The translations under genes and the position numbers were made by a program. Of a DNA stretch of 64,000 nucleotides, positions 1 through 64,000 are shown one piece after another (position 1 is the first letter of the stretch; the number at the start of each line of letters is the position of its first letter). The stretch is from assembly GCA_045589295.1 (NCBI GenBank), contig JAZNOU010000021.1, forward strand, positions 36,636 through 100,635, written 5' to 3'. This stretch comes from Clostridia bacterium. GTDB taxonomy: Bacteria > Bacillota > Clostridia > RGIG6154. The notes beneath the pieces are model-generated. The model was not told the origin of the DNA and made no database searches. It saw only the letters and a list, made by a program, of their open reading frames with translations.

Positions 1-418
1 TCTGTCTTGCAACGGTCAAAACGGTGCCTTCTTGTGGTTTCATAACCGCACGATACGCAGTTTCTTTCGCGTTGTTAAGTGCAATTTTGAAGTTTTCTCC
101 ATCTGCCACTTCAACACCTTTAAAGCCTCTTGAAAGACCTCTGAAAAGCTGTGATAATATAACGCCTGAGTTACCCCTTGCCCCTCTTAAAGATGCGTTC
201 GCTGCAATATCTGCAATGGCAGTAACAGTGTCTTCATCAGTAATTTCAAGGGCAGCTTTCACCGCGCTGACCGTCAAAGACATATTTGTTCCTGTATCAC
301 CATCAGGAACAGGAAAAACATTCAGGTCGTCTACCATAACTTTTTTATTAGAAAGATTATTTGCAGCTGAAATAATCATTAGCTTTAGGGTATTTCCATC
401 TATAGTAGTATGTGCCAA
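1..418 (-). CDS. DAK2-domain protein / fatty acid kinase subunit A (YloV/FakA family), 5' part only, runs off window
   Basis: Manual minus-strand translation from TTG at 418 after GGAGGTG: MAHTTIDGNTLKLMIISAANNLSNKKVMVDDLNVFPVPDGDTGTNM...ARGNSGVILSQ; follows an Asp23-family gene as in yloU-yloV. Confidence 0.9.
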   Translation of the reverse strand, partial: MAHTTIDGNTLKLMIISAANNLSNKKVMVDDLNVFPVPDGDTGTNMSLTVSAVKAALEITDEDTVTAIADIAANASLRGARGNSGVILSQLFRGLSRGFKGVEVADGENFKIALNNAKETAYRAVMKPQEGTVLTVARQ

Positions 419-434
419 AGCGTTCACCTCCATA

Positions 435-794
435 TTAGTCATTAGAAACTCTTACGCTTTCGACTTGAACTACTACTTTATCAACCGAAAAGCCAGTCAT
501 AGATTCAATAGCATACTTAACACCATCAACAATATTATTGCTTATAGCATTAAGATTAACTCCATATTCAGCTATTATATGAATTTCAAGGGTAATTGAA
601 TTGCCGGTAACGGACACTTTTACACCCTTATTTGCAGAGTCTTTTTTCAAAATTGAAGCAAGTTCATCTGCCTTTGATTTAAAAGCCATTCCAACTACGC
701 CAACACACTTCATTGCTTCAGTTGCCGCTATTTTCCCAATCACCTCATCAGAAATAACAATATTGCCATATACATTTTCTGTTTTAACAGCCAT
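435..794 (-). CDS. Asp23/Gls24 family protein (YloU-like)
   Basis: YGNIVISDEVI..IAA.EA..CVGVVGM, KGVKV, IIAEYGV, V.VESV motifs; ATG at 794 after AAAGGA. Confidence 0.88.
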   Translation of the reverse strand: MAVKTENVYGNIVISDEVIGKIAATEAMKCVGVVGMAFKSKADELASILKKDSANKGVKVSVTGNSITLEIHIIAEYGVNLNAISNNIVDGVKYAIESMTGFSVDKVVVQVESVRVSND

Positions 795-817
795 ATTTAA
801 CATCCTTTCGTAAAAAA

Positions 818-1711
818 TTAAAGAATTTTTATCTCAGGCTCGATACTTACACCAAACTTTTCAAACACTCTCTGTTGACATAGACTTAAAAGTCCTTTTA
901 CATCTTCCGCGGTTGCATTGCATTTGTTAATAATAAAACCACAATGCTTTTCTGAAATCTGAGCCCCGCCAACCGAAACTCCTCTCAAACCACAATCATC
1001 AATGAGTTTTGCAGCAAAATATCCTTCAGGTCTTTTAAATGCACTGCCCGCACTCGGGAAATTCAAAGGTTGTTTTTCGCTACGTTTTTTGTTTAATTCC
1101 TTCATTTTACATAAAATATTTTCTTTTTGACCTTTTTCTAGCTCGATTTCACATGATAGAATTGTAAAATCTTTGTCTGAAAAGAAACTGTGTCTGTAAC
1201 CAAATTCGTGCTGAGAACCTTCAATTTTATAAATATTTCCATCCCTGTCACAGTAAGTTGTCTTCTTTATAACCCTAGAAAGCTCTCCATCGTATGCACC
1301 AGCATTCATAACTGCCCCGCCTCCGATTGTGCCAGGTATCCCTGATGCAAATTCAAAACCGCTAAGAGAATTTTCCAAAGCAACTGAAGCAATTTTTGCA
1401 AGTGATGCCCCACAGCCAGCACGGATGATATTCCCATCAGCAACAACAGAATTGATTTTTGTTGTTTTAATAACATAGCCATCAATCCCATCATCAGGTG
1501 CTAAAATATTAGAACCATTACCAACAATTATAAATTTCTCATTTTTAAGACACTTTATAACCTCAACCAGCTCTTTTTCAGTTTTAGGTATAATTACAGT
1601 CTTTGCATTTCCACCAATTTTAAACGTAGTATGGTTTTTCATTGGTTCGTTTTGTAAAACGCAATCTTTTGAGCATATATCATAGAGAACTTTTATGTTA
1701 ATTCCTCCCAA
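818..1711 (-). CDS. murB: UDP-N-acetylmuramate dehydrogenase
   Basis: HTTFKIGG, GNGSN, GIPGTIGG..MNAGAY, QPLNFPSAGSAFKRP, SEKHCGFIIN; start codon uncertain (see findings). Confidence 0.96.
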   Translation of the reverse strand: MGGINIKVLYDICSKDCVLQNEPMKNHTTFKIGGNAKTVIIPKTEKELVEVIKCLKNEKFIIVGNGSNILAPDDGIDGYVIKTTKINSVVADGNIIRAGCGASLAKIASVALENSLSGFEFASGIPGTIGGGAVMNAGAYDGELSRVIKKTTYCDRDGNIYKIEGSQHEFGYRHSFFSDKDFTILSCEIELEKGQKENILCKMKELNKKRSEKQPLNFPSAGSAFKRPEGYFAAKLIDDCGLRGVSVGGAQISEKHCGFIINKCNATAEDVKGLLSLCQQRVFEKFGVSIEPEIKIL

Positions 1712-1714
1712 ATA

Positions 1715-2668
1715 CTATTCTCTTAAAAGAGCTGCACCAACAATACCTGCATCATTGCCAAGCATAGCTTTTTCAATTCTTCCATCTCTAAACAACGGAG
1801 ATTTAGTTCCAACATATTTTTCTTTTTCAACAGCTTCTCTTAAAGGAATCAAAAGATTATCTCCCTCATTAGAAACTCCACCGCCGATAACCAACACTTC
1901 AGGTTGGAATATAAATATCATATTTGCAACACCTGCAGCAAGATATTTGATATACTCGTCAACAACTTTTTGGGCGGTCTTATCGCCCTGTTTTGCAGCA
2001 TTGAAAGCAGTTCTGCCACTGAATTTTCCTTCTTCTTCAACTAATTTCCAAATCAAAGAATCTTTATCCTTTTCAGCGTATTCTTTTGTAGTCTTTATAA
2101 GTGCTGTTGCAGATGAATATGCTTCCCAACAACCTTTTCTTCCACATCCACATTGTCTGCCATCAACTTCAATAACCGTATGTCCAAGTTCTGCACCAAA
2201 AAAATTAAATCCGCTGTAAAGTCTGCCATTAACAACAATACCACCGCCAACGCCAGTTCCTAAAGTAATCATAATAGAATCCTTTACACCTTTTGCGGCA
2301 CCTGCCATAGCTTCTGCCCACGCAGCACAGTTAGCATCATTATCTAGATAAACGGGTTTATCTATGTATTTTTGCATTTCTTTTCTTAATTCATACTCTT
2401 TAAATGGAAGATTTGCACCAGCAATCAAAACACCAAGTTCTTTTTCGATAAAACCAGGGCATGCAATACCAACAGACACAACATCATCCATAGAAATATT
2501 CGCCTGTTTAACAACCTCAATCGAAGTAAGAGCCATATCTTTAACAATTTCTTCAGATGTTCTTTCAGCAAGTGTTGGAGTGCTTATTTTGTGAATAATT
2601 TTTCCTTCTTCATTTACAACACCAACCGCAATATTTGTTCCACCGAGGTCAATACCAATATAATACAT
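1715..2668 (-). CDS. ROK-family glucokinase
   Basis: GIDLGGT, NDANCAA.AE, TLGTGVGGG, ELGH, CGCGRKGCWE zinc motif, GNDAGIVGAA. Confidence 0.92.
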   Translation of the reverse strand: MYYIGIDLGGTNIAVGVVNEEGKIIHKISTPTLAERTSEEIVKDMALTSIEVVKQANISMDDVVSVGIACPGFIEKELGVLIAGANLPFKEYELRKEMQKYIDKPVYLDNDANCAAWAEAMAGAAKGVKDSIMITLGTGVGGGIVVNGRLYSGFNFFGAELGHTVIEVDGRQCGCGRKGCWEAYSSATALIKTTKEYAEKDKDSLIWKLVEEEGKFSGRTAFNAAKQGDKTAQKVVDEYIKYLAAGVANMIFIFQPEVLVIGGGVSNEGDNLLIPLREAVEKEKYVGTKSPLFRDGRIEKAMLGNDAGIVGAALLRE

Positions 2669-2696
2669 AATTTATTCTCTCCTATTTTAAAAAATG

Positions 2697-3650
2697 TTAT
2701 TTATTTAATTCAGACTGTCTTTTTTCCATATCAAGTGTCAAGCGTTTATTAAGTTCTTCTGCTGCATTATATCCCATTTTTTTCTGGCGGTTATTCATAG
2801 CTGCAACTTCAATTATTATGGCAAGATTTCGTCCCGGCCTTACCGGTATAGTAAGTGCAGGCAGATTAATGCCTAAAATTTCAACAGTTTCATTATCAAG
2901 ACCCAATCTGTCATATTTTTTATGTTGCTGCCACTGTTCAAGACAAATCACCATATCAATTTTTTCAGTATCTTTTACTGCACCCATACCAAAAATGTTT
3001 TTAACATCAACAATACCAATGCCTCTTAATTCAATAAAATGCTTTATAATATCAGGGGCGCTTCCAACCAGTGTAATTTCCGAAACTTTTTTAATTTCAA
3101 CTGCATCGTCTGCAACAAGCCTGTGTCCACGTTTAACAAGTTCAATTGCAGTTTCGCTCTTACCTACGCCGCTCTCTCCTAAAATTAAAATACCTTCACC
3201 GTATACTTCTACCAAAACACCATGTCTGGTTATTCTTTCACCAAGTTCAACATTGAGCATTGCAATCAATGCACTCATAAACCTAGAAGTTGATTCTTCT
3301 GTCCTTAAAATTGGTACTTTTCTTAACAACGACGCCTTAATCATCTGTTCAGATGGTTCAAGCGACCTTGTTATAACAAGTGCAGGTATACCTGTAGCAA
3401 ACAACTTATCTATTTTTTCAAATTCTTCTTGTGGTGACAAATTTTCAAGATATGTGCTCTCAATCTTACCAAAAACCTGAATACGTGAAGAATCAAAATA
3501 ATCAAAAAAACCTGTAAGTGGAAGTCCTGGTCTGTTTACATCCATATTGCTGATTTTTATATTATCAATTACATCTTCGCAAGTTAAAACCTCAAGTCTT
3601 TGTTTTTTAACTATTTTCCATAATTCAACCGCAAAAGAAGGCATCTCCAT
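2697..3650 (-). CDS. hprK: HPr kinase/phosphorylase
   Basis: NRPGL, HGVLV, Walker A GESGVGKSE, LVADD, IELRGIGI, PVRPGRN. Confidence 0.97.
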   Translation of the reverse strand: MEMPSFAVELWKIVKKQRLEVLTCEDVIDNIKISNMDVNRPGLPLTGFFDYFDSSRIQVFGKIESTYLENLSPQEEFEKIDKLFATGIPALVITRSLEPSEQMIKASLLRKVPILRTEESTSRFMSALIAMLNVELGERITRHGVLVEVYGEGILILGESGVGKSETAIELVKRGHRLVADDAVEIKKVSEITLVGSAPDIIKHFIELRGIGIVDVKNIFGMGAVKDTEKIDMVICLEQWQQHKKYDRLGLDNETVEILGINLPALTIPVRPGRNLAIIIEVAAMNNRQKKMGYNAAEELNKRLTLDMEKRQSELNK

Positions 3651-3770
3651 TTAATCACCTCATAGTAAAAAGTCAAATATTATAGCAAAATATTTACACA
3701 TTTTTTAAATCAAATAACATCTATTTATTTTAACACATTTTTTGTCAAATTACAAGTATTTAATATATAA

Positions 3771-4199
3771 TCAAATTAATTGTTTCTTTTTTTCAACTTC
3801 GACAAGGCCATCAGGAGTTTCAACCATATCATGACTGTTAAGCAAAAATCTTCTTATTGCAAACAAAATCGCAATAGCTACAACAATAATAAGATTCTCC
3901 CATGCCGCTACGTGTCCTACTATGAGTTTTCTTGCTAAAGCAAAAGCAAGTACTTCAATCACTGTTTCAGGAGTGTGTTTGCATAACATCTTAATAAGCT
4001 CAGCACCAATTGCAAGAATAATTGCATCATCAAGCAGCTTAACAAATGTTTCAACACCATTTGAATAGGCTGTCACATTTACAGCATCAACAATGATTCT
4101 AAACGTCATAATCACAATTCCAACTCCAACTATAAGAGAAACCAAAAGTTCAAATAAGTAACTTAATTCAAACATTTTATCCTGTAGTTTTTTTCTCAT
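3771..4199 (-). CDS. Small membrane protein, possibly PsiE-like
   Basis: About four hydrophobic segments, ELIKML..H...VIEVL.FALARK pattern; ATG at 4199 after GGAGG. Confidence 0.5.
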   Translation of the reverse strand: MRKKLQDKMFELSYLFELLVSLIVGVGIVIMTFRIIVDAVNVTAYSNGVETFVKLLDDAIILAIGAELIKMLCKHTPETVIEVLAFALARKLIVGHVAAWENLIIVVAIAILFAIRRFLLNSHDMVETPDGLVEVEKKKQLI

Positions 4200-4325
4200 T
4201 TTTAACCCTCCGTTTTTAAAAATCAACATATAATTATTATTTATAATATCCAACATATGTAACATATAGTAAATAAACATACTAAGCACATAATAATTTT
4301 AACATATTTTCCAAAAAAGTGCAAC

Positions 4326-4360
4326 AAAAAAAAGAGGTGTAATTACCACACACCTCTTTT
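4326..4360 (-). terminator. Intrinsic terminator after 6S RNA (possibly bidirectional)
   Basis: AAAAAAAAGAGGTGT-N9-ACACCTCTTTT inverted repeat giving a U8 tail on the minus strand. Confidence 0.75.
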
Positions 4361-4373
4361 AAATTCATTATAA

Positions 4374-4562
4374 ACCCCGCCTGACCGTTTCCCTGTCAAT
4401 TTTAAACCTGAATTTTCAGGTGGGTTTCCTCTCATTTGCTTAATCGCTCCTCCAATGCCACAAATGTGGGGAGGCCTGCAAGCCACAAACGAAGTCAGAA
4501 TCCCTTAAAATGAGTGTTGGTTCAAAACACGTACAAGGACTAAACACGAATCAGGCAGGATA
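4374..4562 (-). ncRNA. ssrS: 6S RNA
   Basis: ~190 nt intergenic, GC-richer than flanks; ends pair (CCTGCCTGA..CGT / ACG..TCAGGCGGGG); internal TTGAACCAACAC..AGGGA and GAGAGGAAACCCACCTG..AGGTTTAA segments resemble clostridial 6S RNAs; terminator follows. Confidence 0.75.
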
Positions 4563-4573
4563 AGGGGATTAAA

Positions 4574-4837
4574 TTACTCCCCTTCTTCCTCTTCACAAAG
4601 CTGAGCATACCTGTCTAAAACAGCTTGAGCTTCTTCATCGTTATCAACACCGACTAAAACTTCGCAATCAGCATCATCATTTTCGAACTTGAGTATAACA
4701 ACTCCACCTTCAGGATCTTCAACAGGAAGAAGAATAACGTAATACTCGTCATTCATTTCAATTGTATCAATATGTTCAAATTCTACTTCTTTACCTTCAT
4801 CGTCAGTTAAAACGATAATTCCTTCTTTTTCAGACAT
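4574..4837 (-). CDS. DUF1292 family acidic small protein
   Basis: IIVLTDDEGKEVEFE.IDTIE....EYYVILLP, very acidic. Confidence 0.85.
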   Translation of the reverse strand: MSEKEGIIVLTDDEGKEVEFEHIDTIEMNDEYYVILLPVEDPEGGVVILKFENDDADCEVLVGVDNDEEAQAVLDRYAQLCEEEEGE

Positions 4838-4859
4838 AAAAATTCCTCTTTTCAATTAT

Positions 4860-4888
4860 ATTTTATCGCAACGTAAAACATATGTCAA
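4860..4888 (-). promoter_or_regulatory. sigmaA-type promoter for DUF1292-6S RNA
   Basis: Minus strand TTGACA-17nt-TAAAAT. Confidence 0.6.
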
Positions 4889-4911
4889 TATTGTTTGTAA
4901 AATTACCAAAA

Positions 4912-5628
4912 TTATTCTTCACACTTAACTGCAAACATTAAAACATATGGCACACTAACCACAGCAAGCATCAAGAAAAGGTTGTACCACCTCACAAGAT
5001 AGAAAATCTGGAACGCATACGCAACAAGTGACAAAAATGCATACACCGCATACGCCCACCAAAATGAATTATTTTTTGATTTTACAATAAATACAATTCC
5101 AAGTGCCATAGCAAGTGCATAAACAACAATAAAAGCTATATTTCTTGCCAAAATCATAGTATTAACCATTACATCAGGCACAACAAACACAGAAAGGGAT
5201 AAGCCTCCGATTACAACAACCGCTAATAAGGCAACCCACCATTTTGCCAAAAAATTCTTGCCAAATGCAACTCTGTCAGCAAAAGAAAAAGCAAAAATCG
5301 TAACAAGCGCATATGCTGTTGCATAAAAATAGTTGTAAAATGTCAACTCGTTAATGCCATGCAAAAGTTTTGCAACAAAACCTAATATACCCAAAAGCAC
5401 GAATTCTGCACCAAGCAGAACAACGCCAAGTCTTTTCGCAACAATACCATGAACAAGTGTAAACGCCGCAGGAATAGCCACAAAGAAATATCCACACATC
5501 ATAACCCATCTTAAATCTGTTGCCAAATTAATAAGATAGTAATATGCAATAGCAACCATCGCTAAAACCATAGCAAAAATAGTGCTTATTCTTGCGGTTT
5601 CTTCTCTACTTGAAAAATAATTTTTCAT
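4912..5628 (-). CDS. Hypothetical multi-pass membrane protein
   Basis: 238 aa, ~8 hydrophobic segments, GGAG RBS, directly after glyQS; no family recognised. Confidence 0.65.
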   Translation of the reverse strand: MKNYFSSREETARISTIFAMVLAMVAIAYYYLINLATDLRWVMMCGYFFVAIPAAFTLVHGIVAKRLGVVLLGAEFVLLGILGFVAKLLHGINELTFYNYFYATAYALVTIFAFSFADRVAFGKNFLAKWWVALLAVVVIGGLSLSVFVVPDVMVNTMILARNIAFIVVYALAMALGIVFIVKSKNNSFWWAYAVYAFLSLVAYAFQIFYLVRWYNLFLMLAVVSVPYVLMFAVKCEE

Positions 5629-5640
5629 ATTTTTTACTCC

Positions 5641-7017
5641 TTAAAAATCAAGTTTTGATTCAATGAAGCTCTTGATTTCTTCAATTTTAATTCTCTGCTG
5701 TTCCATAGTATCTCTATCACGAACAGTTACACATCCATCTGTTTCAGACTCAAAATCATAAGTAATACAAAATGGTGTTCCGATTTCATCCTGTCGACGA
5801 TATCTCTTACCGATTGAACCAGCTTCATCATATTCACAGTTGAAATATTTTGCAAGGTCTGCATAAACTTTTCCAGCGCCTTCAGCAAGTTTTTTTGAAA
5901 GCGGTAAAATTGCAGCCTTAACAGGAGCTAACGCAGGATGAAGTCTTAGCACAACTCTTGTGTCGCCCTCAGCAATTTCTTCCTCATCATAAGCTTCACA
6001 AAGGAAAGCCAAAGCTACTCTGTCGGCGCCAAGTGATGGTTCAACACAATAAGGAACGTATTTTTCATTTGTAATAGGATCTGTATATTCCATTGATTCA
6101 CCAGAGTGAGTTGCGTGCTGTTTTAAGTCGAAGTCTGTTCTGTCAGCAATACCCCAAAGTTCGCCCCAACCAAACGGGAATAAAAATTCAATATCTGTTG
6201 TTGCATTTGAATAATGTGAAAGTTCTTCTGGAGAATGATCACGCATTTTAATATTTTCTTCTTTCATGTCAAGTGACAAAAGAAAGTTTTTACAATAATC
6301 TTTCCAATAATTAAACCAATCCATATCAGTTCCGGGAGCACAGAAAAACTCAAGTTCCATCTGTTCAAATTCTCTTGTTCTAAACGTAAAGTTACCCGGT
6401 GTAATTTCGTTTCTGAAAGATTTGCCAACCTGACCTATACCAAAAGGAATTTTCTTTCTTGTTGTTCTCTGAACATTTTTAAAGTTAACAAATATACCTT
6501 GCGCAGTTTCTGGGCGCAAGAAAAGTTCCGACTTAGAATCTTCTGTAACGCCCTGGAATGTCTTAAACATAAGGTTAAATTTTCTAATTGATGTAAAGTT
6601 TGCTTTTCCGCATTCAGGACAAACAATTCCGTTTTCAATGATGTAGTTATACATCTGTTCATCTGTCCAACCGTCTGCAGAAATATGTGCAGCGTCTTCA
6701 ATAAGCTTGTCCGCTCTAAAACGTGCTTTACATTCCTTACAATCCATCAATGGATCAGAAAATCCTCCTACGTGTCCTGATGCAACCCAAGTCTGCGGAT
6801 TCATCAAAATTGCAGCATCAAGACCAACATTGTATGGGCTTTCCTGAATGAATTTTTTCCACCAAGCTTTTTTTACATTGTTTTTAAATTCCACACCAAG
6901 TGGACCGTAATCCCAAGTATTAGAAAGTCCGCCATAGATTTCAGAACCCGGATATACATAACCTCTGCCTTTGCAAAGAGCTACCACTTTTTCCATTGTT
7001 TTTTTAGAATTATCCAT
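5641..7017 (-). CDS. glyQS: Glycine--tRNA ligase (alpha2 type)
   Basis: [68 protein letters not shown]; ATG at 7017 after GGAGG. Confidence 0.97.
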
Positions 7018-7031
7018 AATACCCTCCAAAT

Positions 7032-8516
7032 TTATTTGTGATATAATTTTTTCGTATGATATTGAGGCTCGCATGTTATATTAACTCCAAGCCTTTTAAA
7101 AACATTTTCATCTACACTTGATAAAATCACTGTCGAATGTAGCTCGCAACCACGCAAATTATCCAACTGCTTGATAGCAGACTGAGCATCAGCATTTGTA
7201 GCCCCACATATTGCAAGAGCAATCAAAATTTCATCTGAGTGAAGTCTTGGATTATGGTTTCCCATATATTTTGTTTTAAGCTCCTGTATCGGCTCAATTT
7301 CAGTAGGTGAAATAAGTTTTACATCGTGGTGAATACAAGCAAGTTCTTTTAAAGCATTCAATAGTGCAGCGGCAGATGCCCCCAAAAGTGAACTTGTCTT
7401 ACCTGTGATAACTTTACCATCAGGAAGTTCAATCGCAACTGCAGGAAGTCCTGTGCTTTCTGCACGTTGCAACGCTTGTTTTACAACAGGTCTGTCGGCT
7501 GAAGAAGTATGTGTCTGATTCATTAAAAGTTCAAGACGATAAATTTCTTCTTTATCTGCGCTTCCCTGTTTCTGAGCACATCTTGCGGCATAATATCTTC
7601 TTATAATTTCCTGCTTTGATGCTTCGCTTACCGCTTCGTCATCTGTAATGCAAAATCCAGCCATATTTACTCCCATATCTGTTGGACTTTTATACGGCGA
7701 TTCACCATTAATCTTTTCAAAAATCGCATTCAAAACAGGGAAAATTTCAATATCTCTGTTATAATTAACTGTTGTTTTTCCGTATGCTTCCAAGTGGAAC
7801 GGATCAATCATATTTACATCATCTAGGTCAGCTGTTGCAGCCTCGTAAGCAAGATTAACGGGATGCTTGAGTGGTAAATTCCAAACCGGGAATGTCTCAA
7901 ATTTAGCATATCCTGCTTTTACATTCCTTCTGTTCTCGTGATAAAGTTGTGAAAGGCATGTAGCCATTTTGCCACTTCCAGGTCCAGGTGCAGTTACAAC
8001 AACCAAAGACCTCTTGGTTTCAACATATTCGTTTTTACCAAAACCATCCTCACTTACAATAAGTGGAATGTTGGACGGATAGTCCGGTATAACATAGTGA
8101 ATATACACCTTAATACCCATACTTTCAAGACGTTTTTTAAACAAATCCGCAGCACTTTGTGATTTGTACTGTGTAATAACAACACTACCAACAAACAAAC
8201 CAATTCCCCTGAAAGCATCAATTAATCTTAGGGTTTCAAGATCATAAGTAATTCCAAGGTCACCCCTGCGTTTATTCTTTTCAATCGCATCGGCACTTAT
8301 AACTATGACAATTTCGGCCTCATCTTTTAATTCCAAAAGGAGTTTAACCTTACTGTCAGGTTGAAATCCAGGAAGAACACGTGCTGCATGATAATCGTCA
8401 AACAGTTTTCCACCAAATTCCAAATAAAGTTTACCACCAAATTTAGAAATTCTCTCCCTGATATTTTTCGACTGCAGTTCAAGGTATTTTTCATTGTCAA
8501 AACCAATTTTTGTCAT
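7032..8516 (-). CDS. DUF1846 (UPF0371) family protein
   Basis: [51 protein letters not shown]. Confidence 0.92.
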
Positions 8517-8606
8517 AACATAAATCCCTTCAATAAAACAATTACTATCATAAAATTATACCACTATATTACAAATAGTGCAATACATAATTTGCTTTTT
8601 TAATAT

Positions 8607-9254
8607 TTATTTTATAAGTTTGCCACTACTGTTAATGTTAATATACATAGTTTTCGACTTTTCACATTTGCAAAGGGCATCAGTCTTTTCAACTATATTT
8701 TCTATCAGCTTGTCCGATAAATCAACTTTTTCGAATATTTCTGCACATACTTTGTCTGCATAAATAATCTCGCCTGTTGGTATGCCAAGCGTTGCAACCA
8801 TATTTACAACTTTACCCCACACATTATAATCGCAAGAAACAATCACTTTATCACACAGGCACTTTGATATAATCTCTGCCTCATTTATCACTTTTTTAAC
8901 ACTCTCAGAATATGCTCTTACCAGTCCGCCTGTTCCTAAAAGAGTTCCTCCAAAATATCTTGTTATTACAACTGCAACATTTAAAAGACCCGCCCCTTCT
9001 AAAACTTTTAATGACGGAACCCCCGAAGTTCCGGAGGGTTCACCGTCATCAGAATATCTTTTTATATTTTGTTCTGACAGGATATATGCATAAACATTAT
9101 GAGTTGCATCCCAATATTTCGCTCGCATCTCTTCAATAAAGGCAGTAGCTTCTTCCTGTGTCGATACCGGTCTTAAAGTTGCAATAAATTTAGATTTTTT
9201 ATCAACATACTCAGCCACATACTCTGCCAGAACAGTTTTGTATTCTTTTATCAA
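8607..9254 (-). CDS. YigZ/IMPACT family protein
   Basis: KKSKFIA, DATHNVYAY, SDDGEPSGTSG.P, RYFGGTLLGTGGLVRAY. Confidence 0.93.
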   Translation of the reverse strand: MIKEYKTVLAEYVAEYVDKKSKFIATLRPVSTQEEATAFIEEMRAKYWDATHNVYAYILSEQNIKRYSDDGEPSGTSGVPSLKVLEGAGLLNVAVVITRYFGGTLLGTGGLVRAYSESVKKVINEAEIISKCLCDKVIVSCDYNVWGKVVNMVATLGIPTGEIIYADKVCAEIFEKVDLSDKLIENIVEKTDALCKCEKSKTMYININSSGKLIK

Positions 9255-9272
9255 AAAATCACCCTTTGTTAT

Positions 9273-9341
9273 TCAGATTTTAAAAATACTTTTTAAAATC
9301 CTGCTCCAAAATTTAGACGGATTAACTACTACTATCTTCAT
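9273..9341 (-). CDS. spoVM: Stage V sporulation protein SpoVM (22 aa)
   Basis: MKIVVVNPSKFWSRILKSIFKI after AAAGGG RBS; amphipathic peptide with the conserved Pro, located downstream of thiN as in Bacillus/Clostridium. Confidence 0.75.
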   Translation of the reverse strand: MKIVVVNPSKFWSRILKSIFKI

Positions 9342-9361
9342 AAACTCAACCCTTTCATTTT

Positions 9362-9508
9362 TTAAGCACAAAGCATCACACAACACACAAAGATCACCGC
9401 AGCACAGAGCAGGAATAAAATCCAACTCGCAGGCAGCAATATGTAAATAACAATGCCCGCCGCAAATCCTAAAACTGTGTAAAGCCACCATTTGCACCTT
9501 CTGAACAT
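9362..9508 (-). CDS. Small hydrophobic protein (48 aa) upstream of spoVM, not in the ORF track
   Basis: GAGGAA RBS then MFRRCKWWLYTVLGFAAGIVIYILLPASWILFLLCAAVIFVCCVMLCA*; basic N-terminus plus two predicted TM helices. Confidence 0.6.
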   Translation of the reverse strand: MFRRCKWWLYTVLGFAAGIVIYILLPASWILFLLCAAVIFVCCVMLCA

Positions 9509-9525
9509 AATATCATTCCTCACAG

Positions 9526-9572
9526 AAAAAGAAGTGTCCTTCGCTATTATTATATTAAAGACACTTCTTTTT
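9526..9572 (-). terminator. Inverted repeat / probable terminator after thiN
   Basis: AAAAAGAAGTGTC...GACACTTCTTTTT arms around a 21 nt AT-rich loop. Confidence 0.55.
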
Positions 9573-9579
9573 GTGCAAA

Positions 9580-10179
9580 TTAAATAACTGTTTTACATAT
9601 AACAGCAAGCACTTTACCTGAATTTACAATAAGTTTTGCATTTTCAAGTGCTATATTACTTAACGTAAGGGTATCTCCTATTTTCAAATCCGCATTATAA
9701 AGCGGATATTTAAATCCTTCAAGAGAAATATTTGCTTTTTCATAAGGCAAAAAACTTATACTTTTGCCGATATAATTATTAAAATCAACTAAGTTATCAC
9801 AATAAATAACCTTTACATCGGTTTCTTCAATAATCACTTTATTGTACTTAAACAAAAGATGTAAATTAAACATTTGATGATCGAGCCTTCCACCTAATGC
9901 ACATGAAAGAACAATGTCATCCCCATAATGCTCTATTGCGTAATTAATAGCAATTTCCGCATCATTCAAATCTTTTTCTTTTGGGAAAACAACAGTTTTT
10001 ATGTTTTTAGGCACAACACAAGAATCAAAGTCACCGACAACAATATCAGGTACGATTCCTGCATTTTGTGCATGAATATAGCCGCCATCCGCACAGATAA
10101 CTTTATCCACCTTTAAAGACAATTCTTTAAGGAAAGACAAACTTTCACACTTGCCATTTAAAATTATAAGTGTTTTCAT
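9580..10179 (-). CDS. thiN: Thiamine diphosphokinase
   Basis: CADGG, VGDFDS, EKD..D, LGGRLDH, GFKYPL, LSN. Confidence 0.93.
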   Translation of the reverse strand: MKTLIILNGKCESLSFLKELSLKVDKVICADGGYIHAQNAGIVPDIVVGDFDSCVVPKNIKTVVFPKEKDLNDAEIAINYAIEHYGDDIVLSCALGGRLDHQMFNLHLLFKYNKVIIEETDVKVIYCDNLVDFNNYIGKSISFLPYEKANISLEGFKYPLYNADLKIGDTLTLSNIALENAKLIVNSGKVLAVICKTVI

Positions 10180-10180
10180 A

Positions 10181-10816
10181 TTATCTCTCTTTAATAGCTT
10201 TCACAACTGCACTCGGATCTTTGGCGTTAAAAACAGTGCTTCCTGCAACAATAATATTTGCACCTGCTTCAATGACATTATCCAAATTATCAAGTTTAAC
10301 TCCGCCATCGATTTCAATATCAAGCTCAGGATAATTTTTACGCAAAAATTTAATTTTATCAAGACAATCTTCAATAAGTGACTGTCCCCCAAATCCCGGA
10401 TTAACAGTCATAATTAAAACCATATCAACATCATCTATGTACGGAAGCAAAACCTCCACAGGTGTAGGCGGATTTATAGTAATACCAACCTTAACACCCA
10501 AATCCTTAATTTGTTTTATAAGTGCATTCATATCATTGGTTGTTTCATAATGAACAGTAATAATATCAGCACCGCTATTTACAAAACTGTCAACATATTT
10601 TTCGGGATTTTCTATCATAAGATGCACATCAAACACTGCTTTTGAATGGGGTCTTAAACTTGAAACTACACAAGGACCTAATGTCAGATTAGGAACAAAA
10701 TGCCCATCCATAACATCAATATGAATATACTCACTTCCCGCGTTTTCCACCATTTGCACTTGGTCTTTAAGCTGTGAAAAATCAGCAGATAATATTGATG
10801 GTGCTACAATTGCCAT
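10181..10816 (-). CDS. rpe: Ribulose-phosphate 3-epimerase
   Basis: APSILSADF, HIDVMDGHFVPNLT.G, DVHLM, MTVNPGFGGQ, IDGG. Confidence 0.97.
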   Translation of the reverse strand: MAIVAPSILSADFSQLKDQVQMVENAGSEYIHIDVMDGHFVPNLTLGPCVVSSLRPHSKAVFDVHLMIENPEKYVDSFVNSGADIITVHYETTNDMNALIKQIKDLGVKVGITINPPTPVEVLLPYIDDVDMVLIMTVNPGFGGQSLIEDCLDKIKFLRKNYPELDIEIDGGVKLDNLDNVIEAGANIIVAGSTVFNAKDPSAVVKAIKER

Positions 10817-10832
10817 AAACTATTCCTCTTTC

Positions 10833-11705
10833 TTACATAAACTTTTCTTTTTTATCACATGCTTCTTCAAACAATGATACATAACTTTCGTATCTACTTT
10901 TTTCAATTTTTCCTTCTTCGGCAAGTTTTTTAACTATACACCCCGGTTCGTTAATGTGTGTGCAACCGGAAAATTTACACTGTCCAAAATACTGTTCAAA
11001 CTCTTTGAAACAAAACGCAAGCTCGTTTTTATCGATTTCAGACAAGTCAACAACACTAAAACCTGGGGTATCCGCAATAAAGCCTCCAAACTTAAGTGGC
11101 AGAAGTGTCGCATGAGTAGTCGTATGTTTGCCGCGCTTGATTTTACCTACTTCACCTGTAGTCCGAGCAAAATTTTCATCCAACATATTAATCAGGCTTG
11201 ACTTTCCAACGCCGGAACATCCTGCAAAAGCTGAAACTTTGCCCTTTAAAACATCTTTAAGTGGTGTAATATCAGTTTTACCGTCTACCGTAGAAGTTAC
11301 AGTCACATTATAGCCTGCATTGGTATAAACCCTTTGTATCTCTGCATAATCCGCAAGATCTGATTTATTGATACAAATACTGACATCAAAATTATTGTAC
11401 TCTAAAAGCCCAAGCAGTTTATCAGTTTGCTTATAATTCGGGGACGGTTCTGCTGCTGCAATTACAACAATAATCTGGTCAACATTTGCTACTGCAGGAC
11501 GTATTAAACTGTTTTTGCGTGGCAGAACTCCTGTAATTGCATAAGTTCCGCTTTGTTCTTCAACAGTTACAATATCTCCAATCAAAAGTCTGATATTCTC
11601 TTTTTTTATTCTACCTCTTGCACGGGCTTCGTAAGTCTTCCCGTCGATCATAACGTAATAGAAACTACCAAACCCGTTAATCAATAATCCTCTTTTTTCA
11701 CTCAT
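10833..11705 (-). CDS. rsgA: Ribosome small subunit-dependent GTPase A
   Basis: Circularly permuted GTPase NKSD / GCSGVGKSS / GKHTT / DTPG and C-terminal CKFSGCTHINEPGC. Confidence 0.96.
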   Translation of the reverse strand: MSEKRGLLINGFGSFYYVMIDGKTYEARARGRIKKENIRLLIGDIVTVEEQSGTYAITGVLPRKNSLIRPAVANVDQIIVVIAAAEPSPNYKQTDKLLGLLEYNNFDVSICINKSDLADYAEIQRVYTNAGYNVTVTSTVDGKTDITPLKDVLKGKVSAFAGCSGVGKSSLINMLDENFARTTGEVGKIKRGKHTTTHATLLPLKFGGFIADTPGFSVVDLSEIDKNELAFCFKEFEQYFGQCKFSGCTHINEPGCIVKKLAEEGKIEKSRYESYVSLFEEACDKKEKFM

Positions 11706-13657
11706 TAGAATTTAATCGTCTTTTCAGTTACCTTCTGGTCATCTATATATGCAACCACTACTACATTTCCGCTACCTGAAACAGGAACGCTTATTGCACC
11801 TTCAGAAGTCTTATGTGTTCCTGTATAAACCGTCTTACCATTTGCAGTTACTTTTACACTTGCTTGCTCTTTGTCCTGAGGAAGCATAACAGTAACCTCT
11901 TTGGTAACTGTAGGCTTATTCGTGTGACCAGACTGGTTATTTTCAGGTGTTGAAATTTCATCATCACCAATTCCTACAGTAATGGTAACTGTAGTTTTTT
12001 CGGTAACCTGTGTCTGCGATGCAATAGACTGTCTGATTACTTTACCTTTTTCAGATATTTTTGACTTTTCATATACAACTTTAGAGTTAAGGTTAACCAC
12101 TGATAACTCACGTTTTGCCTCATCTTCGTCAAGTCCGATAAGTGCAGGAACAACAGGTAGAGGTTCTTCTTCACCAGAACTTACAACCAAGTTAACAATA
12201 TCCACTCCTACCTTTACATTCTTCTTTGCACGTGGTTCAGTCTCTATAACAGTATTTTCTGGTATTGAAGAGTCGGTTTTATATTCAACTGAATATAAAA
12301 TATCCATATCTTCAAGTTTGTTTTGCGCTTGTCGGTAGTCCATATTTACCAAGTCAGGCATTTTAACAACTTCTGCTCCTTTACTTACAATAACAGAAAT
12401 CGTATAAGATGTTTTTATAACTGTTCCCTCTTTGGGATCCTGATCTATGATAACGCCTTCATCATAGTCAGCTGAATACTCAGAGCTTTCTTCTTTAAAC
12501 TTCAGATTTTTATATATTTCTTTTGCTTTATCAAAGTCAACACCTATTAAATCGGGAACTTCAACTTCACCCTTGTTACTACCCGACCATGGCATAGTTC
12601 CCGGGAACATAACAGCAATAACAACAAACGCCAAAATAGCTACAACAAGCACAGACGCACCTATTCCTGCCAACACCGCAACTTTATCCTCCTTCTGTTG
12701 CTGAGCAGTTTTAATTGGTTTCTTTGCTTTTTTACTCGTTTTAGCAGTAGTTTTTTTCATACCTTCTTCAACAGCTCCCACGTCTATTTTTTTTGTTCTA
12801 TACAACTCTTCCTGCTGAAGCTTTTCAGCTCTGTCACCTTCCATTTGCATTACCCATTTAAGTTCAATAAGCATTTCGCCTGCAGACTGAAATCTTTCAC
12901 TTTGGTTTTTTTGCATTGCCTTTAATACTATTTCTTCAACCTCTTTAGGAATAGTAGCAACAATTTCACAAGGGGCTACCGCATCTTCCTGCATATGCTT
13001 TAATGCAACAGAAACAGAGTTGTCACTTTCAAACGGAAGCTTACCCGTAAGCATTTCATACATTACAACACCAAGAGAGTATACATCGGATTTTTCATCT
13101 GTGTACCCACCTCTTGCCTGTTCAGGCGAACAGTAATGAACAGACCCCATTGCACTGTCTTCCACTTTCATTGTAAAAGAAGACACGGCTCTGGCAATAC
13201 CAAAATCTGTAACCTTTAAAACATCATCTTTTGTGACCAAAATATTTTGAGGTTTGATATCACGATGAACAATTCCTTTTCTATGAGCATGCTGAAGTGC
13301 GCATGCAATCTGTGTTGCAAAATCAACAGCTTTTTCCCAGGTAAGTACTCCGTTTTGAGCCAGGTATTCTTTAAGCGTTATACCTTCAACATATTCCATA
13401 ACAATGTAATGTATGTCACCTTCGCTGCCAATATCATATACCGACACAATATTATTGTGCGAAAGACCAGCTGCTGCCTGAGACTCAACATTAAATCTTT
13501 TTAAAAACTCCTCATCGTTTTTAAATTCGTCTTTTAAGACCTTAATGGCAACATACCTGTTGAGATATGTACACTTTGCTTTATATACATTGGCCATTCC
13601 GCCAATACCGATAATTTCTAATATTTCATATCTGCCTGAAAGAAGTTTTCCTGTCAT
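11705..13657 (-). CDS. prkC: PASTA-domain Ser/Thr protein kinase (PrkC/Stk1)
   Basis: GIGGMANVY, VAIK, HRDIKPQN, DFG, YCSPEQ, TM helix, three PASTA repeats (VPDLIG, MPDLVN, VPALIG). Confidence 0.95.
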   Translation of the reverse strand: MTGKLLSGRYEILEIIGIGGMANVYKAKCTYLNRYVAIKVLKDEFKNDEEFLKRFNVESQAAAGLSHNNIVSVYDIGSEGDIHYIVMEYVEGITLKEYLAQNGVLTWEKAVDFATQIACALQHAHRKGIVHRDIKPQNILVTKDDVLKVTDFGIARAVSSFTMKVEDSAMGSVHYCSPEQARGGYTDEKSDVYSLGVVMYEMLTGKLPFESDNSVSVALKHMQEDAVAPCEIVATIPKEVEEIVLKAMQKNQSERFQSAGEMLIELKWVMQMEGDRAEKLQQEELYRTKKIDVGAVEEGMKKTTAKTSKKAKKPIKTAQQQKEDKVAVLAGIGASVLVVAILAFVVIAVMFPGTMPWSGSNKGEVEVPDLIGVDFDKAKEIYKNLKFKEESSEYSADYDEGVIIDQDPKEGTVIKTSYTISVIVSKGAEVVKMPDLVNMDYRQAQNKLEDMDILYSVEYKTDSSIPENTVIETEPRAKKNVKVGVDIVNLVVSSGEEEPLPVVPALIGLDEDEAKRELSVVNLNSKVVYEKSKISEKGKVIRQSIASQTQVTEKTTVTITVGIGDDEISTPENNQSGHTNKPTVTKEVTVMLPQDKEQASVKVTANGKTVYTGTHKTSEGAISVPVSGSGNVVVVAYIDDQKVTEKTIKF

Positions 13658-13676
13658 TTTTATATCCTCCGTTTAC

Positions 13677-14375
13677 TCAGAATTTGACTATAACAGCCGT
13701 AATGTTGTCAGTGCTGCCTTTTTTATATGCCTCATCTACAAGAGTCTTTACCACTACTTCAACACTACTGTCTTGCATCACAATTTCTCTTATATCTTTA
13801 TCGGACATCACTCCACTTAACCCGTCACTGCACAAAACAAGTACATCTCCTTTTTTTATAGTTAACTTAAATGTGTCCACCTTTAATTCTTCTTCACAAC
13901 CAACCGCACGGAGAAGTATGTTTTTATCAGCCCTGCTTTCGGCTTCTTCAGGGGTTATTTTGCCTGAATCTACCAAGGTTTGGACATAAGAATGGTCTGT
14001 TGTTATCTGATTAACTCTATTCTTTGAGCACAAATAACATCTGCTATCACCAACATTTGCAATATATACTTCCTTTTTATCCCATGCACACATCACAACG
14101 GTTGTTCCCATATCGCTCATATCTTTTTCCGATGCAGCTTTTTGCAGGATAAATTTATTTGCAAGCGTTATGGCATCAGCGAGATTTTTTTCATTAAACT
14201 CTGTCAAATTATTCAAATAATCTTTGATATGCTCTACAGCCATATTACTTGCAACTTCACCCTTACTGTGACCGCCCATGCCGTCAGCTACGATTGAAAA
14301 GTTGTCGCAAACCAAAAAACTATCTTCATTATTTTCTCTTCTGCCTTTGTGGGTATATCCCGCAGCTATAACCAT
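13677..14375 (-). CDS. prpC: PP2C-type Ser/Thr phosphatase (PrpC/Stp1)
   Basis: R.NNED, VADGMGGH, MGTT, NVGDSR, CSDGL, DNIT; adjacent to prkC. Confidence 0.93.
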   Translation of the reverse strand: MVIAAGYTHKGRRENNEDSFLVCDNFSIVADGMGGHSKGEVASNMAVEHIKDYLNNLTEFNEKNLADAITLANKFILQKAASEKDMSDMGTTVVMCAWDKKEVYIANVGDSRCYLCSKNRVNQITTDHSYVQTLVDSGKITPEEAESRADKNILLRAVGCEEELKVDTFKLTIKKGDVLVLCSDGLSGVMSDKDIREIVMQDSSVEVVVKTLVDEAYKKGSTDNITAVIVKF

Positions 14376-14404
14376 TTTAATTACCCCTTTGTGTTTACAC
14401 CTTT

Positions 14405-15436
14405 TTATTTTTCCTGTTCATGTCTTCGTCGTAATTGTCCGCAAGATGCATCTATATCACTGCCTAGTTCACGTCTAACTGTAGTCGTAACACCATTTTG
14501 TTCCAAAACCGTTCTAAATGCAAGAATATCCTCAGGTGAACTTTTTACAAATCCAGTTTCTCTTACACTGTTAACCGGTATCAAATTTATATGGCACAAC
14601 ATACCTTTAACAAGTTTTAACAATATTTTCGCAGTTTGCACGGAGTCGTTTACTCCACTTATCAACGAGTATTCAAATGTTACTCTTCTGTTTGTTTTTT
14701 TAATATAGTAGTCTAGTGCATCAAACAACTGTTCCAAATTGTACTTTTTATTAACAGGCATAATTTTACTTCGCATTTCATCATTTGGTGCGTGAAGCGA
14801 AACCGATAATGTAACAGGAAGTCCCTCATCTGCAAGCAGTTTAATTTTAGGTACAATCCCACAAGTGGAAAGCGCAATATGTCTTGCACCAATATTCATT
14901 CCTGCATGATGATTGATATTCCTGATAAACTTAGTCACATTTTCATAATTATCAAGAGGCTCTCCCATACCCATAAGTACAATATTTGAGATTGTAACTC
15001 CACTGTCCTTTGCTGCAAAAATTACCTGATCGGCAATTTCACCTGCGGTAAGATCACGTACTTTACCGCCTAAAGTAGAAGCACAAAACTTACAGCCCAT
15101 ATTACATCCAACCTGAGTTGATATACATATCGGATGACCATGCTTATACTCCATCAAAACACTTTCTATCGTTTCTCCATCCATAAGCTTAAACAAATAC
15201 TTTATGGTAGCATCTTTAGAAACCTGTTTTCTTAAAATTTCCAACTTGGTGATAACGCAAGTACTGTCTAGCTTATCTCTTAATTCTTTTGAAAGATTTG
15301 TCATTTCATCAAAAGATTCTACGCCTTTATAAAGCCATTCATACACTTGTTTTGCGCGGTACTTCTTTTCCCCGATAGACAAAAAATATTCAGTTAGTTC
15401 ATCAAAGGTAAAATCCTTTAATCTCACTTTTTCCAT
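14405..15436 (-). CDS. rlmN: 23S rRNA m2A2503 / tRNA methyltransferase (radical SAM)
   Basis: CNMGCKFC, MGMGEP, SLHAP, DIDASCGQL. Confidence 0.97.
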   Translation of the reverse strand: MEKVRLKDFTFDELTEYFLSIGEKKYRAKQVYEWLYKGVESFDEMTNLSKELRDKLDSTCVITKLEILRKQVSKDATIKYLFKLMDGETIESVLMEYKHGHPICISTQVGCNMGCKFCASTLGGKVRDLTAGEIADQVIFAAKDSGVTISNIVLMGMGEPLDNYENVTKFIRNINHHAGMNIGARHIALSTCGIVPKIKLLADEGLPVTLSVSLHAPNDEMRSKIMPVNKKYNLEQLFDALDYYIKKTNRRVTFEYSLISGVNDSVQTAKILLKLVKGMLCHINLIPVNSVRETGFVKSSPEDILAFRTVLEQNGVTTTVRRELGSDIDASCGQLRRRHEQEK

Positions 15437-15437
15437 A

Positions 15438-16694
15438 TCAAATTCCCTTTACAATTTTGCACATATAAAATCCATCATGAAACTCCGACGGTAAAAGTTG
15501 AACTTCTTTTTCTTTTGAAAGTCCATCGCATTCATTTATAACTCGCTCAACAACACAAGAGTTTTCTTTACTGTTAATTGTACAGGTGCTATAAACAAGT
15601 TGTCCGCCTTTTTTTAAATATTTAATGCAATTTTTAAGTATATTGTACTGCAAATTACTAAGCGCCTCAAAATCTTGCTGAGCCCACTTTATGTCAGGCT
15701 TTTTGGAAATAACTCCCAAACCTGAACATGGTGCGTCAACAAGAATTTTATCAAATTTTTCTTCAAAATCAGGATTAAAAATCTCTCCGTCATTTACTTT
15801 TGTTTCAATTATAGTTATACCAAGGCGATTTGCAGTATTTTCAATCAACTTTGTTCTATGAGAATGCAAATCACAAGACACAATTTTGCCTTTGTTTTGC
15901 ATAAGTTGTGCCATGTAACATGATTTGCCTCCAGGGGCAGCGCAGATATCAAGCACAGTTTCGTTTGACTCAGGTTTAAGCAACTCTGCCGCCAAAGCTG
16001 AAGCCTTATCCTGTATGGTAAACAGTCCATCGTCAAAACCTTCTATTTTTATGTGCGCAAAATTTTTAATAATAAACACATTTTCATCATCAACAAACTC
16101 TGCTTTACTTTTTTCCAGTATTTCTAAAAAGCTTTCTTTGCTGATTTTCAGTAGATTAGGACGCACAGAAATACCTTTGTTGATATTTGACAGTCTCATT
16201 ATTTCTTCTGCTTTTTCAAAACCGTAGTCGTTTACAAATATTTCGGCAATCTCTTTTGGAAAAGAAAATCTTACCATTAAATTCTGCATTTGATCCTCAG
16301 GGTATAAAATCTTCCCTTTTTGCCTTGAAACATTTCGTAAAATTGCGTTTATAAATCCCTTAGCACCGCTATTTGTATACTTATTAGCAAGTTTTACACT
16401 CTCATTACACGCCGCTGAATCTGGAATTTTATCAAGATACATTATTTGGTATATTCCAAGTCTTAAAATATTTTTAACGCTGTCCGAAAGTTTATTTTCC
16501 TTAATTTTTGAAAAAAGATTTCTTATATAATCAAGATTGTTTCTGTATCTCACAACACCATAAATAAGTTCGGTAGCAAGAGCTTTTTCAGAAGCATCCA
16601 GAGGTGACAACGCCTTTTTAAGTTCAAGATTAATATACGTTTTATCTTTTTCGTATTTATTTAAAACATTTAAAGCTAGTTCTCTTGCATTCAT
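15438..16694 (-). CDS. rsmB: 16S rRNA m5C967 methyltransferase
   Basis: NusB-like N-terminus, DICAAPGGKS, DAPCSGLG, YSTCT; start 16694 or 16703. Confidence 0.95.
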   Translation of the reverse strand: MNARELALNVLNKYEKDKTYINLELKKALSPLDASEKALATELIYGVVRYRNNLDYIRNLFSKIKENKLSDSVKNILRLGIYQIMYLDKIPDSAACNESVKLANKYTNSGAKGFINAILRNVSRQKGKILYPEDQMQNLMVRFSFPKEIAEIFVNDYGFEKAEEIMRLSNINKGISVRPNLLKISKESFLEILEKSKAEFVDDENVFIIKNFAHIKIEGFDDGLFTIQDKASALAAELLKPESNETVLDICAAPGGKSCYMAQLMQNKGKIVSCDLHSHRTKLIENTANRLGITIIETKVNDGEIFNPDFEEKFDKILVDAPCSGLGVISKKPDIKWAQQDFEALSNLQYNILKNCIKYLKKGGQLVYSTCTINSKENSCVVERVINECDGLSKEKEVQLLPSEFHDGFYMCKIVKGI

Positions 16695-16695
16695 A

Positions 16696-17376
16696 TCAAT
16701 CATTTCTTCTTGCCAAGCCCAAAAGTCTTATAAGGTTTGCAAGCGCAACTATTGTTGCAGCAACATATGTCATTGCCGCAGCAGATAACACATTTTTTGC
16801 ACCTTTAAGTTCATCATCTGTTAAAATATATTGCTCCTCCATAACTGCCACAGCACGTCTGCTTGCGTTAAATTCAACAGGCAGTGTAACAATCTGAAAA
16901 AGTACAACTGCTGAAAAAAGAATTATTCCAAAATTAATCAGTGTGTCAAACGACATAATTATTCCTAAAATTACCAACGGAAATGCAAGAGTTGAGCCTA
17001 AGTTTGCAACAGGCAAAACGGCATTTCGCATTTTTATAGGCAAATATCCTTTGTTATGTTGTATTGCGTGTCCTGTTTCATGCGCCGCAACACCAAGTGC
17101 AGCAACAGATGTAGAGGAATAAACACCATCAGAAAGTCTAATCACCTTTGTTCTTGGGTCAAAATGATCAGTAAGATTTCCTGAAACTCTTTCAATTGCT
17201 ACATCATAAATTCCATACAAATCTAATATTTTCTGTGCAACTTGAGCACCAGTTATTCCTCTGTGGTTTATCACTTTACTGTATTTGCTAAATGTAGAAG
17301 TAACTCTACTTTGTGCAATCATTGCAATAATAATTGCAGGAAGAACATAAATTAAATATCCTGTATCGAAGTACAT
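16696..17376 (-). CDS. Membrane zinc metallopeptidase (YugP-like)
   Basis: LTDHFDP, AAHETGHA (HExxH), TLPVEFNAS.RA, AAAMTYVA. Confidence 0.92.
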   Translation of the reverse strand: MYFDTGYLIYVLPAIIIAMIAQSRVTSTFSKYSKVINHRGITGAQVAQKILDLYGIYDVAIERVSGNLTDHFDPRTKVIRLSDGVYSSTSVAALGVAAHETGHAIQHNKGYLPIKMRNAVLPVANLGSTLAFPLVILGIIMSFDTLINFGIILFSAVVLFQIVTLPVEFNASRRAVAVMEEQYILTDDELKGAKNVLSAAAMTYVAATIVALANLIRLLGLARRND

Positions 17377-18302
17377 AAATAAGCCTCCTTATTAAACTTA
17401 TATCCTTTTAAAAATTCTTCTGCTGCCATTGGTTTTTTTCCTTCAGGCTGAATTAACTTTAATTCCAAAGATGTATTGTTTCCACACCCCACCTTAAAAA
17501 TTCCATTTTGTGTATCAATTTCTCCAATTTTAAGATTAGAGGTGCAACATACATCTGCACTTAATATTTTTATAATTTTTCCGTCTAAATATGCCTTGGC
17601 ACCGGGAGATGGATTAAGGCCTCTAATAAGGCAAGAGATTTTTCCTGCTTCCATAGAAAAATCAATATAGCTCATTTCCTTTGAAATCATTGGTGCATAA
17701 GTCATTTCATTATGATTTTGCGGAATTCTTTCAAGGGTATTATCTTTGAGTTTTTCAATAGTTTCAGACAGTGCCTCCGAACCTAATGCAGAAAGTTTCT
17801 CAAACATAGTACCTGAAGTATCAGCACCTGAAATTTCTAGCTCTTTTACAACAAGCATATCACCAGTATCAAGTCCCTCATCCATAAGCATAGTTGTTAC
17901 GCCTGTTTTCTTTTCACCATTTATGATGCTCCACTGAATTGGTGCTGCACCCCTGTACTTAGGTAAAAGTGAAGCATGAACGTTTATACATCCGTACTTC
18001 GGATAATTTAAAACAAAATCAGGTAAAATTCTTCCGTATGCAATAACAATTATAAGCTGAGGGTCAAGAGCCTCTAAAAGATTATGAAATTCTTCTGTTT
18101 TTACACTATCAGGTTGGAAAACTTCAAGACCATTTTCCAAAGCAAACTCTTTAACTGGTGGAGGTAATAATTTATATCCTCTACCCTTTTGCCTGTCAGG
18201 CTGGGAAATAACTCCAACAATTTCTATATCTTCTCTTTTTGTAAGCATTTCAAGACAAGGTACTGCAAAATCAGGAGTACCCATAAACAAAGTTTTAATC
18301 AT
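17352..18302 (-). CDS. fmt: Methionyl-tRNA formyltransferase
   Basis: FMGTPDFA, QPDR, NVHASLLPKYRGAAPIQ, GLDTGD; ATG at 18302. Confidence 0.96.
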   Translation of the reverse strand: MIKTLFMGTPDFAVPCLEMLTKREDIEIVGVISQPDRQKGRGYKLLPPPVKEFALENGLEVFQPDSVKTEEFHNLLEALDPQLIIVIAYGRILPDFVLNYPKYGCINVHASLLPKYRGAAPIQWSIINGEKKTGVTTMLMDEGLDTGDMLVVKELEISGADTSGTMFEKLSALGSEALSETIEKLKDNTLERIPQNHNEMTYAPMISKEMSYIDFSMEAGKISCLIRGLNPSPGAKAYLDGKIIKILSADVCCTSNLKIGEIDTQNGIFKVGCGNNTSLELKLIQPEGKKPMAAEEFLKGYKFNKEAYLCTSIQDI

Positions 18303-18765
18303 CGTTGCCATCACCTTCGTAATCAGGGATAATTTTATCAACAAAAAGTGTTCCGCCCAAATGGTCATTTTCGTGACAAATTGCACGTGCTGCCAGACCT
18401 TTTACTGTCATTTCAAACTCTTTACCAAAACGGTCTTTAGCTTTGAATTTAACAATTGCAGGTCTTTCAACATAGCCATATTCACCGGGGCAGCTAAGAC
18501 AGCCTTCCTGAGCAATGTGTTTACCCTTAGTATTAAGGATTTCGGGATTAATGCATTCCACAAGACCTGTTTCTTCTGTTTCTATAATAAATACTCTTCT
18601 TAAAATACCTACCTGAGGCGCTGCTAGACCAACTCCCTGGGCTTCGTGCATTGTTTCTTTCATATCATCAAGCAAATAATGAAGTCTGCCATCAAAATTT
18701 ATAACTTCACGGCAGGTTTTTCTCAAAACTTCATCGCCTTTTTTTACTATATTTCTAATAGCCAT
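18295..18765 (-). CDS. def: Peptide deformylase
   Basis: GVGLAAPQVG, EGCLS, HENDH. Confidence 0.97.
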   Translation of the reverse strand: MAIRNIVKKGDEVLRKTCREVINFDGRLHYLLDDMKETMHEAQGVGLAAPQVGILRRVFIIETEETGLVECINPEILNTKGKHIAQEGCLSCPGEYGYVERPAIVKFKAKDRFGKEFEMTVKGLAARAICHENDHLGGTLFVDKIIPDYEGDGNDD

Positions 18766-18787
18766 ACCCTTGCTCCTTTTATATCAG

Positions 18788-21022
18788 TTACATCATATTA
18801 TTGGGGTTTATATCAAGAGATACCGTAACATCTGCTTTATCTGTAACCTTTACAGCTTCCCTCAAAAATTCTCTTTCACGTTCGCCTGCGATAAGTTTAA
18901 TAATAACACGCCATCTGAATTTATTGTTTATTCTTGACAGCGGTGCAGGCGCCGGTCCTATAATATTAAACGCCACATCATTTGATTTAAATATCTCATT
19001 TATTCTCTTTGAGATATCAACAATGGTGTTTTTAACCTCATTACCATTTATTCCGCTTACAACAATATTTACAATATCACCAAACGGAGGATACCCCATA
19101 CTTTTTCTTAAATGTATTTCCTTTTTATAGAACTCCTTAAAGTCCTGATTTGAAGCACATTCTATAACCCAATGATCAGGTGAATATGTCTGTATAATAG
19201 CTCTGCCTGCGGTATCGCCTCTTCCTGCTCTTCCACAGACTTGTGTTATAAGCTGAAATGTTCTTTCCGCCGCCTGATAATCATCAACATAAAGCATCAT
19301 ATCGGCAGCCAAAACTCCTACCAAAGAAACATTTGGAAAATCAAGTCCCTTTGTTATCATTTGTGTGCCTACAAGTATATCGATTTTTTCCTCACTAAAC
19401 TTTTTTAAGATTTTATGATGTGAAAGTTTTTCCCTTGTAGTATCATTATCCATTCTAATAACTGCAGCATCAGGGAAAAGTCTTTTTAATTCTTCTTCAA
19501 CTTTTTGAGTGCCAATACCAAAATGTCTTATAGCACTGCTTTTACATTTAGGACAAACTGAATAGTTTTTTATGGTATATCCGCAATAATGACATACTAA
19601 TGTATCATTAAATTTATGATATGTCATTGCAATTCCGCATTCAGGACAAATTGCCGCATATCCGCAACTTCTGCAAGAAACAAATGTTGAAAAACCTCGT
19701 CTGTTTAAAAACAAAATAGTCTGCTCACCATTGTTAATATTTTTACGTATTTCTTCCTGCAACGCAGAACTTAAAAACGATTTGTTGCCATTTGAAAGTT
19801 CATATCTCAAATCAACAATATTTACCTCAGGCAAACTGACATTATTATATCGGTTTTTAATCTGTAAAAGTTCCAAATCACCATTTACTGCTCTGTAAGC
19901 ACTTTTCATACTTGGTGTTGCAGATGCAAGTACTAGTGGTGCGTTTTCAAATCTGCAGATTTGTTCAGCGACCTCTCTTGCATCATATTTAGGTGACATA
20001 TCCGATTTGTATGAGTTTTCATGTTCCTCGTCTACCACAATAATTCCAATATTATCGATAGGTGTAAAAATAGCAGACCGTGCGCCCACAACAACATCAA
20101 CTTCACCGGATTTAATTTTATTCCAGCAATCAAATCTTTCGCCGATAGAAAGCCCGCTATGAAAAATAGCAACTCTTTCACCAAGACGACTCTTAAATCT
20201 TTCAGACATCTGTGGCGTAAGCGAAATTTCGGGTACCAATATTATTGCCTTTTTATTATTCTTGACAGCATGAGCTACCGCTTGAAGATACACCTCAGTT
20301 TTACCGCTTCCGGTAATTCCTCGCAACAATATGCCCGCATACTTATCACTGTCAACTTTTTCACATATAAAATCAATAGCCTTTTTCTGCTCATCATTTG
20401 GCATTAAAGGCTGCGTTCTTACAATATTTTCTTCTTTAAACGGATTTCTTTCAACTGCCTTGTCGAACACAGAAATATACCCTTTTTTTTCAAGGGTTGA
20501 AATTGTGGTTCTGGTTGTCATAGCAAGCTCGCCCAAATGAACAACAGGAATTTCCCCCAGTTGATTGAGCAAGTCTAAAACTCTTGCCTGAGCAGGAGCT
20601 TTTCTCTCAAGTTCAGATAAAATTTCACAATATATTTCAGGTTCAATACAAACTCTTGCGAACTTAAGGAGTTTATCACCGTAACCGATATATCCTTTGT
20701 TTTTAGACATCGCACCCGGCGGAAGTAGTTCCTTCAGGCAATCGTAATATGTGCAAACACATCTGTTATGCATCCATTTTAACAAAGTTACATCTCGCTC
20801 GGTCAAAATTGTATCCAAAACCGTATCAATTCTTTTTAGTTTTTCACTTTCTTCCGTTTCGCCAAAACCTATAACAACACCATCAGTTTTTGTGTTTCCC
20901 TTTCCAAAAGGCACAATCACGTGTGAACCGATTTGTGCATCATCAAAAAGGTAATCAAAACATTTATCCACAGCTTTCGATGGATTGTTTATTATTACTT
21001 TGGCTACTTTTACAAGGCTCAT
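18788..21022 (-). CDS. priA: Primosomal protein N'
   Basis: GITGSGKT, LVPEISLT, DEEH, SATP, four CxxC zinc motifs, QVCGRAGR; start 21022 (ATG) or 21037 (TTG). Confidence 0.96.
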   Translation of the reverse strand: MSLVKVAKVIINNPSKAVDKCFDYLFDDAQIGSHVIVPFGKGNTKTDGVVIGFGETEESEKLKRIDTVLDTILTERDVTLLKWMHNRCVCTYYDCLKELLPPGAMSKNKGYIGYGDKLLKFARVCIEPEIYCEILSELERKAPAQARVLDLLNQLGEIPVVHLGELAMTTRTTISTLEKKGYISVFDKAVERNPFKEENIVRTQPLMPNDEQKKAIDFICEKVDSDKYAGILLRGITGSGKTEVYLQAVAHAVKNNKKAIILVPEISLTPQMSERFKSRLGERVAIFHSGLSIGERFDCWNKIKSGEVDVVVGARSAIFTPIDNIGIIVVDEEHENSYKSDMSPKYDAREVAEQICRFENAPLVLASATPSMKSAYRAVNGDLELLQIKNRYNNVSLPEVNIVDLRYELSNGNKSFLSSALQEEIRKNINNGEQTILFLNRRGFSTFVSCRSCGYAAICPECGIAMTYHKFNDTLVCHYCGYTIKNYSVCPKCKSSAIRHFGIGTQKVEEELKRLFPDAAVIRMDNDTTREKLSHHKILKKFSEEKIDILVGTQMITKGLDFPNVSLVGVLAADMMLYVDDYQAAERTFQLITQVCGRAGRGDTAGRAIIQTYSPDHWVIECASNQDFKEFYKKEIHLRKSMGYPPFGDIVNIVVSGINGNEVKNTIVDISKRINEIFKSNDVAFNIIGPAPAPLSRINNKFRWRVIIKLIAGEREREFLREAVKVTDKADVTVSLDINPNNMM

Positions 21023-21029
21023 ATTAAAA

Positions 21030-21245
21030 TCAGTCAATAATATCTACTTTACCTTCTGCGATTTCGTGAACGGCAACAGAAACAGGTTTATCGCAAATCT
21101 TTTCGTACTCTGTAAGCACATCTGAACGTGATTCTGCTAATTCTCCTGAGATTGCTCTTGCTCTTTTAGCAACCGCCAAAACAAGTGAATAACGGCATGC
21201 GCCATTAGCTTTTTCAATAAGTGATGATAGTGTTGGGTATAACAT
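21030..21245 (-). CDS. rpoZ: RNA polymerase omega subunit
   Basis: MLYP....L, RYSLV.AVAKRAR, KPVSVAVHEI..GK; follows gmk. Confidence 0.93.
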   Translation of the reverse strand: MLYPTLSSLIEKANGACRYSLVLAVAKRARAISGELAESRSDVLTEYEKICDKPVSVAVHEIAEGKVDIID

Positions 21246-21248
21246 AAT

Positions 21249-21854
21249 TTATTCCTCCTGTAAATTTAAATTACATCTTTCTGTTCTTAATTTTTCTACT
21301 TCAATAATTTTATTTATTTTTTCCACTGCATTTTCAACAGTGTCATTTACAATATAATAGTTATATTTGTTTGCAAATTCTAATTCCCTACGAGCTGTAA
21401 TAAGACGTTTTTCAACAACATCTTGTGATTCTGTTCCCCTGCCTTCAAGTCTTTTTCTTAACTCTTCCATTGAAGGCGGAAGAATGAATATGTAAACACC
21501 CTCGGGGTGTTTTGCTTTTATTTGCATTGCTCCTTGCACTTCGATTTCCAAAACAACGTCTTTGCCCTGCTTTATACAATCAAAAACAGGTTTTTTAGGT
21601 GTACCATATCTTTTACCGCAAAAATCTGCCCACTCTAAAAAATAATCTTCTTTGATAAGTTGATTAAATTTTTCCTCATCAAAAAAATGATATGACTTCC
21701 CGTCAATTTCACCTTCACGTGGTTTTCTGGTGGTAGCAGATACAGATAAAAATGCATCCTCTTTTTGTTTAAAATATTCTTTGCAGATAGTTCCCTTCCC
21801 GACACCTGATGGACCTGAAATTACTACCAGTATGCCTTCTTTAGTATTAAGCAT
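21249..21854 (-). CDS. gmk: Guanylate kinase
   Basis: [36 protein letters not shown]. Confidence 0.97.
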
Positions 21855-22101
21855 TTTTACCTCCGTTCATCTGTTCAATACGTTGTGTGATTGTATCTGG
21901 CATAAGTGCTGACAATATAATATGACCACTTTCAAATACCAAAACCGCCCTTGTACGTCTGCCACATGTACCATCAACAAGTTTAAACATTTCTTTTGCC
22001 TGTTGCATAAGCCTTTTTATCGGTGCAGAATCGGGAGATACAACAGAAATAAGCTTGTCTGCTGATATCACGTTTCCATATCCTATGTTAATTAAATTCA
22101 T
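21847..22101 (-). CDS. remA: RemA/DUF370 family regulator
   Basis: [36 protein letters not shown]; lies between yicC and gmk. Confidence 0.88.
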
Positions 22102-22111
22102 AATACTCACC

Positions 22112-22987
22112 TTATTCTATATTCTGAATTTGTTCTCTTATCTTTTCAATCTCGTTCTTAACATTAACTACATATGATGAAATTTTAAGTTCGTTTGACT
22201 TAGAACCTATTGTATTGATTTCCCTGTTCATTTCCTGAACTAAAAAGTCAAACTTCTTTCCAACAGGTTCATTGCTCTCCAAAAGGTCCGCAGCAGCTTT
22301 TAAATGACTCTTTAATCTTACAGTTTCTTCGTCCACACAAACTTTATCTGTATAGATTGCAACTTCCTGAATAATTCTGTTTTCGTCTATAACTGAATTT
22401 TCAAGGGCTTCTGTAATCTTAGCAAAAAGTTTCTGCTTATAAACCTCAATATTAAGGGGAACAAGCTGTTCTATTTCAGAAACAGTATTTTCTATAATTG
22501 AGAGCTTACTCAAAATATCATTTTTAAGTCTTGCACCCTCTTCTTCTCTCATAGCTGTATGATTAGCAAAACATTCTCTCAAAACAGGCTCCAGATATTT
22601 CCAAATTTCTTCCTCAGACTGTTCTTCGTGTTCAATTTTAACAATATCACTGTTTAAAAATCTTGTGGCACACAAATCATATGTAATATCAAGTTCCTCA
22701 CATAACTGTTTAAAAGCAACAGTGTAAGACTGAGCAAGTTCTTTATCTAAAACTACTTTTTTGCCTGAATTTTCTTTTGAGTTTACAGAAATATAAACGT
22801 CAATTTTTCCACGGGAAATATATTCTGCCAAAAGCTTTTTAATTTTATCTTCGGCAAACATAAAATATCTTGGGCTTTTTACGTTTACATCAAAATAGCG
22901 ATTATTTACAGAGCGAACTTCAACCGTAATTTCTCGTTCTTCTGTAACATTCTGTCCTTTACCATAGCCTGTCATACTTTTTATCAC
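22112..22987 (-). CDS. YicC/YloC family endoribonuclease
   Basis: [52 protein letters not shown]; GTG start 22987. Confidence 0.93.
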
Positions 22988-23089
22988 TACAAAATCACCC
23001 ACTTTATAATTATACATACTCATTATAACACAAAATTTCAAAAAAATAAATAGATTTCATGAAAATATTCCAAAAACACTCTAAAATAC

Positions 23090-23118
23090 TTGAAAATCAG
23101 CATAAAAATGTGTATAAT
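23090..23118 (+). promoter_or_regulatory. sigmaA-type promoter for rlmD
   Basis: TTGAAA-17nt-TATAAT with extended -10 TG. Confidence 0.6.
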
Positions 23119-23147
23119 ACTACTAAACTTTTTTATGGAGATTTTGT

Positions 23148-24452
23148 ATGGTTAAAAAAAACAAAACATATACAGATACAGTTGCAGGTTTTGGTGCAGA
23201 CGGCGAAGGTGTTGTAAAACACGAAGGATTCCCCGTCTTTGTTCCGTTTGCCTTAGAGGGTGAGAAAATTGAATATAAAGTTGTTAAAGTTTTAAAAAAT
23301 CATGCATTTGGAAAACTTTTAAAGGTCATTACCCCATCTGCTTCAAGAACAGTTCCTTGTTGTGATATATTTTATAAATGCGGAGGTTGTTCACTTTTAC
23401 ACATTAACTACCAAAAGCAACTTGAAATTAAAAAAGACAATGTAATTAGTTGTATGAAAAAATATTCAGGTAATGAAACTATTGTCAATGACGTTATTCC
23501 ATGCAAAAACATTTACAACTACAGAAACAAAGCTCAATATCCAATAAAAGACGGCAAATGCGGATTTTACGCTTTAAGAAGTCACGACATTGTACCTCTT
23601 GAAACCTGTAAAATTCAAAATACAGATGACCAAAAAATAATAAAAACCGTCCTTGCATATATTAAAATCACAAGTTCGTCCATAAAGCACATATATACAC
23701 GTTATGGCAAAAACGAGTGTATGGTTGTTCTTGTCTCTAAATCAGAAAAACTTAAAAACTCTGACCTGTTAATACAAAAATTACTTGAAACAAGCAATAA
23801 AATTACAAGTGTAATTTTAAATGTAAACAAGGAAGATACAAATGTAATTTTAGGCAAAAAAAATATTACGCTTTATGGGAAAAGCACTATTACCGCATCA
23901 ATTGGCAATCTTGATTTTGAAATCTCTCCCCTTTCTTTTTTTCAGGTGAACAGCACTCAAACAGAAGTTTTGTATGAAACCGCAAAAACACTTGCAAATT
24001 TCAAAAAAACTGACTGCATAATAGATTTGTATTGCGGGACTGGCTCAATCGGTCTTTATATGGCAGACAGTGTCAAAAGTGTGCTTGGCGTTGAAATTAT
24101 TGAAGACGCAGTAATAAATGCTCAAAATAATGCAAAATTAAATAATATACAAAACACAAAATTTGTATGCGGTGCGGCGGAAACTTTAATGCCTGAAATT
24201 ATTAAAAAAGAAGGCAAAATCGACGGAGTTATCTTAGACCCACCAAGAAAAGGCTGTGATGAACTTCTTCTGAATTGTCTGCTTGAAACAAATATTGAAA
24301 AAATTCTTTATATTTCATGCAATCCATCAACACTTGCAAGAGATATAAAAGTTCTATCACAAAAATACACACCATCTGCAATTACTCCTGTCGACATGTT
24401 TCCCAACACAAGTCATGTGGAGTGCGTATGTTGCTTAACAAAACATAAATAG
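23148..24452 (+). CDS. rlmD: 23S rRNA m5U1939 methyltransferase (RlmD/RumA family)
   Basis: TRAM domain, C....CGGC, YRNK, SFFQVN, DLYCGTG, LDPPRKG, YISCNP.TLARD, DMFP.TSHVE. Confidence 0.92.
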   Translation: MVKKNKTYTDTVAGFGADGEGVVKHEGFPVFVPFALEGEKIEYKVVKVLKNHAFGKLLKVITPSASRTVPCCDIFYKCGGCSLLHINYQKQLEIKKDNVISCMKKYSGNETIVNDVIPCKNIYNYRNKAQYPIKDGKCGFYALRSHDIVPLETCKIQNTDDQKIIKTVLAYIKITSSSIKHIYTRYGKNECMVVLVSKSEKLKNSDLLIQKLLETSNKITSVILNVNKEDTNVILGKKNITLYGKSTITASIGNLDFEISPLSFFQVNSTQTEVLYETAKTLANFKKTDCIIDLYCGTGSIGLYMADSVKSVLGVEIIEDAVINAQNNAKLNNIQNTKFVCGAAETLMPEIIKKEGKIDGVILDPPRKGCDELLLNCLLETNIEKILYISCNPSTLARDIKVLSQKYTPSAITPVDMFPNTSHVECVCCLTKHK

Positions 24453-24467
24453 ATTTTTAAATTTAGA

Positions 24468-24496
24468 TTGATTTATTTTGAAAAAAATGTTATAAT
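24468..24496 (+). promoter_or_regulatory. sigmaA-type promoter for decarboxylase beta/gamma genes
   Basis: TTGATT-17nt-TATAAT with extended -10 TG. Confidence 0.55.
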
Positions 24497-24525
24497 TTAT
24501 CATCTTTTACTTAATGGAGGTTAAA

Positions 24526-25614
24526 ATGGAAATTCTTTATTCAAACATTCTGCAAATTGAATGGCAACAAGTTGTTATGTGGCTGATAGGTGGAATTTTA
24601 ATCTATCTTGCAATTAAGAAAGATATGGAACCAACCTTGCTTCTCCCTATGGGTTTTGGGGCAATTTTAGTAAACCTTCCCCACTCAGGTGCAGTTGAAA
24701 CTTTGGAGACTCTTTTTAATGCAGGTATTGCCAACGAACTTTTCCCGCTTATACTTTTTATCGGTATCGGCGCAATGATTGACTTTGGTCCGCTCCTTTC
24801 AAACCCTAAACTTATGATTTTTGGTGCGGCAGCTCAATTTGGTATCTTTTTCACTCTCTGCCTTGCTTCAATGTTCTTTGATTTGAACGATGCCGCTTCA
24901 ATTGGTGTTATAGGCGCTGCCGATGGTCCTACTTCAATCGTAGTAGCTCAGGCTCTTAATTCTAAATATGTCGGCGCAATTATGGTTGCTGCATATTCAT
25001 ATATGGCTCTTGTTCCAATTATTCAACCGCCAGTAATCAAGCTTCTTACTACAAAAAAAGAACGTATGATAAGAATGCCTTATTCTACAACTTCTGTTTC
25101 AAAAACAACCAAGATTCTTTTCCCAATTATAATCACTGTTATTGCAGGCTTAGTTGCTCCCGAATCAGTTGCGTTGGTAGGTTTCTTAATGTTTGGTAAC
25201 TTAATTCGAGAATGCGGAGTATTAAACTCACTTTCAGAAACAGCACAAAAAGTTTTAGCAAATCTTATTACTATTTTCTTAGGTATAACAATAGCACTTC
25301 GTATGCAGGCTGCAGAATTTTTACAACCTGAAACCCTTTTGATTTTAGGCCTTGGATTATTCGCATTTATATTTGATACTGCTGGTGGCGTTTTATTTGC
25401 AAAGTTTTTAAATCTGTTTACCAAAAAGAAAATTAACCCAATGATTGGTGCAGCCGGAATTTCAGCTTTCCCAATGTCAGGAAGAGTTGTTCATAAAATG
25501 GCTTTAAAAGAAGACTCACAAAACTTCTTACTCATGCATTCAATGGGTGTTAACGTTTCAGGTCAGATTGCTTCTGTTATTGCGGGCGGTCTTATTCTTA
25601 AATTCTTTATGTAA
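24526..25614 (+). CDS. Na+-translocating decarboxylase beta subunit (OadB/GcdB/MmdB family)
   Basis: EP.LLLPMGFG, FIGIGAMIDFGP, GAAAQFGIF, IG.ADGPT, AAYSYMALVPIIQPP, NPMIGAAGISAFP, N..GQI.S. Confidence 0.93.
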   Translation: MEILYSNILQIEWQQVVMWLIGGILIYLAIKKDMEPTLLLPMGFGAILVNLPHSGAVETLETLFNAGIANELFPLILFIGIGAMIDFGPLLSNPKLMIFGAAAQFGIFFTLCLASMFFDLNDAASIGVIGAADGPTSIVVAQALNSKYVGAIMVAAYSYMALVPIIQPPVIKLLTTKKERMIRMPYSTTSVSKTTKILFPIIITVIAGLVAPESVALVGFLMFGNLIRECGVLNSLSETAQKVLANLITIFLGITIALRMQAAEFLQPETLLILGLGLFAFIFDTAGGVLFAKFLNLFTKKKINPMIGAAGISAFPMSGRVVHKMALKEDSQNFLLMHSMGVNVSGQIASVIAGGLILKFFM

Positions 25615-25628
25615 CAGGAGGTATTGAT

Positions 25629-25766
25629 ATGGAATTTAACGCTATGAATTTTATTTATAATCTAAAATATATGGGTCTTGGAATGCTCGGAATTTTAGTT
25701 GTAATAGGTGTTATTATACTCGTTACAATGATTCTGAACAAAGTTACAAAACCTGAAGAAAAATAA
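25629..25766 (+). CDS. Decarboxylase gamma/delta-like small subunit (OadG family), 45 aa, not in ORF track
   Basis: GGAGG RBS then MEFNAMNFIYNLKYMGLGMLGILVVIGVIILVTMILNKVTKPEEK*; single TM with G.GM.G pattern directly after the beta subunit. Confidence 0.7.
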   Translation: MEFNAMNFIYNLKYMGLGMLGILVVIGVIILVTMILNKVTKPEEK

Positions 25767-25786
25767 TTTATAATTTAATGTATATA

Positions 25787-25820
25787 AAATGCAGAAAAAA
25801 CTTGATTTTTTCTGCATTTT
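25787..25820 (+). terminator. Inverted repeat after oadG-like gene, overlapping a TTGATT-17-TAAAAT promoter candidate for the tRNA
   Basis: AAATGCAGAAAAAA-CTTGA-TTTTTTCTGCATTTT. Confidence 0.5.
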
Positions 25821-25876
25821 ATGTTAAAATTTTTATATTGTTTATGCCTTTTCTATATGAGGTTAAAACTAAATAC

Positions 25877-25963
25877 GCGGATATGGCGGAATTGGCAGAC
25901 GCGCATGGTTCAGGTCCATGTGAAAGCGATTTCATGCAGGTTCAAGTCCTGTTATCCGCACCA
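25877..25963 (+). tRNA. tRNA-Leu (anticodon CAG)
   Basis: GCGGATA/TATCCGC acceptor stem, D-loop GGCAGAC, anticodon arm CATGG-TTCAGGT-CCATG, long variable arm, GGTTCAAGTCC T-arm, encoded CCA. Confidence 0.96.
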
Positions 25964-25972
25964 TTTTCAAAT

Positions 25973-26005
25973 TGCTTACGAGAGAAAGCTCGTAAGCATT
26001 TTTTT
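25973..26005 (+). terminator. Intrinsic terminator after tRNA-Leu
   Basis: TGCTTACGAG-agaaag-CTCGTAAGCA followed by a T-run. Confidence 0.75.
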
Positions 26006-26011
26006 ATATAT

Positions 26012-26049
26012 AAAAAAGCGTAAATCTCAAATGTTGATTTACGCTTTTT
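26012..26049 (-). terminator. Intrinsic terminator ending the hfs-hdr-frd-pckA run
   Basis: AAAAAGCGTAAATC...GATTTACGCTTTTT inverted repeat with A/T tails on both sides. Confidence 0.7.
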
Positions 26050-26096
26050 ACTTTATCGTGTTTGAATTTATGAAAATTGTTTATCAAATGCTAGAA

Positions 26097-27701
26097 TTAA
26101 ACGCGAGGACCTGCGCTTACTAATGCTTTACCTGCATCATTACCAGTGTATTTATCAAAGTTTTTAACAAAACGAGCAGCAAGATCTTTTGCTTTTTCAT
26201 CCCACTGCGAAGCATCTTCATATGTATCGCGAGGATCTAAAATACCAGTATCAACGCCAGGAAGTGCTGTTGGAACTGCCAAATTAAAGTAAGGTATTTC
26301 TTTTGTTTCAGCCTTCAAGATTGAACCATCTAAAATAGCGTCAATAATACCTCTTGTATCTTTAATTGAGATACGTTTACCTGTACCATTCCATCCTGTA
26401 TTTACAAGATATGCTTTAGCACCGCTCTTTTCCATTTTCTTAACAAGTTCTTCTGCATACTTTGTTGGATGAAGTTCTAAGAATGCCTGACCGAAGCATG
26501 CTGAGAATGTTGGTGTAGGTTCTGTGATGCCGCGTTCTGTACCTGCAAGTTTTGAGGTAAAACCTGACAAGAAATAATACTGAGCCTGTTCAGGTGTTAA
26601 AATTGAAACAGGAGGAAGTACACCAAATGCATCTGCTGAAAGGAAAATAACATTCTTAGCGTCAGGTGCTGCAGATACAGGGCGTACAATCTTTTCGATA
26701 TGGTCGATAGGATATGATACACGTGTGTTTTCTGTAACAGAACCATCATCAAAATCGCAAACGCCGTTTGCATCAACGGTAACGTTTTCCAAAAGCGCAT
26801 TACGTTTGATTGCTTTATAGATATCTGGTTCTGATTCTTTATCAAGGTTTATAACCTTTGCATAGCAACCACCTTCAAAGTTAAATACGCCTTTATCATC
26901 CCAACCGTGTTCATCATCACCGATCAAAAGTCTTTTCGGATCAGTTGAAAGTGTTGTTTTACCGGTACCTGAAAGCCCGAAGAAGAGCGCTGTATTTTCG
27001 CCATTCATATCCGTGTTTGCTGAACAGTGCATTGAAGCCATACCTTTAAGAGGCAAATAGTAGTTCATCATTGAGAACATACCTTTTTTCATTTCCCCAC
27101 CATACCATGTATTTAAGATAACCTGTTCTCTTGATGTGATATTAAATACTACAGCTGTTTCTGAATTAAGGCCTAATTCTTTAAAGTTGTCTACCTTTGC
27201 TTTTGAAGCGTTATAGCAAACAAAGTCAGGTTCAAAGTTTTCAAGTTCTTCTTCAGTTGGGTTGATGAACATATTTTTAACAAAATGAGCCTGCCAAGCA
27301 ACTTCCATAATAAATCTGATTGACATTCTTGAGTCTTCGTTAGCACCGCAGAACACATCAACAACATAAAGTTTTTTGTCTGAAAGTTCTTTTACTGCAA
27401 TCTCTTTCAATTCTTTCCATGCTGTTTCGCTGCAAGGGTGGTTATCATTCTTAAATTCATCTGATGTCCACCAAACAGTATCTTTTGAATTTTCATCCAT
27501 AACGATGAATTTATCTTTTGGTGAGCGACCTGTGTAAATACCTGTCATTACATTAACTGCACCAAGTTCGGTTTCCTGTCCTTTTTCAAATCCTTCCAAA
27601 GAAGGTTCTGTTTCTGCTGCAAATAATTCTTCGTATGAAGGATTGTGAATAATTTCTTTCACACCTGTAATACCATATTTGCTTAAATCAACATTTTTCA
27701 T
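26097..27701 (-). CDS. pckA: Phosphoenolpyruvate carboxykinase (ATP)
   Basis: [56 protein letters not shown]. Confidence 0.98.
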
Positions 27702-27724
27702 ATTAAAACTCCTCTCTTAACTAA

Positions 27725-28987
27725 TTAAAATAATATTATAATAAATTGTGAAACAAGCACAACCGCAATCAATGCAATTGGGTATGTAGCCGCATAAGCT
27801 GCTGCAACATCTTCTGTACCTGCTACACCGATAAGAGTACCGAGAGCAGGAGTACTTGTCATACCGCCTGTGATTGAACCTAAGTTATTGAGCAAGCTGA
27901 GTTTAAGTACATATTTTGCAAAGATGTAACCGATGACCAATGGGAATATTGTCATAACGATGCCATATACGAAGTACATTGGGTCAAAGTTTGCAACAAA
28001 TTCAGCACCACCAGGGATACCTGCACCAACCAAGAAAAGGACAAGACCTAATTCTCTGAAGAGTTTAAGTGTGCTATGGTTTGGCATAATGCTGATTTTG
28101 CCGATTCTGCCGAAGTGACCCAAAATCAAGCTCATAAGCAAGCAACCCCCTGTGGTTGTAAGTGAGAAGCAAGTACCTGATAATCCTGCAGAAGAAAGCG
28201 GAATTTTGACCTGTCCTACAATTGTACCCAAAATTGCTGCAAGACAGAATCCTGCGATACCCATGTGGTCGATTTCAAACAAATTAAGCTTTGCTCTTTC
28301 TTCGCCTGCTTCTGATTTGATAGCAATTTTTGCACGTTCTTCTTCCATATTTGCTTTTGCAAGTTTTGGAATAATCTGAACGAAGAGAACAACGCCCACA
28401 ACACCAAAAATGTAAGCAATACCGTGACCTACAGAAACAAGCCCTGTAAATTCCTCAGCAACAGTTGCTTTTGCTGCTGAAAACGCAGGAGTTGATGTAA
28501 GTGAACCTGAAAGGAGACCTACAATCATAGCTACAAATCCGTCCTGACTTTCGATTGTTGCACCATAGCCGAAGATTTCACCGGCGTAGATACAAGCAAC
28601 TGCAGAAAGTCCGCCTGCAAGAATGATGATTGCACCTAAAAGTACATAAGACTTAAAGTTTCTTTTGAAATTACCGAAAAATTTAGGTCCTGCAATGTAA
28701 CCAACTGATGTTACAAAAAGAACAAGTCCAAGACTTTCGATAATTGAAAAACCTGTTGAAAAATCATAAGGTTTTGAAGAAGCAGCAAACAAAAGATCGC
28801 CTGCTTCGTTAACGCCAAAGCAAAGTGCGCCGATAAGGAGCGCAATGATAAATACTCCGGCATCGCCGAGTGATACACCTTTAATTGTTATTCTTCCTAA
28901 GAGATAACCTAAAAGGAGAACACTGAAAGTAACAAACAACAATGTATAAATATTGCTGATTGAAATAACGCCATTCAATAAGCTCAT
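27725..28987 (-). CDS. AspT/YidE/YbjL (AAE family) transporter, candidate succinate exporter
   Basis: Two repeated membrane domains each with G..TSTPA; LG.AGVF, GLVLFV..VG..AGP.F; no RCK/TrkA-C insert. Confidence 0.8.
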   Translation of the reverse strand: MSLLNGVISISNIYTLLFVTFSVLLLGYLLGRITIKGVSLGDAGVFIIALLIGALCFGVNEAGDLLFAASSKPYDFSTGFSIIESLGLVLFVTSVGYIAGPKFFGNFKRNFKSYVLLGAIIILAGGLSAVACIYAGEIFGYGATIESQDGFVAMIVGLLSGSLTSTPAFSAAKATVAEEFTGLVSVGHGIAYIFGVVGVVLFVQIIPKLAKANMEEERAKIAIKSEAGEERAKLNLFEIDHMGIAGFCLAAILGTIVGQVKIPLSSAGLSGTCFSLTTTGGCLLMSLILGHFGRIGKISIMPNHSTLKLFRELGLVLFLVGAGIPGGAEFVANFDPMYFVYGIVMTIFPLVIGYIFAKYVLKLSLLNNLGSITGGMTSTPALGTLIGVAGTEDVAAAYAATYPIALIAVVLVSQFIIILF

Positions 28988-29002
28988 TTATTATTCCTCC
29001 AA

Positions 29003-30598
29003 TTATTCTCTTGTGTAATTAGGTAAAAGTTTAGGAGAAACTGTGTCTGTAGTAATACCTGCATCTGCAATTTCTTTTTCAAATTTACCAACATGGGCAA
29101 GTGAAAGCTTACCAACTTTAACATCTTTAGATTTTGCAGCAGCATTTTTACCTGCGCTTCTGCCAAATACGATGATGTCGAGAAGTGAGTTACCCATAAG
29201 TCTGTTTTTACCGTGGATTCCGCCGACTGCTTCACCTGCAACAAAGAGGTTTTCAACGTTTGTTGTCATACAGTCTGCAGTAATGTCAAGACCGCCATTT
29301 TGATAATGAAGTGTAGGATAAACAAGGATTGGTTCTTTTCTGATATCAATACCATATTTAGCAAACATTCTCCACATAGCAGGAATTCTCTTCATAATTG
29401 TACCTTCTCCACCGATTTTCTCAATCATCGGAGTATCAAGCCATACACCTTTTCCGCTACCTGTGTCAATACCATTATCTCTTTCAGAACATTCACGGAT
29501 AATAGATGCTGCAGAAACGTCACGTGTTTCAAGCGGATGCATAAATACTTCACCGTTTTCATTTACAAGTTTTGCACCAAGTGAACGAACTTTTTCAGTA
29601 ACCAAAGCACCAAATATCTGTTCAGGATAAGCAACACCTGTTGGATGATACTGAAGTGTTTCAGCATAAAGAAGTTTTGCGCCTGCTCTATATCCTAAAA
29701 CAAGGCCATCAGCAGTTGCACCATAATGGTTTGAAGTCGGAAAACCCTGATAATGCATACGTCCTGCACCACCTGTTGCGATGATTACAGTTTTAGCTTT
29801 TGCAACCAAAAGTTCTTTGGTTTCCATATTCATTAAAACTGCACCTGCAGCATTGCCGTTTTCATCTAAAATAAGTTCAATTGCAGATGTAAAATCAACA
29901 ACTGGAATATTACGATTTAACACTTCATCACGAAGAGTTCTCATAATTTCAGCACCTGAATAGTCTTTTGCTGCGTGCATTCTTTTTCTTGAAGTACCGC
30001 CACCGTGAGTTGTAACCATTGTACCATCAGCTTCTTTGTCAAATTCAACACCTAAGTTGCTAAGCCACAAAATAGCTTCAGGAGCGTCACAAACGAGCTT
30101 TGACAAAAGTTCTTTTTTCGCAGCAAAATGTCCCCCACCAAAAGCATCTACAAAATGGATTGCCGGTGAATCGTTTGGCTTATCGGCCGCCTGAATACCA
30201 CCTTCTGCCATCATTGTATTTGCATCGCCCATTCTGAGCTTTGTAACAATCATAACATTAGCGCCTGCTTCGTGAGCTTCAATAGCAGCAGATGTACCTG
30301 CACCACCTGCACCGATGATCAATACGTCGGTTTCGTAGTCAGGATTTTCAAGATCAACTGAATCTTCTGTGATGCGGCTGTGTGCCTGCAAAATTTCAGC
30401 AAGTTCAGTAGGAACTTTTTCTCCCTTGTTAGGTCCTATTTTTAAAACGTTAAATTCGTCCTGTTTGTAGTCCGGATGAAAAGCTGCAAGCAAATCTTCC
30501 TTCTGCTTTGCAGTCATACGATCCGGCTCTAATGCAATATTTTTCTCTCTTGCTGCTTCAACTGCGGCAATAGATTTTTGAAATTTTTCCGAATACAT
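29003..30598 (-). CDS. Soluble fumarate reductase/succinate dehydrogenase flavoprotein (FrdA/TfrA-like)
   Basis: GAGGAG FAD site, MAEGG, ATGG, QYHPT, TEKVR, TRD, LHYQNGG, AGE, HGKNRLMGNSL dicarboxylate-site residues; ATG 30598. Confidence 0.88.
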   Translation of the reverse strand: MYSEKFQKSIAAVEAAREKNIALEPDRMTAKQKEDLLAAFHPDYKQDEFNVLKIGPNKGEKVPTELAEILQAHSRITEDSVDLENPDYETDVLIIGAGGAGTSAAIEAHEAGANVMIVTKLRMGDANTMMAEGGIQAADKPNDSPAIHFVDAFGGGHFAAKKELLSKLVCDAPEAILWLSNLGVEFDKEADGTMVTTHGGGTSRKRMHAAKDYSGAEIMRTLRDEVLNRNIPVVDFTSAIELILDENGNAAGAVLMNMETKELLVAKAKTVIIATGGAGRMHYQGFPTSNHYGATADGLVLGYRAGAKLLYAETLQYHPTGVAYPEQIFGALVTEKVRSLGAKLVNENGEVFMHPLETRDVSAASIIRECSERDNGIDTGSGKGVWLDTPMIEKIGGEGTIMKRIPAMWRMFAKYGIDIRKEPILVYPTLHYQNGGLDITADCMTTNVENLFVAGEAVGGIHGKNRLMGNSLLDIIVFGRSAGKNAAAKSKDVKVGKLSLAHVGKFEKEIADAGITTDTVSPKLLPNYTRE

Positions 30599-30611
30599 AT
30601 TCTTTTCCTCC

Positions 30612-31286
30612 TTACTTCTCGATTTCACGGGTATTGTAAAGTTCTTTCATTTCATCGATTGGTTTGTTCATAAGAGCTTCAATAAGTTCTTTAAAGTCAC
30701 CATTTTGAATTTCTTTAACTCTGTCTTCCAAGTGACCGCAACCAGGTGCTAAGTATTTACCGTTGATTCTTCTTGCAAGCATTGCAACCTGAGGATGTGA
30801 AATTCCTGCAGGACATCTTGAAGAACAAACTCCGCACATTACACAATCAAATGATTCTTCAGCACAAGCTTCAAAATCGCCACGCTGAGCGTATGCGATA
30901 TACTGCATAACGTTAAGCTCCTGAGTACAAGCCTTTGTGCAGGCGTTACAACCAATACAAGCATAAATCTCAGGATAAAGTTGCATCATAACAGACTCAT
31001 TTACAGGTATCTTTTCGATATCATATCCTTCCTTAACAAGTGGAAAGAAAGGAAGTGTTGCGATGTACATATTATCTTCAACCTTAGTCTGGCAAGCAAG
31101 ACAAGCCTTAAGTTCTTTATCGCCTTTAATGCGGTAAATAGTTGCACAAGCACCGCAAAAACCATTACGGCATCCGCAACCGCGAACCAACTGGTATCCA
31201 GCATATTCCATAGCGGTCATAATTGTTAAATTTTCAGGCACTTCATATTTTTTACCGAAAAGAAATATATTAACTAATTTTTCCAT
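30612..31286 (-). CDS. Fumarate reductase iron-sulfur subunit (FrdB-like)
   Basis: CRNGFCGAC...LAC [2Fe-2S] plus CIGCNACTKAC and CVMCGVCSSRCP; next to the flavoprotein. Confidence 0.82.
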   Translation of the reverse strand: MEKLVNIFLFGKKYEVPENLTIMTAMEYAGYQLVRGCGCRNGFCGACATIYRIKGDKELKACLACQTKVEDNMYIATLPFFPLVKEGYDIEKIPVNESVMMQLYPEIYACIGCNACTKACTQELNVMQYIAYAQRGDFEACAEESFDCVMCGVCSSRCPAGISHPQVAMLARRINGKYLAPGCGHLEDRVKEIQNGDFKELIEALMNKPIDEMKELYNTREIEK

Positions 31287-31298
31287 GTTACCTCTCCT

Positions 31299-32132
31299 TT
31301 AATACTCATCCGGAAGTTCATCAAGTTCGTCACATCTGAACACCGGACCGTCTTTGCACACATACTTGGCACCAACATTACATCTTCCGCACTTACCTAC
31401 TCCGCACTTCATTCTAAGTTCGAGTGTGGTATAAATCTGCGTCTTGTCAAAGCCAAGTTCACAAAGTCCATCTAATGTAAACTTAATCATAATCGGTGGA
31501 CCGCAAAGAACCGCTGTTTTGTTTGTATCAAAGCCAAGTTCTTTTACATAACTTGGAACAAATCCCACATGACCATCCCATCCTTCCTGAGGATTGTCAA
31601 TTGTAAGATGAACCTTTACGCCGACATCATTTGACCATTCTTCAATGATTTCTTTATAATCAAGCAAGTCGTCCTTACTTCTTGAACCGTAAACAATATC
31701 AATTTCACCATAGCGATCACGATAATGTCTGCAATAATTGATAACTGAGCGAAGTGGTGCAAGACCAACACCACCGGCAATAAACAAAAGGTTTTTTCCA
31801 GCAAACACATCATCAACAGGAAATGGCTTGCCGTATGGTCCTCTGATTGTTATCTGCTGACCAACCTCTGCCTGATGCAACCAATCGGTTACACAACCGC
31901 ATTTTTTAATGGAAAATTCCATATACTCCTCGTTAGTAGGAGAAGATGTTATAGAAAACATTGCTTCACCAACTCCCGGAACAGAAAGCATTGCACACTG
32001 TCCAGGACGATGGTCAAATGCTTTTTTTCCATCAGTTGTTACAACTCTGAATGTTTTTATATCAGGTGTATCGATACGTACATCAGTTATAACACCGATT
32101 TTGGGGATTAAAGTTTCTTCTCTGTTATTCAC
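31299..32132 (-). CDS. FAD/NAD(P)-binding oxidoreductase (FlxA/AsrB-like)
   Basis: PGQ, FSITS, RGPYG, AGGVGLAP, CGPPIM, MKCGVGKCGRC...VCKDGPVF. Confidence 0.88.
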   Translation of the reverse strand: MNNREETLIPKIGVITDVRIDTPDIKTFRVVTTDGKKAFDHRPGQCAMLSVPGVGEAMFSITSSPTNEEYMEFSIKKCGCVTDWLHQAEVGQQITIRGPYGKPFPVDDVFAGKNLLFIAGGVGLAPLRSVINYCRHYRDRYGEIDIVYGSRSKDDLLDYKEIIEEWSNDVGVKVHLTIDNPQEGWDGHVGFVPSYVKELGFDTNKTAVLCGPPIMIKFTLDGLCELGFDKTQIYTTLELRMKCGVGKCGRCNVGAKYVCKDGPVFRCDELDELPDEY

Positions 32133-33153
32133 TTATCATCCCTCCAATCTTTTTCATTACTTTAACAATATTCATAGAAATAGGACATTTTGCAAGACAC
32201 CTTCCACAACCTACACAACTGAACAATCCATCATTGTTTTCAGGATAGTAAACAAGCTTGTGCATAAATCTCTGACGGAAGCGTTCTTTTTGAGTAAGTC
32301 TGTTATTTCCGTGCGCCATTTTTGTAAAATCAGAATACATACAAGAATCCCAGCATCTGTATCTTATAACACCATTACCTGTATTAAAGTCTTTGATATC
32401 GTAGCACTGACAGGTCGGACATACAAAAGTACACGTTCCGCAACCTAAACAACTTCCTGAAAGTTCATCCCATGCAGGGTTATTAAAGAATTCATCAGTA
32501 TTTCCGCCGCCGAAAGCATCTGTTGTAAGATCTTTAAGCGGGAGCTTATCCATAATTTTAGAAATCTTTTCTTTCTGTTCATTTACCTTTGTTTCGTCAC
32601 ATTCTTCTGTAAATTTCGCAATTTTTTCTAAAAGTGCTTCACCTTTTGGTGTGTTTGCCTTAAAGAAAATTTCGCTTTCTGTCTTCCATGTTGAAACGTC
32701 ACCCCCAGGCTCTTCAGGAGAAATACCAAAAGTCTTACAGAAACAAGTTTCTGCAGGTTTAGCGCATGCAGTTGACACGAGGATGCCTTTTTCGCGTCTT
32801 GATGCATAGTAGCTGTCAACAGGCTCGGAAAGGAATACTCTGTCTAATATTTCAAAGCTTTTTACATCGCAAGCACGAACACCGAAGATAACAAAATCTT
32901 CTGTTTCGCATCTTGTATCAATAACTTCAATGTTTTTACCCTCTGTTTTAAATTCCATAAGGTTTTCCATCTGAGGAAAGAAGAAATCTTTAGGACTTCT
33001 TACAGTGTTTAAAGCATTGCTCCATAAGCTACCGTTTTCCCACTGCTTATAAACAGCACTTCCATCCTTATCATCAACCGGAAGATAAAGTTTTGCAGTT
33101 TTGGCGATTTCTTCAAGAACAGAATTTATTTTATCAAGAGAACATTTAAGCAT
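32125..33153 (-). CDS. 4Fe-4S protein (FlxB/AsrA-like)
   Basis: SPKDFFFP, FGVRACD, CFC, CLGCGTCTFVCPTCQC, R.WDSC, RFRQRFMHK, CVGCGRC...CP; ATG 33153. Confidence 0.85.
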   Translation of the reverse strand: MLKCSLDKINSVLEEIAKTAKLYLPVDDKDGSAVYKQWENGSLWSNALNTVRSPKDFFFPQMENLMEFKTEGKNIEVIDTRCETEDFVIFGVRACDVKSFEILDRVFLSEPVDSYYASRREKGILVSTACAKPAETCFCKTFGISPEEPGGDVSTWKTESEIFFKANTPKGEALLEKIAKFTEECDETKVNEQKEKISKIMDKLPLKDLTTDAFGGGNTDEFFNNPAWDELSGSCLGCGTCTFVCPTCQCYDIKDFNTGNGVIRYRCWDSCMYSDFTKMAHGNNRLTQKERFRQRFMHKLVYYPENNDGLFSCVGCGRCLAKCPISMNIVKVMKKIGGMISE

Positions 33154-34144
33154 CAGTATCCCTCCTGTCAAACACTTCACCCGGTTCTAAATCATCGGTA
33201 GTGTAATCTACAAGCGGAGCACGGGATCCAACCTCTGCCCCTGCCTGATATTCTCCGTAGAATTCATTTATATCTTTAATAAACTTACGATTTAAGAGAT
33301 GAAGCGGAATATTCTGAGGACAAACTCTTGAACATTCTCCGCAGTCAGTACATCTTCCTGCTACGTGATATGCTCTTATAATGTGGAACATTTTTTCTTC
33401 AAAGCTGTTAGCAGGTGCTTTGTTTTCAACGCCTGAGTTTGGATTGTCAAACACACATTTTTCACAAGTACATGCAGGACAAGCATCACGGCACGCATTA
33501 CAGCGGATACAACGTGAAAGTTCATTCTGCCAGAATGCAAATCTTTCATCTGGAGTCATAGCCTCTAATTTTTCAACTTCGTCAAATCTTGCTGAAGCAA
33601 TTACTTCGCCTTCTTCGCCTAAAAGTTCATCATAAGCTACGTGCTTTTTACTCTTACAGTTTACGCAACGTTCCAAAAGAACATCTTTAAAAGCAACTGC
33701 AATCGGTTTGTCTTTGTAAATTGTTGTAACTAAAAGGTTTTCGCCGTCATCTTTGATTTCGCTGATACCTTCGCCTGTTACGGCTTTTAATTTTGCAATA
33801 TCAACCATACCCTCGCAAGGAATGCCTACAACGTAAACTTTTTCACGGTCAAAACGATGTTCAGTTAAAAGCTGATTAAAGCTGTAAGTATCACAAGGTT
33901 TTAAGAAAACAAGGATTTTTCCTTCAAATCTGTCTGTTTTTGAAACAAGATATTTTGAGAAATTTATTCCACAAAAATCGTTCCAAACAAAATTATTTGT
34001 TAGGTCTTCTTCAGTCACAAACATTTTTGGAGTTAAATCGTAACCGAATTCACCCTTGCTCCATCCAAGAACTGCAGTAACAGTACCACTTTTGAGCAGA
34101 GAAACTGCTTTGTCTATTAATTGATTTTGTTTTATCTTTTGCAT
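33146..34144 (-). CDS. 4Fe-4S dicluster protein (FlxC-like)
   Basis: KPCD, RC..C, CIRCNACRDACPAC.C..C, H.AGRCTDCGECSRVCP. Confidence 0.82.
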   Translation of the reverse strand: MQKIKQNQLIDKAVSLLKSGTVTAVLGWSKGEFGYDLTPKMFVTEEDLTNNFVWNDFCGINFSKYLVSKTDRFEGKILVFLKPCDTYSFNQLLTEHRFDREKVYVVGIPCEGMVDIAKLKAVTGEGISEIKDDGENLLVTTIYKDKPIAVAFKDVLLERCVNCKSKKHVAYDELLGEEGEVIASARFDEVEKLEAMTPDERFAFWQNELSRCIRCNACRDACPACTCEKCVFDNPNSGVENKAPANSFEEKMFHIIRAYHVAGRCTDCGECSRVCPQNIPLHLLNRKFIKDINEFYGEYQAGAEVGSRAPLVDYTTDDLEPGEVFDRRDTDA

Positions 34145-34566
34145 CGCAGATCCTCCAATCTCTTGTTTTCGCCAAGGGCAGTCACTTTTTCAACAAAGTC
34201 ATTCATTGTTGCGGCAAATTTTGCACCTTCTGCTGCAGAAACCCATTCTACACGGGTACGCTCTTTTTCTATTCCTAAATAATCAAGCATAGAGAAAAGC
34301 GCAGCCATTCTTCTTCTAGTGTAGTAGTTACCTGATGTATAGTGACAATCACCAGGATGACAACCACATATAATTACTCCATCTGCGCCTCGTTGGAATG
34401 CACGAAGAACAAACATTGGATTAACACGACAAGAGCAAGGAACTCTTATAATTTTAACATCTGCCGGATAGTTAAGACGATTGTTTCCTGCAAGGTCTGC
34501 CCCTGCATAAGAACACCAGTTGCAACAAAAAGCAACAATTAAAGGTTTATGTTCATTTACTTGCAT
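34132..34566 (-). CDS. mvhD: MvhD/FlxD-type [2Fe-2S] subunit
   Basis: FCCNWCSYAGAD.AG, RVPCS.RV, GADGV...GCHPGDCHY..GN, WVSAAEG. Confidence 0.92.
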   Translation of the reverse strand: MQVNEHKPLIVAFCCNWCSYAGADLAGNNRLNYPADVKIIRVPCSCRVNPMFVLRAFQRGADGVIICGCHPGDCHYTSGNYYTRRRMAALFSMLDYLGIEKERTRVEWVSAAEGAKFAATMNDFVEKVTALGENKRLEDLRCKR

Positions 34567-36551
34567 ATTGCGTCCACCTCCGCCATAATCTGATTACTTG
34601 CAAATCCTTTTAAGTCCATAGCACCCGAAGGACATGCAACTGTACAAGCGCCGCAACCCTGACAAACTGCAGGATTAACAACTGCAACTCTTCTTACCTT
34701 CGTAGTTCTGTCAGGCATACGGAATTCTTTATCTTCATAAGTAATAGCTCCATATGGACAAACTCTTTCACAGGAAGAACATCCATTACACATAAGTTCA
34801 TTTGAATGTGCAACACAGGGATTTCCTGTTAATTTATCCTTTGCTAAAAGTCCTATAACTTTAGATGCCGCAGCACCAGCCTGAGAAACTGTTTCAGGAA
34901 TATCTTTTGGCCCCTGACAAGCACCTGAAAGGAACACACCCGCAGTTGGACTTTCTACCGGTCTTAATTTTGGATGAGCTTCTGTAAAGAAGTCATTTGT
35001 GTCCATACTTGCTGTAAGCATAGTTGCAAGCGGCCTTGCAGATTTATCAGGTTCGATAGCTGCTGCTAAAACTACTAAATCTGCGTCAATATGAAGCTGT
35101 TTGTTATCGATAAGGTCTGATGCCTGAACTTTAAGTTTATCACCCTCAGGAGTAACCTTTCCAACCATACCTTTAACATATTTAACTCCATATTCCTCAA
35201 CTGCTCTGCGATAGAATTCATCAAAGTTTTTACCAGGAGTTCTTACATCTATATAGAATACATAAACTTCGGTATCAGGATACTTATCTCTTACAAGCAT
35301 AGCATGTTTTGCTGTGTACATACAACAAATCTTTGAGCAATACTCTTTACCTTTTTCAGCGCAAGAATCACATCTTGAACCCACGCACTGAACAAAAACA
35401 ATAGTTTTTGGTGATTTACCATCAGATGGACGCTCCAAGTGACCCGCAGTAGGACCTGCCGCATTTGTAAGACGCTCAAATTCTAAAGATGTGATAACGT
35501 CTTTGGACTGATTGTAGGCGAACTCATCAAATTTATCCATGCTGATTGGATTAAATCCTGTTGCAACAACAATTGCTCCATATTTTTCATTGATATATTC
35601 ATCTTTTTGTGTATAATCAATAGCTCCTGCTGCACAAACTCTCGCACAAAGACCACATTTGCCGTTCTTAAGCATATTACATGCGTTAGGGTCAATTGTA
35701 GCTACCTTTGGAACTGCCTGTGCAAACGGAATATATATTGCACTCCTGTTATCCATTCCAAGATTAAATTCATTAGGAACTTTCTTCATTGGACACTTTT
35801 CTACACAAGCACCACAACCGGTACAGATATCTTCTTTTACATATCGTGCATTTTTCTTAATAGTTACATCAAAATTACCCACAAAACCTTTGATTTCTGA
35901 CACTTCACTGTATGAGAAAATGCGAATATTTTCATTCTGAGCTACATCAACCATTTTCGGTGTTAAAATACAAGCAGCACAGTCAAGTGTTGGAAAGGTT
36001 TTATCAAGCTGAGCCATTTTACCTCCAATTGTAGGCTTTGTTTCAACGATATCAACGGGGAAACCTGCATCAGCAATATCAAGAGCTGTCTGAATACCCG
36101 CAATACCACCACCAATAACAAGTGCCCTTTTGGTAACAGGTGATTCACCAGGTGTAAGCGGTGCATTAAGATTAACCTTAGCAACAGCCGCTTTTCCAAG
36201 AATTATAGCTTTCTCTGTTCCTGTCTGAATGTCCTTATGAACCCATGAACACTGTTCTCTTATATTAGCAATTTCAACCATATAAGGATTTAAACCTGCG
36301 GCTGCCGCAGTTTTTCTAAATGTAGCCTCGTGCATACGCGGTGAACAGGAACAAACAACAATACCTGTAAGATTATGCTCTTTTACCGCATCAATGATCA
36401 TATTCTGACCAGCCTGAGAGCACATATATTGATAATTGGTGGAAAAGACTACACCCGGTTCATTTTTCAAGGCCTCTGATACTGCCTCTACATCAACTGT
36501 ACCTGCAATATTACTGCCACACCAACATACAAAAACACCAACTCGTTGCAT
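34557..36551 (-). CDS. hdrA: Heterodisulfide reductase subunit A (flavin-based bifurcating subunit)
   Basis: GVFVC.CG.NI, CSPRMHE.TF, NIREQCSWVH, GGGIAG, KTFPTLDCAACIL, LEFER, CVGSR...CSKICCMYTAK, GPKDIP, C-terminal ferredoxin motifs. Confidence 0.96.
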   Translation of the reverse strand: MQRVGVFVCWCGSNIAGTVDVEAVSEALKNEPGVVFSTNYQYMCSQAGQNMIIDAVKEHNLTGIVVCSCSPRMHEATFRKTAAAAGLNPYMVEIANIREQCSWVHKDIQTGTEKAIILGKAAVAKVNLNAPLTPGESPVTKRALVIGGGIAGIQTALDIADAGFPVDIVETKPTIGGKMAQLDKTFPTLDCAACILTPKMVDVAQNENIRIFSYSEVSEIKGFVGNFDVTIKKNARYVKEDICTGCGACVEKCPMKKVPNEFNLGMDNRSAIYIPFAQAVPKVATIDPNACNMLKNGKCGLCARVCAAGAIDYTQKDEYINEKYGAIVVATGFNPISMDKFDEFAYNQSKDVITSLEFERLTNAAGPTAGHLERPSDGKSPKTIVFVQCVGSRCDSCAEKGKEYCSKICCMYTAKHAMLVRDKYPDTEVYVFYIDVRTPGKNFDEFYRRAVEEYGVKYVKGMVGKVTPEGDKLKVQASDLIDNKQLHIDADLVVLAAAIEPDKSARPLATMLTASMDTNDFFTEAHPKLRPVESPTAGVFLSGACQGPKDIPETVSQAGAAASKVIGLLAKDKLTGNPCVAHSNELMCNGCSSCERVCPYGAITYEDKEFRMPDRTTKVRRVAVVNPAVCQGCGACTVACPSGAMDLKGFASNQIMAEVDAICK

Positions 36552-36566
36552 TTGTCTTTCCCCTCC

Positions 36567-36953
36567 TTATTTAGTGTATTTTCTGAATGCACTTACCAAA
36601 AGTTGCTGTGGAATTTCTTCATCTAAGAAATTCGGCACATCATTGGCAGTCATTCTGTTATTACCTTGCTTTCTGATTGCAGCAAGTCTAACGGCTTCAA
36701 CCATTTTTGCAGGTTCAACGCCTCTTGGGCATCTGTCAATACAAGCAAAACAAGATAAACATCTGTATAATGATTCTGATTCTAAAAGCGGTTTGATATC
36801 GCCTGATTCTACCATGCTTACAAACTGATGCGGATGGTATTCCATTTCATCATAAGCAGGACATGTTGCAGAGCATTTTCCGCATTTCATACATTTTTTA
36901 GGATTAACTCCGCTTGTACGGATTATATCCTGACGAAGATACTTATTTTCCAT
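36567..36953 (-). CDS. hdrC: Heterodisulfide reductase subunit C
   Basis: CMKCGKCSATCP and CLSCFACIDRCPRG; between hdrB and hdrA. Confidence 0.88.
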   Translation of the reverse strand: MENKYLRQDIIRTSGVNPKKCMKCGKCSATCPAYDEMEYHPHQFVSMVESGDIKPLLESESLYRCLSCFACIDRCPRGVEPAKMVEAVRLAAIRKQGNNRMTANDVPNFLDEEIPQQLLVSAFRKYTK

Positions 36954-37737
36954 TTGTATCCTCCTTTACTCCAAGTGATTCAGCCAAAAGTTCTGTAAAG
37001 TACACAACAGGAATATCAGCACCATTTTTAACAAGATTGTATTTGCAAAGTGGGCATGCGGTAATAATCATTTCAGCACCTTGAGCCTTTGCATTTTCAA
37101 TAACTGCGTTACTGCTTTTTTTAGCAAGTTCAGGACTTTCAACGCTTACATATCCACCACAACATTCGTTGCGTTTTGCATAAATCACAGGATCTGCACC
37201 CAAAGCTTTGATGAAGTCTTCCATAATGCTTGGGTTTTCGGGATCGTCCATTTTCATAACTGAGTTTGGTCTTAATAAAAGACAACCATAGTAAGCGGCA
37301 ATCTTTTTGCCTTTAAGCGGATTTACAACTTTTTCTTTCAAAGTGTCAAATCCAACAAGATCACGAAGCATTTCTAAATAATGATAAACTTCCGCTTCGC
37401 CGAGATAGTCAGTTTCTTCTGCCATATAACGGTTTACTTTGTCAGAAAATTCCTTATTATTCTGCATTGCATGATTTGTTTGTTTTATAACATTGTGACA
37501 AGCTGAGCAAACTGTAACTAACGGCTGTTCTTTAGAATATGCTTCTTTCAAAGCACGAACAGAAGAAAGCTTTGTTGCAACTTCTGATGCAGACATAGTA
37601 AATACGCCGCCACAGCATTGCCAGTTTTCAATTTCTTCGAGCGTAACCCCTAAAGCGTCAGCTGATTTATAAGCATACATATCAAGATCTTTTGCTTTGT
37701 TTTTTAAGGTACAACCCGGAAAATAACTAACTTTCAT
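36943..37737 (-). CDS. hdrB: Heterodisulfide reductase subunit B
   Basis: Two CCG domains: YFPGC..WQCCG..CSAC and YYGC..ECCG..ACPLC. Confidence 0.92.
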   Translation of the reverse strand: MKVSYFPGCTLKNKAKDLDMYAYKSADALGVTLEEIENWQCCGGVFTMSASEVATKLSSVRALKEAYSKEQPLVTVCSACHNVIKQTNHAMQNNKEFSDKVNRYMAEETDYLGEAEVYHYLEMLRDLVGFDTLKEKVVNPLKGKKIAAYYGCLLLRPNSVMKMDDPENPSIMEDFIKALGADPVIYAKRNECCGGYVSVESPELAKKSSNAVIENAKAQGAEMIITACPLCKYNLVKNGADIPVVYFTELLAESLGVKEDTNGK

Positions 37738-37767
37738 TTTTTACCTCCAGATTAAGTTACTTAAGAA

Positions 37768-39144
37768 TTAAACCATTGCTTCCGGATGGAATACTTCGTC
37801 AAATTTTTCAGCAGTTAGGAAACCGAGTTCAACACAAGCTTCCTTAAGTGAAATATTATCTTTAAATGCTTTTTTAGCAGTTTTTGCAGCATTTTCATAT
37901 CCGATATATGGATTAAGAGCAGTAACAAGCATCAAAGAATTGTGAAGATTGTGATGCATCTTTTCTTTGTTAGCTTTGATACCAACTGCACAGTTTTTGT
38001 TGAATGAAAGAATCGCTTCAGCCATAAGTCTTGCAGACTGAAGGAAGTTGTATGCACATACAGGCATAAATACGTTAAGTTCGAAGTTACCCTGTGATGC
38101 AGCCATACCAACTGCAACATCGTTACCCATTACCTGAACTGCAACCATTGTTACAGCTTCGCACTGTGTTGGGTTAACTTTACCTGGCATAATTGATGAA
38201 CCTGGTTCATTTTCAGGAATGAAGATTTCGCCAAGACCATCTCTTGGACCTGATGCGAGCCAACGAACGTCGTTTGCGATTTTCATCATATCAGCAGCTA
38301 AAGCTTTAATTGCACCGTGAGCGAATACAAATTCATCTTTAGATGTTAAAGCGTGGAATTTGTTTGTAGCAGTAACGAAAGGTTTACCTGTGAGTTTGCC
38401 AACTTCATTAGCTACTGTTTCGCCGAATGCTTTAGGAGCATTAAGACCTGTTCCTACTGCAGTGCCGCCGAGAGCGAGTTCATAAAGAGGTTCAATTGAA
38501 CGTTTGATAAGTTCAATATCTTTTTCAAGGCTTGAACGCCATCCGCTGATTTCCTGGCTGAATGTGATAGGTGTTGCATCCTGAAGATGTGTTCTACCAC
38601 TTTTTACGATGCCTTCGTTTTCTGCTTCAAGTCTTTTGAATGTTTCGATAAGTGTTGAAACTGCAGGAATCAATTTATCTTCCAATGCAATTACAGCTGC
38701 AATGTGCATTGCTGTTGGGAATGTATCATTTGATGACTGGCTCATGTTAACATCATCGTTTGGATGAAGTATTTTAGTGCCTGCAATCTGATTACCTCTA
38801 TTTGCAATAACTTCGTTTGTGTTCATGTTTGACTGTGTGCCTGAACCTGTCTGCCACACAACCAGTGGGAAGTTGTCATTTAAAGTACCTGTAATAACTT
38901 CATCACAAGCAGCTTTGATAGCAGCAAGTTTTTCGTCTGTCATTTTTTCAGGACGAAGAGCATTGTTTGTAATAGCTGCTGCTTTTTTAAGTATACCAAA
39001 TGCGTGTATAATTTCTGCAGGCATTGTTTCGATGCCTACACCTATTTCAAAATTTTCATGACTTCTCTGTGTTTGGGCAGCCCAAAGTTTATCAGCAGGA
39101 ACTTTAACCTCACCCATTGAATCGTGTTCTATGCGATAATCCAT
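37768..39144 (-). CDS. fumC: Class II fumarate hydratase
   Basis: RIEHDSMGEV, QTGSGTQSNMN, SQSSNDTFPT, GRTHLQDATP, GSSIMPGKVNPTQCE. Confidence 0.97.
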   Translation of the reverse strand: MDYRIEHDSMGEVKVPADKLWAAQTQRSHENFEIGVGIETMPAEIIHAFGILKKAAAITNNALRPEKMTDEKLAAIKAACDEVITGTLNDNFPLVVWQTGSGTQSNMNTNEVIANRGNQIAGTKILHPNDDVNMSQSSNDTFPTAMHIAAVIALEDKLIPAVSTLIETFKRLEAENEGIVKSGRTHLQDATPITFSQEISGWRSSLEKDIELIKRSIEPLYELALGGTAVGTGLNAPKAFGETVANEVGKLTGKPFVTATNKFHALTSKDEFVFAHGAIKALAADMMKIANDVRWLASGPRDGLGEIFIPENEPGSSIMPGKVNPTQCEAVTMVAVQVMGNDVAVGMAASQGNFELNVFMPVCAYNFLQSARLMAEAILSFNKNCAVGIKANKEKMHHNLHNSLMLVTALNPYIGYENAAKTAKKAFKDNISLKEACVELGFLTAEKFDEVFHPEAMV

Positions 39145-39164
39145 TTTTCACATTCCTTTCTATA

Positions 39165-40106
39165 TTATATATCAAGACCTTTTATTAAATCTTTAAGAAC
39201 ATTTGCACTGTTATGAAGCGCTGCCATTTCAGCATCATTAAGCGGAAGAATAATTTTGCTATGAGCACCTTTATTACCTACGATATTTAAAAGACTTAAG
39301 CAAACATCATCAATGCCATATTCGCCATTTAAAAGTGTTGATACTGTAAGAGTTGTATCAATTCCGCTTAAAAGACACTGACACACATGACATACAGACA
39401 TAGACACTGCATAAAATGTTGCACCCTTACGTCTGATAACCCTTGCTCCTGAATTGCGCATATAGCTTTCAACTTCGTCTTTTTTCAATTCGGGGTAATT
39501 AGCTCCGGTCAAAGTTGCATTTTTGTAACTGTCAATTGGCACATTTGAAATATTTGCAATTGACCACGGAACAAACGAACTGTCTCCGTGTTCTCCAAGC
39601 ACATAAGCATGTACATTCTTCTGGTTTACAGAATAGTATTCTGAAACTCTTGAACGAAGTCTTGCTGTATCAAGTATAGTACCTGAACCAATAACACGCT
39701 CCTGTGGAAGTCCTGTGTGCTTTAAAAATACATATGTTAAAATATCAACAGGGTTACTTACGATAACATATGTAGAGTTAGGTGTAACAGGAACAATCTT
39801 ATCTGCAATACTCTTTATAATGTCAACATTTGTCTGTGCAAGGTCAAGTCTTGATTGTCCCGCCTTTCTTGCCATACCTGATGTAATGACAACAATATCA
39901 GACTCTTTAGCATCAGAATATGTTCCTGCATAAACAGTTGCCGGATTACAGAAAGGAACACCTTGTCTTATATCAAGTGCTTCTCCAAGCGATTTTTCCT
40001 CATTAACATCAATCATAACAATTTCTGATGCAAGTCCCATAATAGTAAGCGTGTATGCTATTGTCGAGCCTACATTTCCCGAACCGATTACTGTAATTTT
40101 GTTCAT
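39165..40106 (-). CDS. LDH-like 2-hydroxyacid dehydrogenase, probably malate dehydrogenase
   Basis: IGSGNVG, substrate loop TSGMARKAGQSRLDL with Arg at the Q102/R102 specificity position, SNPVD, LDTAR, GEHGD; immediately upstream of fumC. Confidence 0.8.
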   Translation of the reverse strand: MNKITVIGSGNVGSTIAYTLTIMGLASEIVMIDVNEEKSLGEALDIRQGVPFCNPATVYAGTYSDAKESDIVVITSGMARKAGQSRLDLAQTNVDIIKSIADKIVPVTPNSTYVIVSNPVDILTYVFLKHTGLPQERVIGSGTILDTARLRSRVSEYYSVNQKNVHAYVLGEHGDSSFVPWSIANISNVPIDSYKNATLTGANYPELKKDEVESYMRNSGARVIRRKGATFYAVSMSVCHVCQCLLSGIDTTLTVSTLLNGEYGIDDVCLSLLNIVGNKGAHSKIILPLNDAEMAALHNSANVLKDLIKGLDI

Positions 40107-40143
40107 AATTAAATCCTCACTTTTCAAAATGTTTTCTCTTAAT

Positions 40144-41574
40144 TTATTTATTGTACTTTAAAATGGATACTGCATCTGAAATTGTCTTTTCAAGTGCTTC
40201 TCTTCCATATTTATCAACCTCAGCTTTATTCTTTTCACCGTGAGTCAAGCAACCTGCACCTCCGATACAACCACCAACACAGGCCATACCTTCAATAAAG
40301 TTTGCATCCAAAACGTTTTTACTTTTTTTAAGAAGCGCCATTTTGCATGCTTCAATACCATCACACGGAATTGCTTTAAAGTCAAAATCAATATTTTGTT
40401 CTTTTAGTCCTTGCGCTACCGCATCAGAAACTCCTCCTGAGCGAGCAAATATTCTTCCAAAATAAGATGCGTTATCTAAAACATCTTCATCTAGTGTTGT
40501 AATATCAATATCTTTACTGTCATAAAGTGCCTGAAGCTCCTCGAATGTGAGAACTGCATCTACATAAGGTTTAACTCTCTCAAGCTGTGCTTCCGCCTTT
40601 TTAGCAGTACACGGACCGATAAACACAATCTTTGACTCAGGATCGGTACCTTTTATATACTTTGCAAGCGTAGCCATCGGTGACAAATTGTTTGAAATAT
40701 ACTGCACCAGTTCAGGAAATGCAGATTTCACATAAGCTACGAATGCGGGACAACAAGAACTTGTCAAAAACCCTTTTTCACTTAACTCTTTAGACTCTGC
40801 CTGGGCTACCATATCTGCACCAAGCGCGGCTTCAACAACAGTGTAAAAACCAAGTTCTTTTAAACCCTTGATTACCTGCCCTAACTTTGCATAAGAAAAC
40901 TGACTTGATATAGAAGGTGCAACCATTGCATAAACTTTATAGTTCTTATTTTCTTCGCTATTTTTTATAATTTCAATACTATCTAAAATATACGATTTAT
41001 CCATAATTGCACCAAACGGACACTGGTATACACAAGCACCGCAAGCATTACACTTACTGTTGTCAATGGCGGCAGCATTATCTTCATTTATAGAAATTGC
41101 CTTTATTTTACAAGCATTCTGGCAAGGGCGTTTACGATTTATAATAGCAGAATAGGGACAAACTTTTGCACATTGACCACACTCAACGCACTTTGATTTA
41201 TCGATATGAGCTACATGGTTAGAATCAAAAGTAATAGCTCCTTTTTTGCAGACATCTTCACACCTATGAGCAAGACAACCCCGACAGGATTCAGTTACAA
41301 CATATCCTGCAGACGGACAGCCATCACATGCAATATCAATGACTTCAATCACATTGGGATTTTCTTTGTCTCCTCCCATAACAACTTTAACTCTTTCCTG
41401 TAAAATTGCTCTTTCTTTATACACACAACAACGCATAGTAGAGTGTTTCCCGGGAGCAATTTTTTCAGGTATTTTCAATACATTTTCAAGAAGAGTATCT
41501 TTCCATGCATAGCGTGCAACTTCACGCAGCACCTTATATTTTAAATGCTGTACTTTTGTGTCAAACTTCCTCAT
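40144..41574 (-). CDS. Monomeric [FeFe]-hydrogenase with multiple 4Fe-4S clusters (group B / HfsD-like)
   Basis: H-cluster motifs TSSCCPA, FIGPCTAKKAE, EGMACVGGCIGGAG; N-terminal RCCVYKER and three ferredoxin motifs. Confidence 0.9.
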   Translation of the reverse strand: MRKFDTKVQHLKYKVLREVARYAWKDTLLENVLKIPEKIAPGKHSTMRCCVYKERAILQERVKVVMGGDKENPNVIEVIDIACDGCPSAGYVVTESCRGCLAHRCEDVCKKGAITFDSNHVAHIDKSKCVECGQCAKVCPYSAIINRKRPCQNACKIKAISINEDNAAAIDNSKCNACGACVYQCPFGAIMDKSYILDSIEIIKNSEENKNYKVYAMVAPSISSQFSYAKLGQVIKGLKELGFYTVVEAALGADMVAQAESKELSEKGFLTSSCCPAFVAYVKSAFPELVQYISNNLSPMATLAKYIKGTDPESKIVFIGPCTAKKAEAQLERVKPYVDAVLTFEELQALYDSKDIDITTLDEDVLDNASYFGRIFARSGGVSDAVAQGLKEQNIDFDFKAIPCDGIEACKMALLKKSKNVLDANFIEGMACVGGCIGGAGCLTHGEKNKAEVDKYGREALEKTISDAVSILKYNK

Positions 41575-41586
41575 GCTTCACGCTCC

Positions 41587-42759
41587 TTAAAAATAACTCA
41601 CCTTAATTCTTTTTCCCATCATTGTAAGGCTCTTGGAAAGTTCCTCAACCAAATTCATTTTAATACTAAAATTTATGGGTAAATCAGGATTCTGATGTGC
41701 AGGATTTATAGCACGGCCAACATAAAAATTTATGTCTGTTGCCTCTTCAAATAACAGCTGACAAATGAGCGATGCTCCATCTCTATTATAATTCCAATAC
41801 TCATACATTTCGTTTTTACCAAGATAGTCTTTGGCATACTCTAAGACCTTGTTAACGGTAATAACCCCTTCTGTCACCAAATCTACCCCTTCAAGTTTAG
41901 CAATTGGCGGAATATCGGAATTTTCATAGTTTAGTGTTGCCTGAATAGGCTTTCTCAGGTATTTTGCTGCAATGGAAGAAGTTGTTCCACCACAAATAAT
42001 GCGTTTACCTTCTTTTGAAAAGAAAAGAGACATCATTCTATCACAATCATCACGATTTGACGGAGGGCCAAAGAGAATATTCATAGGCTCTCTTTTTCTG
42101 ATTTTCACAATACATGCCGTCGCATCGTCACCGGGCTTATTACCATAAAGCCTATCACATTCATCAACTAAAAGTGTAGACAAATTTTTGGCCGTAAGAC
42201 CGGATAAAGACATATTTTCCATAAATTCAATAATATCTTCACGTCTCCAGCCAAAGTTAAACTCTGTACCCATTCCTGCGTGCGGACAACCATCACTCAT
42301 GGCAATGAAAATATCATTCTCCTGAATTCGCACTTCACTTTTAAATATTTTTTTACCACCAATATTCATTTCAGTCTTGGGGTAATCATAATTCTTGTTA
42401 TCACGCAAAACAATTACCTGAGGATTATCATACTGAATAATTTCTACTGTTTGATTGTTTATAATCCTCATAATGGTAAATGTAGAATAAGCAACCCCCC
42501 TGACTGAGCACACCGGAAGTGTTGCGGCAATGGTTTCCACGCATTCCTCAACAGGTAACCCTTCTGCCATCATAGTTGAAATAATTTTCGAAGTAAGGGT
42601 TGACAATATACTCGCCTTAACTCCGCTTCCAAGTCCATCCGCAAGCACGATTACCATTGAATTCTCATTTTGTTCAACAATGTCCACGTGGTCACCGCAT
42701 AATTCCTCACCAAAATGATTTATACTTTTCCAGCCAATATCTGCACACAAATCATTCAT
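41587..42759 (-). CDS. SpoIIE-family Ser/Thr phosphatase (HfsC-like)
   Basis: EELCGD, LADGLGSGVKA, YSTFT, MSDG, PGDDAT, CGGTT. Confidence 0.88.
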   Translation of the reverse strand: MNDLCADIGWKSINHFGEELCGDHVDIVEQNENSMVIVLADGLGSGVKASILSTLTSKIISTMMAEGLPVEECVETIAATLPVCSVRGVAYSTFTIMRIINNQTVEIIQYDNPQVIVLRDNKNYDYPKTEMNIGGKKIFKSEVRIQENDIFIAMSDGCPHAGMGTEFNFGWRREDIIEFMENMSLSGLTAKNLSTLLVDECDRLYGNKPGDDATACIVKIRKREPMNILFGPPSNRDDCDRMMSLFFSKEGKRIICGGTTSSIAAKYLRKPIQATLNYENSDIPPIAKLEGVDLVTEGVITVNKVLEYAKDYLGKNEMYEYWNYNRDGASLICQLLFEEATDINFYVGRAINPAHQNPDLPINFSIKMNLVEELSKSLTMMGKRIKVSYF

Positions 42760-44440
42760 CTTGTATCGACTCCTTTAACTTAGCAAGCGCAATTTTTGTT
42801 TCTGCGGCTGTTTCACCAAGAAGTGATGCAATTTCCTGAACAATTCTCATTTGCTTATCTACAACCTTATCTGCAACTTCAACAGTCTGTCTTGTTATAT
42901 TTTCTTTCTTTTCACGTTCTGACTCTTCGTCAGTAACATCGCGTAAAATTCCAATCAAAAGCCTAGATTCTTTATCATACACAACAGACTGCTCAATGTA
43001 ACGTCTGTATTCTGCAAGATACACTCTTTCTCCGCGTGCATCTCTTCCAGTTCTTAACACCTCTGCAAAAAGCCTAGGGTCAAGAATTCTTATTATATTT
43101 TCACCAAGAACATCCGAACTTGAACGAATATTCATCATTCTTCTGGCAGCTTCATTTATCTGCTGAACCTCTAGATTCTCATTCAAAGCGATAAGTCCGT
43201 TAGGTGTATTCTTAACGATAGTATCAGAAAAGCTTTCCGCCTTGTCCTTCAAGAATGGCAGACACATAGAAATTTCCGCCTTACCCTGACATATAGCAAT
43301 TGCTTTGTCACGACAGGTATTGTATCCGCAGGAACCACAGTTGAGTTCATCAGATGGCTTAAACTTGCCCATTTCTCTTAAAACTGTAAAAATTTCAGAT
43401 TCACTTGGCATAGCAAGTTTATGTTCAATATATTCAAATTGTTTTTTAAGTTCCGTCGTTGTTGGCTTGGTAACTTTAAAATCATCTTTTCCTGCATAAT
43501 TAGCAATAGTAATGTAATCTTTAATTGGAGCTGTTCTGTGATATTTTTCCATAACAGGACCACCAGCACAACTACCCACACATGCGGACATTTCAATAAA
43601 ACACTTATGTATTTTGCCATTTTCTATATCACGAAGAGCGTCAATACAATTTTGAACACCATCAAGTGCTATGTAGTTATATCCAGGAGCATCAAGAGCC
43701 ATTGTCTTTAAAATACCGCCTGTAGTTGGGAAAAATCTTGCTCGGCTTTGCTCATTTGCGTCCATTTCCTGTTTTAATTCAACATTTTCTTCCTTGAGCC
43801 AGTTTGACAATTCTTCAAAGGTCAAAACTGCATCAACGATCCCCTCATAATACTCAGCTTCGTCCATTTTTGCCACACATGGACCAATAAATACTGTCTT
43901 TGCTCCAGGGTATCTTTTCTTTATATCCTGACAATGTGCCTGCATCGGAGAAATAACATCCGCGAGGTACTCAAGCGCAACCGGGAAATATTTTTGTATA
44001 AGCAAGTTAATAGAATGACAACATGAAGAAATCACAATATCACGTTCATCCTCACGCAGCATTCTTTCATACTCATTTTTAACGATTGTTGCACCAATAG
44101 CAGTTTCTTCTACATCATAAAAACCAAGTTTTTTGAGCGCATCTCTCATTGACTCAATCCCAACAGATTCATAATTAGCAACAAAAGACGGTGCCAGGCT
44201 TACAATAACCGGGTCACCACTTTGCAACAATACTTTTACCTTTTCGGTTTCATCAACAATCTGCTTCGCATTTTGAGGGCACACAACAAAACACTGTCCG
44301 CACAAAATACATTCATTTCCAATAATATGCGCCTGATTTCCTGAAAATCGTATTGATTTAACGGGGCAATGACGAATACACTTGTAGCAATTTTTACAAT
44401 TAGATTTTTTTAATCTTAAACAATTTTGCATACCCGCCAT
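42752..44440 (-). CDS. Sensory [FeFe]-hydrogenase with PAS domain (group C, HydS/HfsB-like)
   Basis: N-terminal 2x4Fe-4S, altered H-cluster motifs SSCCHS, FIGPCVAK..E, EMSACVGSC.GGP, then NCGSCGYNTC..MCLP and a PAS domain (TPNGLI..N). Confidence 0.9.
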   Translation of the reverse strand: MAGMQNCLRLKKSNCKNCYKCIRHCPVKSIRFSGNQAHIIGNECILCGQCFVVCPQNAKQIVDETEKVKVLLQSGDPVIVSLAPSFVANYESVGIESMRDALKKLGFYDVEETAIGATIVKNEYERMLREDERDIVISSCCHSINLLIQKYFPVALEYLADVISPMQAHCQDIKKRYPGAKTVFIGPCVAKMDEAEYYEGIVDAVLTFEELSNWLKEENVELKQEMDANEQSRARFFPTTGGILKTMALDAPGYNYIALDGVQNCIDALRDIENGKIHKCFIEMSACVGSCAGGPVMEKYHRTAPIKDYITIANYAGKDDFKVTKPTTTELKKQFEYIEHKLAMPSESEIFTVLREMGKFKPSDELNCGSCGYNTCRDKAIAICQGKAEISMCLPFLKDKAESFSDTIVKNTPNGLIALNENLEVQQINEAARRMMNIRSSSDVLGENIIRILDPRLFAEVLRTGRDARGERVYLAEYRRYIEQSVVYDKESRLLIGILRDVTDEESEREKKENITRQTVEVADKVVDKQMRIVQEIASLLGETAAETKIALAKLKESIQDE

Positions 44441-44557
44441 TTCCTTTCATTTCCTAAATACAATATTTTTTCTTTAATCTTTTCTACAAGTAATTCCATC
44501 AATTTACAGAAAACTTTTATGTAACATAAAAAATCCACGCATATTTGAACAAGAATT

Positions 44558-44797
44558 TTATAACTTTGCTACTATCTCGTTTTCAAAAAACTCATTAACA
44601 TTTTCAGGTGTAACCGAATGAAACTCTTCATCAACAGTTACACACACACCATGTTGACATTCACCCAAACAAAAAGTACCTGAAAGTTCTACCTTGTCAT
44701 CAAGATTATTTTCATTTATAAGATTCTGCAGCTGCTCAACAACCTGTCTTGAACCTTTGATATGGCAAGAACTGCCAATACAAACTGTTACTTTCAT
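44558..44797 (-). CDS. Thioredoxin-like [2Fe-2S] ferredoxin (NuoE-like, HfsA-like)
   Basis: VCIGSSCHIKG...FCLGEC..GV; ATG 44797 after AAAGGA. Confidence 0.88.
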   Translation of the reverse strand: MKVTVCIGSSCHIKGSRQVVEQLQNLINENNLDDKVELSGTFCLGECQHGVCVTVDEEFHSVTPENVNEFFENEIVAKL

Positions 44798-45020
44798 TTT
44801 ATGTTCAATCCTTTCATATGTGGAGGGCAATTTCGAAAATATCCATAACACCCCAATTATAGTTTATTGTATCATAAATTATGTCAAAAATCAATGGTTA
44901 TCTACAAATTTCATCGCATTAACAAAGATTTTTTAATTTATCAAAATAATACCAGTTGCCATATACTAAAAAGGTTACTGGTTGTTTTGCTTCACACACC
45001 AAAATTTCTCATTTTTTCAA

Positions 45021-45725
45021 TTAAATATTCAAAAATGTTCCCACTACACAAATCTCTTTGTCGCGGTTTTGGAGATGCACATAATATCCACTATCAAGTT
45101 TTTTAACGCAAACATAAAGTTCATCACCTAAATATGCGGCTTTTTTATACAAAACTTTCATATTGTTAAATCTAAAATCAAAAGGCAGTGCATCCATTAA
45201 AATATCCGCACTTTTTTGATTATTAAGATGTTTATTAGTATCTATATCCTTATTGCAAACTTTAACCATATAGTTATAATTTTCAAATTCAAGCACTTCA
45301 GGACGAAGATATTCAAAAAAGACATCATTAAAATCGTGACACTTATAACACTCATGCAGTTCAGCAGGTATTCTGCACACCTTCAACTTATTTGTATCAA
45401 CCAAAAACCAATTCGCAACCGTTTTAACGACTGTTTCTCCTTCTTGCTTAAGTATGCAACACCTTTCAGAAACAGCGCCCTTTAACCGCTGAACGGCAGT
45501 ATATGCTTCTATTGGTATATGAGTTTTTACAGGTTTCAAAAAACTAACGTTTATCCCCTGCATAAGCCACGCCATATTAAGCTTATTCATTTTGTCAATT
45601 CCAAATCCACAAAAAGCAGCTTCTTTTGTAGAAACATCCTGAACAATGTCCAGTATTGAACCAACCTTTATAGATTCAAAATCTTTAAAATCTCCATATC
45701 TTGTTTCGTATGTATAAGAAAACAT
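45021..45725 (-). CDS. Acyl-ACP thioesterase family protein
   Basis: Double hotdog pattern, DIDTNKHLNN catalytic motif. Confidence 0.8.
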   Translation of the reverse strand: MFSYTYETRYGDFKDFESIKVGSILDIVQDVSTKEAAFCGFGIDKMNKLNMAWLMQGINVSFLKPVKTHIPIEAYTAVQRLKGAVSERCCILKQEGETVVKTVANWFLVDTNKLKVCRIPAELHECYKCHDFNDVFFEYLRPEVLEFENYNYMVKVCNKDIDTNKHLNNQKSADILMDALPFDFRFNNMKVLYKKAAYLGDELYVCVKKLDSGYYVHLQNRDKEICVVGTFLNI

Positions 45726-45727
45726 AA

Positions 45728-46837
45728 TTACTCCTTACATGTTTCAAATTCTTTTTTTACCAAATCAAGCAATTTCCTGATTTCTAAATTTTGTGGACAA
45801 ACTGTTTCGCACATTCCGCATTTTATACACATCGTATCCTTACCATTAGTATGAATACCATAATAAAAATCCGCACTCCAGTTTTTAAATGTTTTTTTAA
45901 TGTTATAACAAGAGAAGATGCTTGAAATTGGTATATTTTTAGGGCATTTTTCAAAACAGTAATTACAACTTGTGCACCCAATACTATCTTGCTCTTTTAT
46001 TATATTACAAACTTTTTGCAGCACTTTTGCCTCTTCAATATCAAGAGGTTTTAAGTCTAGAAATAAATCAACATTTTCTTCTACCATTTCAAGTGTGCTC
46101 ATCCCCGAAAGCACCATAAAAACGCCTTCAAAGCCAGCTGCAAATCTTAAGGCATAACTTGCAGGACTTTTTCCCGATTCTTCAAACACTTTATTTGCCT
46201 TTTCAGAAAGTTTTGCTAAAGTTCCGCCTTTAACAGGTTCCATAACAATCACAGGTTTATTATGCTTTCTGCAGGTTTCATAAACCTGTCTGCTTTGAAC
46301 AGACTCACTTTCGTAGTCTAAATAATTAAACTGAATTTGCACAAATTCTATCTCAGGATTTTCGGTTAGAATTTTATCCAAAACTTCTGCAGTATCATGA
46401 AAAGATATACCAAAATGCTTTATTCTTCCCTGTTTTTTAAGATCAAGCGCTATTTTATATGCGTTACACTTTTTGTATTTTTTATACGAATCTTTGTTTT
46501 GCGCATGCATTAAATAAAAATCAAAATATTTAACACCGCAAATTTCAAGCTGACTTTCAAAAAGCGGTATAATTTCCTCTTCTTTTTCAAAGTTCCAGCT
46601 TGAAAGCTTATCTGCAATAACATAGCTTTCTCTGGGATATTTTGAAGTTAAACATTTCTTTAAAACCTTTTCACTCTGTCCGTTTATGTAACTGTGAGCA
46701 GTATCAAAATAGTTGAAACCTTTTTTCATAAAAAGGTCAACCATTTTTTGAGTGTGTTCTATATCTACGTTTTCTTCAACCATAGGAAGTCTCATAAAGC
46801 CAAAGCCAAGTTTTTGTTTAATTTCAGGAAAATTCAT
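45728..46837 (-). CDS. Aldo/keto reductase with C-terminal 4Fe-4S domain
   Basis: LGFGFMRLP, YFDTA..Y, DFYLMH, GISFH, MEPVKGG, CTSCNYC...CP, CIKCGMCETVCPQ. Confidence 0.9.
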   Translation of the reverse strand: MNFPEIKQKLGFGFMRLPMVEENVDIEHTQKMVDLFMKKGFNYFDTAHSYINGQSEKVLKKCLTSKYPRESYVIADKLSSWNFEKEEEIIPLFESQLEICGVKYFDFYLMHAQNKDSYKKYKKCNAYKIALDLKKQGRIKHFGISFHDTAEVLDKILTENPEIEFVQIQFNYLDYESESVQSRQVYETCRKHNKPVIVMEPVKGGTLAKLSEKANKVFEESGKSPASYALRFAAGFEGVFMVLSGMSTLEMVEENVDLFLDLKPLDIEEAKVLQKVCNIIKEQDSIGCTSCNYCFEKCPKNIPISSIFSCYNIKKTFKNWSADFYYGIHTNGKDTMCIKCGMCETVCPQNLEIRKLLDLVKKEFETCKE

Positions 46838-46849
46838 ATATGTACTCCT

Positions 46850-47413
46850 TTAAGGTATAATGTTAAGATGCTGAAGAACAATTTTTATTCCCATAAGAAT
46901 CAAAACTGCCCCACCGAAAAATTCAGCTTTAGATTTGAATTTGCAACCAAATTTATTACCAATCACAAGCCCTACCCACGAAAGAACAAAAGTAATAACC
47001 CCAATAAATGAAACCGCAGGAATAATATTAACGCTTAAAAACGCAAATGTAATTCCAATTGCCAAAGCATCAATGCTCGTTGCTATTGCCATTGGGAACA
47101 TTGACTTAAAAGAAAAAGATGCGTCAAGCTCTTCTGCACACGAAAAAGATTCTTTTATCATATTTATTCCGATAGCCGCAAGCAAGATAAATGCAAGCCA
47201 GTGGTCAACTCCTGTGATAAGTGTTTGAAAACGTGCACCCAGGAAATATCCTAAAAGTGGCATAAGTGCCTGGAAACCACCAAAATATAGACCTACTATA
47301 AGACCGTGCTTTTTGTTTATTTTCTCAACTGATAACCCCTTGCACACCGCAACTGCAAACGCATCAGCAGAAAGTCCCACAGCAATTACAAACAATTCCC
47401 AAAGCCTCATCAA
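46850..47413 (-). CDS. mntP: Manganese efflux pump MntP family
   Basis: AVGLS.DAFAV, FGGFQALMP..G, DHW.AF.LL, AIATSIDALA.G, AE..GG..LI..G.KI. Confidence 0.9.
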   Translation of the reverse strand: MMRLWELFVIAVGLSADAFAVAVCKGLSVEKINKKHGLIVGLYFGGFQALMPLLGYFLGARFQTLITGVDHWLAFILLAAIGINMIKESFSCAEELDASFSFKSMFPMAIATSIDALAIGITFAFLSVNIIPAVSFIGVITFVLSWVGLVIGNKFGCKFKSKAEFFGGAVLILMGIKIVLQHLNIIP

Positions 47414-47495
47414 AAATTCCTCCTATTTTATAATACATACCATAATATTTTAACAGAAATTTGAAAATTTTTCAAGCATAAAAAGAGATTGTCGG

Positions 47496-47915
47496 TTAAA
47501 CAATCTCTTTTTCCATATTAACGTGTGCCCAGCCTACTTCCATATAATACTCACCGAATGGCTTAAAGCCAATTTTTTCATAAAAGCCTATTGCAGTTTC
47601 AACAGCACCCAGTTCTAACTTTTTGCATCCATTTTCAGAGGCATATTCTTCTATAAAGTTAAACAATATCCTGCCTAAACCGCTTCCCCTTCGGGTGTTT
47701 TTTACTGTAACTCTGCCAAGATGCATAACTAGACCTAAAATTTCACCCCTTGCACAAGCAATAAGCTCATTATTGTCGTAAAGACAAAAGTGCTTATGTT
47801 CTTTATCACGTCCGTCAAACTCAATCTCTACAGGCACGTTTTTTTCAACAATGAACGCCTGAGTTCTTAAAGTTTTTATTTCTTCATTTGTATCATTTAA
47901 AATCTTAAATTCCAT
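47496..47915 (-). CDS. GNAT N-acetyltransferase (ElaA/YjcF-like)
   Basis: LR..AF..E..V...E.D..D, GRV.V....RG.GLG, A.GFYEK.GF, E.G..H..M.K. Confidence 0.85.
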   Translation of the reverse strand: MEFKILNDTNEEIKTLRTQAFIVEKNVPVEIEFDGRDKEHKHFCLYDNNELIACARGEILGLVMHLGRVTVKNTRRGSGLGRILFNFIEEYASENGCKKLELGAVETAIGFYEKIGFKPFGEYYMEVGWAHVNMEKEIV

Positions 47916-47918
47916 ATA

Positions 47919-48425
47919 TCAAAAACCCGCCTCATCTAATGCAATAACAAAACTCCTCACCTTTTTAATACCCTCAAGTGACGGAGTAGAAGTGTTAAAG
48001 AGCAACTTACCATCGCTTGCATCAAAAACATAAGAGTAATAATACTTGGTTCCTTTTTTATCAACGTCGTACATAATTATTTTTAAATCTTTATTTACAA
48101 ATTCTTTAGTATCTAAAATCATCTTCTCTTCAAGATTTTCAACTGTATAATAATCCCCAAAAAATCCCTGTGCAATTTTTTCTGCATCTTTTAACTTGTT
48201 CTCAGGTACATTTATATCCCAACTAAGCCCCGAATTTTCATATATTTCTTCACCATCAGCCAAACTATTTTGAACCGTTTGGTCGATTATATCATTGATA
48301 CTAACCTCAAAAACAGGTTCATTAACTTGAGTCTGTTGAGATGGCTTATACCAAGACCTTGCAAATATTAAAATTACCAAAACAATTGTTATTACAAGTC
48401 CTATCAAAACACGCTTTAATGTCAT
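47919..48425 (-). CDS. Hypothetical protein with N-terminal membrane anchor
   Basis: MTLKRVLIGLVITIVLVILIFAR followed by a polar domain; GGAGG RBS before ATG 48425. Confidence 0.6.
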   Translation of the reverse strand: MTLKRVLIGLVITIVLVILIFARSWYKPSQQTQVNEPVFEVSINDIIDQTVQNSLADGEEIYENSGLSWDINVPENKLKDAEKIAQGFFGDYYTVENLEEKMILDTKEFVNKDLKIIMYDVDKKGTKYYYSYVFDASDGKLLFNTSTPSLEGIKKVRSFVIALDEAGF

Positions 48426-48484
48426 ATATATCCCTCCAAAAATAATTTTATCACAACGTGAATAAATAATCAAGGTTTGTATTA

Positions 48485-48513
48485 TTGCAATTTTTGGTTA
48501 AAAATGATATAAT
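48485..48513 (+). promoter_or_regulatory. sigmaA-type promoter
   Basis: TTGCAA-17nt-TATAAT with extended -10 TG upstream of the LMW phosphatase. Confidence 0.55.
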
Positions 48514-48535
48514 GAATACATATTTAACGAAATGA

Positions 48536-48991
48536 GTGATTAATTTGACAAAAGTTATGTTTGTATGCCTTGGCAACATTTGCAGAAGTCCAATGGCTGA
48601 ATTTTTATTTAAAGATTTGGTTAAAAAAAAGGGGCTTGAAAACGAGTTTTATATTGCTTCGGCAGCAACAAGCACTGAGGCAGTTGGTTCAGGGATACAC
48701 CCTGGAACAAAAGAAATACTTTTTCAACACAATATAAAATTTGACAAAAGAACCGCTGTGCAATTTACAAAAAATGATTACGAAGAATTTGATTATATAA
48801 TTGGAATGGACAGCAGTAACATAAGAAATCTTCTGAGAATGACTGACAACGACCCACAAGGAAAAGTATACAAGCTTTTGGATTTTTGCGGCGGCGGCGA
48901 CGTTAAAGATCCTTGGTACACAGGTAACTTTACCGAAACTTACGATGATATTACACGCGGTCTTGACTCCTTTTTAAACAAAATCAAATAA
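48536..48991 (+). CDS. Low molecular weight protein-tyrosine phosphatase
   Basis: VCLGNICRSPMAE, FDYIIGMD..N, DPWY. Confidence 0.93.
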   Translation: MINLTKVMFVCLGNICRSPMAEFLFKDLVKKKGLENEFYIASAATSTEAVGSGIHPGTKEILFQHNIKFDKRTAVQFTKNDYEEFDYIIGMDSSNIRNLLRMTDNDPQGKVYKLLDFCGGGDVKDPWYTGNFTETYDDITRGLDSFLNKIK

Positions 48992-48994
48992 ATC

Positions 48995-49028
48995 AATGCC
49001 CGAATAACAATAAAGTTATTCGGGCATT
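48995..49028 (+). terminator. Hairpin between LMW-PTP and bsh
   Basis: AATGCCCGAATAAC-aataaa-GTTATTCGGGCATT perfect 14 bp stem with an imperfect U tail. Confidence 0.55.
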
Positions 49029-49054
49029 ATATTTTTAAAAAAAGAGGTGATAAA

Positions 49055-50002
49055 ATGTGCACCGCCGTTTCTTACAATTCGTATGATCATTATTTTGGCA
49101 GAAATCTTGACTGGGAACATTCATTTGGCGAAAATATAATCATAGTGCCAAGAAATTTTGAATTTTGTTTCAAAAGTGAAAATACTATTAAAAATCACTA
49201 TGCTATATTGGGTGTAGGGATTATCAAAAACGATTATCCTCTTTATTTTGATGCAGTTAACGAATTTGGACTTTGCATAGCAGGACTTAACTTCCCTGAT
49301 AATGCAACATATTTCTCCCACTCAGATACAAAGACAAACGTCACACCATATGAGTTTATTCCTTTCGTATTAAGCAAATGCAAAACGGTTCACGAAGCAA
49401 TTGAAATAATAAAAAATATAAATTTTCTAAACATTGCTTTTTCTTCAGATTTACCATTATCCCCATTGCATTGGATTATATCAGACCATACTGTCAGTAT
49501 AACTGTTGAGCCAATAAAAAGCGGCGTGAAAATATATAATAATCCTGTGGGCGTTCTTACAAACAATCCGACTTTTGATATTCAGCTTCACAACCTAAAT
49601 AATTATATCAACATAAGTCCTTATGAACCAAAAGACAGATTTGCAAAAAGCATTACACTTTCCACATACAGTCGCGGTATGGGTGCAATAGGTCTTCCGG
49701 GAGATTTATCATCGCAATCACGTTTTGTAAGGGCAACTTTTGTAAAATCCAATATTATTACAGATAACCAAAGCGAAAGCGTAAGTTCGTTTTTTCATAT
49801 TCTTTCTTCAGTTGAAATGCAAAAAGGATGTGTTATAACCGCCGATAAAAAAGCCGAACACACTATCTTCTCCGATTGCTATGATACACAAAAAGGTATA
49901 ATTTATTTTAAAACTTATAATAATGCAAATCTTTTACAATTTTGTATGCACAATTATAACCTTGAACAAAATAATCTTATAATGATAAAAAGTGACCCTT
50001 AA
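49055..50002 (+). CDS. Choloylglycine hydrolase / bile salt hydrolase (Ntn hydrolase)
   Basis: N-terminal MCT nucleophile, YFGRNLD, NE.GL..AGLNFP, LHW, VLTNNP.F, GLPGDLSS.SRF. Confidence 0.88.
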   Translation: MCTAVSYNSYDHYFGRNLDWEHSFGENIIIVPRNFEFCFKSENTIKNHYAILGVGIIKNDYPLYFDAVNEFGLCIAGLNFPDNATYFSHSDTKTNVTPYEFIPFVLSKCKTVHEAIEIIKNINFLNIAFSSDLPLSPLHWIISDHTVSITVEPIKSGVKIYNNPVGVLTNNPTFDIQLHNLNNYINISPYEPKDRFAKSITLSTYSRGMGAIGLPGDLSSQSRFVRATFVKSNIITDNQSESVSSFFHILSSVEMQKGCVITADKKAEHTIFSDCYDTQKGIIYFKTYNNANLLQFCMHNYNLEQNNLIMIKSDP

Positions 50003-50015
50003 AGGTCACTTTTTA
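49986..50015. terminator. Bidirectional terminator embedded in the overlapping 3' ends of bsh and the patatin gene
   Basis: TAAAAAGTGACC-cttaaa-GGTCACTTTTTA; both stop codons lie in the loop. Confidence 0.7.
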
Positions 50016-50856
50016 AATATTCTTTTAGCTCTTTTATCCTTCTTAACATATTTTCTCTGCCAATATCATACACCAGTTTAATTTTCTGAGGGTCGCTTTC
50101 CATTCTTTCAATTGGAAGCATCTCATCAGGTCTTATAACAAACAATTGTCCCTTTTCTTCTTTTTCACAAATATATTCAAGGGTTTTATTATACATATCC
50201 CCTCTTTTTTCTATAGCTTCTGACAAAAAAGGATATTTCTTTAACATAAACTTCACAAGTTTCATTGATTTACTTATGCCTTTTACATAATCCTTAGGTC
50301 TTGTAAGAATAACAACATTTTTGTTATAACCCATGCTTTCAGCAAATTTTATTGGTATTGCATCAGAAATTCCACCATCTAAAAGTTTTAATCCATCAAT
50401 TTCAACAATTCTTGAAACAAGCGGCAATGATGCAGATGCCCTTACCCATTCCCCGAAATTTTCTTTATCTTCTTTTTCAATTTTTTTATAAACAGGTCTC
50501 CCTGTTTCAACGTCGGTGCAGACAACATAAAATTCCATTGGGTTTGAATAAAAAGTTTCGGCATCAAACACATCAAGTTTATCAGGCAAAGTGTGATAAC
50601 AAAACTCTGCACCAAACAAATCACCAGTTGTAAGAAGCGACTTAACACTACAATATCTTTTATCATTGCAATAACTCATATTATATCGGAGTGCTCTTCC
50701 TATTTGTCTTGATTTAATATTACAACCAAAAGCAGCACCTGCTGAAACTCCAACTGCACCGTCAAAGTCGATTTTATTTTCCATTAAAACATCAGTAACG
50801 CCTGCGGTAAACATTCCGCGCATTGCGCCACCTTCCATAACAAGTCCTTTTTTCAT
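49999..50856 (-). CDS. Patatin-like phospholipase family protein
   Basis: EGGAMRG, GVSAG, ASASLP, DGG. Confidence 0.9.
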   Translation of the reverse strand: MKKGLVMEGGAMRGMFTAGVTDVLMENKIDFDGAVGVSAGAAFGCNIKSRQIGRALRYNMSYCNDKRYCSVKSLLTTGDLFGAEFCYHTLPDKLDVFDAETFYSNPMEFYVVCTDVETGRPVYKKIEKEDKENFGEWVRASASLPLVSRIVEIDGLKLLDGGISDAIPIKFAESMGYNKNVVILTRPKDYVKGISKSMKLVKFMLKKYPFLSEAIEKRGDMYNKTLEYICEKEEKGQLFVIRPDEMLPIERMESDPQKIKLVYDIGRENMLRRIKELKEYLKSDL

Positions 50857-50932
50857 AAAATCATTCCTAAAAGTATTTTTAATTAGTATACCACTTTTTT
50901 AGAATTTATGCAATAATTCACAGCTTAATTTG

Positions 50933-50961
50933 TTGACAAACAAGCTATTTTGAAGTATAAT
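50933..50961 (+). promoter_or_regulatory. Consensus sigmaA promoter for purF-like gene
   Basis: Perfect TTGACA-17nt-TATAAT. Confidence 0.75.
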
Positions 50962-50997
50962 AATAAGGTATTTTTAAAAGAAAACGGAGGTTTTAAA

Positions 50998-52419
50998 ATG
51001 GGTGGATTTTTTGGAGCGGTATGTTCTTACGATGCGGTTTCTGACGTGTTTTTCGGTACTGATTATCATTCTCATTTGGGCACACGCCGTGGCGGTATGG
51101 CAGCTTATGATATTAACGATGGTTTACAACGCGAAATTCACAACATACAAAACTCGCCGTTTAGAACAAAATTCGACAAAGTTTTTGAAGAAATGCATGG
51201 CAATTCTGCAATTGGGTGTATAAGTGACTATGACCCCCAACCTCTTTTAATTCGTTCAAATTTTGGCACCTATGCAATTTGTGTTATCGGTGTAATTAAT
51301 AATTCTGACGAACTGATTGACAAACATTTGAATTTAAATGGTCATTTTCAGGCTATGACGGGAGGAAAAATCAACTCTTGTGAGCTTATTTCATCTCTTA
51401 TAAACCAAAAAGACAACTACGTCGACGGTATCAAGTTTGCTCAAAGTGAAATTGAGGGAACTGCTTCTATTCTTATTCTAAAAGATGACGGAAACATTAT
51501 TACTGCACGTGACAGACTTGGCAGACTTCCTGTTTTGATTGGAAAATGCGAAGACGGATATGCAGTATCATTTGAATCGTTTGCTTTAAATAAATTAGGC
51601 TTTGAGTTTGAAAAAGAACTTGGGCCGGGCGAAATTGTTGAAATTTCAAAAGACAGTCTTACTGTGCTTGCAGAGCCCGGAAACGAAATGAAAATCTGCT
51701 CATTTTTATGGTCATATTATGGCTACCCCACTTCTGTTTATGAGGGCGTAAACGTTGAAGTAATGAGAAACAGAAATGGTGAAATTTTAGCAGAAAATGA
51801 TGCAATTTTAAAAAACGCAGAAGGCGTTGATTATGTAAGCGGCGTTCCTGATTCAGGCACACCACACGCTATTGGTTATTCAAACAAAAGCGGAATACCA
51901 TTTTCTCGTCCTTTTATAAAATATACACCTACCTGGGCAAGAAGCTTTACACCTACTATGCAGTCGGAACGTGCAAAAGTTGCCAAGATGAAGCAAATTC
52001 CAATTAACGAACTTATTTCAGGCAAAAATCTTTTGTTTGTTGATGATTCCATCGTTCGCGGAACTCAGCTTAAAGAAACTGTTGATTTTCTTTATTCAAA
52101 TGGTGCCAAGGCGGTTCATATGCGTTCTGCATGTCCCCCAATTATGCACAGTTGCAAATTTTTGAATTTTTCACGTTCAAACGGTGATATGGAACTTATT
52201 ACCACAAAAACAATTATGGAATTAGAAGGTCTTGAGGGAATGAAACACCTTGACGAATACAGCGACGCTTCTACCGAAAGAGGTAAAAATTTAAGAAAAG
52301 CTATTGCCAAAAACCTAAATTTTGAATCTATTGAATTTCAAAGTCTTGACGGACTTATCAAGGCAATAGGAATTGACCCCTGTAAGCTTTGCACATACTG
52401 CTGGACAGGTAAAGAATAA
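50998..52419 (+). CDS. purF: Amidophosphoribosyltransferase-like protein (PurF family) lacking the N-terminal catalytic Cys
   Basis: ARDRLGRLP, PGEIV, GVPDSG..AIGY, PRPP loop VDDSIVRGT, Fe-S Cys (CSF, CKF, CTYC); starts MGGFFG after GGAGG. Confidence 0.82.
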   Translation: MGGFFGAVCSYDAVSDVFFGTDYHSHLGTRRGGMAAYDINDGLQREIHNIQNSPFRTKFDKVFEEMHGNSAIGCISDYDPQPLLIRSNFGTYAICVIGVINNSDELIDKHLNLNGHFQAMTGGKINSCELISSLINQKDNYVDGIKFAQSEIEGTASILILKDDGNIITARDRLGRLPVLIGKCEDGYAVSFESFALNKLGFEFEKELGPGEIVEISKDSLTVLAEPGNEMKICSFLWSYYGYPTSVYEGVNVEVMRNRNGEILAENDAILKNAEGVDYVSGVPDSGTPHAIGYSNKSGIPFSRPFIKYTPTWARSFTPTMQSERAKVAKMKQIPINELISGKNLLFVDDSIVRGTQLKETVDFLYSNGAKAVHMRSACPPIMHSCKFLNFSRSNGDMELITTKTIMELEGLEGMKHLDEYSDASTERGKNLRKAIAKNLNFESIEFQSLDGLIKAIGIDPCKLCTYCWTGKE

Positions 52420-52424
52420 AAATT

Positions 52425-52457
52425 TAAGGAACTGAGTTTTACTCAGTTCCTTTTTTT
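52425..52457 (+). terminator. Intrinsic terminator after purF-like gene (overlaps the convergent GT2 3' end)
   Basis: AAGGAACTGAGT-tt(t)-ACTCAGTTCCTT followed by a T-run. Confidence 0.75.
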
Positions 52458-53377
52458 ACAACACATTTACTTTTACTGGTAGAAGATATTATGTATTTAG
52501 GTCTTCCTTTGATTTCTTCATAAATACGTGCAATATAATAACCTATAACACCAAGGCTTATCATAATTATACTTCCGATAAAGATTGTGATAATTATTAC
52601 TGTTGTCATTCCTTCAATTGCTCTACCAATTATTTTATCTACGAGTGCCCATACGCCAAATATAACCGATATTACAAGCATCAACATGCCAAGAACTGTT
52701 ACAATTTGCATTGGCGCCGTTGAATATGATGAAATATTCGAAAGTGCATACTTTACAAGACCTAATGATGACCATTTTGATTCACCATCAATACGCTCTT
52801 CAACATCAAACTCAACTATAGCTTTCTTATATCCTACCCAGTATGAAATTGCACGGAAAAAACCTCTCTCGGGCATTTTATTTAATACATCTATTACTTT
52901 TCTGTCCAAAAGCTTAAAATCAGAAGAATTGGACATATCAAACCCGACCATACGACTTATAACAGTATAAAACAGCTTCGCTGCAAATCCATAGGTCTTT
53001 TTTTCATTTCCTCTCTGTTTTTTTATACCCTCAACGATTTCATAACCATCTTCCCACAAACGATACATTTCTACTATTTTTTGTGGCGGGTGTTGAAGGT
53101 CACAGTCAATTACAACAGCACAGTCACCGTTTGCTGCTGCAAGTCCTGCAGATATCGCTGCTTCTTTACCGAAATTTCTTGAAAAATGCACCCCTGTTAT
53201 ATTTTCTTCTTTTAACGACAAATCGTTTATTATTTCATATGTTCTGTCGTTCGAACCATCATCTACAAAAACAAATTCACTTTTAATATTATTTTTTGTT
53301 AATATCTCCTGCACGGTATTGTACGCTCTATAAATACATTTTTCTTCGTTATATACCGGGATAACTATTGTCAACAT
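52439..53377 (-). CDS. GT2 polyprenyl-phosphate glycosyltransferase (GtrB/CsbB-like)
   Basis: IPVYNE, VDDGSND, SRNFGKEAA, IDCDLQHPP, SDFKLLDRKV, two C-terminal TM helices, EEIKGRP.Y. Confidence 0.92.
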   Translation of the reverse strand: MLTIVIPVYNEEKCIYRAYNTVQEILTKNNIKSEFVFVDDGSNDRTYEIINDLSLKEENITGVHFSRNFGKEAAISAGLAAANGDCAVVIDCDLQHPPQKIVEMYRLWEDGYEIVEGIKKQRGNEKKTYGFAAKLFYTVISRMVGFDMSNSSDFKLLDRKVIDVLNKMPERGFFRAISYWVGYKKAIVEFDVEERIDGESKWSSLGLVKYALSNISSYSTAPMQIVTVLGMLMLVISVIFGVWALVDKIIGRAIEGMTTVIIITIFIGSIIMISLGVIGYYIARIYEEIKGRPKYIISSTSKSKCVVKKGTE

Positions 53378-53402
53378 ATACTTCACCTCACCACAAAACG
53401 CT

Positions 53403-54272
53403 TTATTTATCACAAATCACTTTCATTTCCTGACTCATTACCGTATCAAATTCTGTTTTCCTGTTTTTTGATAAATAAAATTTATTAAAACATATACTAT
53501 CCGAAAATTCAACTTCATTTTTCTCAAGGTATCCAGGATGAAATAGAATTTCTATATCTTTATTTTCTTTAGTTGCTATTTTTAAATAATGTGGTAAAAT
53601 CTTTTTTACCCTTTTTTCATCCATTCTTCCCGAAAAGAGAATACCAAAAAAATATGCTGTAGGAATTTTGTATCCACCCAAGTGTCTTTTATTAACCACC
53701 CACAAAAATTTAAGCAACCACTGCTTAATAATATTTATAGGATTGTAAGTAAAATAAAGCGACGGAGTTTTAATATAAGGCAACACCGGTTCTGCGGGAA
53801 TTCTCAGATACTTAACATTTATTTTTTCCTCTTTGATAACTCTAACAATCGCCTTAAACACACCCGGAATCATATGTGTGTGCTGGTGACTGTCAATCAA
53901 CAACTCAGTTTTTACAGAAAAGTTATCTCTCCACAATAAAACCTGAGATTTAACCTCCTCGTAAACCTGAGCTTCAAACTTTCTCTTATTAAAAATACTA
54001 TGCAAAAATAATCCACCAAACGAATGTTTAAAACTCCCGTCTTCATTTGCCAGCAAATTAATATTTTTTGCTTGCGAAATGCATTTTCCCTCAACCAGAT
54101 TAATATGAAGGGAGATCTCAACATTTTTAGAAGAACACAATTCATCTAACCCAGTTGTATCAAAATTTGGAAATACACTGACTTTATTCAAAGCACCATC
54201 ATTAACGCATCTTGTTATTCTCTTTGACGATATATCACATAAGCCATAATCATCAGCGCATATATATATCAC
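53403..54272 (-). CDS. ChbG/HpnK/YdjC family carbohydrate deacetylase
   Basis: ADDYG, LHINL.EG, IDSHQH.H, E...HPG. Confidence 0.85.
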   Translation of the reverse strand: MIYICADDYGLCDISSKRITRCVNDGALNKVSVFPNFDTTGLDELCSSKNVEISLHINLVEGKCISQAKNINLLANEDGSFKHSFGGLFLHSIFNKRKFEAQVYEEVKSQVLLWRDNFSVKTELLIDSHQHTHMIPGVFKAIVRVIKEEKINVKYLRIPAEPVLPYIKTPSLYFTYNPINIIKQWLLKFLWVVNKRHLGGYKIPTAYFFGILFSGRMDEKRVKKILPHYLKIATKENKDIEILFHPGYLEKNEVEFSDSICFNKFYLSKNRKTEFDTVMSQEMKVICDK

Positions 54273-54275
54273 CTT

Positions 54276-55811
54276 CTACTCACTCTCCACCCCGAGTTTT
54301 ATAACTATCGTATTATCAACAACTTTAATACTGTCTTTTGCCGGCCAGATTGGCATATCCTCAACTTTCCTGTTTTTCATTAAAGCTTTTTTATTATCTC
54401 CGCTTAAAAATTTATAATTCTTTCCGCAATAATCGTTTAAAGCACTGCACAACACACTCTGGCTTACTGTTTCATCATCAGCACGAATTATGTACCCATC
54501 TGTTATTCCTGTAATATCAGGTGGCAAATTTGCACTGTATTCTTTACTGTTTTCAAGTGCCCCTACAACCATAATTTTCTCGCACTTATCCGAATTTGGA
54601 ATTTGTTCTATTCTGTCAGCTATACGTATTAAAACACCATACGACCTTTCATAAGCCATCTGCGCCTTATGATAACTTACATTCGATATAATCACCTGAT
54701 TAAAAATCAAAACAACAGAGATTATCACAATTGCCCATGATTTAATGCAAGAGCACTCTTCTCCTCGTTCGTATAGGATTATAAAAAACAGGTAGAAAAC
54801 AGAATAGCCCATTAGCATTAAATTATGGTAATCAATCTGCGCATTGATAAATGCCAATATCCCTGCTCCAATTAAAAGCATAAATCCCATAGCAATCAAA
54901 ATAAAAAATTTAATCGGCGTTTTGTAAATTTTATTTATAAATATGTACTTAATATAATGTAACAGTGTAAATATAAAAATAACAATATTAATAAAGGTAA
55001 ATACGTTCAACCCATCTGAGAATTGAAAGAAACAATTAACAAAAGTTTCCTTGATAATGTACAAAGAACCTGCTAAGTCTATATTTGATAATGTTAAAGA
55101 AGAACTAAGTCCTTGATAGTCAAGTAATCCAACCTGGTAAATTACAAGTAAAATTTTCAATATAATGTAGTATAAAACCATTCCCGCAAGTCCAGATAAA
55201 AATATGCTGATGCCTCTTTTAAAAATGTCTTTGGTCGACATATTGTGATAAATTACCCTATCAATCAAATCAATCATAACAAGCATTACTGTTACTGTTA
55301 TGTACGCCTGATAAATTCCTGCTGATAAAGCAATCATAATCGCAGATAAAACGTAACGCGGTTTTTCCTTTGTTAAACACATCGCAGCAACTGTTGAAAG
55401 CAAAAATGCAACGCTGTAACCATCAGCCACATAATTATACATAAGAACAGATGTAACTGTAGGAAACGAAACGATTACTGCACCTATAATAAAAGCTGTC
55501 ACATTTTTCTGCACGTTAAGTATTTTACATATACAAGCAGTACTTAAAGCATGAAAAATAATTGTTACTATCCCATTAAAAAAGGGCAAATCATAAAACG
55601 AACTAAATGAACACACAACGGGTAAAAACCATCTGCCAAGGGCAATCATATTTTGCGAATCGTATCTGAAAACAAGCGAATCCCAATTAGGCAACCAATT
55701 TGTGATTTTATAAAAGTGTGCAAACAATCCCACAATTATAGCCGCAAAAAAACAAACCTTCCATTGAGGCTGAATATATGTATTAAGTTTTTTTAATGTT
55801 TTTTCAGGCAT
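54276..55811 (-). CDS. GT-C membrane glycosyltransferase (GtrII / glucosyl transferase family)
   Basis: Multi-TM; N.D.., LGRW, S.GIYQAY, YQG motifs; C-terminal MP.WP..DSI..VD..IVIKL; in a gtrA/gtrB context. Confidence 0.75.
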   Translation of the reverse strand: MPEKTLKKLNTYIQPQWKVCFFAAIIVGLFAHFYKITNWLPNWDSLVFRYDSQNMIALGRWFLPVVCSFSSFYDLPFFNGIVTIIFHALSTACICKILNVQKNVTAFIIGAVIVSFPTVTSVLMYNYVADGYSVAFLLSTVAAMCLTKEKPRYVLSAIMIALSAGIYQAYITVTVMLVMIDLIDRVIYHNMSTKDIFKRGISIFLSGLAGMVLYYIILKILLVIYQVGLLDYQGLSSSLTLSNIDLAGSLYIIKETFVNCFFQFSDGLNVFTFINIVIFIFTLLHYIKYIFINKIYKTPIKFFILIAMGFMLLIGAGILAFINAQIDYHNLMLMGYSVFYLFFIILYERGEECSCIKSWAIVIISVVLIFNQVIISNVSYHKAQMAYERSYGVLIRIADRIEQIPNSDKCEKIMVVGALENSKEYSANLPPDITGITDGYIIRADDETVSQSVLCSALNDYCGKNYKFLSGDNKKALMKNRKVEDMPIWPAKDSIKVVDNTIVIKLGVESE

Positions 55812-55857
55812 TCTTACCACCCCGTACATCGTTAATGTTAATCAACTTAATATTTTT

Positions 55858-56259
55858 TTACTTTTCCTTAGATTCAAGAAATATTTTTCGTGTAATAAAA
55901 TTATAAACAGGAACAATTACCATAGCAATAATTTTCACCGTCAGATAATATATGGACATTAAGTTAATACCAACCCAAAGCACAAGCTGATTAATACATA
56001 ATCCGCCAATGCTTAATACAACAAAAATTAAAAACTCGTTAACTCTGCTTTTTTCTTTACCTTTAAAAACAAAAGTCATACTTAAAATATAATTTACTGT
56101 TACCGAAACACAAAAAGAAATCATTGAAGAAAAAAGCACATTAATGTGCAATAATTCTTTTAGTATTATAAGTATTCCTACATCAACAACCGCGGCAATA
56201 CCACCTACAATTGCAAATTTGAATAATTGCGATATAAGTTGATTGTTTATTTTCTTCAA
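55858..56259 (-). CDS. GtrA family flippase
   Basis: QLFKFAIVGG....D, NYILS..FVF, four TM helices, K......V..YNFITRK.F. Confidence 0.9.
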   Translation of the reverse strand: MKKINNQLISQLFKFAIVGGIAAVVDVGILIILKELLHINVLFSSMISFCVSVTVNYILSMTFVFKGKEKSRVNEFLIFVVLSIGGLCINQLVLWVGINLMSIYYLTVKIIAMVIVPVYNFITRKIFLESKEK

Positions 56260-56325
56260 AATTTATTCTCCCAACAATAATTCGCTAACATTACGAAACC
56301 TCGACTACGCACCCAAAACGGCACT

Positions 56326-56365
56326 AAAAAAATATCCCGATGCAGACAGAGACATCTGCATCGGG
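56326..56365 (-). terminator. Terminator-like hairpin in the 5' leader of gtrA
   Basis: Minus strand CCCGATGCAGA-N8-TCTGCATCGGG then ATATTTTTTT, ~70 nt before the gtrA start. Confidence 0.6.
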
Positions 56366-56534
56366 TGTCATTAAAGCAACTTGCTCTGCATTTCTTTTTA
56401 TTGCAAAATATATCCAAGATTTCTAAGTAACATAATAACATATATATAATTACATTGTCAACATATTTAGAAATCATATAATATAAATTACAGAAAAAAT
56501 GCGAATATTACCAAGAAATTCGGGGAAAATAGTG

Positions 56535-56563
56535 TTGACAAAGAAAAATTTTTTTGCTATACT
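56535..56563 (+). promoter_or_regulatory. sigmaA promoter of the T-box leader
   Basis: TTGACA-17nt-TATACT with extended -10 TG. Confidence 0.75.
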
Positions 56564-56569
56564 ATTTGT

Positions 56570-56790
56570 GTTGGAGACTCAGCTTTTGTGGAAAGTCTGA
56601 AAGGGAGAATACGCCGTGGACTGAAAGCGTATTTGAGATGAGTAGTAAGTTTGGGAACACTCCAATTTAAGTTATTTTAATATTTATAAAAGCGGACACA
56701 GCTTAGTGTCAATGCGGGTGGCACCGCGGGTTAAACTTTTGTTTACTCGTCCCGGGAATATTCTTATATTCCCGGGATTTTTTATTTTTA
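56570..56790 (+). promoter_or_regulatory. T-box riboswitch (probable Asn specifier AAC) upstream of aspS-gat operon
   Basis: Stem I closing TTGGAG/CTCCAA with AGGGAGA and GACTGAAAG motifs and GAAC loop; T-box AATGCGGGTGGCACCGCG; terminator TCCCGGGAATA..TATTCCCGGGA-T run. Confidence 0.9.
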
Positions 56791-56806
56791 GTAGGAGGAA
56801 AATATC

Positions 56807-58882
56807 ATGTACAGAACTCTATTTTGTAACGACATACGTGATGAGCACATCGGCAAAACTGTTGAACTTGCAGGTTGGGTTGATGTTGTGCGTGACCACG
56901 GTGGCGTTATATTTATCGACCTTCGTGACTACACAGGTGTAACTCAGGTTGTTGTTCACGATGAATCTCTTTTAAAAGATGTTAACCGTGAAACTGTTAT
57001 CACCGTTAGCGGCACAGTTGAAAAACGTGCTTTAGAAACAGTTAACGAAAAAATTGACACAGGTAATGTTGAACTTGTGGCAAATACTCTTAAGGTGCTT
57101 GGAAAAAGTCAAAACATGCTTCCTTTTGACGTTCGTGCATCAAGATTAAGCAAGGATGAATTAAGACTTAAATATCGTTATCTTGACCTTCGTAATCCAA
57201 AAAACCATGATAATCTTGTTAAACGTTCACAGATTATCCGCCACTTAAGAAACAAAATGGAAGACAAGGGTTTCTTAGATATGCAAACACCTATCCTTAC
57301 TGCATCATCACCTGAAGGTGCAAGAGACTTTTTGGTGCCAAGCCGTAAGCATCCGGGAAAATTCTATGCTCTTCCTCAGGCACCACAGCAGTTTAAACAG
57401 CTTTTAATGGTGTCAGGTTTTGACAGATATTTTCAGATTGCACCATGCTTCAGGGATGAAGACGCACGTGCTGACCGTTCACCCGGTGAATTTTATCAGC
57501 TCGACTTTGAAATGGCATTTGCAACACAAGAAGAAGTTTTAGATGTTTGTGAAGATGTAATTTACGACACTTTCAAAACATTCTCAGATAAAAAGATTTC
57601 TCCAAAGCCATTCAGACGTATCACTTATGCAGATGCAATGATGACATACGGTTCAGATAAGCCTGATTTAAGAAACCCGCTTATTATTTGTGATCTTACA
57701 GAATTTTTCTCGACTGTTGGCTTCCCTGCTTTTAAAGGAAAACCTGTCCGTGGTATTGTTGCAAACTGCTTTGGAAAATCTAAAAAATTCTTTGAAGATT
57801 CTCTTAAGTTTGCTACTTCACCTGAGGTTGGTCTTGGCGGTCTTGGTTATATCACACTTAAAGACGGCGTGTTCGCAGGTCCTATTGCCAAATTCTTAAC
57901 AGATGATAAAAAAGCTGAAATCATTTCTCTTACAGGCGTAAAAGAAAATGAAACCCTGTTCTTTATTTGTGATGAAAAGAAAAACGATACTGAGAAAAAA
58001 GCAGGTTTAATCAGAACGTGGCTTGCAAAAAAGGAACAGCTTGATCTTATAAATGAAGATGCATTTGAATTCTGTTTTGTTGTTGACTTCCCAATGTATG
58101 AAATTGATGAAGAAACAGGCGAAACAATCTTTACTCACAACCCATTCTCTATGCCTCAGGGCGGAATGGACGCTCTTTTAAACAAAGAGCCTACTGAAGT
58201 ATTAGCATATCAGTACGACCTTGTTGGTAACGGTATAGAACTTGCATCAGGTGCTGTTCGTAACCACGATATAGATGTTATGAGAAAGGCATTTGAAATT
58301 GCAGGTTATCCTGAAGAAGAACTCAAAAAACGTTTCAATGCTCTTTATACAGCATTCCAGTATGGTGCTCCTCCTCATGCAGGTATGGCACCTGGCATTG
58401 ACCGTATGGTTATGCTTCTTACTGATGAAGAAAAAATTCTTGATGTTATCGCATTCCCTCTTAATGGTAATGCTCAGGACTTACTCTTAGGTGCTCCAAG
58501 CGAAGTTACAAATCAACAGCTTGAAGATGTTCACCTTTTAGGCAGTGGCAGTGCTTTAGCACAACGTGCTGCATCAACAGGTGCAAATAAAGCATCTTCT
58601 GGCAAACGTTCTACTTTTTCAAACGCTCAGCAGCTTAATCAGCTTTCTCTTACTGATGAAGAAGAGGCACTTGTTCAGGGTATTTTCGGAAACATGAATG
58701 AAAAAGAACAGATTTTAGCAAAAACTAACACAGATGATGTTGAACCAATGGTACACGTTATGCCAATGACCAATGTATTGCGTGAAGACGTTCGCAATCA
58801 GCCGTTTTCAAGAGAAAGCCTTTTAGAAGGCGCTCCTGAACGCAACGATGACAGTTGGCAAGTACCAAGACTTGTAAAGTGA
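56807..58882 (+). CDS. aspS: Aspartate--tRNA(Asp/Asn) ligase fused at its C-terminus to GatC
   Basis: RDHGG..FIDLRD, LKYRYLDLR, PEGARDF, LPQAPQ.FKQ, CFRDED.RADR, GAPPHAG..PGIDR; then a Gly/Ser/Ala linker and GatC-like VEPMVHV...NVLRED.....SRE.LL..AP....WQVPRLV. Confidence 0.93.
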   Translation: MYRTLFCNDIRDEHIGKTVELAGWVDVVRDHGGVIFIDLRDYTGVTQVVVHDESLLKDVNRETVITVSGTVEKRALETVNEKIDTGNVELVANTLKVLGKSQNMLPFDVRASRLSKDELRLKYRYLDLRNPKNHDNLVKRSQIIRHLRNKMEDKGFLDMQTPILTASSPEGARDFLVPSRKHPGKFYALPQAPQQFKQLLMVSGFDRYFQIAPCFRDEDARADRSPGEFYQLDFEMAFATQEEVLDVCEDVIYDTFKTFSDKKISPKPFRRITYADAMMTYGSDKPDLRNPLIICDLTEFFSTVGFPAFKGKPVRGIVANCFGKSKKFFEDSLKFATSPEVGLGGLGYITLKDGVFAGPIAKFLTDDKKAEIISLTGVKENETLFFICDEKKNDTEKKAGLIRTWLAKKEQLDLINEDAFEFCFVVDFPMYEIDEETGETIFTHNPFSMPQGGMDALLNKEPTEVLAYQYDLVGNGIELASGAVRNHDIDVMRKAFEIAGYPEEELKKRFNALYTAFQYGAPPHAGMAPGIDRMVMLLTDEEKILDVIAFPLNGNAQDLLLGAPSEVTNQQLEDVHLLGSGSALAQRAASTGANKASSGKRSTFSNAQQLNQLSLTDEEEALVQGIFGNMNEKEQILAKTNTDDVEPMVHVMPMTNVLREDVRNQPFSRESLLEGAPERNDDSWQVPRLVK

Positions 58883-58892
58883 GGTGTTTAAA

Positions 58893-60071
58893 ATGAATTT
58901 CTATGCTACAAAAATTGGTGATGGAAACATTGCTATTGACGACACAATTCTTGTAAAAGATGTTGAAGCAACTGCAGGTTCTAAAATTTTAAGCGGTTTC
59001 AAACCTCTCTTTAGTGCAGAAGCTGTTACAAGACTTGAAAACAAAGGTTATAAAATTTCAGGAAAATCTCACGTTGGTGAGTTTGGTCTTGATTTAGTCG
59101 GTGAATTTTCTTACCTTTCAGAAAAAGAAGACACTTTAAAAGGTGCTGCAGCAGAATTAGTTGCAAAAGGCGAAGTTAAAGCCGCTTTAGGCGTTGATAT
59201 GAACGGCGCTCCAAGACGTGCAGCTGCAATTTCAGGTGTTTCATTCTTAAAACCTACCTACGGTACAGTTTCACGTTATGGTGTTATTTCTTGTGCTGCA
59301 TCTGGTGAACAGGTTGGCGTTTATGCAAAAAACACATCTGAAGTTAAAGAAATCATGGATGTAATTGCAGGTCACGATGACAAAGATGGCACAAGCTTAA
59401 GAAATGAAACTTACGACTATACAATTTCTTCTGCATCAGGCAAAAAAGTTGCTTTAATAAAAGAACTTTTTGAAAAAGCAGATAATGAAACAAAAAAAGA
59501 AATTGAAAAAAGCATTGATGTGCTTAAAGCTCAGGGTGTTTCAGTTGAAGAAATTTCATTTGATATTTTTGATACCGCAAACACTGCTTGGCAGATTCTT
59601 ATGACTGCAGAAACATGCAACAACGTATCTCGTTATGATGGTGTTAAATACGGCCACAGAGCAAAAGAATATAAAAACATTGATGAACTTTATGTTAATT
59701 CAAGAACTGAAGGATTTAATTTCCTTACAAAAGCAGTAATTTTATACGGTTCTGATGTTCTTTCAAAAAATCGTTATAAAGATTGCTATGATAAATCTTT
59801 AAAAGTTCGTAGAGTTATTGCTGAGAGATTTGAAGCTTTAATGAAAGAATATGATGCAGTTTTAACACCTGTATCAAGCAAAACTTCATACGAAAAATAT
59901 GATATTAAAGATGCATTTATGAAAGTGTTTGAAGAAAGTGTATTCACTTCTCTTGCAAACCTCATCGGCGTTCCGGCGCTTGCTTGCAAAAACGTTCAGT
60001 TTGTTGGAAAACACTTCTCAGAAAGCACACTTTTAAGCCTTGCAAACGCTTTGGAAAAGGAGGACAAATAA
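58893..60071 (+). CDS. gatA: GatA-like amidase-fold protein, truncated, catalytic residues absent
   Basis: T.GSKIL..F.P.F.A..V.RL, LKPTYGTVSRYG, IAGHD.KD.TS, N.SRYDGVKYG.R, SR.EGF, ANL.G.PA retained; GAGGTG RBS overlaps the aspS stop. Confidence 0.85.
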   Translation: MNFYATKIGDGNIAIDDTILVKDVEATAGSKILSGFKPLFSAEAVTRLENKGYKISGKSHVGEFGLDLVGEFSYLSEKEDTLKGAAAELVAKGEVKAALGVDMNGAPRRAAAISGVSFLKPTYGTVSRYGVISCAASGEQVGVYAKNTSEVKEIMDVIAGHDDKDGTSLRNETYDYTISSASGKKVALIKELFEKADNETKKEIEKSIDVLKAQGVSVEEISFDIFDTANTAWQILMTAETCNNVSRYDGVKYGHRAKEYKNIDELYVNSRTEGFNFLTKAVILYGSDVLSKNRYKDCYDKSLKVRRVIAERFEALMKEYDAVLTPVSSKTSYEKYDIKDAFMKVFEESVFTSLANLIGVPALACKNVQFVGKHFSESTLLSLANALEKEDK

Positions 60072-60072
60072 T

Positions 60073-61491
60073 ATGAACTACGAAATAGTTATTGGTCTTG
60101 AAACACACGTTGAACTTGACACAAACTCTAAAATTTTCTGTTCATGCGGTGGTCATTCATCAGCAAATGAGCCAAACGATTGCGTTTGTCCTGCTTGCAG
60201 TGGTATGCCGGGTATGCTCCCTGTTATGAACAAAAGAGTTGTTGAACTTGCAGCAACTGCAGGTCTTATGCTGGGCTGTAACATTAACAAATATACAACA
60301 TTTGACAAAAAGAACTACTACTACCCTGACCTCCCTTGTGCCTATCAGATTACTCAGATTAACCATCCGATCTGCACAGATGGTTTGGTAACTTTAAAAA
60401 CATCTTTGGGTCCAAGAGATATCCGTATTAAACAGATTCACATGGAAGAAGATGCAGGTAAACTTGTGCATATGGGAAATTCTTCATATGTAGATTTCAA
60501 CAGAACAAGCGTTCCTTTAATTGAAATTGTTACTCAGCCTGATTTCAGAAGTGCTGAAGAAGTTGTAAACTATCTTAACAAATTAAAATCAATGTTCATC
60601 CTTGGCGGAATTTCAGAATGTGAAGAAGGCGCAATGCGTTGCGATGTTAACATTTCTGTTCGTCCTGAAGGAAGCGAAGAATTTGGCGTTCGTACAGAAA
60701 TCAAAAACATGAGTTCATTCGAAGCAATTGAAAAAGCAATCAAATATGAAGCACAGCGTCATATTGATGCTTTGGAATTTGAAACTGAAGAACTCGTTCA
60801 GGAAACAAGACGTTTTGATGATGTAAGCGGAAAAACATTTGCTATGAGAAATAAAGAAACAGAAGCAGATTACCGCTACTTCCCTGATGCAAACCTTATG
60901 CCTATTATCATCGATGATGAATGGCTTGAACAGATTAAGGCTAATAAGCCTGCCGCTGTTGATGAAAAAGCAGAAGATTATCGCGCTGCAGGAATTTCCG
61001 ACAAAGAAATTGATATGCTCATTTCAAACAACAAATTAAGTACACTCTTAGATGATGTTGTTAAAATGGGTTGTAACGCAAAAGATGCTGCAGGTTGGAT
61101 TCTTACAGACTGTGCAGGTATTTTAAGAAAAGACGGCAAGACATTAAGCGAGCTTAATGTTACTGCAGAAAAACTTTCAACCATTATTAAAATGGTAGAT
61201 GATGGTAAGATCAACAGAAATGCAGGTAAGAAAATCTTAATCGCAGTTGTTGAAAGCGATGTTGATCCAGTTGCTTACTGCAAAGAAAATGGTCTTGACA
61301 AAAAGTTTGATTCATCAGCAATTGAATCCGTTATTGAAAAAGTTATTGCTGATAATGCACAGGCTGTTGAAGACTTTAAAAATGGTAAAGTTAAAGCGCT
61401 TCAGGCTCTCTTTGGTGCTTGTATGAAAGAACTTAAGGGTGCAGGTGACCCACAGATTATCAAAACTCTTCTTGAAGAAAAATTAAAATAA
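60073..61491 (+). CDS. gatB: Asp-tRNA(Asn)/Glu-tRNA(Gln) amidotransferase subunit B
   Basis: IGLETHVEL, KIFC.C, KNYYYPDLP..YQITQ, IHMEEDAGK, DFNR..VPLIEIVT.P, RCDVNIS, EIKN, QETR, DYRYFPD, C-terminal YqeY-like domain. Confidence 0.96.
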   Translation: MNYEIVIGLETHVELDTNSKIFCSCGGHSSANEPNDCVCPACSGMPGMLPVMNKRVVELAATAGLMLGCNINKYTTFDKKNYYYPDLPCAYQITQINHPICTDGLVTLKTSLGPRDIRIKQIHMEEDAGKLVHMGNSSYVDFNRTSVPLIEIVTQPDFRSAEEVVNYLNKLKSMFILGGISECEEGAMRCDVNISVRPEGSEEFGVRTEIKNMSSFEAIEKAIKYEAQRHIDALEFETEELVQETRRFDDVSGKTFAMRNKETEADYRYFPDANLMPIIIDDEWLEQIKANKPAAVDEKAEDYRAAGISDKEIDMLISNNKLSTLLDDVVKMGCNAKDAAGWILTDCAGILRKDGKTLSELNVTAEKLSTIIKMVDDGKINRNAGKKILIAVVESDVDPVAYCKENGLDKKFDSSAIESVIEKVIADNAQAVEDFKNGKVKALQALFGACMKELKGAGDPQIIKTLLEEKLK

Positions 61492-61500
61492 CAAAACTTG

Positions 61501-61532
61501 TTTGGCGGAAGTAAAATTTTACTTCCGCCAAA
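61501..61532. repeat. Perfect 32 bp palindrome between gatB and the asparaginase gene
   Basis: TTTGGCGGAAGTAAAA|TTTTACTTCCGCCAAA; no clear U tract follows on the plus strand. Confidence 0.8.
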
Positions 61533-61546
61533 TTACAGGAGAAAAT

Positions 61547-62605
61547 ATGAAAAATATTTTGCTTATATTAGTGGGCGGAACAATTTGCACTTCCATTAAC
61601 AAAGATGGTACTTTATCAGTAAGCGAAAATGCAGGTGCTTTAATCAAAGCTAATTTTGAAAACTCTGATTCACCCTATGCTAAAAATGTTAACATTGATT
61701 TAACAGAAAATTTATTTATTTTAAGCGAAAATATGACTGTTGACAAATGGAATGCCATTATACAAACATATGTTAATTATACAAGCAAAAAAAAATACGA
61801 TGGTATTATTTTTGCTCATGGAACTGACACACTCGCCTATTCATCCGCACTTTTTTCAATGCTCTTAAGCACAACGGATATTCCTGTGTTTTTTGTATCT
61901 TCTAATAGAAGACTTGATGCAAAAGATTCTAACGGAAATGAAAACTTTAAAGCTGCAGTTGAATTGATTGCAAAAGGCATTACTCCAAACGTGTATGTAA
62001 CTTACAAAAATCCATCAGATAACAGAATGTATTTGCACCTAGGTTCAAGACTTGAACAATGCAAAAACTATTCCGATGACTTTTACAGCTGTGGTATGCT
62101 TGATATAACTGATATTTGTGATGAAAACTATAAGGTTTACTTAAGCCAAATAGAAACTATGTATCCAAAGGAAAATACTAAATCATTTATATCCATATAT
62201 GATTGTCCAAAACTTTCAGAATGCATATTACTAATCCAGCCATACGTTGGCATCAACTACAGTGTGTATGATTACTCAAACTTTCGTGCTGTTTTGCATA
62301 GCACCTTCCATTCAGGAACTGCTTGTGCAGAACAAAACAGCAAAAATTCAGTTCTTCATTTGATTAAAGTTTGCAGCAAATTGGAAAAAGATATAGATAC
62401 CTACATTTCTCCGTCAAAATTAAACGGAGAAATATATGAAACCGTAAGTACTATAGCCCATTCAAAAATAGTATTTTTATATGGTTACACATTAGAAACC
62501 GCTTATGCAAAACTTTTGATTGCTTATTCCCTCTTTGACAGCAATGAAAAAAGGTCAGAATTTATTAAAACTGAATGCAATTATGAAATAATATATAAGG
62601 AATGA
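61547..62605 (+). CDS. Asparaginase/glutaminase-fold protein (type I / GatD-like)
   Basis: GGTI, ILSENM, DG...AHGTDT..Y, PV, SN.R, YETA, E.AYAKL; ATG 61547 after AGGAG. Confidence 0.82.
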   Translation: MKNILLILVGGTICTSINKDGTLSVSENAGALIKANFENSDSPYAKNVNIDLTENLFILSENMTVDKWNAIIQTYVNYTSKKKYDGIIFAHGTDTLAYSSALFSMLLSTTDIPVFFVSSNRRLDAKDSNGNENFKAAVELIAKGITPNVYVTYKNPSDNRMYLHLGSRLEQCKNYSDDFYSCGMLDITDICDENYKVYLSQIETMYPKENTKSFISIYDCPKLSECILLIQPYVGINYSVYDYSNFRAVLHSTFHSGTACAEQNSKNSVLHLIKVCSKLEKDIDTYISPSKLNGEIYETVSTIAHSKIVFLYGYTLETAYAKLLIAYSLFDSNEKRSEFIKTECNYEIIYKE

Positions 62606-62609
62606 TAAA

Positions 62610-63764
62610 ATGACAGAAAAATTATACTATGCTGACGCCTACTTAAAAAAATTTGAAGCTACAGTTTTAGCTTGCAAAAAAAACGGCGATTTTTACGATA
62701 TAATTTTAGATAAAACCGCTTTCTGTCCTGAAGGTGGCGGTCAGGGTGCCGATACCGGAATTATAAACGGAATAAAAATCATTGATGTTCAAGAATGTGG
62801 TGAAGAAATTGTTCACAAAGCAGAATCTGCAATAAACGTAGATGAAAAAGTATCAGGCGAAATTGATTGGGATTTAAGATATTCTAAAATGCAAAGTCAT
62901 TCAGGTGAACATATTGTATCAGGAATTGTTCATTCAATGTTTGGTTATACAAACTCAGGGTTTCACATGAACGAATCAACTATGACAGTAGATTTCAGTG
63001 GTCCGCTTTCATTGGAAGATATTGAAAAAGTTGAACTTGAATGCAACAAAGCAATTTATAAAAATGCGGTAATCTCTTCCTCTTTCCCATCTAAAGAAGA
63101 TGCTGAAAACTTAAGTTTCAGAAGCAAGCTTGATATAGACAGCGGCTTAAGATTAATTACTATTGACGGAATTGACTGTTGTGCTTGTTGTGCACCGCAC
63201 GTTAAGCAAACAGGTGAAATAGGAATTATAAAAATTCTGGAATTTGCTCCACACAGACAAGGCACAAGAGTAGAAATGACTGCAGGTATTAATGCACTTA
63301 AAGATTATCTTCGTTTAAGCGAATCAAACAAGGCGCTGATGAAATTATTATCAACTCCGAGATATGAAGTTAAAGATGCAGTTATTAAGCAAAATGAGGC
63401 GTTAAATGAGTTTAAAACATTAAATCAGAATATGTCAAAAAGACTTGCTCTTGCTGAACTTAAAACAATATCTGTTGGAAACAATTTATACTCAATTTCA
63501 AAAGATTTAAGTTATGATGATTTAAGACATTGTGCTAACACAATAATTGAAAATGGAACTCCCCTTTGTGTTTTATTTTCAAAGTCAACAGAAACAGATT
63601 ATTTTTATGTTGTAAGTTCTGATTTAGATGTGTCTGACATTGTAAAAACAATTAATACCACACTAAATGGTAAAGGTGGCGGCAGAGGAAATTACGCACA
63701 AGGAAAAGTTACCGTTGAAAACGAATCAATGCTTATTGAAGCAATTGAAAACATTTTAAAATAA
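62610..63764 (+). CDS. AlaX-type alanyl-tRNA editing protein with C-terminal DHHA1 domain
   Basis: LYY.DAY, LDKTAF.PEGGGQ..D.G, QSHSGEH (HxxxH), CCAPH (CxxxH), GKGGG..AQG. Confidence 0.9.
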   Translation: MTEKLYYADAYLKKFEATVLACKKNGDFYDIILDKTAFCPEGGGQGADTGIINGIKIIDVQECGEEIVHKAESAINVDEKVSGEIDWDLRYSKMQSHSGEHIVSGIVHSMFGYTNSGFHMNESTMTVDFSGPLSLEDIEKVELECNKAIYKNAVISSSFPSKEDAENLSFRSKLDIDSGLRLITIDGIDCCACCAPHVKQTGEIGIIKILEFAPHRQGTRVEMTAGINALKDYLRLSESNKALMKLLSTPRYEVKDAVIKQNEALNEFKTLNQNMSKRLALAELKTISVGNNLYSISKDLSYDDLRHCANTIIENGTPLCVLFSKSTETDYFYVVSSDLDVSDIVKTINTTLNGKGGGRGNYAQGKVTVENESMLIEAIENILK

Positions 63765-63839
63765 GAACCAGACCCGATATTGCCATTAAAGATTGCTGTC
63801 GGTACCCCAAAACCTTGTTGTATTCACAACAACAATAAA

Positions 63840-64000
63840 TATCCACCCGCATAGCGGGTGGTTTTTCATTTTCGGGCATAGCCCTAATGCTACTGGCGAC
63901 GCACAAGTGCGTTTTTTATTGGCCTGCCAGCCATGCAACTGCTACTTACTACCCATAAATGGGTCCCGCGGGTCGAACATGCTTAACTGGTCACTTTCCT
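63840..64000 (-). mobile_element. Right end of an IS200/IS605-family element (continues beyond window)
   Basis: Subterminal hairpin CCACCCGC-ata-GCGGGTGG, several further short hairpins, GC higher than flanks, and the transposase C-terminus. Confidence 0.7.
63942..64000 (-). CDS. tnpA: IS200/IS605 TnpA (Y1 transposase) C-terminal fragment
   Basis: Minus strand ...ESDQLSMFDPRDPFMGSK*, resembling the DQL...DPF.G.K tail of Firmicutes IS200 TnpA; only 18 codons visible. Confidence 0.6.
   Translation of the reverse strand, partial: ESDQLSMFDPRDPFMGSK

Follow-up and report, generated by a model that had tools for sequence, protein, structure and literature searches.

How can a bacterium make Asn-tRNA(Asn) with a transamidation operon in which the GatA homologue has lost the amidase triad, and from where could the amide nitrogen come? 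This question is raised by an operon of six elements, all on the plus strand, at positions 56535..63764 of a stretch of 64,000 nt (the window) from contig JAZNOU010000021.1 of a Clostridia bacterium (GCA_045589295.1). The original prediction read the operon as a covalently tethered transamidosome with a scaffold GatA. All six named elements were found on the plus strand at the coordinates it had given (Table 1), and all reading frames of the operon are intact.

Table 1. Features of the operon, in positions of the window
Feature	Positions	Strand	Length	Remarks
Putative promoter	56537..56566	+		Sigma-70-like (TTGACA, 17 nt, TATACT); precedes the leader; read from sequence
T-box leader	56567..56792	+		AAC (Asn) specifier; UGGC bulge; antiterminator and terminator overlap
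Intrinsic terminator	56753-56785			Followed by a U run; shares sequence with the antiterminator 3' arm
aspS-gatC	56807..58882	+	691 aa	Identified with Pfam and NCBIfam
gatA'	58884..60071	+	395 aa	Shortened GatA homologue; amidase triad absent
gatB	60073..61491	+		Likely start ATG 60073, judged from homologues; mechanical ORF start 60040
asnL	61547..62605	+		Type-I-asparaginase-fold protein; likely start ATG 61547; mechanical ORF start 61502
alaX	62610..63764	+		Free-standing homologue of the AlaRS editing domain; C-terminal DHHA1 domain

The operon and its T-box leader

The leader shows the features of a T-box: a specifier codon lies in stem I, the T-box sequence carries a UGGN bulge, and antiterminator and terminator are alternative folds. 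Against Rfam RF00230, a search of 701 nt gave 47.6 bits with E = 2.6e-9. The gathering score is 93, so a scan of the whole window at that threshold did not list the leader; two related leaders were above it (L031, 115.2 bits; L032, 99.1 bits). Furthermore, 18 related leaders share one consensus fold of 49 pairs, 23 of which have compensatory changes. In the specifier loop, the 3' strand has the sequence [G/C]AAC[A/G], and AAC is invariant in 18/18 leaders. AAC and a purine stand directly before the basal helix, and GGGUGGCACCGCG is invariant in the consensus of the 18 leaders. The loop reads GAA-N-AAC-A in the Rfam alignments of L031 and L032, and the L034 leader was read by eye only. An overlapping GAA/AAC reading is possible in 15 of the 18 leaders. 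In addition, a TTGACA...TATAAT pair is aligned in most of the related leaders.

The tRNA-Asn(GUU) of the same genome has G73, which matches the UGGC bulge. This tRNA has the pair U1-A72, and tRNA-Asp has G1-C72. According to the relevant part of PMC2330236, U1-A72 is a determinant for bacterial GatCAB. In one related locus, a tRNA-Asn gene is found directly 5' of asnL. Uncharged tRNA(Asn) would bind the leader through its GUU anticodon, at the AAC specifier, and through its 3' end, and this binding would lead to readthrough.

The first protein of the operon includes the Pfam domains tRNA-synt_2, OB, GAD, and GatC (residues 615-686). Its AspRS part is of the bacterial type, with OB domain, catalytic core, and GAD (NCBIfam NF001750, 733 bits), and a low-complexity linker of ~35 residues joins it to the GatC domain (~603-690), which scored 48.4 against TIGR00135 (cut-off 47.1). 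The fusion in the window is thus real, as had been predicted. However, the covalent tether is not original to the system with a dead GatA. In related loci, aspS and gatC are fused in 18 and split in three, and in these three the dead GatA is found alongside separate aspS and gatC genes. The fusion is a later addition. The architecture already has a model, NF009460, and the fusion in the window probably arose separately from that type, after the death of GatA.

GatB is full-length, covering Pfam GatB_N (1-277 of 277 positions) and GatB_Yqey (3-148 of 148). It exceeded the cut-off of three NCBIfam equivalogs, including NF004012 (564.6 vs 338) and TIGR00133 (501.4 vs 314.8). It is the only gene of the GatB/E family, with 564.6 bits as GatB and 165.4 as GatE, for which the cut-off is 456.

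Meanwhile, AlaX includes the Pfam domains tRNA_SAD, DHHA1, and tRNA-synt_2c, with an AlaXM-like part that scored 159.7 bits against the NCBIfam AlaXM model (cut-off 300). Its translation contains HSGEH and CCAPH, which we take to be the HxxxH and CxxxH motifs of the editing core. In the window, alaX lies 3' of asnL, an order shared by 5 of 21 related loci, and a protein in which AsnL is fused to AlaX also exists.

Triad loss in GatA' and the routes to Asn-tRNA(Asn)

The GatA' protein matches Pfam Amidase only at profile positions 52-445, and its score against TIGR00132 was 273.9, with a cut-off of 481.1. Compared with a solved GatA and five canonical GatA proteins of related genomes, ~55 N-terminal residues are missing. 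PMC2330236, in the part that concerns GatA, gives a Ser-cisSer-Lys triad with Ser178 as nucleophile in S. aureus numbering. In the GatA' of the window, Asp stands in the Lys column and Ala in the Ser column, the GGSSGGS loop is missing, and GSDTGGS has become GVDMNGA. Across the window protein and 21 homologues, the GGSSGGS (cis-Ser) loop is deleted in 22/22, and every one of them has Asp or Glu in the Lys column. Nevertheless, gatA' is under purifying selection (dN/dS 0.06-0.14, 8 pairs). The prediction of a GatA without catalytic residues was therefore right: this protein cannot be a Ser-cisSer-Lys amidase and yet is kept. From its sequence, GatA' appears to be a pseudo-enzyme that is maintained as a scaffold.

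GatA' belongs to a conserved set. The conserved core of the related loci consists of four genes only (aspS-gatC, gatA', gatB, and asnL); it is present in 21 of the 27, in colinear, divergent, and convergent arrangements. The dN/dS values across the four genes (0.02-0.14) indicate purifying selection.

In the genome of this bacterium, which is 97.4% complete, neither AsnRS nor AsnA was found by homology. AsnB was not found either, and the two weak PF00733 matches are MnmA and GuaA. There is one Amidase/GatA, one GatB, one GatC, and one asparaginase homologue, and no second gatCAB was detected. GlnRS, GluRS, LysRS, and an archaeal-type AspRS are present. In 22 other genomes with the system, the numbers over cut-off were 0 for AsnRS, 1 for canonical GatA, 0 for AsnA, 8 for AsnB, and 19 for GlnRS. 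Most genomes compared are metagenome bins, so these absences are provisional.

Dead GatA was present in 14 of 399 genomes sampled across Clostridia; the 14 are uncultured, come from gut and rumen, and span nine families. A sample of the bacterium's own family contained 18 genomes, and an order-level search gave the same 18. In three sets of genomes with dead GatA, AsnRS was found in 0/22, 0/6, and 0/14, although related genomes are not independent samples. Taken together, these results support a dedicated tRNA-dependent system for Asn-tRNA(Asn). They also rule out an isolated copy in decay next to an intact gatCAB, because there is a single gat set and 21 of the 22 further genomes have no canonical GatA, in addition to lacking AsnRS.

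AsnL and the source of the amide nitrogen

The asparaginase-like gene is conserved beside the genes of the system, as had been expected. In addition to its place in the four-gene core, asnL is a near neighbour of gatB (within ~4 kb) in 10 of the 14 sampled genomes with dead GatA, in several families and arrangements. All 14 have an AsnL-family match at E<=1e-30, and in 12 of them the match is at least 358 bits, a score reached in none of the 385 class-sample genomes without dead GatA. In the own family, a high-scoring AsnL was found in 5/6 genomes with dead GatA vs 0/12 others. However, AsnL tracks the loss of AsnRS generally, and the family is not specific to dead GatA. Matches were found in 23 of 74 AsnRS-less genomes and in 4 of 325 with AsnRS. 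Homologues with 30-44% identity occur in unrelated neighbourhoods in five genomes with full-length GatA, and AsnRS is present in none of the five genomes with unlinked AsnL. Furthermore, in the sister species G011 the operon is gatA'-gatB-alaX without asnL, and the rest of its genome has only a paralogue of 31% identity. The AsnL family can serve as a phyletic marker of AsnRS absence.

In our opinion, the operon is probably the sole Asn-tRNA(Asn) route of this bacterium, with GatA' as a scaffold, ammonia coming from outside GatA, and AsnL as a probable but dispensable source of it. The AspRS part of the fusion would charge tRNA(Asn) with aspartate. GatB, which the fused GatC would tether to the synthetase, would phosphorylate and then amidate the tRNA-bound aspartate. 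GatA' would not hydrolyse glutamine and would be retained as a structural partner that GatB and GatC require; the amide nitrogen would therefore have to reach GatB as ammonia from elsewhere. The likeliest source may be AsnL, with free Asn or Gln as its substrate, and alongside it the free ammonium that is plentiful in the gut. Free ammonia is plausible because another sister species carries the ammonia-dependent AsnA, with AsnRS, in place of the dead-GatA module. Against this explanation, glutamine is not obviously scarce, since a type-III-like glutamine synthetase is present in the own genome, and an ammonium transporter (PF00909) was not found there. AsnL would be a helpful, dispensable accessory and not an obligatory subunit of the GatD type. 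The original prediction had ammonia supplied by a GatD-like protein or taken up as free NH4+; its nearby asparaginase is indeed conserved, but the kinship with GatD is weakened.

It is possible, although we doubt it, that GatB and the GatA' scaffold use only the NH3/NH4+ of the gut, and that AsnL is an ordinary catabolic or salvage amidohydrolase, of use to cells that cannot charge free Asn, and passes no nitrogen to the complex. The G011 operon without asnL, the sister species with AsnA, and the presence of AsnL after AsnRS loss with either dead or normal GatA are all consistent with this explanation, but it does not account for the closeness of asnL to gatB in 10 of 14 genomes or for its position behind an Asn T-box in the colinear form. 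The N-terminal truncation and the loop deletions of GatA' could open the tunnel to solvent, and this would favour the use of free ammonia; an ammonium transporter of the Amt type (PF00909), on the other hand, was not found in the own genome.

Whether AsnL could instead be a GatD-like subunit depends on its sequence and fold. The AlphaFold2 model of AsnL (pLDDT 93.1) has the two-domain asparaginase fold, and Pfam finds the N-terminal Asparaginase domain. Foldseek with this model gave archaeal L-asparaginases as the best matches (9ufq, E 8e-18) and GatD at rank 23; TMq was 0.74 to the asparaginases 9ufq and 5ot0 vs 0.70 to GatD. The best PDB match of the single AsnL sequence was GatD 2d6f (E 1e-14), and an ESM Atlas search returned only clusters named asparaginase. 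AsnL scored 106.4 bits against the NCBIfam model asnASE_I, with a cut-off of 260.5. The invariant residues of the family include GGT, SENM, HGTDT, and C172, and Thr12 (the nucleophile), Thr93, and Asp94 are also invariant. The full catalytic set of a type I asparaginase consists of Thr, a loop Tyr, and Thr-Asp-Lys. In nearly all AsnL members, Gln stands in place of the triad Lys, and the next residue is an invariant Cys. No conserved Tyr was found in the loop after GGT, so the flexible-loop Tyr of asparaginases and GatD has no counterpart there, and the C-terminal domain has additional invariant His and Tyr residues. Because the triad Lys and the loop Tyr are absent, the hydrolase activity of AsnL may not be taken as assured. 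The predicted asparaginase fold is confirmed, but GatD and the archaeal-type asparaginases stand at about equal distance from AsnL.

We think it unlikely that AsnL is stably bound to GatA' or GatB as a GatD-like subunit that delivers ammonia through the old GatA-GatB tunnel; such a complex would form a third class of amidotransferase acting on tRNA. The best single-sequence match is to GatD, and the SE(N/D)M motif is common to AsnL and GatD where asparaginases have DS(S/T); against this, the AsnL profile covers residues 94-427 of the 438 of GatD, so that the first ~90 residues of GatD have no counterpart, the triad Lys is Gln, and the archaeal asparaginases rank above GatD by fold. Similarly, the strong coupling of high-scoring AsnL with dead GatA (12/14 vs 0/385, and 5/6 vs 0/12 in the own family) and the survival of the linkage through three gene arrangements would fit a bound subunit, but close relatives of AsnL occur in genomes with normal GatA and unrelated neighbours, and the G011 operon does without asnL. 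Among the three longer AsnL relatives, two carry a PfkB-type kinase, and in the third the fusion partner is AlaX. This third protein links AsnL to a tRNA-binding protein; fusion to GatA or GatB was seen in none of the three, which is a weak negative. A complex predicted from the GatA' and AsnL alignments scored 0.00 against a mark of 0.32, in a run without controls, a result that weighs neither way on binding. In the AsnL tree, the operon-linked proteins fall into two clades with unlinked proteins between them, with moderate support, and this fits one or two recruitments.

A more far-reaching proposal is that the operon encodes a third kind of tRNA-dependent amidotransferase, with AspRS-fused GatC, a pseudo-GatA scaffold, GatB, and amide nitrogen from AsnL hydrolysing free Asn. 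We regard this as speculative and rather improbable. If it were true, free Asn, which cannot be charged without AsnRS, would be split into Asp, to be loaded on tRNA(Asn), and ammonia, to be returned to the tRNA-bound Asp. The whole process would be an "AsnRS in trans" that uncharged tRNA(Asn) switches on.

It is very improbable that GatA' is still a hydrolase that works through different residues. Its 22 sequences share 83 invariant columns, but many of these columns are shared with canonical GatA and are compatible with a structural role. The nucleophile column keeps Ser in 8/22 but varies among A, S, and M, and the Lys replacement and the deletion of the cis-Ser loop are found throughout. 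Finally, we give almost no credit to the idea that the locus has decayed to a remnant without function, with Asn-tRNA(Asn) produced by genes that the assembly lacks. In its favour, the genomes are metagenome bins, and the contig with the archaeal-type aspS ends 184 bases past that gene, exactly where the sister species has asnA-asnS. However, G011 has another gene 3' of aspS, the reading frames are intact and under purifying selection in all four genes, the same architecture recurs in 21 loci and in 14 of the 399 sampled genomes, and AsnRS is missing from all three sets of dead-GatA genomes.

Comparison with known systems

Two amidotransferases are described in the part of PMC2330236 on these enzymes, namely GatCAB, in which GatA is the glutaminase, and the archaeal GatDE, the archaeal signature enzyme for Glu-tRNA(Gln). 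Parts of the catalytic residue roles in asparaginases and GatD are also given there. In a literature search that covered few subscription journals and no supplements, we found no published description of an architecture with dead GatA and AsnL.

The system means that an essential translation step in uncultured Clostridia of gut and rumen depends on a GatCAB whose glutaminase subunit has no triad. It raises three testable questions: the source of the amide nitrogen, the non-catalytic need for GatA, and whether a bacterial transamidosome can recruit an enzyme of the asparaginase family. In addition, alternative Asn cassettes, either asnA-asnS or the dead-GatA module, occur within one genus.

With the bacterial Asn-transamidosome, the present system shares a bacterial-type AspRS with GAD, GatC, a GatA homologue, GatB, tRNA(Asn) with U1-A72, and, judged from the genes, presumably the chemistry. 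However, that complex is non-covalent and has an active GatA glutaminase, whereas most members here carry GatC as part of the AspRS chain. GatA here has neither the triad nor ~55 residues of the N-terminus, and the module is accompanied by an asparaginase-family gene.

A T-box leader over the whole transamidation route is also known from Clostridium acetobutylicum. Saad et al. (2012, 2013) reportedly described there a T-box-controlled aspS-gatCAB operon with an overlapping GAA/AAC leader, a reading that is also possible in most leaders here. That operon is said to encode an ordinary GatCAB alongside a free-standing AspRS, in a genome that is redundant for Asn routes. By contrast, the present system has a dead GatA, no such redundancy, and the addition of asnL.

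The archaeal GatDE also combines an asparaginase-fold protein with a GatB-family kinase/transamidase, and SE(N/D)M, HGTDT, and the Thr nucleophile are common to both systems. Nevertheless, the partner here is GatB and not GatE, the predicted substrate is Asp-tRNA(Asn), and a relic of GatA is retained. AsnL lacks the triad Lys and the N-terminal domain that precedes the two asparaginase-like domains in GatD.

AsnL has the two-domain fold and the GGT and HGTDT motifs of the type I L-asparaginases (the archaeal Thermococcus/Pyrococcus enzymes and the bacterial AnsA), but it differs from them in the Gln and invariant Cys in place of the triad Lys, in the loop without Tyr, and in the extra C-terminal His and Tyr. 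Meanwhile, NF009460 (PRK12820, bifunctional AspRS/GatC) has the same order of AspRS and then GatC, but the window protein scored 456.6 bits against a cut-off of 1379 and is not a member of this equivalog. Thus, we propose that the operon is a known kind of system in an unreported variant, one that joins a dead GatA to a conserved AsnL and uses a fusion architecture that had already been modelled.

The operon and its truncated GatA

The original prediction placed a T-box, an AspRS-GatC fusion, a triad-less GatA, an intact GatB, an asparaginase-fold protein and an AlaX on the plus strand, and the Rfam, Pfam and NCBIfam results agreed with it. The six closely packed reading frames encode the proteins listed below, and the likely starts of gatB and asnL were set by homologue comparison.

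Features of the operon and two RNA genes elsewhere in the window
Feature	Position	Strand	Description	Basis
Operon	56537-63764	+	promoter-like hexamer pair, leader RNA, six reading frames
T-box match	56526-56757	+	leader	Rfam
aspS-gatC		+	691 aa; bacterial-type AspRS, low-complexity linker, C-terminal GatC domain	Pfam, NCBIfam
gatA'		+	395 aa amidase-family protein, nearest to GatA	Pfam, NCBIfam
gatB	60073 (likely start)	+	full-length GatB	Pfam, NCBIfam
asnL	61547 (likely start)	+	352 aa, asparaginase N-terminal domain	Pfam, NCBIfam
alaX		+	AlaX-type editing protein, DHHA1 tail	Pfam, NCBIfam
6S RNA gene	4370-4564	-	89.9 bits, above gathering score	Rfam RF00013
tRNA-Leu(CAG) gene	25877-25963	+	sole tRNA of the window

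The truncated GatA homologue (GatA') was aligned with solved GatA and five full-length GatA of related genomes. The amidase family triad is Ser-cisSer-Lys, and the nucleophile of S. aureus GatA is Ser178 (PMC2330236). In GatA', the catalytic residues are indeed lost: Asp occupies the Lys position (IAIDD vs AVKDN), GGSSGGS is removed by a 9-residue deletion, and GVDMNGA stands in place of GSDTGGS. In addition, the N-terminus is ~55 residues shorter than in solved and canonical GatA, a second deletion removes 10 residues, and the tail is shortened. We found the same losses in 21 of 21 GatA' homologues, with A, S or M in the nucleophile column, and 83 columns were invariant in the alignment of 22 sequences. 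The dN/dS of GatA' was 0.06-0.14 (eight pairs), compared with 0.02-0.07 for GatB and 0.02-0.085 for AspRS-GatC. Judged from its sequence, GatA' cannot serve as an amidase as GatA does elsewhere, yet it is retained by selection. Folding and complex formation with GatB reportedly need GatA and GatC (PMC2330236), and we infer that GatA' is a scaffold.

The leader RNA and the route to Asn-tRNA(Asn)

The Rfam T-box model matched the leader with 47.6 bits (E 2.6e-9, 701-nt search), below the gathering score of 93, and the T-box was therefore missing from the whole-window gathering scan. Homologous leaders were gathered from 20 related loci, and 18 were folded jointly with that of the window, the divergent L031, L032 and L034 being excluded. 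The consensus fold has 49 pairs, 23 with compensatory changes. It includes a basal helix and an internal loop with [G/C]AAC[A/G] on its 3′ side (AAC invariant in 18/18), the invariant GGGUGGCACCGCG, and a terminator overlapping the antiterminator. Furthermore, the leaders of L031 (115.2 bits) and L032 (99.1 bits) exceed the gathering score, with GAA-N-AAC-A at the specifier position. The single tRNA-Asn(GUU) of the window's own genome has U1-A72 and G73, and its tRNA-Asp has G1-C72; G73 is compatible with the UGGC bulge of the leader. U1-A72 is recognised by bacterial GatCAB (PMC2330236). The operon leader is a predicted tRNA(Asn) T-box.

A tRNA-Asn(GTT) gene (L031:7746-7821) precedes asnL by ~170 bases in the same orientation; after it come a hairpin resembling a terminator and a promoter-like sequence that would serve asnL. 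Another T-box leader (L026:1743-1960; 110.1 bits, above the gathering score) precedes an 877-aa ORF, not adjoining AsnL, in a genome whose AsnL is unlinked.

The own genome (1.54 Mb, 22 contigs) carries one copy each of Amidase/GatA, GatB, GatC and the asparaginase homologue, all inside the operon. Its three class-IIb synthetases are the AspRS of the operon, LysRS and an archaeal-type AspRS, and GlnRS is present alongside GluRS. In this 97.4% complete genome we found no asnS, second gatCAB, AsnA match or AsnB (two weak PF00733 matches are MnmA and GuaA); it should be noted for AsnA and AsnRS that the contig stops 184 bases past the archaeal-type aspS, where the sister species G010 carries asnA and asnS. 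At that position G011, a sister species also with dead GatA, has an rRNA dimethylase gene. We conclude that Asn-tRNA(Asn) is made by way of this operon alone, under the control of tRNA(Asn).

The genus contains two alternative asparagine cassettes: archaeal-type aspS, asnA and asnS in a row, with canonical GatA, in G010 (L052, C4:64500-70500), versus the dead-GatA module, asnA and asnS both being absent from that position, in the own genome (G000, C5:1-4000) and G011 (L051). The archaeal-type AspRS (G000:C5:185-1537, minus strand) matches NF003483 'aspartate--tRNA(Asn) ligase' (436 bits, cut-off 353); in most other module genomes the second AspRS is bacterial-type (~600 aa).

Related loci and phyletic distribution

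The search with AsnL, the asparaginase-fold protein, using one genome per species, gave 27 loci from uncultured gut Clostridia. AspRS, GatA' and GatB lay inside the fetched flanks in 21 of the 27, and one more (L027, the 22nd) ends where aspS begins, the dead GatA of that genome being on another contig. The 21 loci are colinear (16), divergent (3) or convergent (2), and the asparaginase gene keeps these neighbours in all three arrangements. Only AspRS, GatA', GatB and AsnL are common to the loci; AlaX is next in 5 of the 21, and in the window. The AspRS-GatC fusion is present in 18 loci; in L031, L032 and L034 the two proteins are encoded by separate genes, each with a start of its own. These three also have the truncated dead GatA, which argues that GatA died before the fusion arose. 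The 21 loci, the dN/dS of GatA' and the single gatCAB of the own genome speak against a one-off decaying copy. In addition, synonymous divergence of asnL was ~2x that of aspS-gatC, gatA' and gatB in the same pairs (L016/L020, L017/L019, L018/L022 and others; e.g. 1.17 vs 0.47-0.59), which may reflect a different history or recombination.

Among the 22 genomes with the system, AsnRS and AsnA were above cut-off in none, canonical GatA in one, AsnB in eight and GlnRS in 19. The family to which the organism belongs makes up its entire order and is represented by 18 species genomes. Six have dead GatA, with AsnRS in 0/6 and AsnL of 486-520 bits in 5/6; the other 12 have canonical GatA (5, one a fragment) or no GatA (7), with AsnRS in 8/12 and strong AsnL in 0/12. 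The organism's own genus includes both dead and non-dead states.

In an even sample of the class (401 genomes drawn, 399 scored), dead GatA was found in 14 genomes of 9 families. All 14 had an AsnL-family match (E<=1e-30), in line with the expected co-occurrence, at least 358 bits in 12; of the remaining two, one AsnL is truncated where its contig ends, and the one in G011 scores 188 bits. Matches in the other 385 genomes numbered 13, all of 192-291 bits. AsnRS was above cut-off in 325 of the 399 genomes, in 4 of the 27 with an AsnL-family match, and in 0/5 with unlinked AsnL and normal GatA. Such a match occurred in 23/74 genomes without AsnRS vs 4/325 with it, and these co-occurrence counts are patterns, not statistics, because relatedness makes the genomes non-independent and the majority of them are bins.

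AsnL, possible ammonia sources and known systems

The AlphaFold2 model of AsnL (pLDDT 93.1, pTM 0.92) has a two-domain type-I asparaginase fold. Archaeal L-asparaginases took the top Foldseek ranks (9ufq, TMq 0.74), and GatD was at rank 23 (TMq 0.70). AsnL scored 106 bits with asnASE_I and 102 bits with gatD_arch of NCBIfam, both far under cut-offs, and its family profile gave 108.5 bits for archaeal asparaginase and 105.3 bits for P. abyssi GatD. By these scores AsnL is equidistant from the two, and the earlier label 'GatD-like' was too specific. AsnL and GatD have SE(N/D)M in common, but AsnL has no counterpart to GatD's first ~90 residues. GatD and asparaginases use a Thr-Lys-Asp triad (PMC2330236). 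The AsnL invariants are G10 G11 T12, L59-M63, H91 G92 T93 D94, C172, Y238, H251, H255 and Y297; Gln occupies the triad Lys position, and the loop Tyr has no counterpart.

The family comprises 918 clusters at 50% identity (E<=1e-30), annotated at source only as 'asparaginase' or 'hypothetical'. Three longer relatives are fusions with AlaX (P0003, 813 aa) or PfkB-type kinases (P0001 and P0002, 707 and 684 aa); GatA or GatB is the partner in none of them. The AsnL-AlaX order in P0003 is the gene order in the window. A second, more distant asparaginase-like subfamily (L055, G011:C100; L049, G014:C26) is resident in the bacterial family whatever the GatA state; its motifs are GGTIGS, LSE(N/Q)LS and HGTDT, with Ser/Arg-His replacing Gln-Cys.

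In G011, GatA' and GatB are 76% and 91% identical to those of the window, and alaX lies directly 3′ of gatB. Its only AsnL-family member is a 31%-identical paralogue elsewhere in the genome, also present in a relative with normal GatA. Unlinked AsnL relatives (30-44% identity) have cell-wall and sugar genes as neighbours and come from genomes whose GatA is normal, and they branch between two linked clades in the AsnL tree.

With GatA' as a scaffold, GatB would therefore use ammonia produced outside GatA. Linkage and co-occurrence make AsnL the best candidate for supplying it, with free ammonium as the fallback. We found a type-III-like glutamine synthetase but no Amt transporter in the own genome, neither of which decides the source. 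The altered active site, the life outside the system and the G011 operon suggest an accessory role for AsnL, not that of a fixed subunit.

In the literature covered, which includes few subscription journals, we came across neither a case where dead GatA is the sole amidotransferase subunit nor an asparaginase-family gene that accompanies dead GatA in bacteria. Two parts of the arrangement are familiar: an NCBIfam model already exists for the AspRS/GatC fusion, and a T-box-controlled aspS-gatCAB operon has been reported from C. acetobutylicum.

Follow-up and report, generated by a model that had tools for sequence, protein, structure and literature searches.

The window, a stretch of 64,000 nucleotides from a gut bacterium of the Clostridia, contains a genuine translational fusion of a second aspartyl-tRNA synthetase (AspRS) with GatC. 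The fusion gene heads an operon with the order aspS::gatC, gatA', gatB and, here, an asparaginase-like gene and alaX. This operon is predicted to be switched by tRNA-Asn, and its product is probably a transamidosome assembled for good, with free ammonia as the likeliest nitrogen donor. The features concerned are as follows.

56535..56563, + strand: sigma-70-type promoter (TTGACA, 17 nt, TG-TATACT; 11/12 positions in a consensus scan)
56573..56778, + strand: T-box leader with Stem I, in which the specifier AAC (56656-56658) precedes a purine
56719-56722, + strand: T-box bulge UGGC within the leader of the aspS::gatC operon
56749-56778, + strand: terminator hairpin of 13 pairs, then a T run; it overlaps the T-box sequence
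56807..58882, + strand: aspS::gatC fusion ORF, 691 aa in one open frame
56807..58537, + strand: bacterial-type AspRS part, residues 1-577 (NF001750, TIGR00459, PF01336, PF00152, PF02938)
58538..58612, + strand: linker, residues 578-602, 25 aa, rich in Ala, Gly, Ser, and Lys
58613..58882, + strand: GatC domain, residues 603-691, and stop codon (TIGR00135, PF02686)
58893..60071, + strand: gatA', shortened GatA homologue of 392 aa, glutaminase-dead by its sequence
60073..61491, + strand: gatB, apparently intact (NF004012, PF02934, PF02637)
61547..62605, + strand: asparaginase-family gene (PF00710), an accessory operon member
62610..63764, + strand: AlaX-like gene (PF07973, PF02272, PF01411), homologue of the AlaRS editing domain with DHHA1

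In profile searches, the AspRS part scored 733.1 bits with NF001750 (whole protein; cut-off 443) and 603.2 bits with TIGR00459 (cut-off 373.85). It consists of the OB anticodon-binding domain (PF01336, residues 19-98) and the class II core (PF00152, 117-553), with the bacterial GAD insertion at 325-393 (PF02938). The RDHGG motif corresponds to residues 29-33, and the closest solved structures are bacterial AspRSs (~425 bits). The GatC domain is found at residues 603-690. As the preliminary description of this DNA had expected, the tail is above the curated cut-offs of GatC profiles: TIGR00135 gave 48.4 bits with the whole protein and 52.7 bits with the tail alone, a small margin over the cut-off of 47.1, with model positions 4/5-92 of 93 covered, and PF02686 gave 41.7 and 45.7 bits, respectively (cut-off 23; positions 1-66 of 66). 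The dN/dS of this domain is 0.07-0.23. Across 72 fusions, the linker has a length of 23-27 aa with 55% Ala/Gly/Ser and 18% Lys/Arg, and its mean column identity is 0.69, compared with 0.93 for AspRS and 0.83 for GatC. An AlphaFold2 model of the whole fusion, made from 61 close relatives, was too poor for use (mean pLDDT 52, pTM 0.31), and therefore no conclusion on disorder of the linker was drawn from it.

The AspRS frame was said to run without a stop into GatC. The ORF translation indeed holds APSEVTNQQLEDVHL, LGSGSALAQRAASTGANKASSGKR, LSLTDEEE, and TDDVEPMVHV, together with the quoted GatC strings NVLRED, SRESLLEGAP, and WQVPRLVK. Likewise, neither an internal start nor a separate gatC exists: there is no in-frame ATG, GTG, or TTG between residues 555 and 629, none of the start codons after residue 629 has a Shine-Dalgarno-like motif, and apart from the fused copy nothing in the genome (1.54 Mb, 97% complete) matches PF02686. 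The occurrence of the same fusion in related genomes was borne out by 71 other complete ORFs of 689-693 aa in species-representative genomes; gatA' and gatB come next in every case in which the contig extends beyond the fused ORF. In a large protein search, the tail matched 722 proteins with lengths of 380-1210 aa. Both GatC and AspRS domains are present in each of the best 120 matches, and 116 of the 120 are 687-693 aa long. In the class Clostridia, GatC was detected in 281 of 401 sampled genomes, with at least six long frames among the matches listed.

A stop codon or frameshift missed in metagenome assembly might mimic such a fusion. The genome is a draft in 22 contigs, and one of 80 related loci (L024) has a stop within the AspRS part. 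However, an assembly check at the linker, as had been proposed, showed that contigs from four runs of four studies, one of which may be the source sample, cover positions 58508-58885 with zero indels, and a single contig of 4825 nt spans the whole kilobase examined around the junction. The 71 further fused ORFs, the codon-level purifying selection over the linker and GatC, and the lack of both an alternative start codon and a stand-alone gatC also speak against an artefact, the probability of which is negligible.

The fusion claimed in the preliminary description is real, but the Asn T-box described below and an existing model of the architecture had been overlooked. The AspRS-GatC architecture is already catalogued as NF009460 (PRK12820, bifunctional aspartyl-tRNA synthetase/aspartyl/glutamyl-tRNA amidotransferase subunit C). 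Its domains are arranged in the same order from end to end: residues 5-678 of the window protein align with positions 24-710 of the 723 positions of the model. With 456.6 bits, far under the model's cut-off of 1379, the window protein falls outside that equivalog, as compared by model score. The plain AspRS model fits better (733 versus 456.6 bits); therefore, the window protein belongs to a different sequence lineage from NF009460. An Atlas cluster of 706 aa, mostly from Thermodesulfobacteriota, may correspond to the NF009460 members. In addition, a second fusion lineage was found in Clostridia (L112-L115; 692-695 aa), in which AspRS, a short linker rich in Ala, Gly, Ser, and Lys, and GatC are followed by gatA and gatB. 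Its AspRS core is 40-43% identical to that of the window lineage, the linker sequence is unrelated, and RDMGG is found where the window lineage has RDHGG. GatC of this second lineage is canonical (80-92 bits with TIGR00135), and its GatA is of full length (~488-491 aa) with the Lys, GGSSGG, and DTGGS intact. The T-box core motif was found upstream in one of the four loci.

The operon of the window begins with a promoter whose TTGACA and TATAAT-like boxes are kept in an alignment of 60 leaders. GTGTTGACAAAG had been considered as the base of Stem I; this was rejected, since the leader alignment shows it to be the -35 box of the promoter. Rfam RF00230 matched positions 56526-56757 at E 3.6e-8; the 47.6 bits reached here are fewer than the 93 of the gathering score, and the pairing of Stem I was judged by eye. 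The AAC-plus-purine element is conserved in the leaders, and GGGAACACTC is invariant among those displayed in the alignment. The genome has one tRNA-Asn(GUU), with the discriminator G73; tRNA-His has C73. The UGGC bulge matches tRNA-Asn, because its C pairs with the discriminator G73. The leader thus has the specifier, bulge, and terminator of a T-box, and its predicted specificity is for Asn (AAC). Uncharged tRNA-Asn would switch the operon on through this AAC-specifier T-box. A similar arrangement in Clostridium acetobutylicum, said to have been described by Saad et al. in J Biol Chem in 2012, is reportedly a T-box(Asn)-controlled aspS-gatCAB operon; the likeness lies in the tRNA-Asn-sensing control of genes for a non-discriminating AspRS and the amidotransferase, whereas that operon reportedly has unfused genes and a normal GatA.

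The gatA' gene starts 11 nt past the stop codon of the fusion, behind a GAGGTG motif. Compared with canonical GatCAB (3h0l_A, 3al0_A, 2df4_A), about 380 residues of GatA' are aligned with E values of 1e-56 to 1e-58. The alignment to solved GatA chains begins at about their residues 63-76, which means that ~50-60 N-terminal residues are missing. The catalytic triad of GatA is Ser-cisSer-Lys (PMC2330236). In the window GatA', Asp stands in the place of the catalytic Lys and Ala in that of the nucleophile Ser, and other residues have taken over from GGSSGGS. All 74 GatA' copies have Asp in place of Lys and no GGSSGG/cis-Ser motif, and the nucleophile position is A, S, T, or G. It should be mentioned that retention of the Lys as VKD in ILVKDVE was considered and rejected; HMMER and MAFFT set the catalytic Lys opposite the Asp in IAIDDT. 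The score of GatA' with TIGR00132 (273.9) is below the cut-off of 481.1, and yet its dN/dS is 0.07-0.14. As judged from these residues, gatA' is a conserved pseudo-glutaminase. GatB, in contrast, appears intact (564.6 bits with the equivalog model NF004012; cut-off 338) and follows gatA' in all 65 loci reaching that far. Since GatA' is both catalytically dead, as judged from these residues, and N-terminally shortened, this is no ordinary GatCAB; GatC is also no free subunit here. The preliminary description had missed this: the fusion stands, whereas the neighbouring GatA lacks the glutaminase triad.

None of AsnRS, AsnA, and AsnB was found in this genome (G000), although its completeness of 97% makes the absence not absolute. 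Within the order, AsnRS above the family cut-off was detected in 8 of the 12 genomes without the fusion but in 0/6 genomes with it; GlnRS is present in 18/18. As AsnRS, AsnA, and AsnB are missing, the module should be the only route to Asn-tRNA(Asn) in this genome, and, in the genomes having the module and lacking AsnRS, it would act as the asparaginyl-tRNA synthetase. An AsnRS hidden in assembly gaps might make the module dispensable: in G000, the archaeal-type AspRS gene is 185 nt away from the end of its contig, and G005 and G007 of the same genus have AsnRS just downstream of that gene. However, this neighbourhood is assembled without AsnRS in three fusion genomes (G006, of the same genus, G008, and G003). 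Together with the 0/6 count, the purifying selection on all module genes, and the control by a tRNA-Asn switch, this makes a hidden AsnRS highly improbable.

The setting expected for a non-discriminating AspRS was found in this 97%-complete genome, namely no detected AsnRS in the presence of tRNA-Asn and an intact GatB. In addition, tRNA-Asn has U1-A72 and tRNA-Asp has G1-C72, which fits the GatB recognition rule outlined in PMC2330236. Five of the six genomes with the fusion also have a second, unfused AspRS. The archaeal-type AspRS of this genome itself bears the NCBIfam name aspartate--tRNA(Asn) ligase and may thus be another candidate for the charging of tRNA-Asn. The His in the RDHGG loop, which we take to be a determinant of relaxed anticodon recognition in non-discriminating AspRSs, had been put forward as a mark of such an enzyme. 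This residue is invariant in 72/72 fusions, and none of the nine unfused AspRSs of bacterial type in the order has it. Two of these nine, however, belong to genomes in which GatCAB but no AsnRS was detected, and in which non-discrimination is expected; they have Leu at this position, and the second fusion lineage has Met. The His is therefore no proven marker of relaxed specificity.

AspRS is a dimer. Together with GatC holding GatA and GatB, this means that a permanently assembled transamidosome is expected. The predicted complex is (AspRS-GatC)2 with two GatA'-GatB units, in which the synthetase would make Asp-tRNA(Asn) and GatB would amidate it without release. The idea, already put forward in the preliminary description, of GatC as a tether between synthetase and amidotransferase, from which channelling might result, is reasonable, because GatC is described as a helper for GatA folding and GatA-GatB assembly (PMC2330236). 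For the GatC tail of the window, a binding to GatA' and GatB is suggested by the order and joint conservation of the genes. The non-covalent Asn-transamidosome of non-discriminating AspRS, GatCAB, and tRNA-Asn (3KFU, 4WJ3) unites the same three activities (PMC7373986, PMC2330236), and its AspRS and GatA chains are sequence relatives of the window proteins. The window system differs from it by the covalent link that GatC provides and by the lack of a glutaminase site in GatA'. As GatA' is a conserved pseudo-enzyme, the amide nitrogen cannot come from glutamine hydrolysis by GatA. The missing glutaminase site alone points to free ammonia as the most likely donor. Free ammonia is plentiful in the gut. 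Yeast GatFAB can transamidate with NH4Cl instead of glutamine (PMC4027206). In about one-third of the loci, the operon-encoded asparaginase-family protein might be an alternative nitrogen source. A broader model is tentative and falls somewhat short of an even chance: the module may be a self-contained, horizontally exchanged "AsnRS in pieces", in which an AspRS dedicated to tRNA-Asn is tied via GatC to GatB on a dead GatA, nitrogen is obtained from free ammonia or, in some species, from ammonia that the asparaginase-like protein releases, and this glutamine-independent system has replaced AsnRS in many gut Clostridia.

The fusion might instead be mainly a device for assembly, by which a truncated and fragile pseudo-GatA would find its partners in equal amounts and be assembled co-translationally, with channelling as a by-product or absent. 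The published helper role of GatC (PMC2330236) would suit this, as would the distance of only 11 nt between the fusion stop codon and the gatA' start. The window GatC is also more divergent (48-53 bits with TIGR00135) than that of the intact-GatA lineage (80-92 bits), as if it had co-evolved with GatA'. However, the same stoichiometry could be obtained by a fusion to any protein of the operon or by simple translational coupling, non-covalent transamidosomes of non-discriminating AspRS and GatCAB are already known (PMC7373986, PMC2330236), and the lineage with normal GatA is fused as well. Because that second Clostridia lineage keeps an intact GatA, inactivation of GatA does not explain the fusion; judging from the two lineages, the two events are separable. 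Assembly as the main role seems unlikely.

A similarly low probability is given to a replacement glutaminase or asparaginase that would dock on GatA'-GatB and supply nitrogen in a GatD-like manner, instead of free ammonia. Directly after gatB, the asparaginase-family gene is found in the window and in 19 of the 58 loci with enough downstream sequence, and within the order, close orthologues (57-61% identity) occur in five of six genomes with the fusion but in none of 12 others. Its GGT and HGTDT motifs and the residues T12, T93, and D94 are invariant, its dN/dS is ~0.1, and its closest solved sequence is GatD (2d6f). An asparaginase-family protein encoded beside a GatB/GatE-type kinase subunit also resembles archaeal GatDE. 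However, the gene is missing from the operon in 39 of the 58 loci, so that only about one-third have it while the GatA homologue is kept, and five genomes without the operon copy have only paralogues of 30-37% identity. GatD and type I asparaginases have a Thr nucleophile and a Thr-Lys-Asp triad (PMC2330236), whereas the column of the triad Lys appears here as invariant Gln171-Cys172. The alignment begins at GatD residue 90, which means that the N-terminal domain of GatD is missing. The predicted structure (pLDDT 92) has a type I asparaginase fold (TM ~0.7), at least as near to ordinary type I asparaginases as to GatD, and the scores of the protein are under all curated cut-offs.

Full-text literature searches gave no relevant paper on either a naturally occurring fusion of AspRS and GatC or a GatA that has lost its activity; the only match to "aspS-gatC" was an artificial operon, and in PMC2700814 all that is reported in this respect is a conserved sequence located 5' of gatCAB in Geobacter. 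Transamidosomes are described as dynamic, non-covalent particles that shield the ribosome from mischarged Asp-tRNA(Asn). With a covalent natural version, channelling could be studied structurally and kinetically on a complex that is stable and of fixed stoichiometry. The dead GatA raises the question of the nitrogen source of a tRNA-dependent amidotransferase having no glutaminase, and habitats rich in ammonia may permit an indirect route to Asn-tRNA that does not depend on glutamine. The sources label the fusion genes merely "aspartate--tRNA ligase". Because of this plain naming and the score of GatA' below the cut-off, pathway reconstructions will mis-state how asparagine is made and charged in many gut and rumen Clostridia. 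The RNA runs contained 0.04 of the words of the stretch. The AlaX-like gene at the end of the operon is found downstream of gatB in 17 of the 58 loci.

The fused gene aspS::gatC is the first coding sequence of an operon on the forward strand, which is arranged in the following order:

56535-56563, +, promoter, the first element
between the promoter and aspS::gatC, T-box leader
56807..58882, +, aspS::gatC, a single open frame of 691 aa
58893-60071, +, gatA'
60073-61491, +, gatB, scoring above the equivalog cut-off
61547-62605, +, asparaginase-family gene
62610-63764, +, AlaX-like gene (AlaRS editing domain and DHHA1), the operon end

The spacer between gatB and the asparaginase-family gene contains a perfect 13-bp inverted repeat without a T run (61503-61532; GGCGGAAGTAAAA/TTTTACTTCCGCC), a possible processing or stability element. 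Upstream of the operon and divergent from it (54276-56259, reverse strand), two membrane proteins are encoded, a multi-pass protein of 517 aa and a small one of 133 aa.

The peptide strings that the preliminary description had quoted are all present in the 691-aa translation. Residues 1-577 form a complete AspRS of the bacterial type (NF001750, 733 bits; cut-off 443), and profile searches located the OB, class II core and GAD domains within them. The GatC match, at residues 603-690, spans almost the entire model: TIGR00135 gave 48.4 bits with the whole protein and 52.7 with the tail alone (cut-off 47.1), and PF02686 gave 41.7 and 45.7 bits (cut-off 23). The assignment of the tail to GatC is thus confirmed. 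The absence of an internal start and of a separate gatC was also borne out: in-frame ATG, GTG and TTG are lacking from residues 555-629, no Shine-Dalgarno-like motif precedes the later in-frame starts, and the fused copy is the sole GatC found in the source genome, G000, whose assembly (1.54 Mb in 22 contigs, 35% G+C) is 97% complete. Contigs from four public runs, each belonging to a different study, cover the junction (58508-58885) with zero inserted or deleted letters, although one of these runs may be the source sample; a single 4825-nt contig crosses the whole kilobase compared around it.

When only the tail was searched against proteins of 380-1210 aa, 722 matches were obtained. The best 120 of these all carry both GatC and AspRS domains; 116 are 687-693 aa long and four are shorter fragments. 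Those of the 120 that are named in their sources are called simply "aspartate--tRNA ligase"; they come from MAGs of Clostridia, Ruminococcaceae or Oscillospiraceae. In a collection of species-representative genomes, 296 stretches encode a relative of the fusion, and the best 80 were retained (79-91% identity; gut and rumen MAGs). These 80 loci and sister genomes provided 71 more complete fused ORFs of 689-693 aa. The AspRS part is incomplete in five of the 80 (L057, L065, L070 and L089 end with the stretch, and the match in L081 stops at residue 513), and in one, L024, it contains a stop codon. In the aligned fusions the linker is 23-27 aa long (55% Ala/Gly/Ser, 18% Lys/Arg); its middle is variable, and it lies between a conserved LGxGxALAxR segment and the strongly conserved KRSTFSNAQQLNQ lead-in to GatC. 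For dN/dS, the AspRS part gave 0.03-0.10 and the GatC part 0.07-0.23. The fusion is genuine, conserved and under selection. The proposal that GatC tethers the synthetase to the amidotransferase is reasonable and unproven.

G000 contains three class IIb synthetase genes: the fusion, LysRS and an archaeal-type AspRS, to which NCBIfam gives the name aspartate--tRNA(Asn) ligase (436 bits; cut-off 353). Profile searches of this genome found neither AsnRS nor AsnA, and its only Asn_synthase-family matches, judged by eye from the sequences, are MnmA-like and GuaA-like proteins. GlnRS adjoins GluRS in G000, and is present in all 18 genomes compared from the GTDB order (partial at contig ends in two). 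The distribution of AsnRS in these genomes is as follows.

State of GatC and AsnRS over the cut-off in 18 genomes of the order
Fused GatC: six genomes (G000, G003, G006, G008, G014, which is only 65% complete, and G017); AsnRS in 0 of 6
Free gatC: five genomes, two from the same genus; AsnRS in 2 of 5
No GatC: seven genomes; AsnRS in 6 of 7

In the three free gatC loci fetched (G005, G007 and G009), the gene lies beside a full-length, site-intact GatA, followed by GatB. In G005, from the same genus as G000, AsnRS is about 1 kb 3' of the archaeal-type AspRS, and the spacing in G007 is the same. One caveat is that the archaeal-type AspRS gene of G000 lies 185 nt from a contig end; in the fusion genomes G003, G006 (of the same genus as G000) and G008, however, the neighbourhood of this gene is assembled and lacks AsnRS. 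The module is probably the route to Asn-tRNA in the fusion genomes, replacing AsnRS. A second, unfused AspRS is present in five of the six fusion genomes, its type being profile-confirmed for G000 only; for this reason, the fused AspRS appears to be an additional enzyme dedicated to tRNA-Asn. The first pairs of the G000 tRNAs, U1-A72 in tRNA-Asn and G1-C72 in tRNA-Asp, fit the bacterial GatB recognition rule as stated in an excerpt of PMC2330236. As to the gene arrangement, a 341-aa ORF and AsnRS are directly 3' of the archaeal-type AspRS in module-free genomes of the same genus (L116, the AsnRS neighbourhood at G005:C4:64500-70500), and both are missing at the corresponding place in fusion genomes (L117, L118, L119 and L120).

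The preliminary description took the His of RDHGG to fit a non-discriminating AspRS. All 72 fusions carry RDHGG, whose His is described as a mark of relaxed specificity, and the discriminating Thermus AspRS has RDLGG at the same place of the alignment. In nine unfused bacterial-type AspRSs of the order, the His position is occupied by Leu or another residue. Two of these nine, both with Leu, come from genomes (82% and 72% complete) with conventional GatCAB and no AsnRS detected, so that the comparison within the order gives a mixed picture.

The leader matches the Rfam T-box model with 47.6 bits (E 3.6e-8), below the gathering score of 93. In an alignment of 60 leaders, the promoter boxes, the T-box sequence with the bulge UGGC, and a 13-pair terminator are conserved. 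The 3' side of Stem I reads GGG-AAC-A-CUCC in the leaders displayed, with Stem I pairing judged by eye. The 3' end of the G000 tRNA-Asn(GUU), G73-CCA, pairs with UGGC. A CAC (His) specifier in the same letters does not fit, because tRNA-His ends in C73-CCA.

In the published mechanism, GatA uses a Ser-cisSer-Lys triad with Ser178 as the nucleophile (excerpt of PMC2330236). Alignment with solved GatA chains indicated that in GatA' the catalytic Lys is replaced by Asp (IAVKDN versus IAIDDT), GGSSGGS has given way to other residues and is deleted in part, the nucleophilic Ser of DTGGS is Ala (DMNGA), and about 50-60 N-terminal residues are missing. Among 74 copies (73 loci and the window), the Lys and the GGSSGG motif are absent from all, the nucleophile position is occupied by A, S, T or G, and the proteins begin near residue 48-53 of conventional GatA. 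In spite of this loss, the copies are 65-78% identical to that of the window, with dN/dS of 0.07-0.14: the protein is being maintained, and the gene is not in decay. In a library of 1.84 billion representative proteins, the 150 best representatives of 50%-identity clusters (P0121-P0270) were classified: 63 have neither the Lys nor the cis-Ser motif, 71 have an intact site, seven are partial, and nine do not cover the site. A quick maximum-likelihood tree was built from 132 of these rows (those of 340-560 aa, together with the window's copy and three conventional GatAs). In it, GatA' of the window falls in a clade of 12-15 rows, all dead (SH-aLRT 95-98). Since the dead state as a whole requires 10 or more changes on branches with good support, loss of the glutaminase site is probably recurrent, and the numerous dead GatA homologues would have more than one origin.

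Of 58 loci whose sequence extends 1300 nt or more beyond gatB, 19 have the asparaginase-family gene immediately after gatB and 17 have alaX downstream; five have both genes and 27 neither. No other same-strand gene recurs after gatB. The asparaginase-family protein has invariant GGT and HGTDT motifs, an invariant Gln-Cys at the triad-Lys column, and a predicted type I asparaginase fold (pLDDT 92). It lacks the N-terminal domain of archaeal GatD, and by fold GatD is no closer to it than ordinary asparaginases are. Within the order, close orthologues are found in five of six fusion genomes and in none of the 12 others; five genomes without the operon copy have only paralogues of 30-37% identity. 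Because most operons are without this gene, and 20 mM NH4Cl can bypass the glutaminase step in yeast GatFAB (excerpt of PMC4027206), free ammonia is most likely the donor. The asparaginase-like protein may then be an accessory ammonia supplier in a subset of genomes. As the AlaX-like gene recurs, a second fidelity function may be linked to the module.

Four genomes from two other families of Clostridia (L112-L115, at G390:C6, G113:C83, G352:C9 and G173:C9) carry a second AspRS-GatC lineage, in which gatA and gatB also come after the fusion. These proteins (692-695 aa; GatC part, 80-92 bits) differ from that of the window: the AspRS core is 40-43% identical, RDMGG replaces RDHGG, and the linker is unrelated, which suggests independent fusion events. 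The full-length GatA of these genomes (about 488-491 aa) retains Lys, GGSSGG and DTGGS; therefore, the fusion is not tied to GatA inactivation. The architecture is already catalogued as NCBIfam NF009460 (PRK12820), which aligns along the entire window protein, yet with 456.6 bits against a cut-off of 1379; L112-L115 score 631-654 bits, also below it. In the Atlas, one cluster (692 aa, Bacillota) has the automatic name "Multifunctional fusion protein", and another (706 aa) comes mostly from Thermodesulfobacteriota. Full-text searches of the open-access literature found no paper on a natural AspRS-GatC fusion or an inactive GatA. The glutaminase-dead GatA scaffold in an AsnRS-replacing module is the more unusual feature than the fusion.

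The LysRS identity to G000 falls from 95% in the same genus to 73-78% in distant module-carrying genomes, whereas that of the fused AspRS is 83-92% throughout and only 89% in the same-genus genome. Within one genus, moreover, some genomes have the module and others AsnRS with conventional gatCAB. The flat identity and the mixed genus hint that the module may have been exchanged horizontally.
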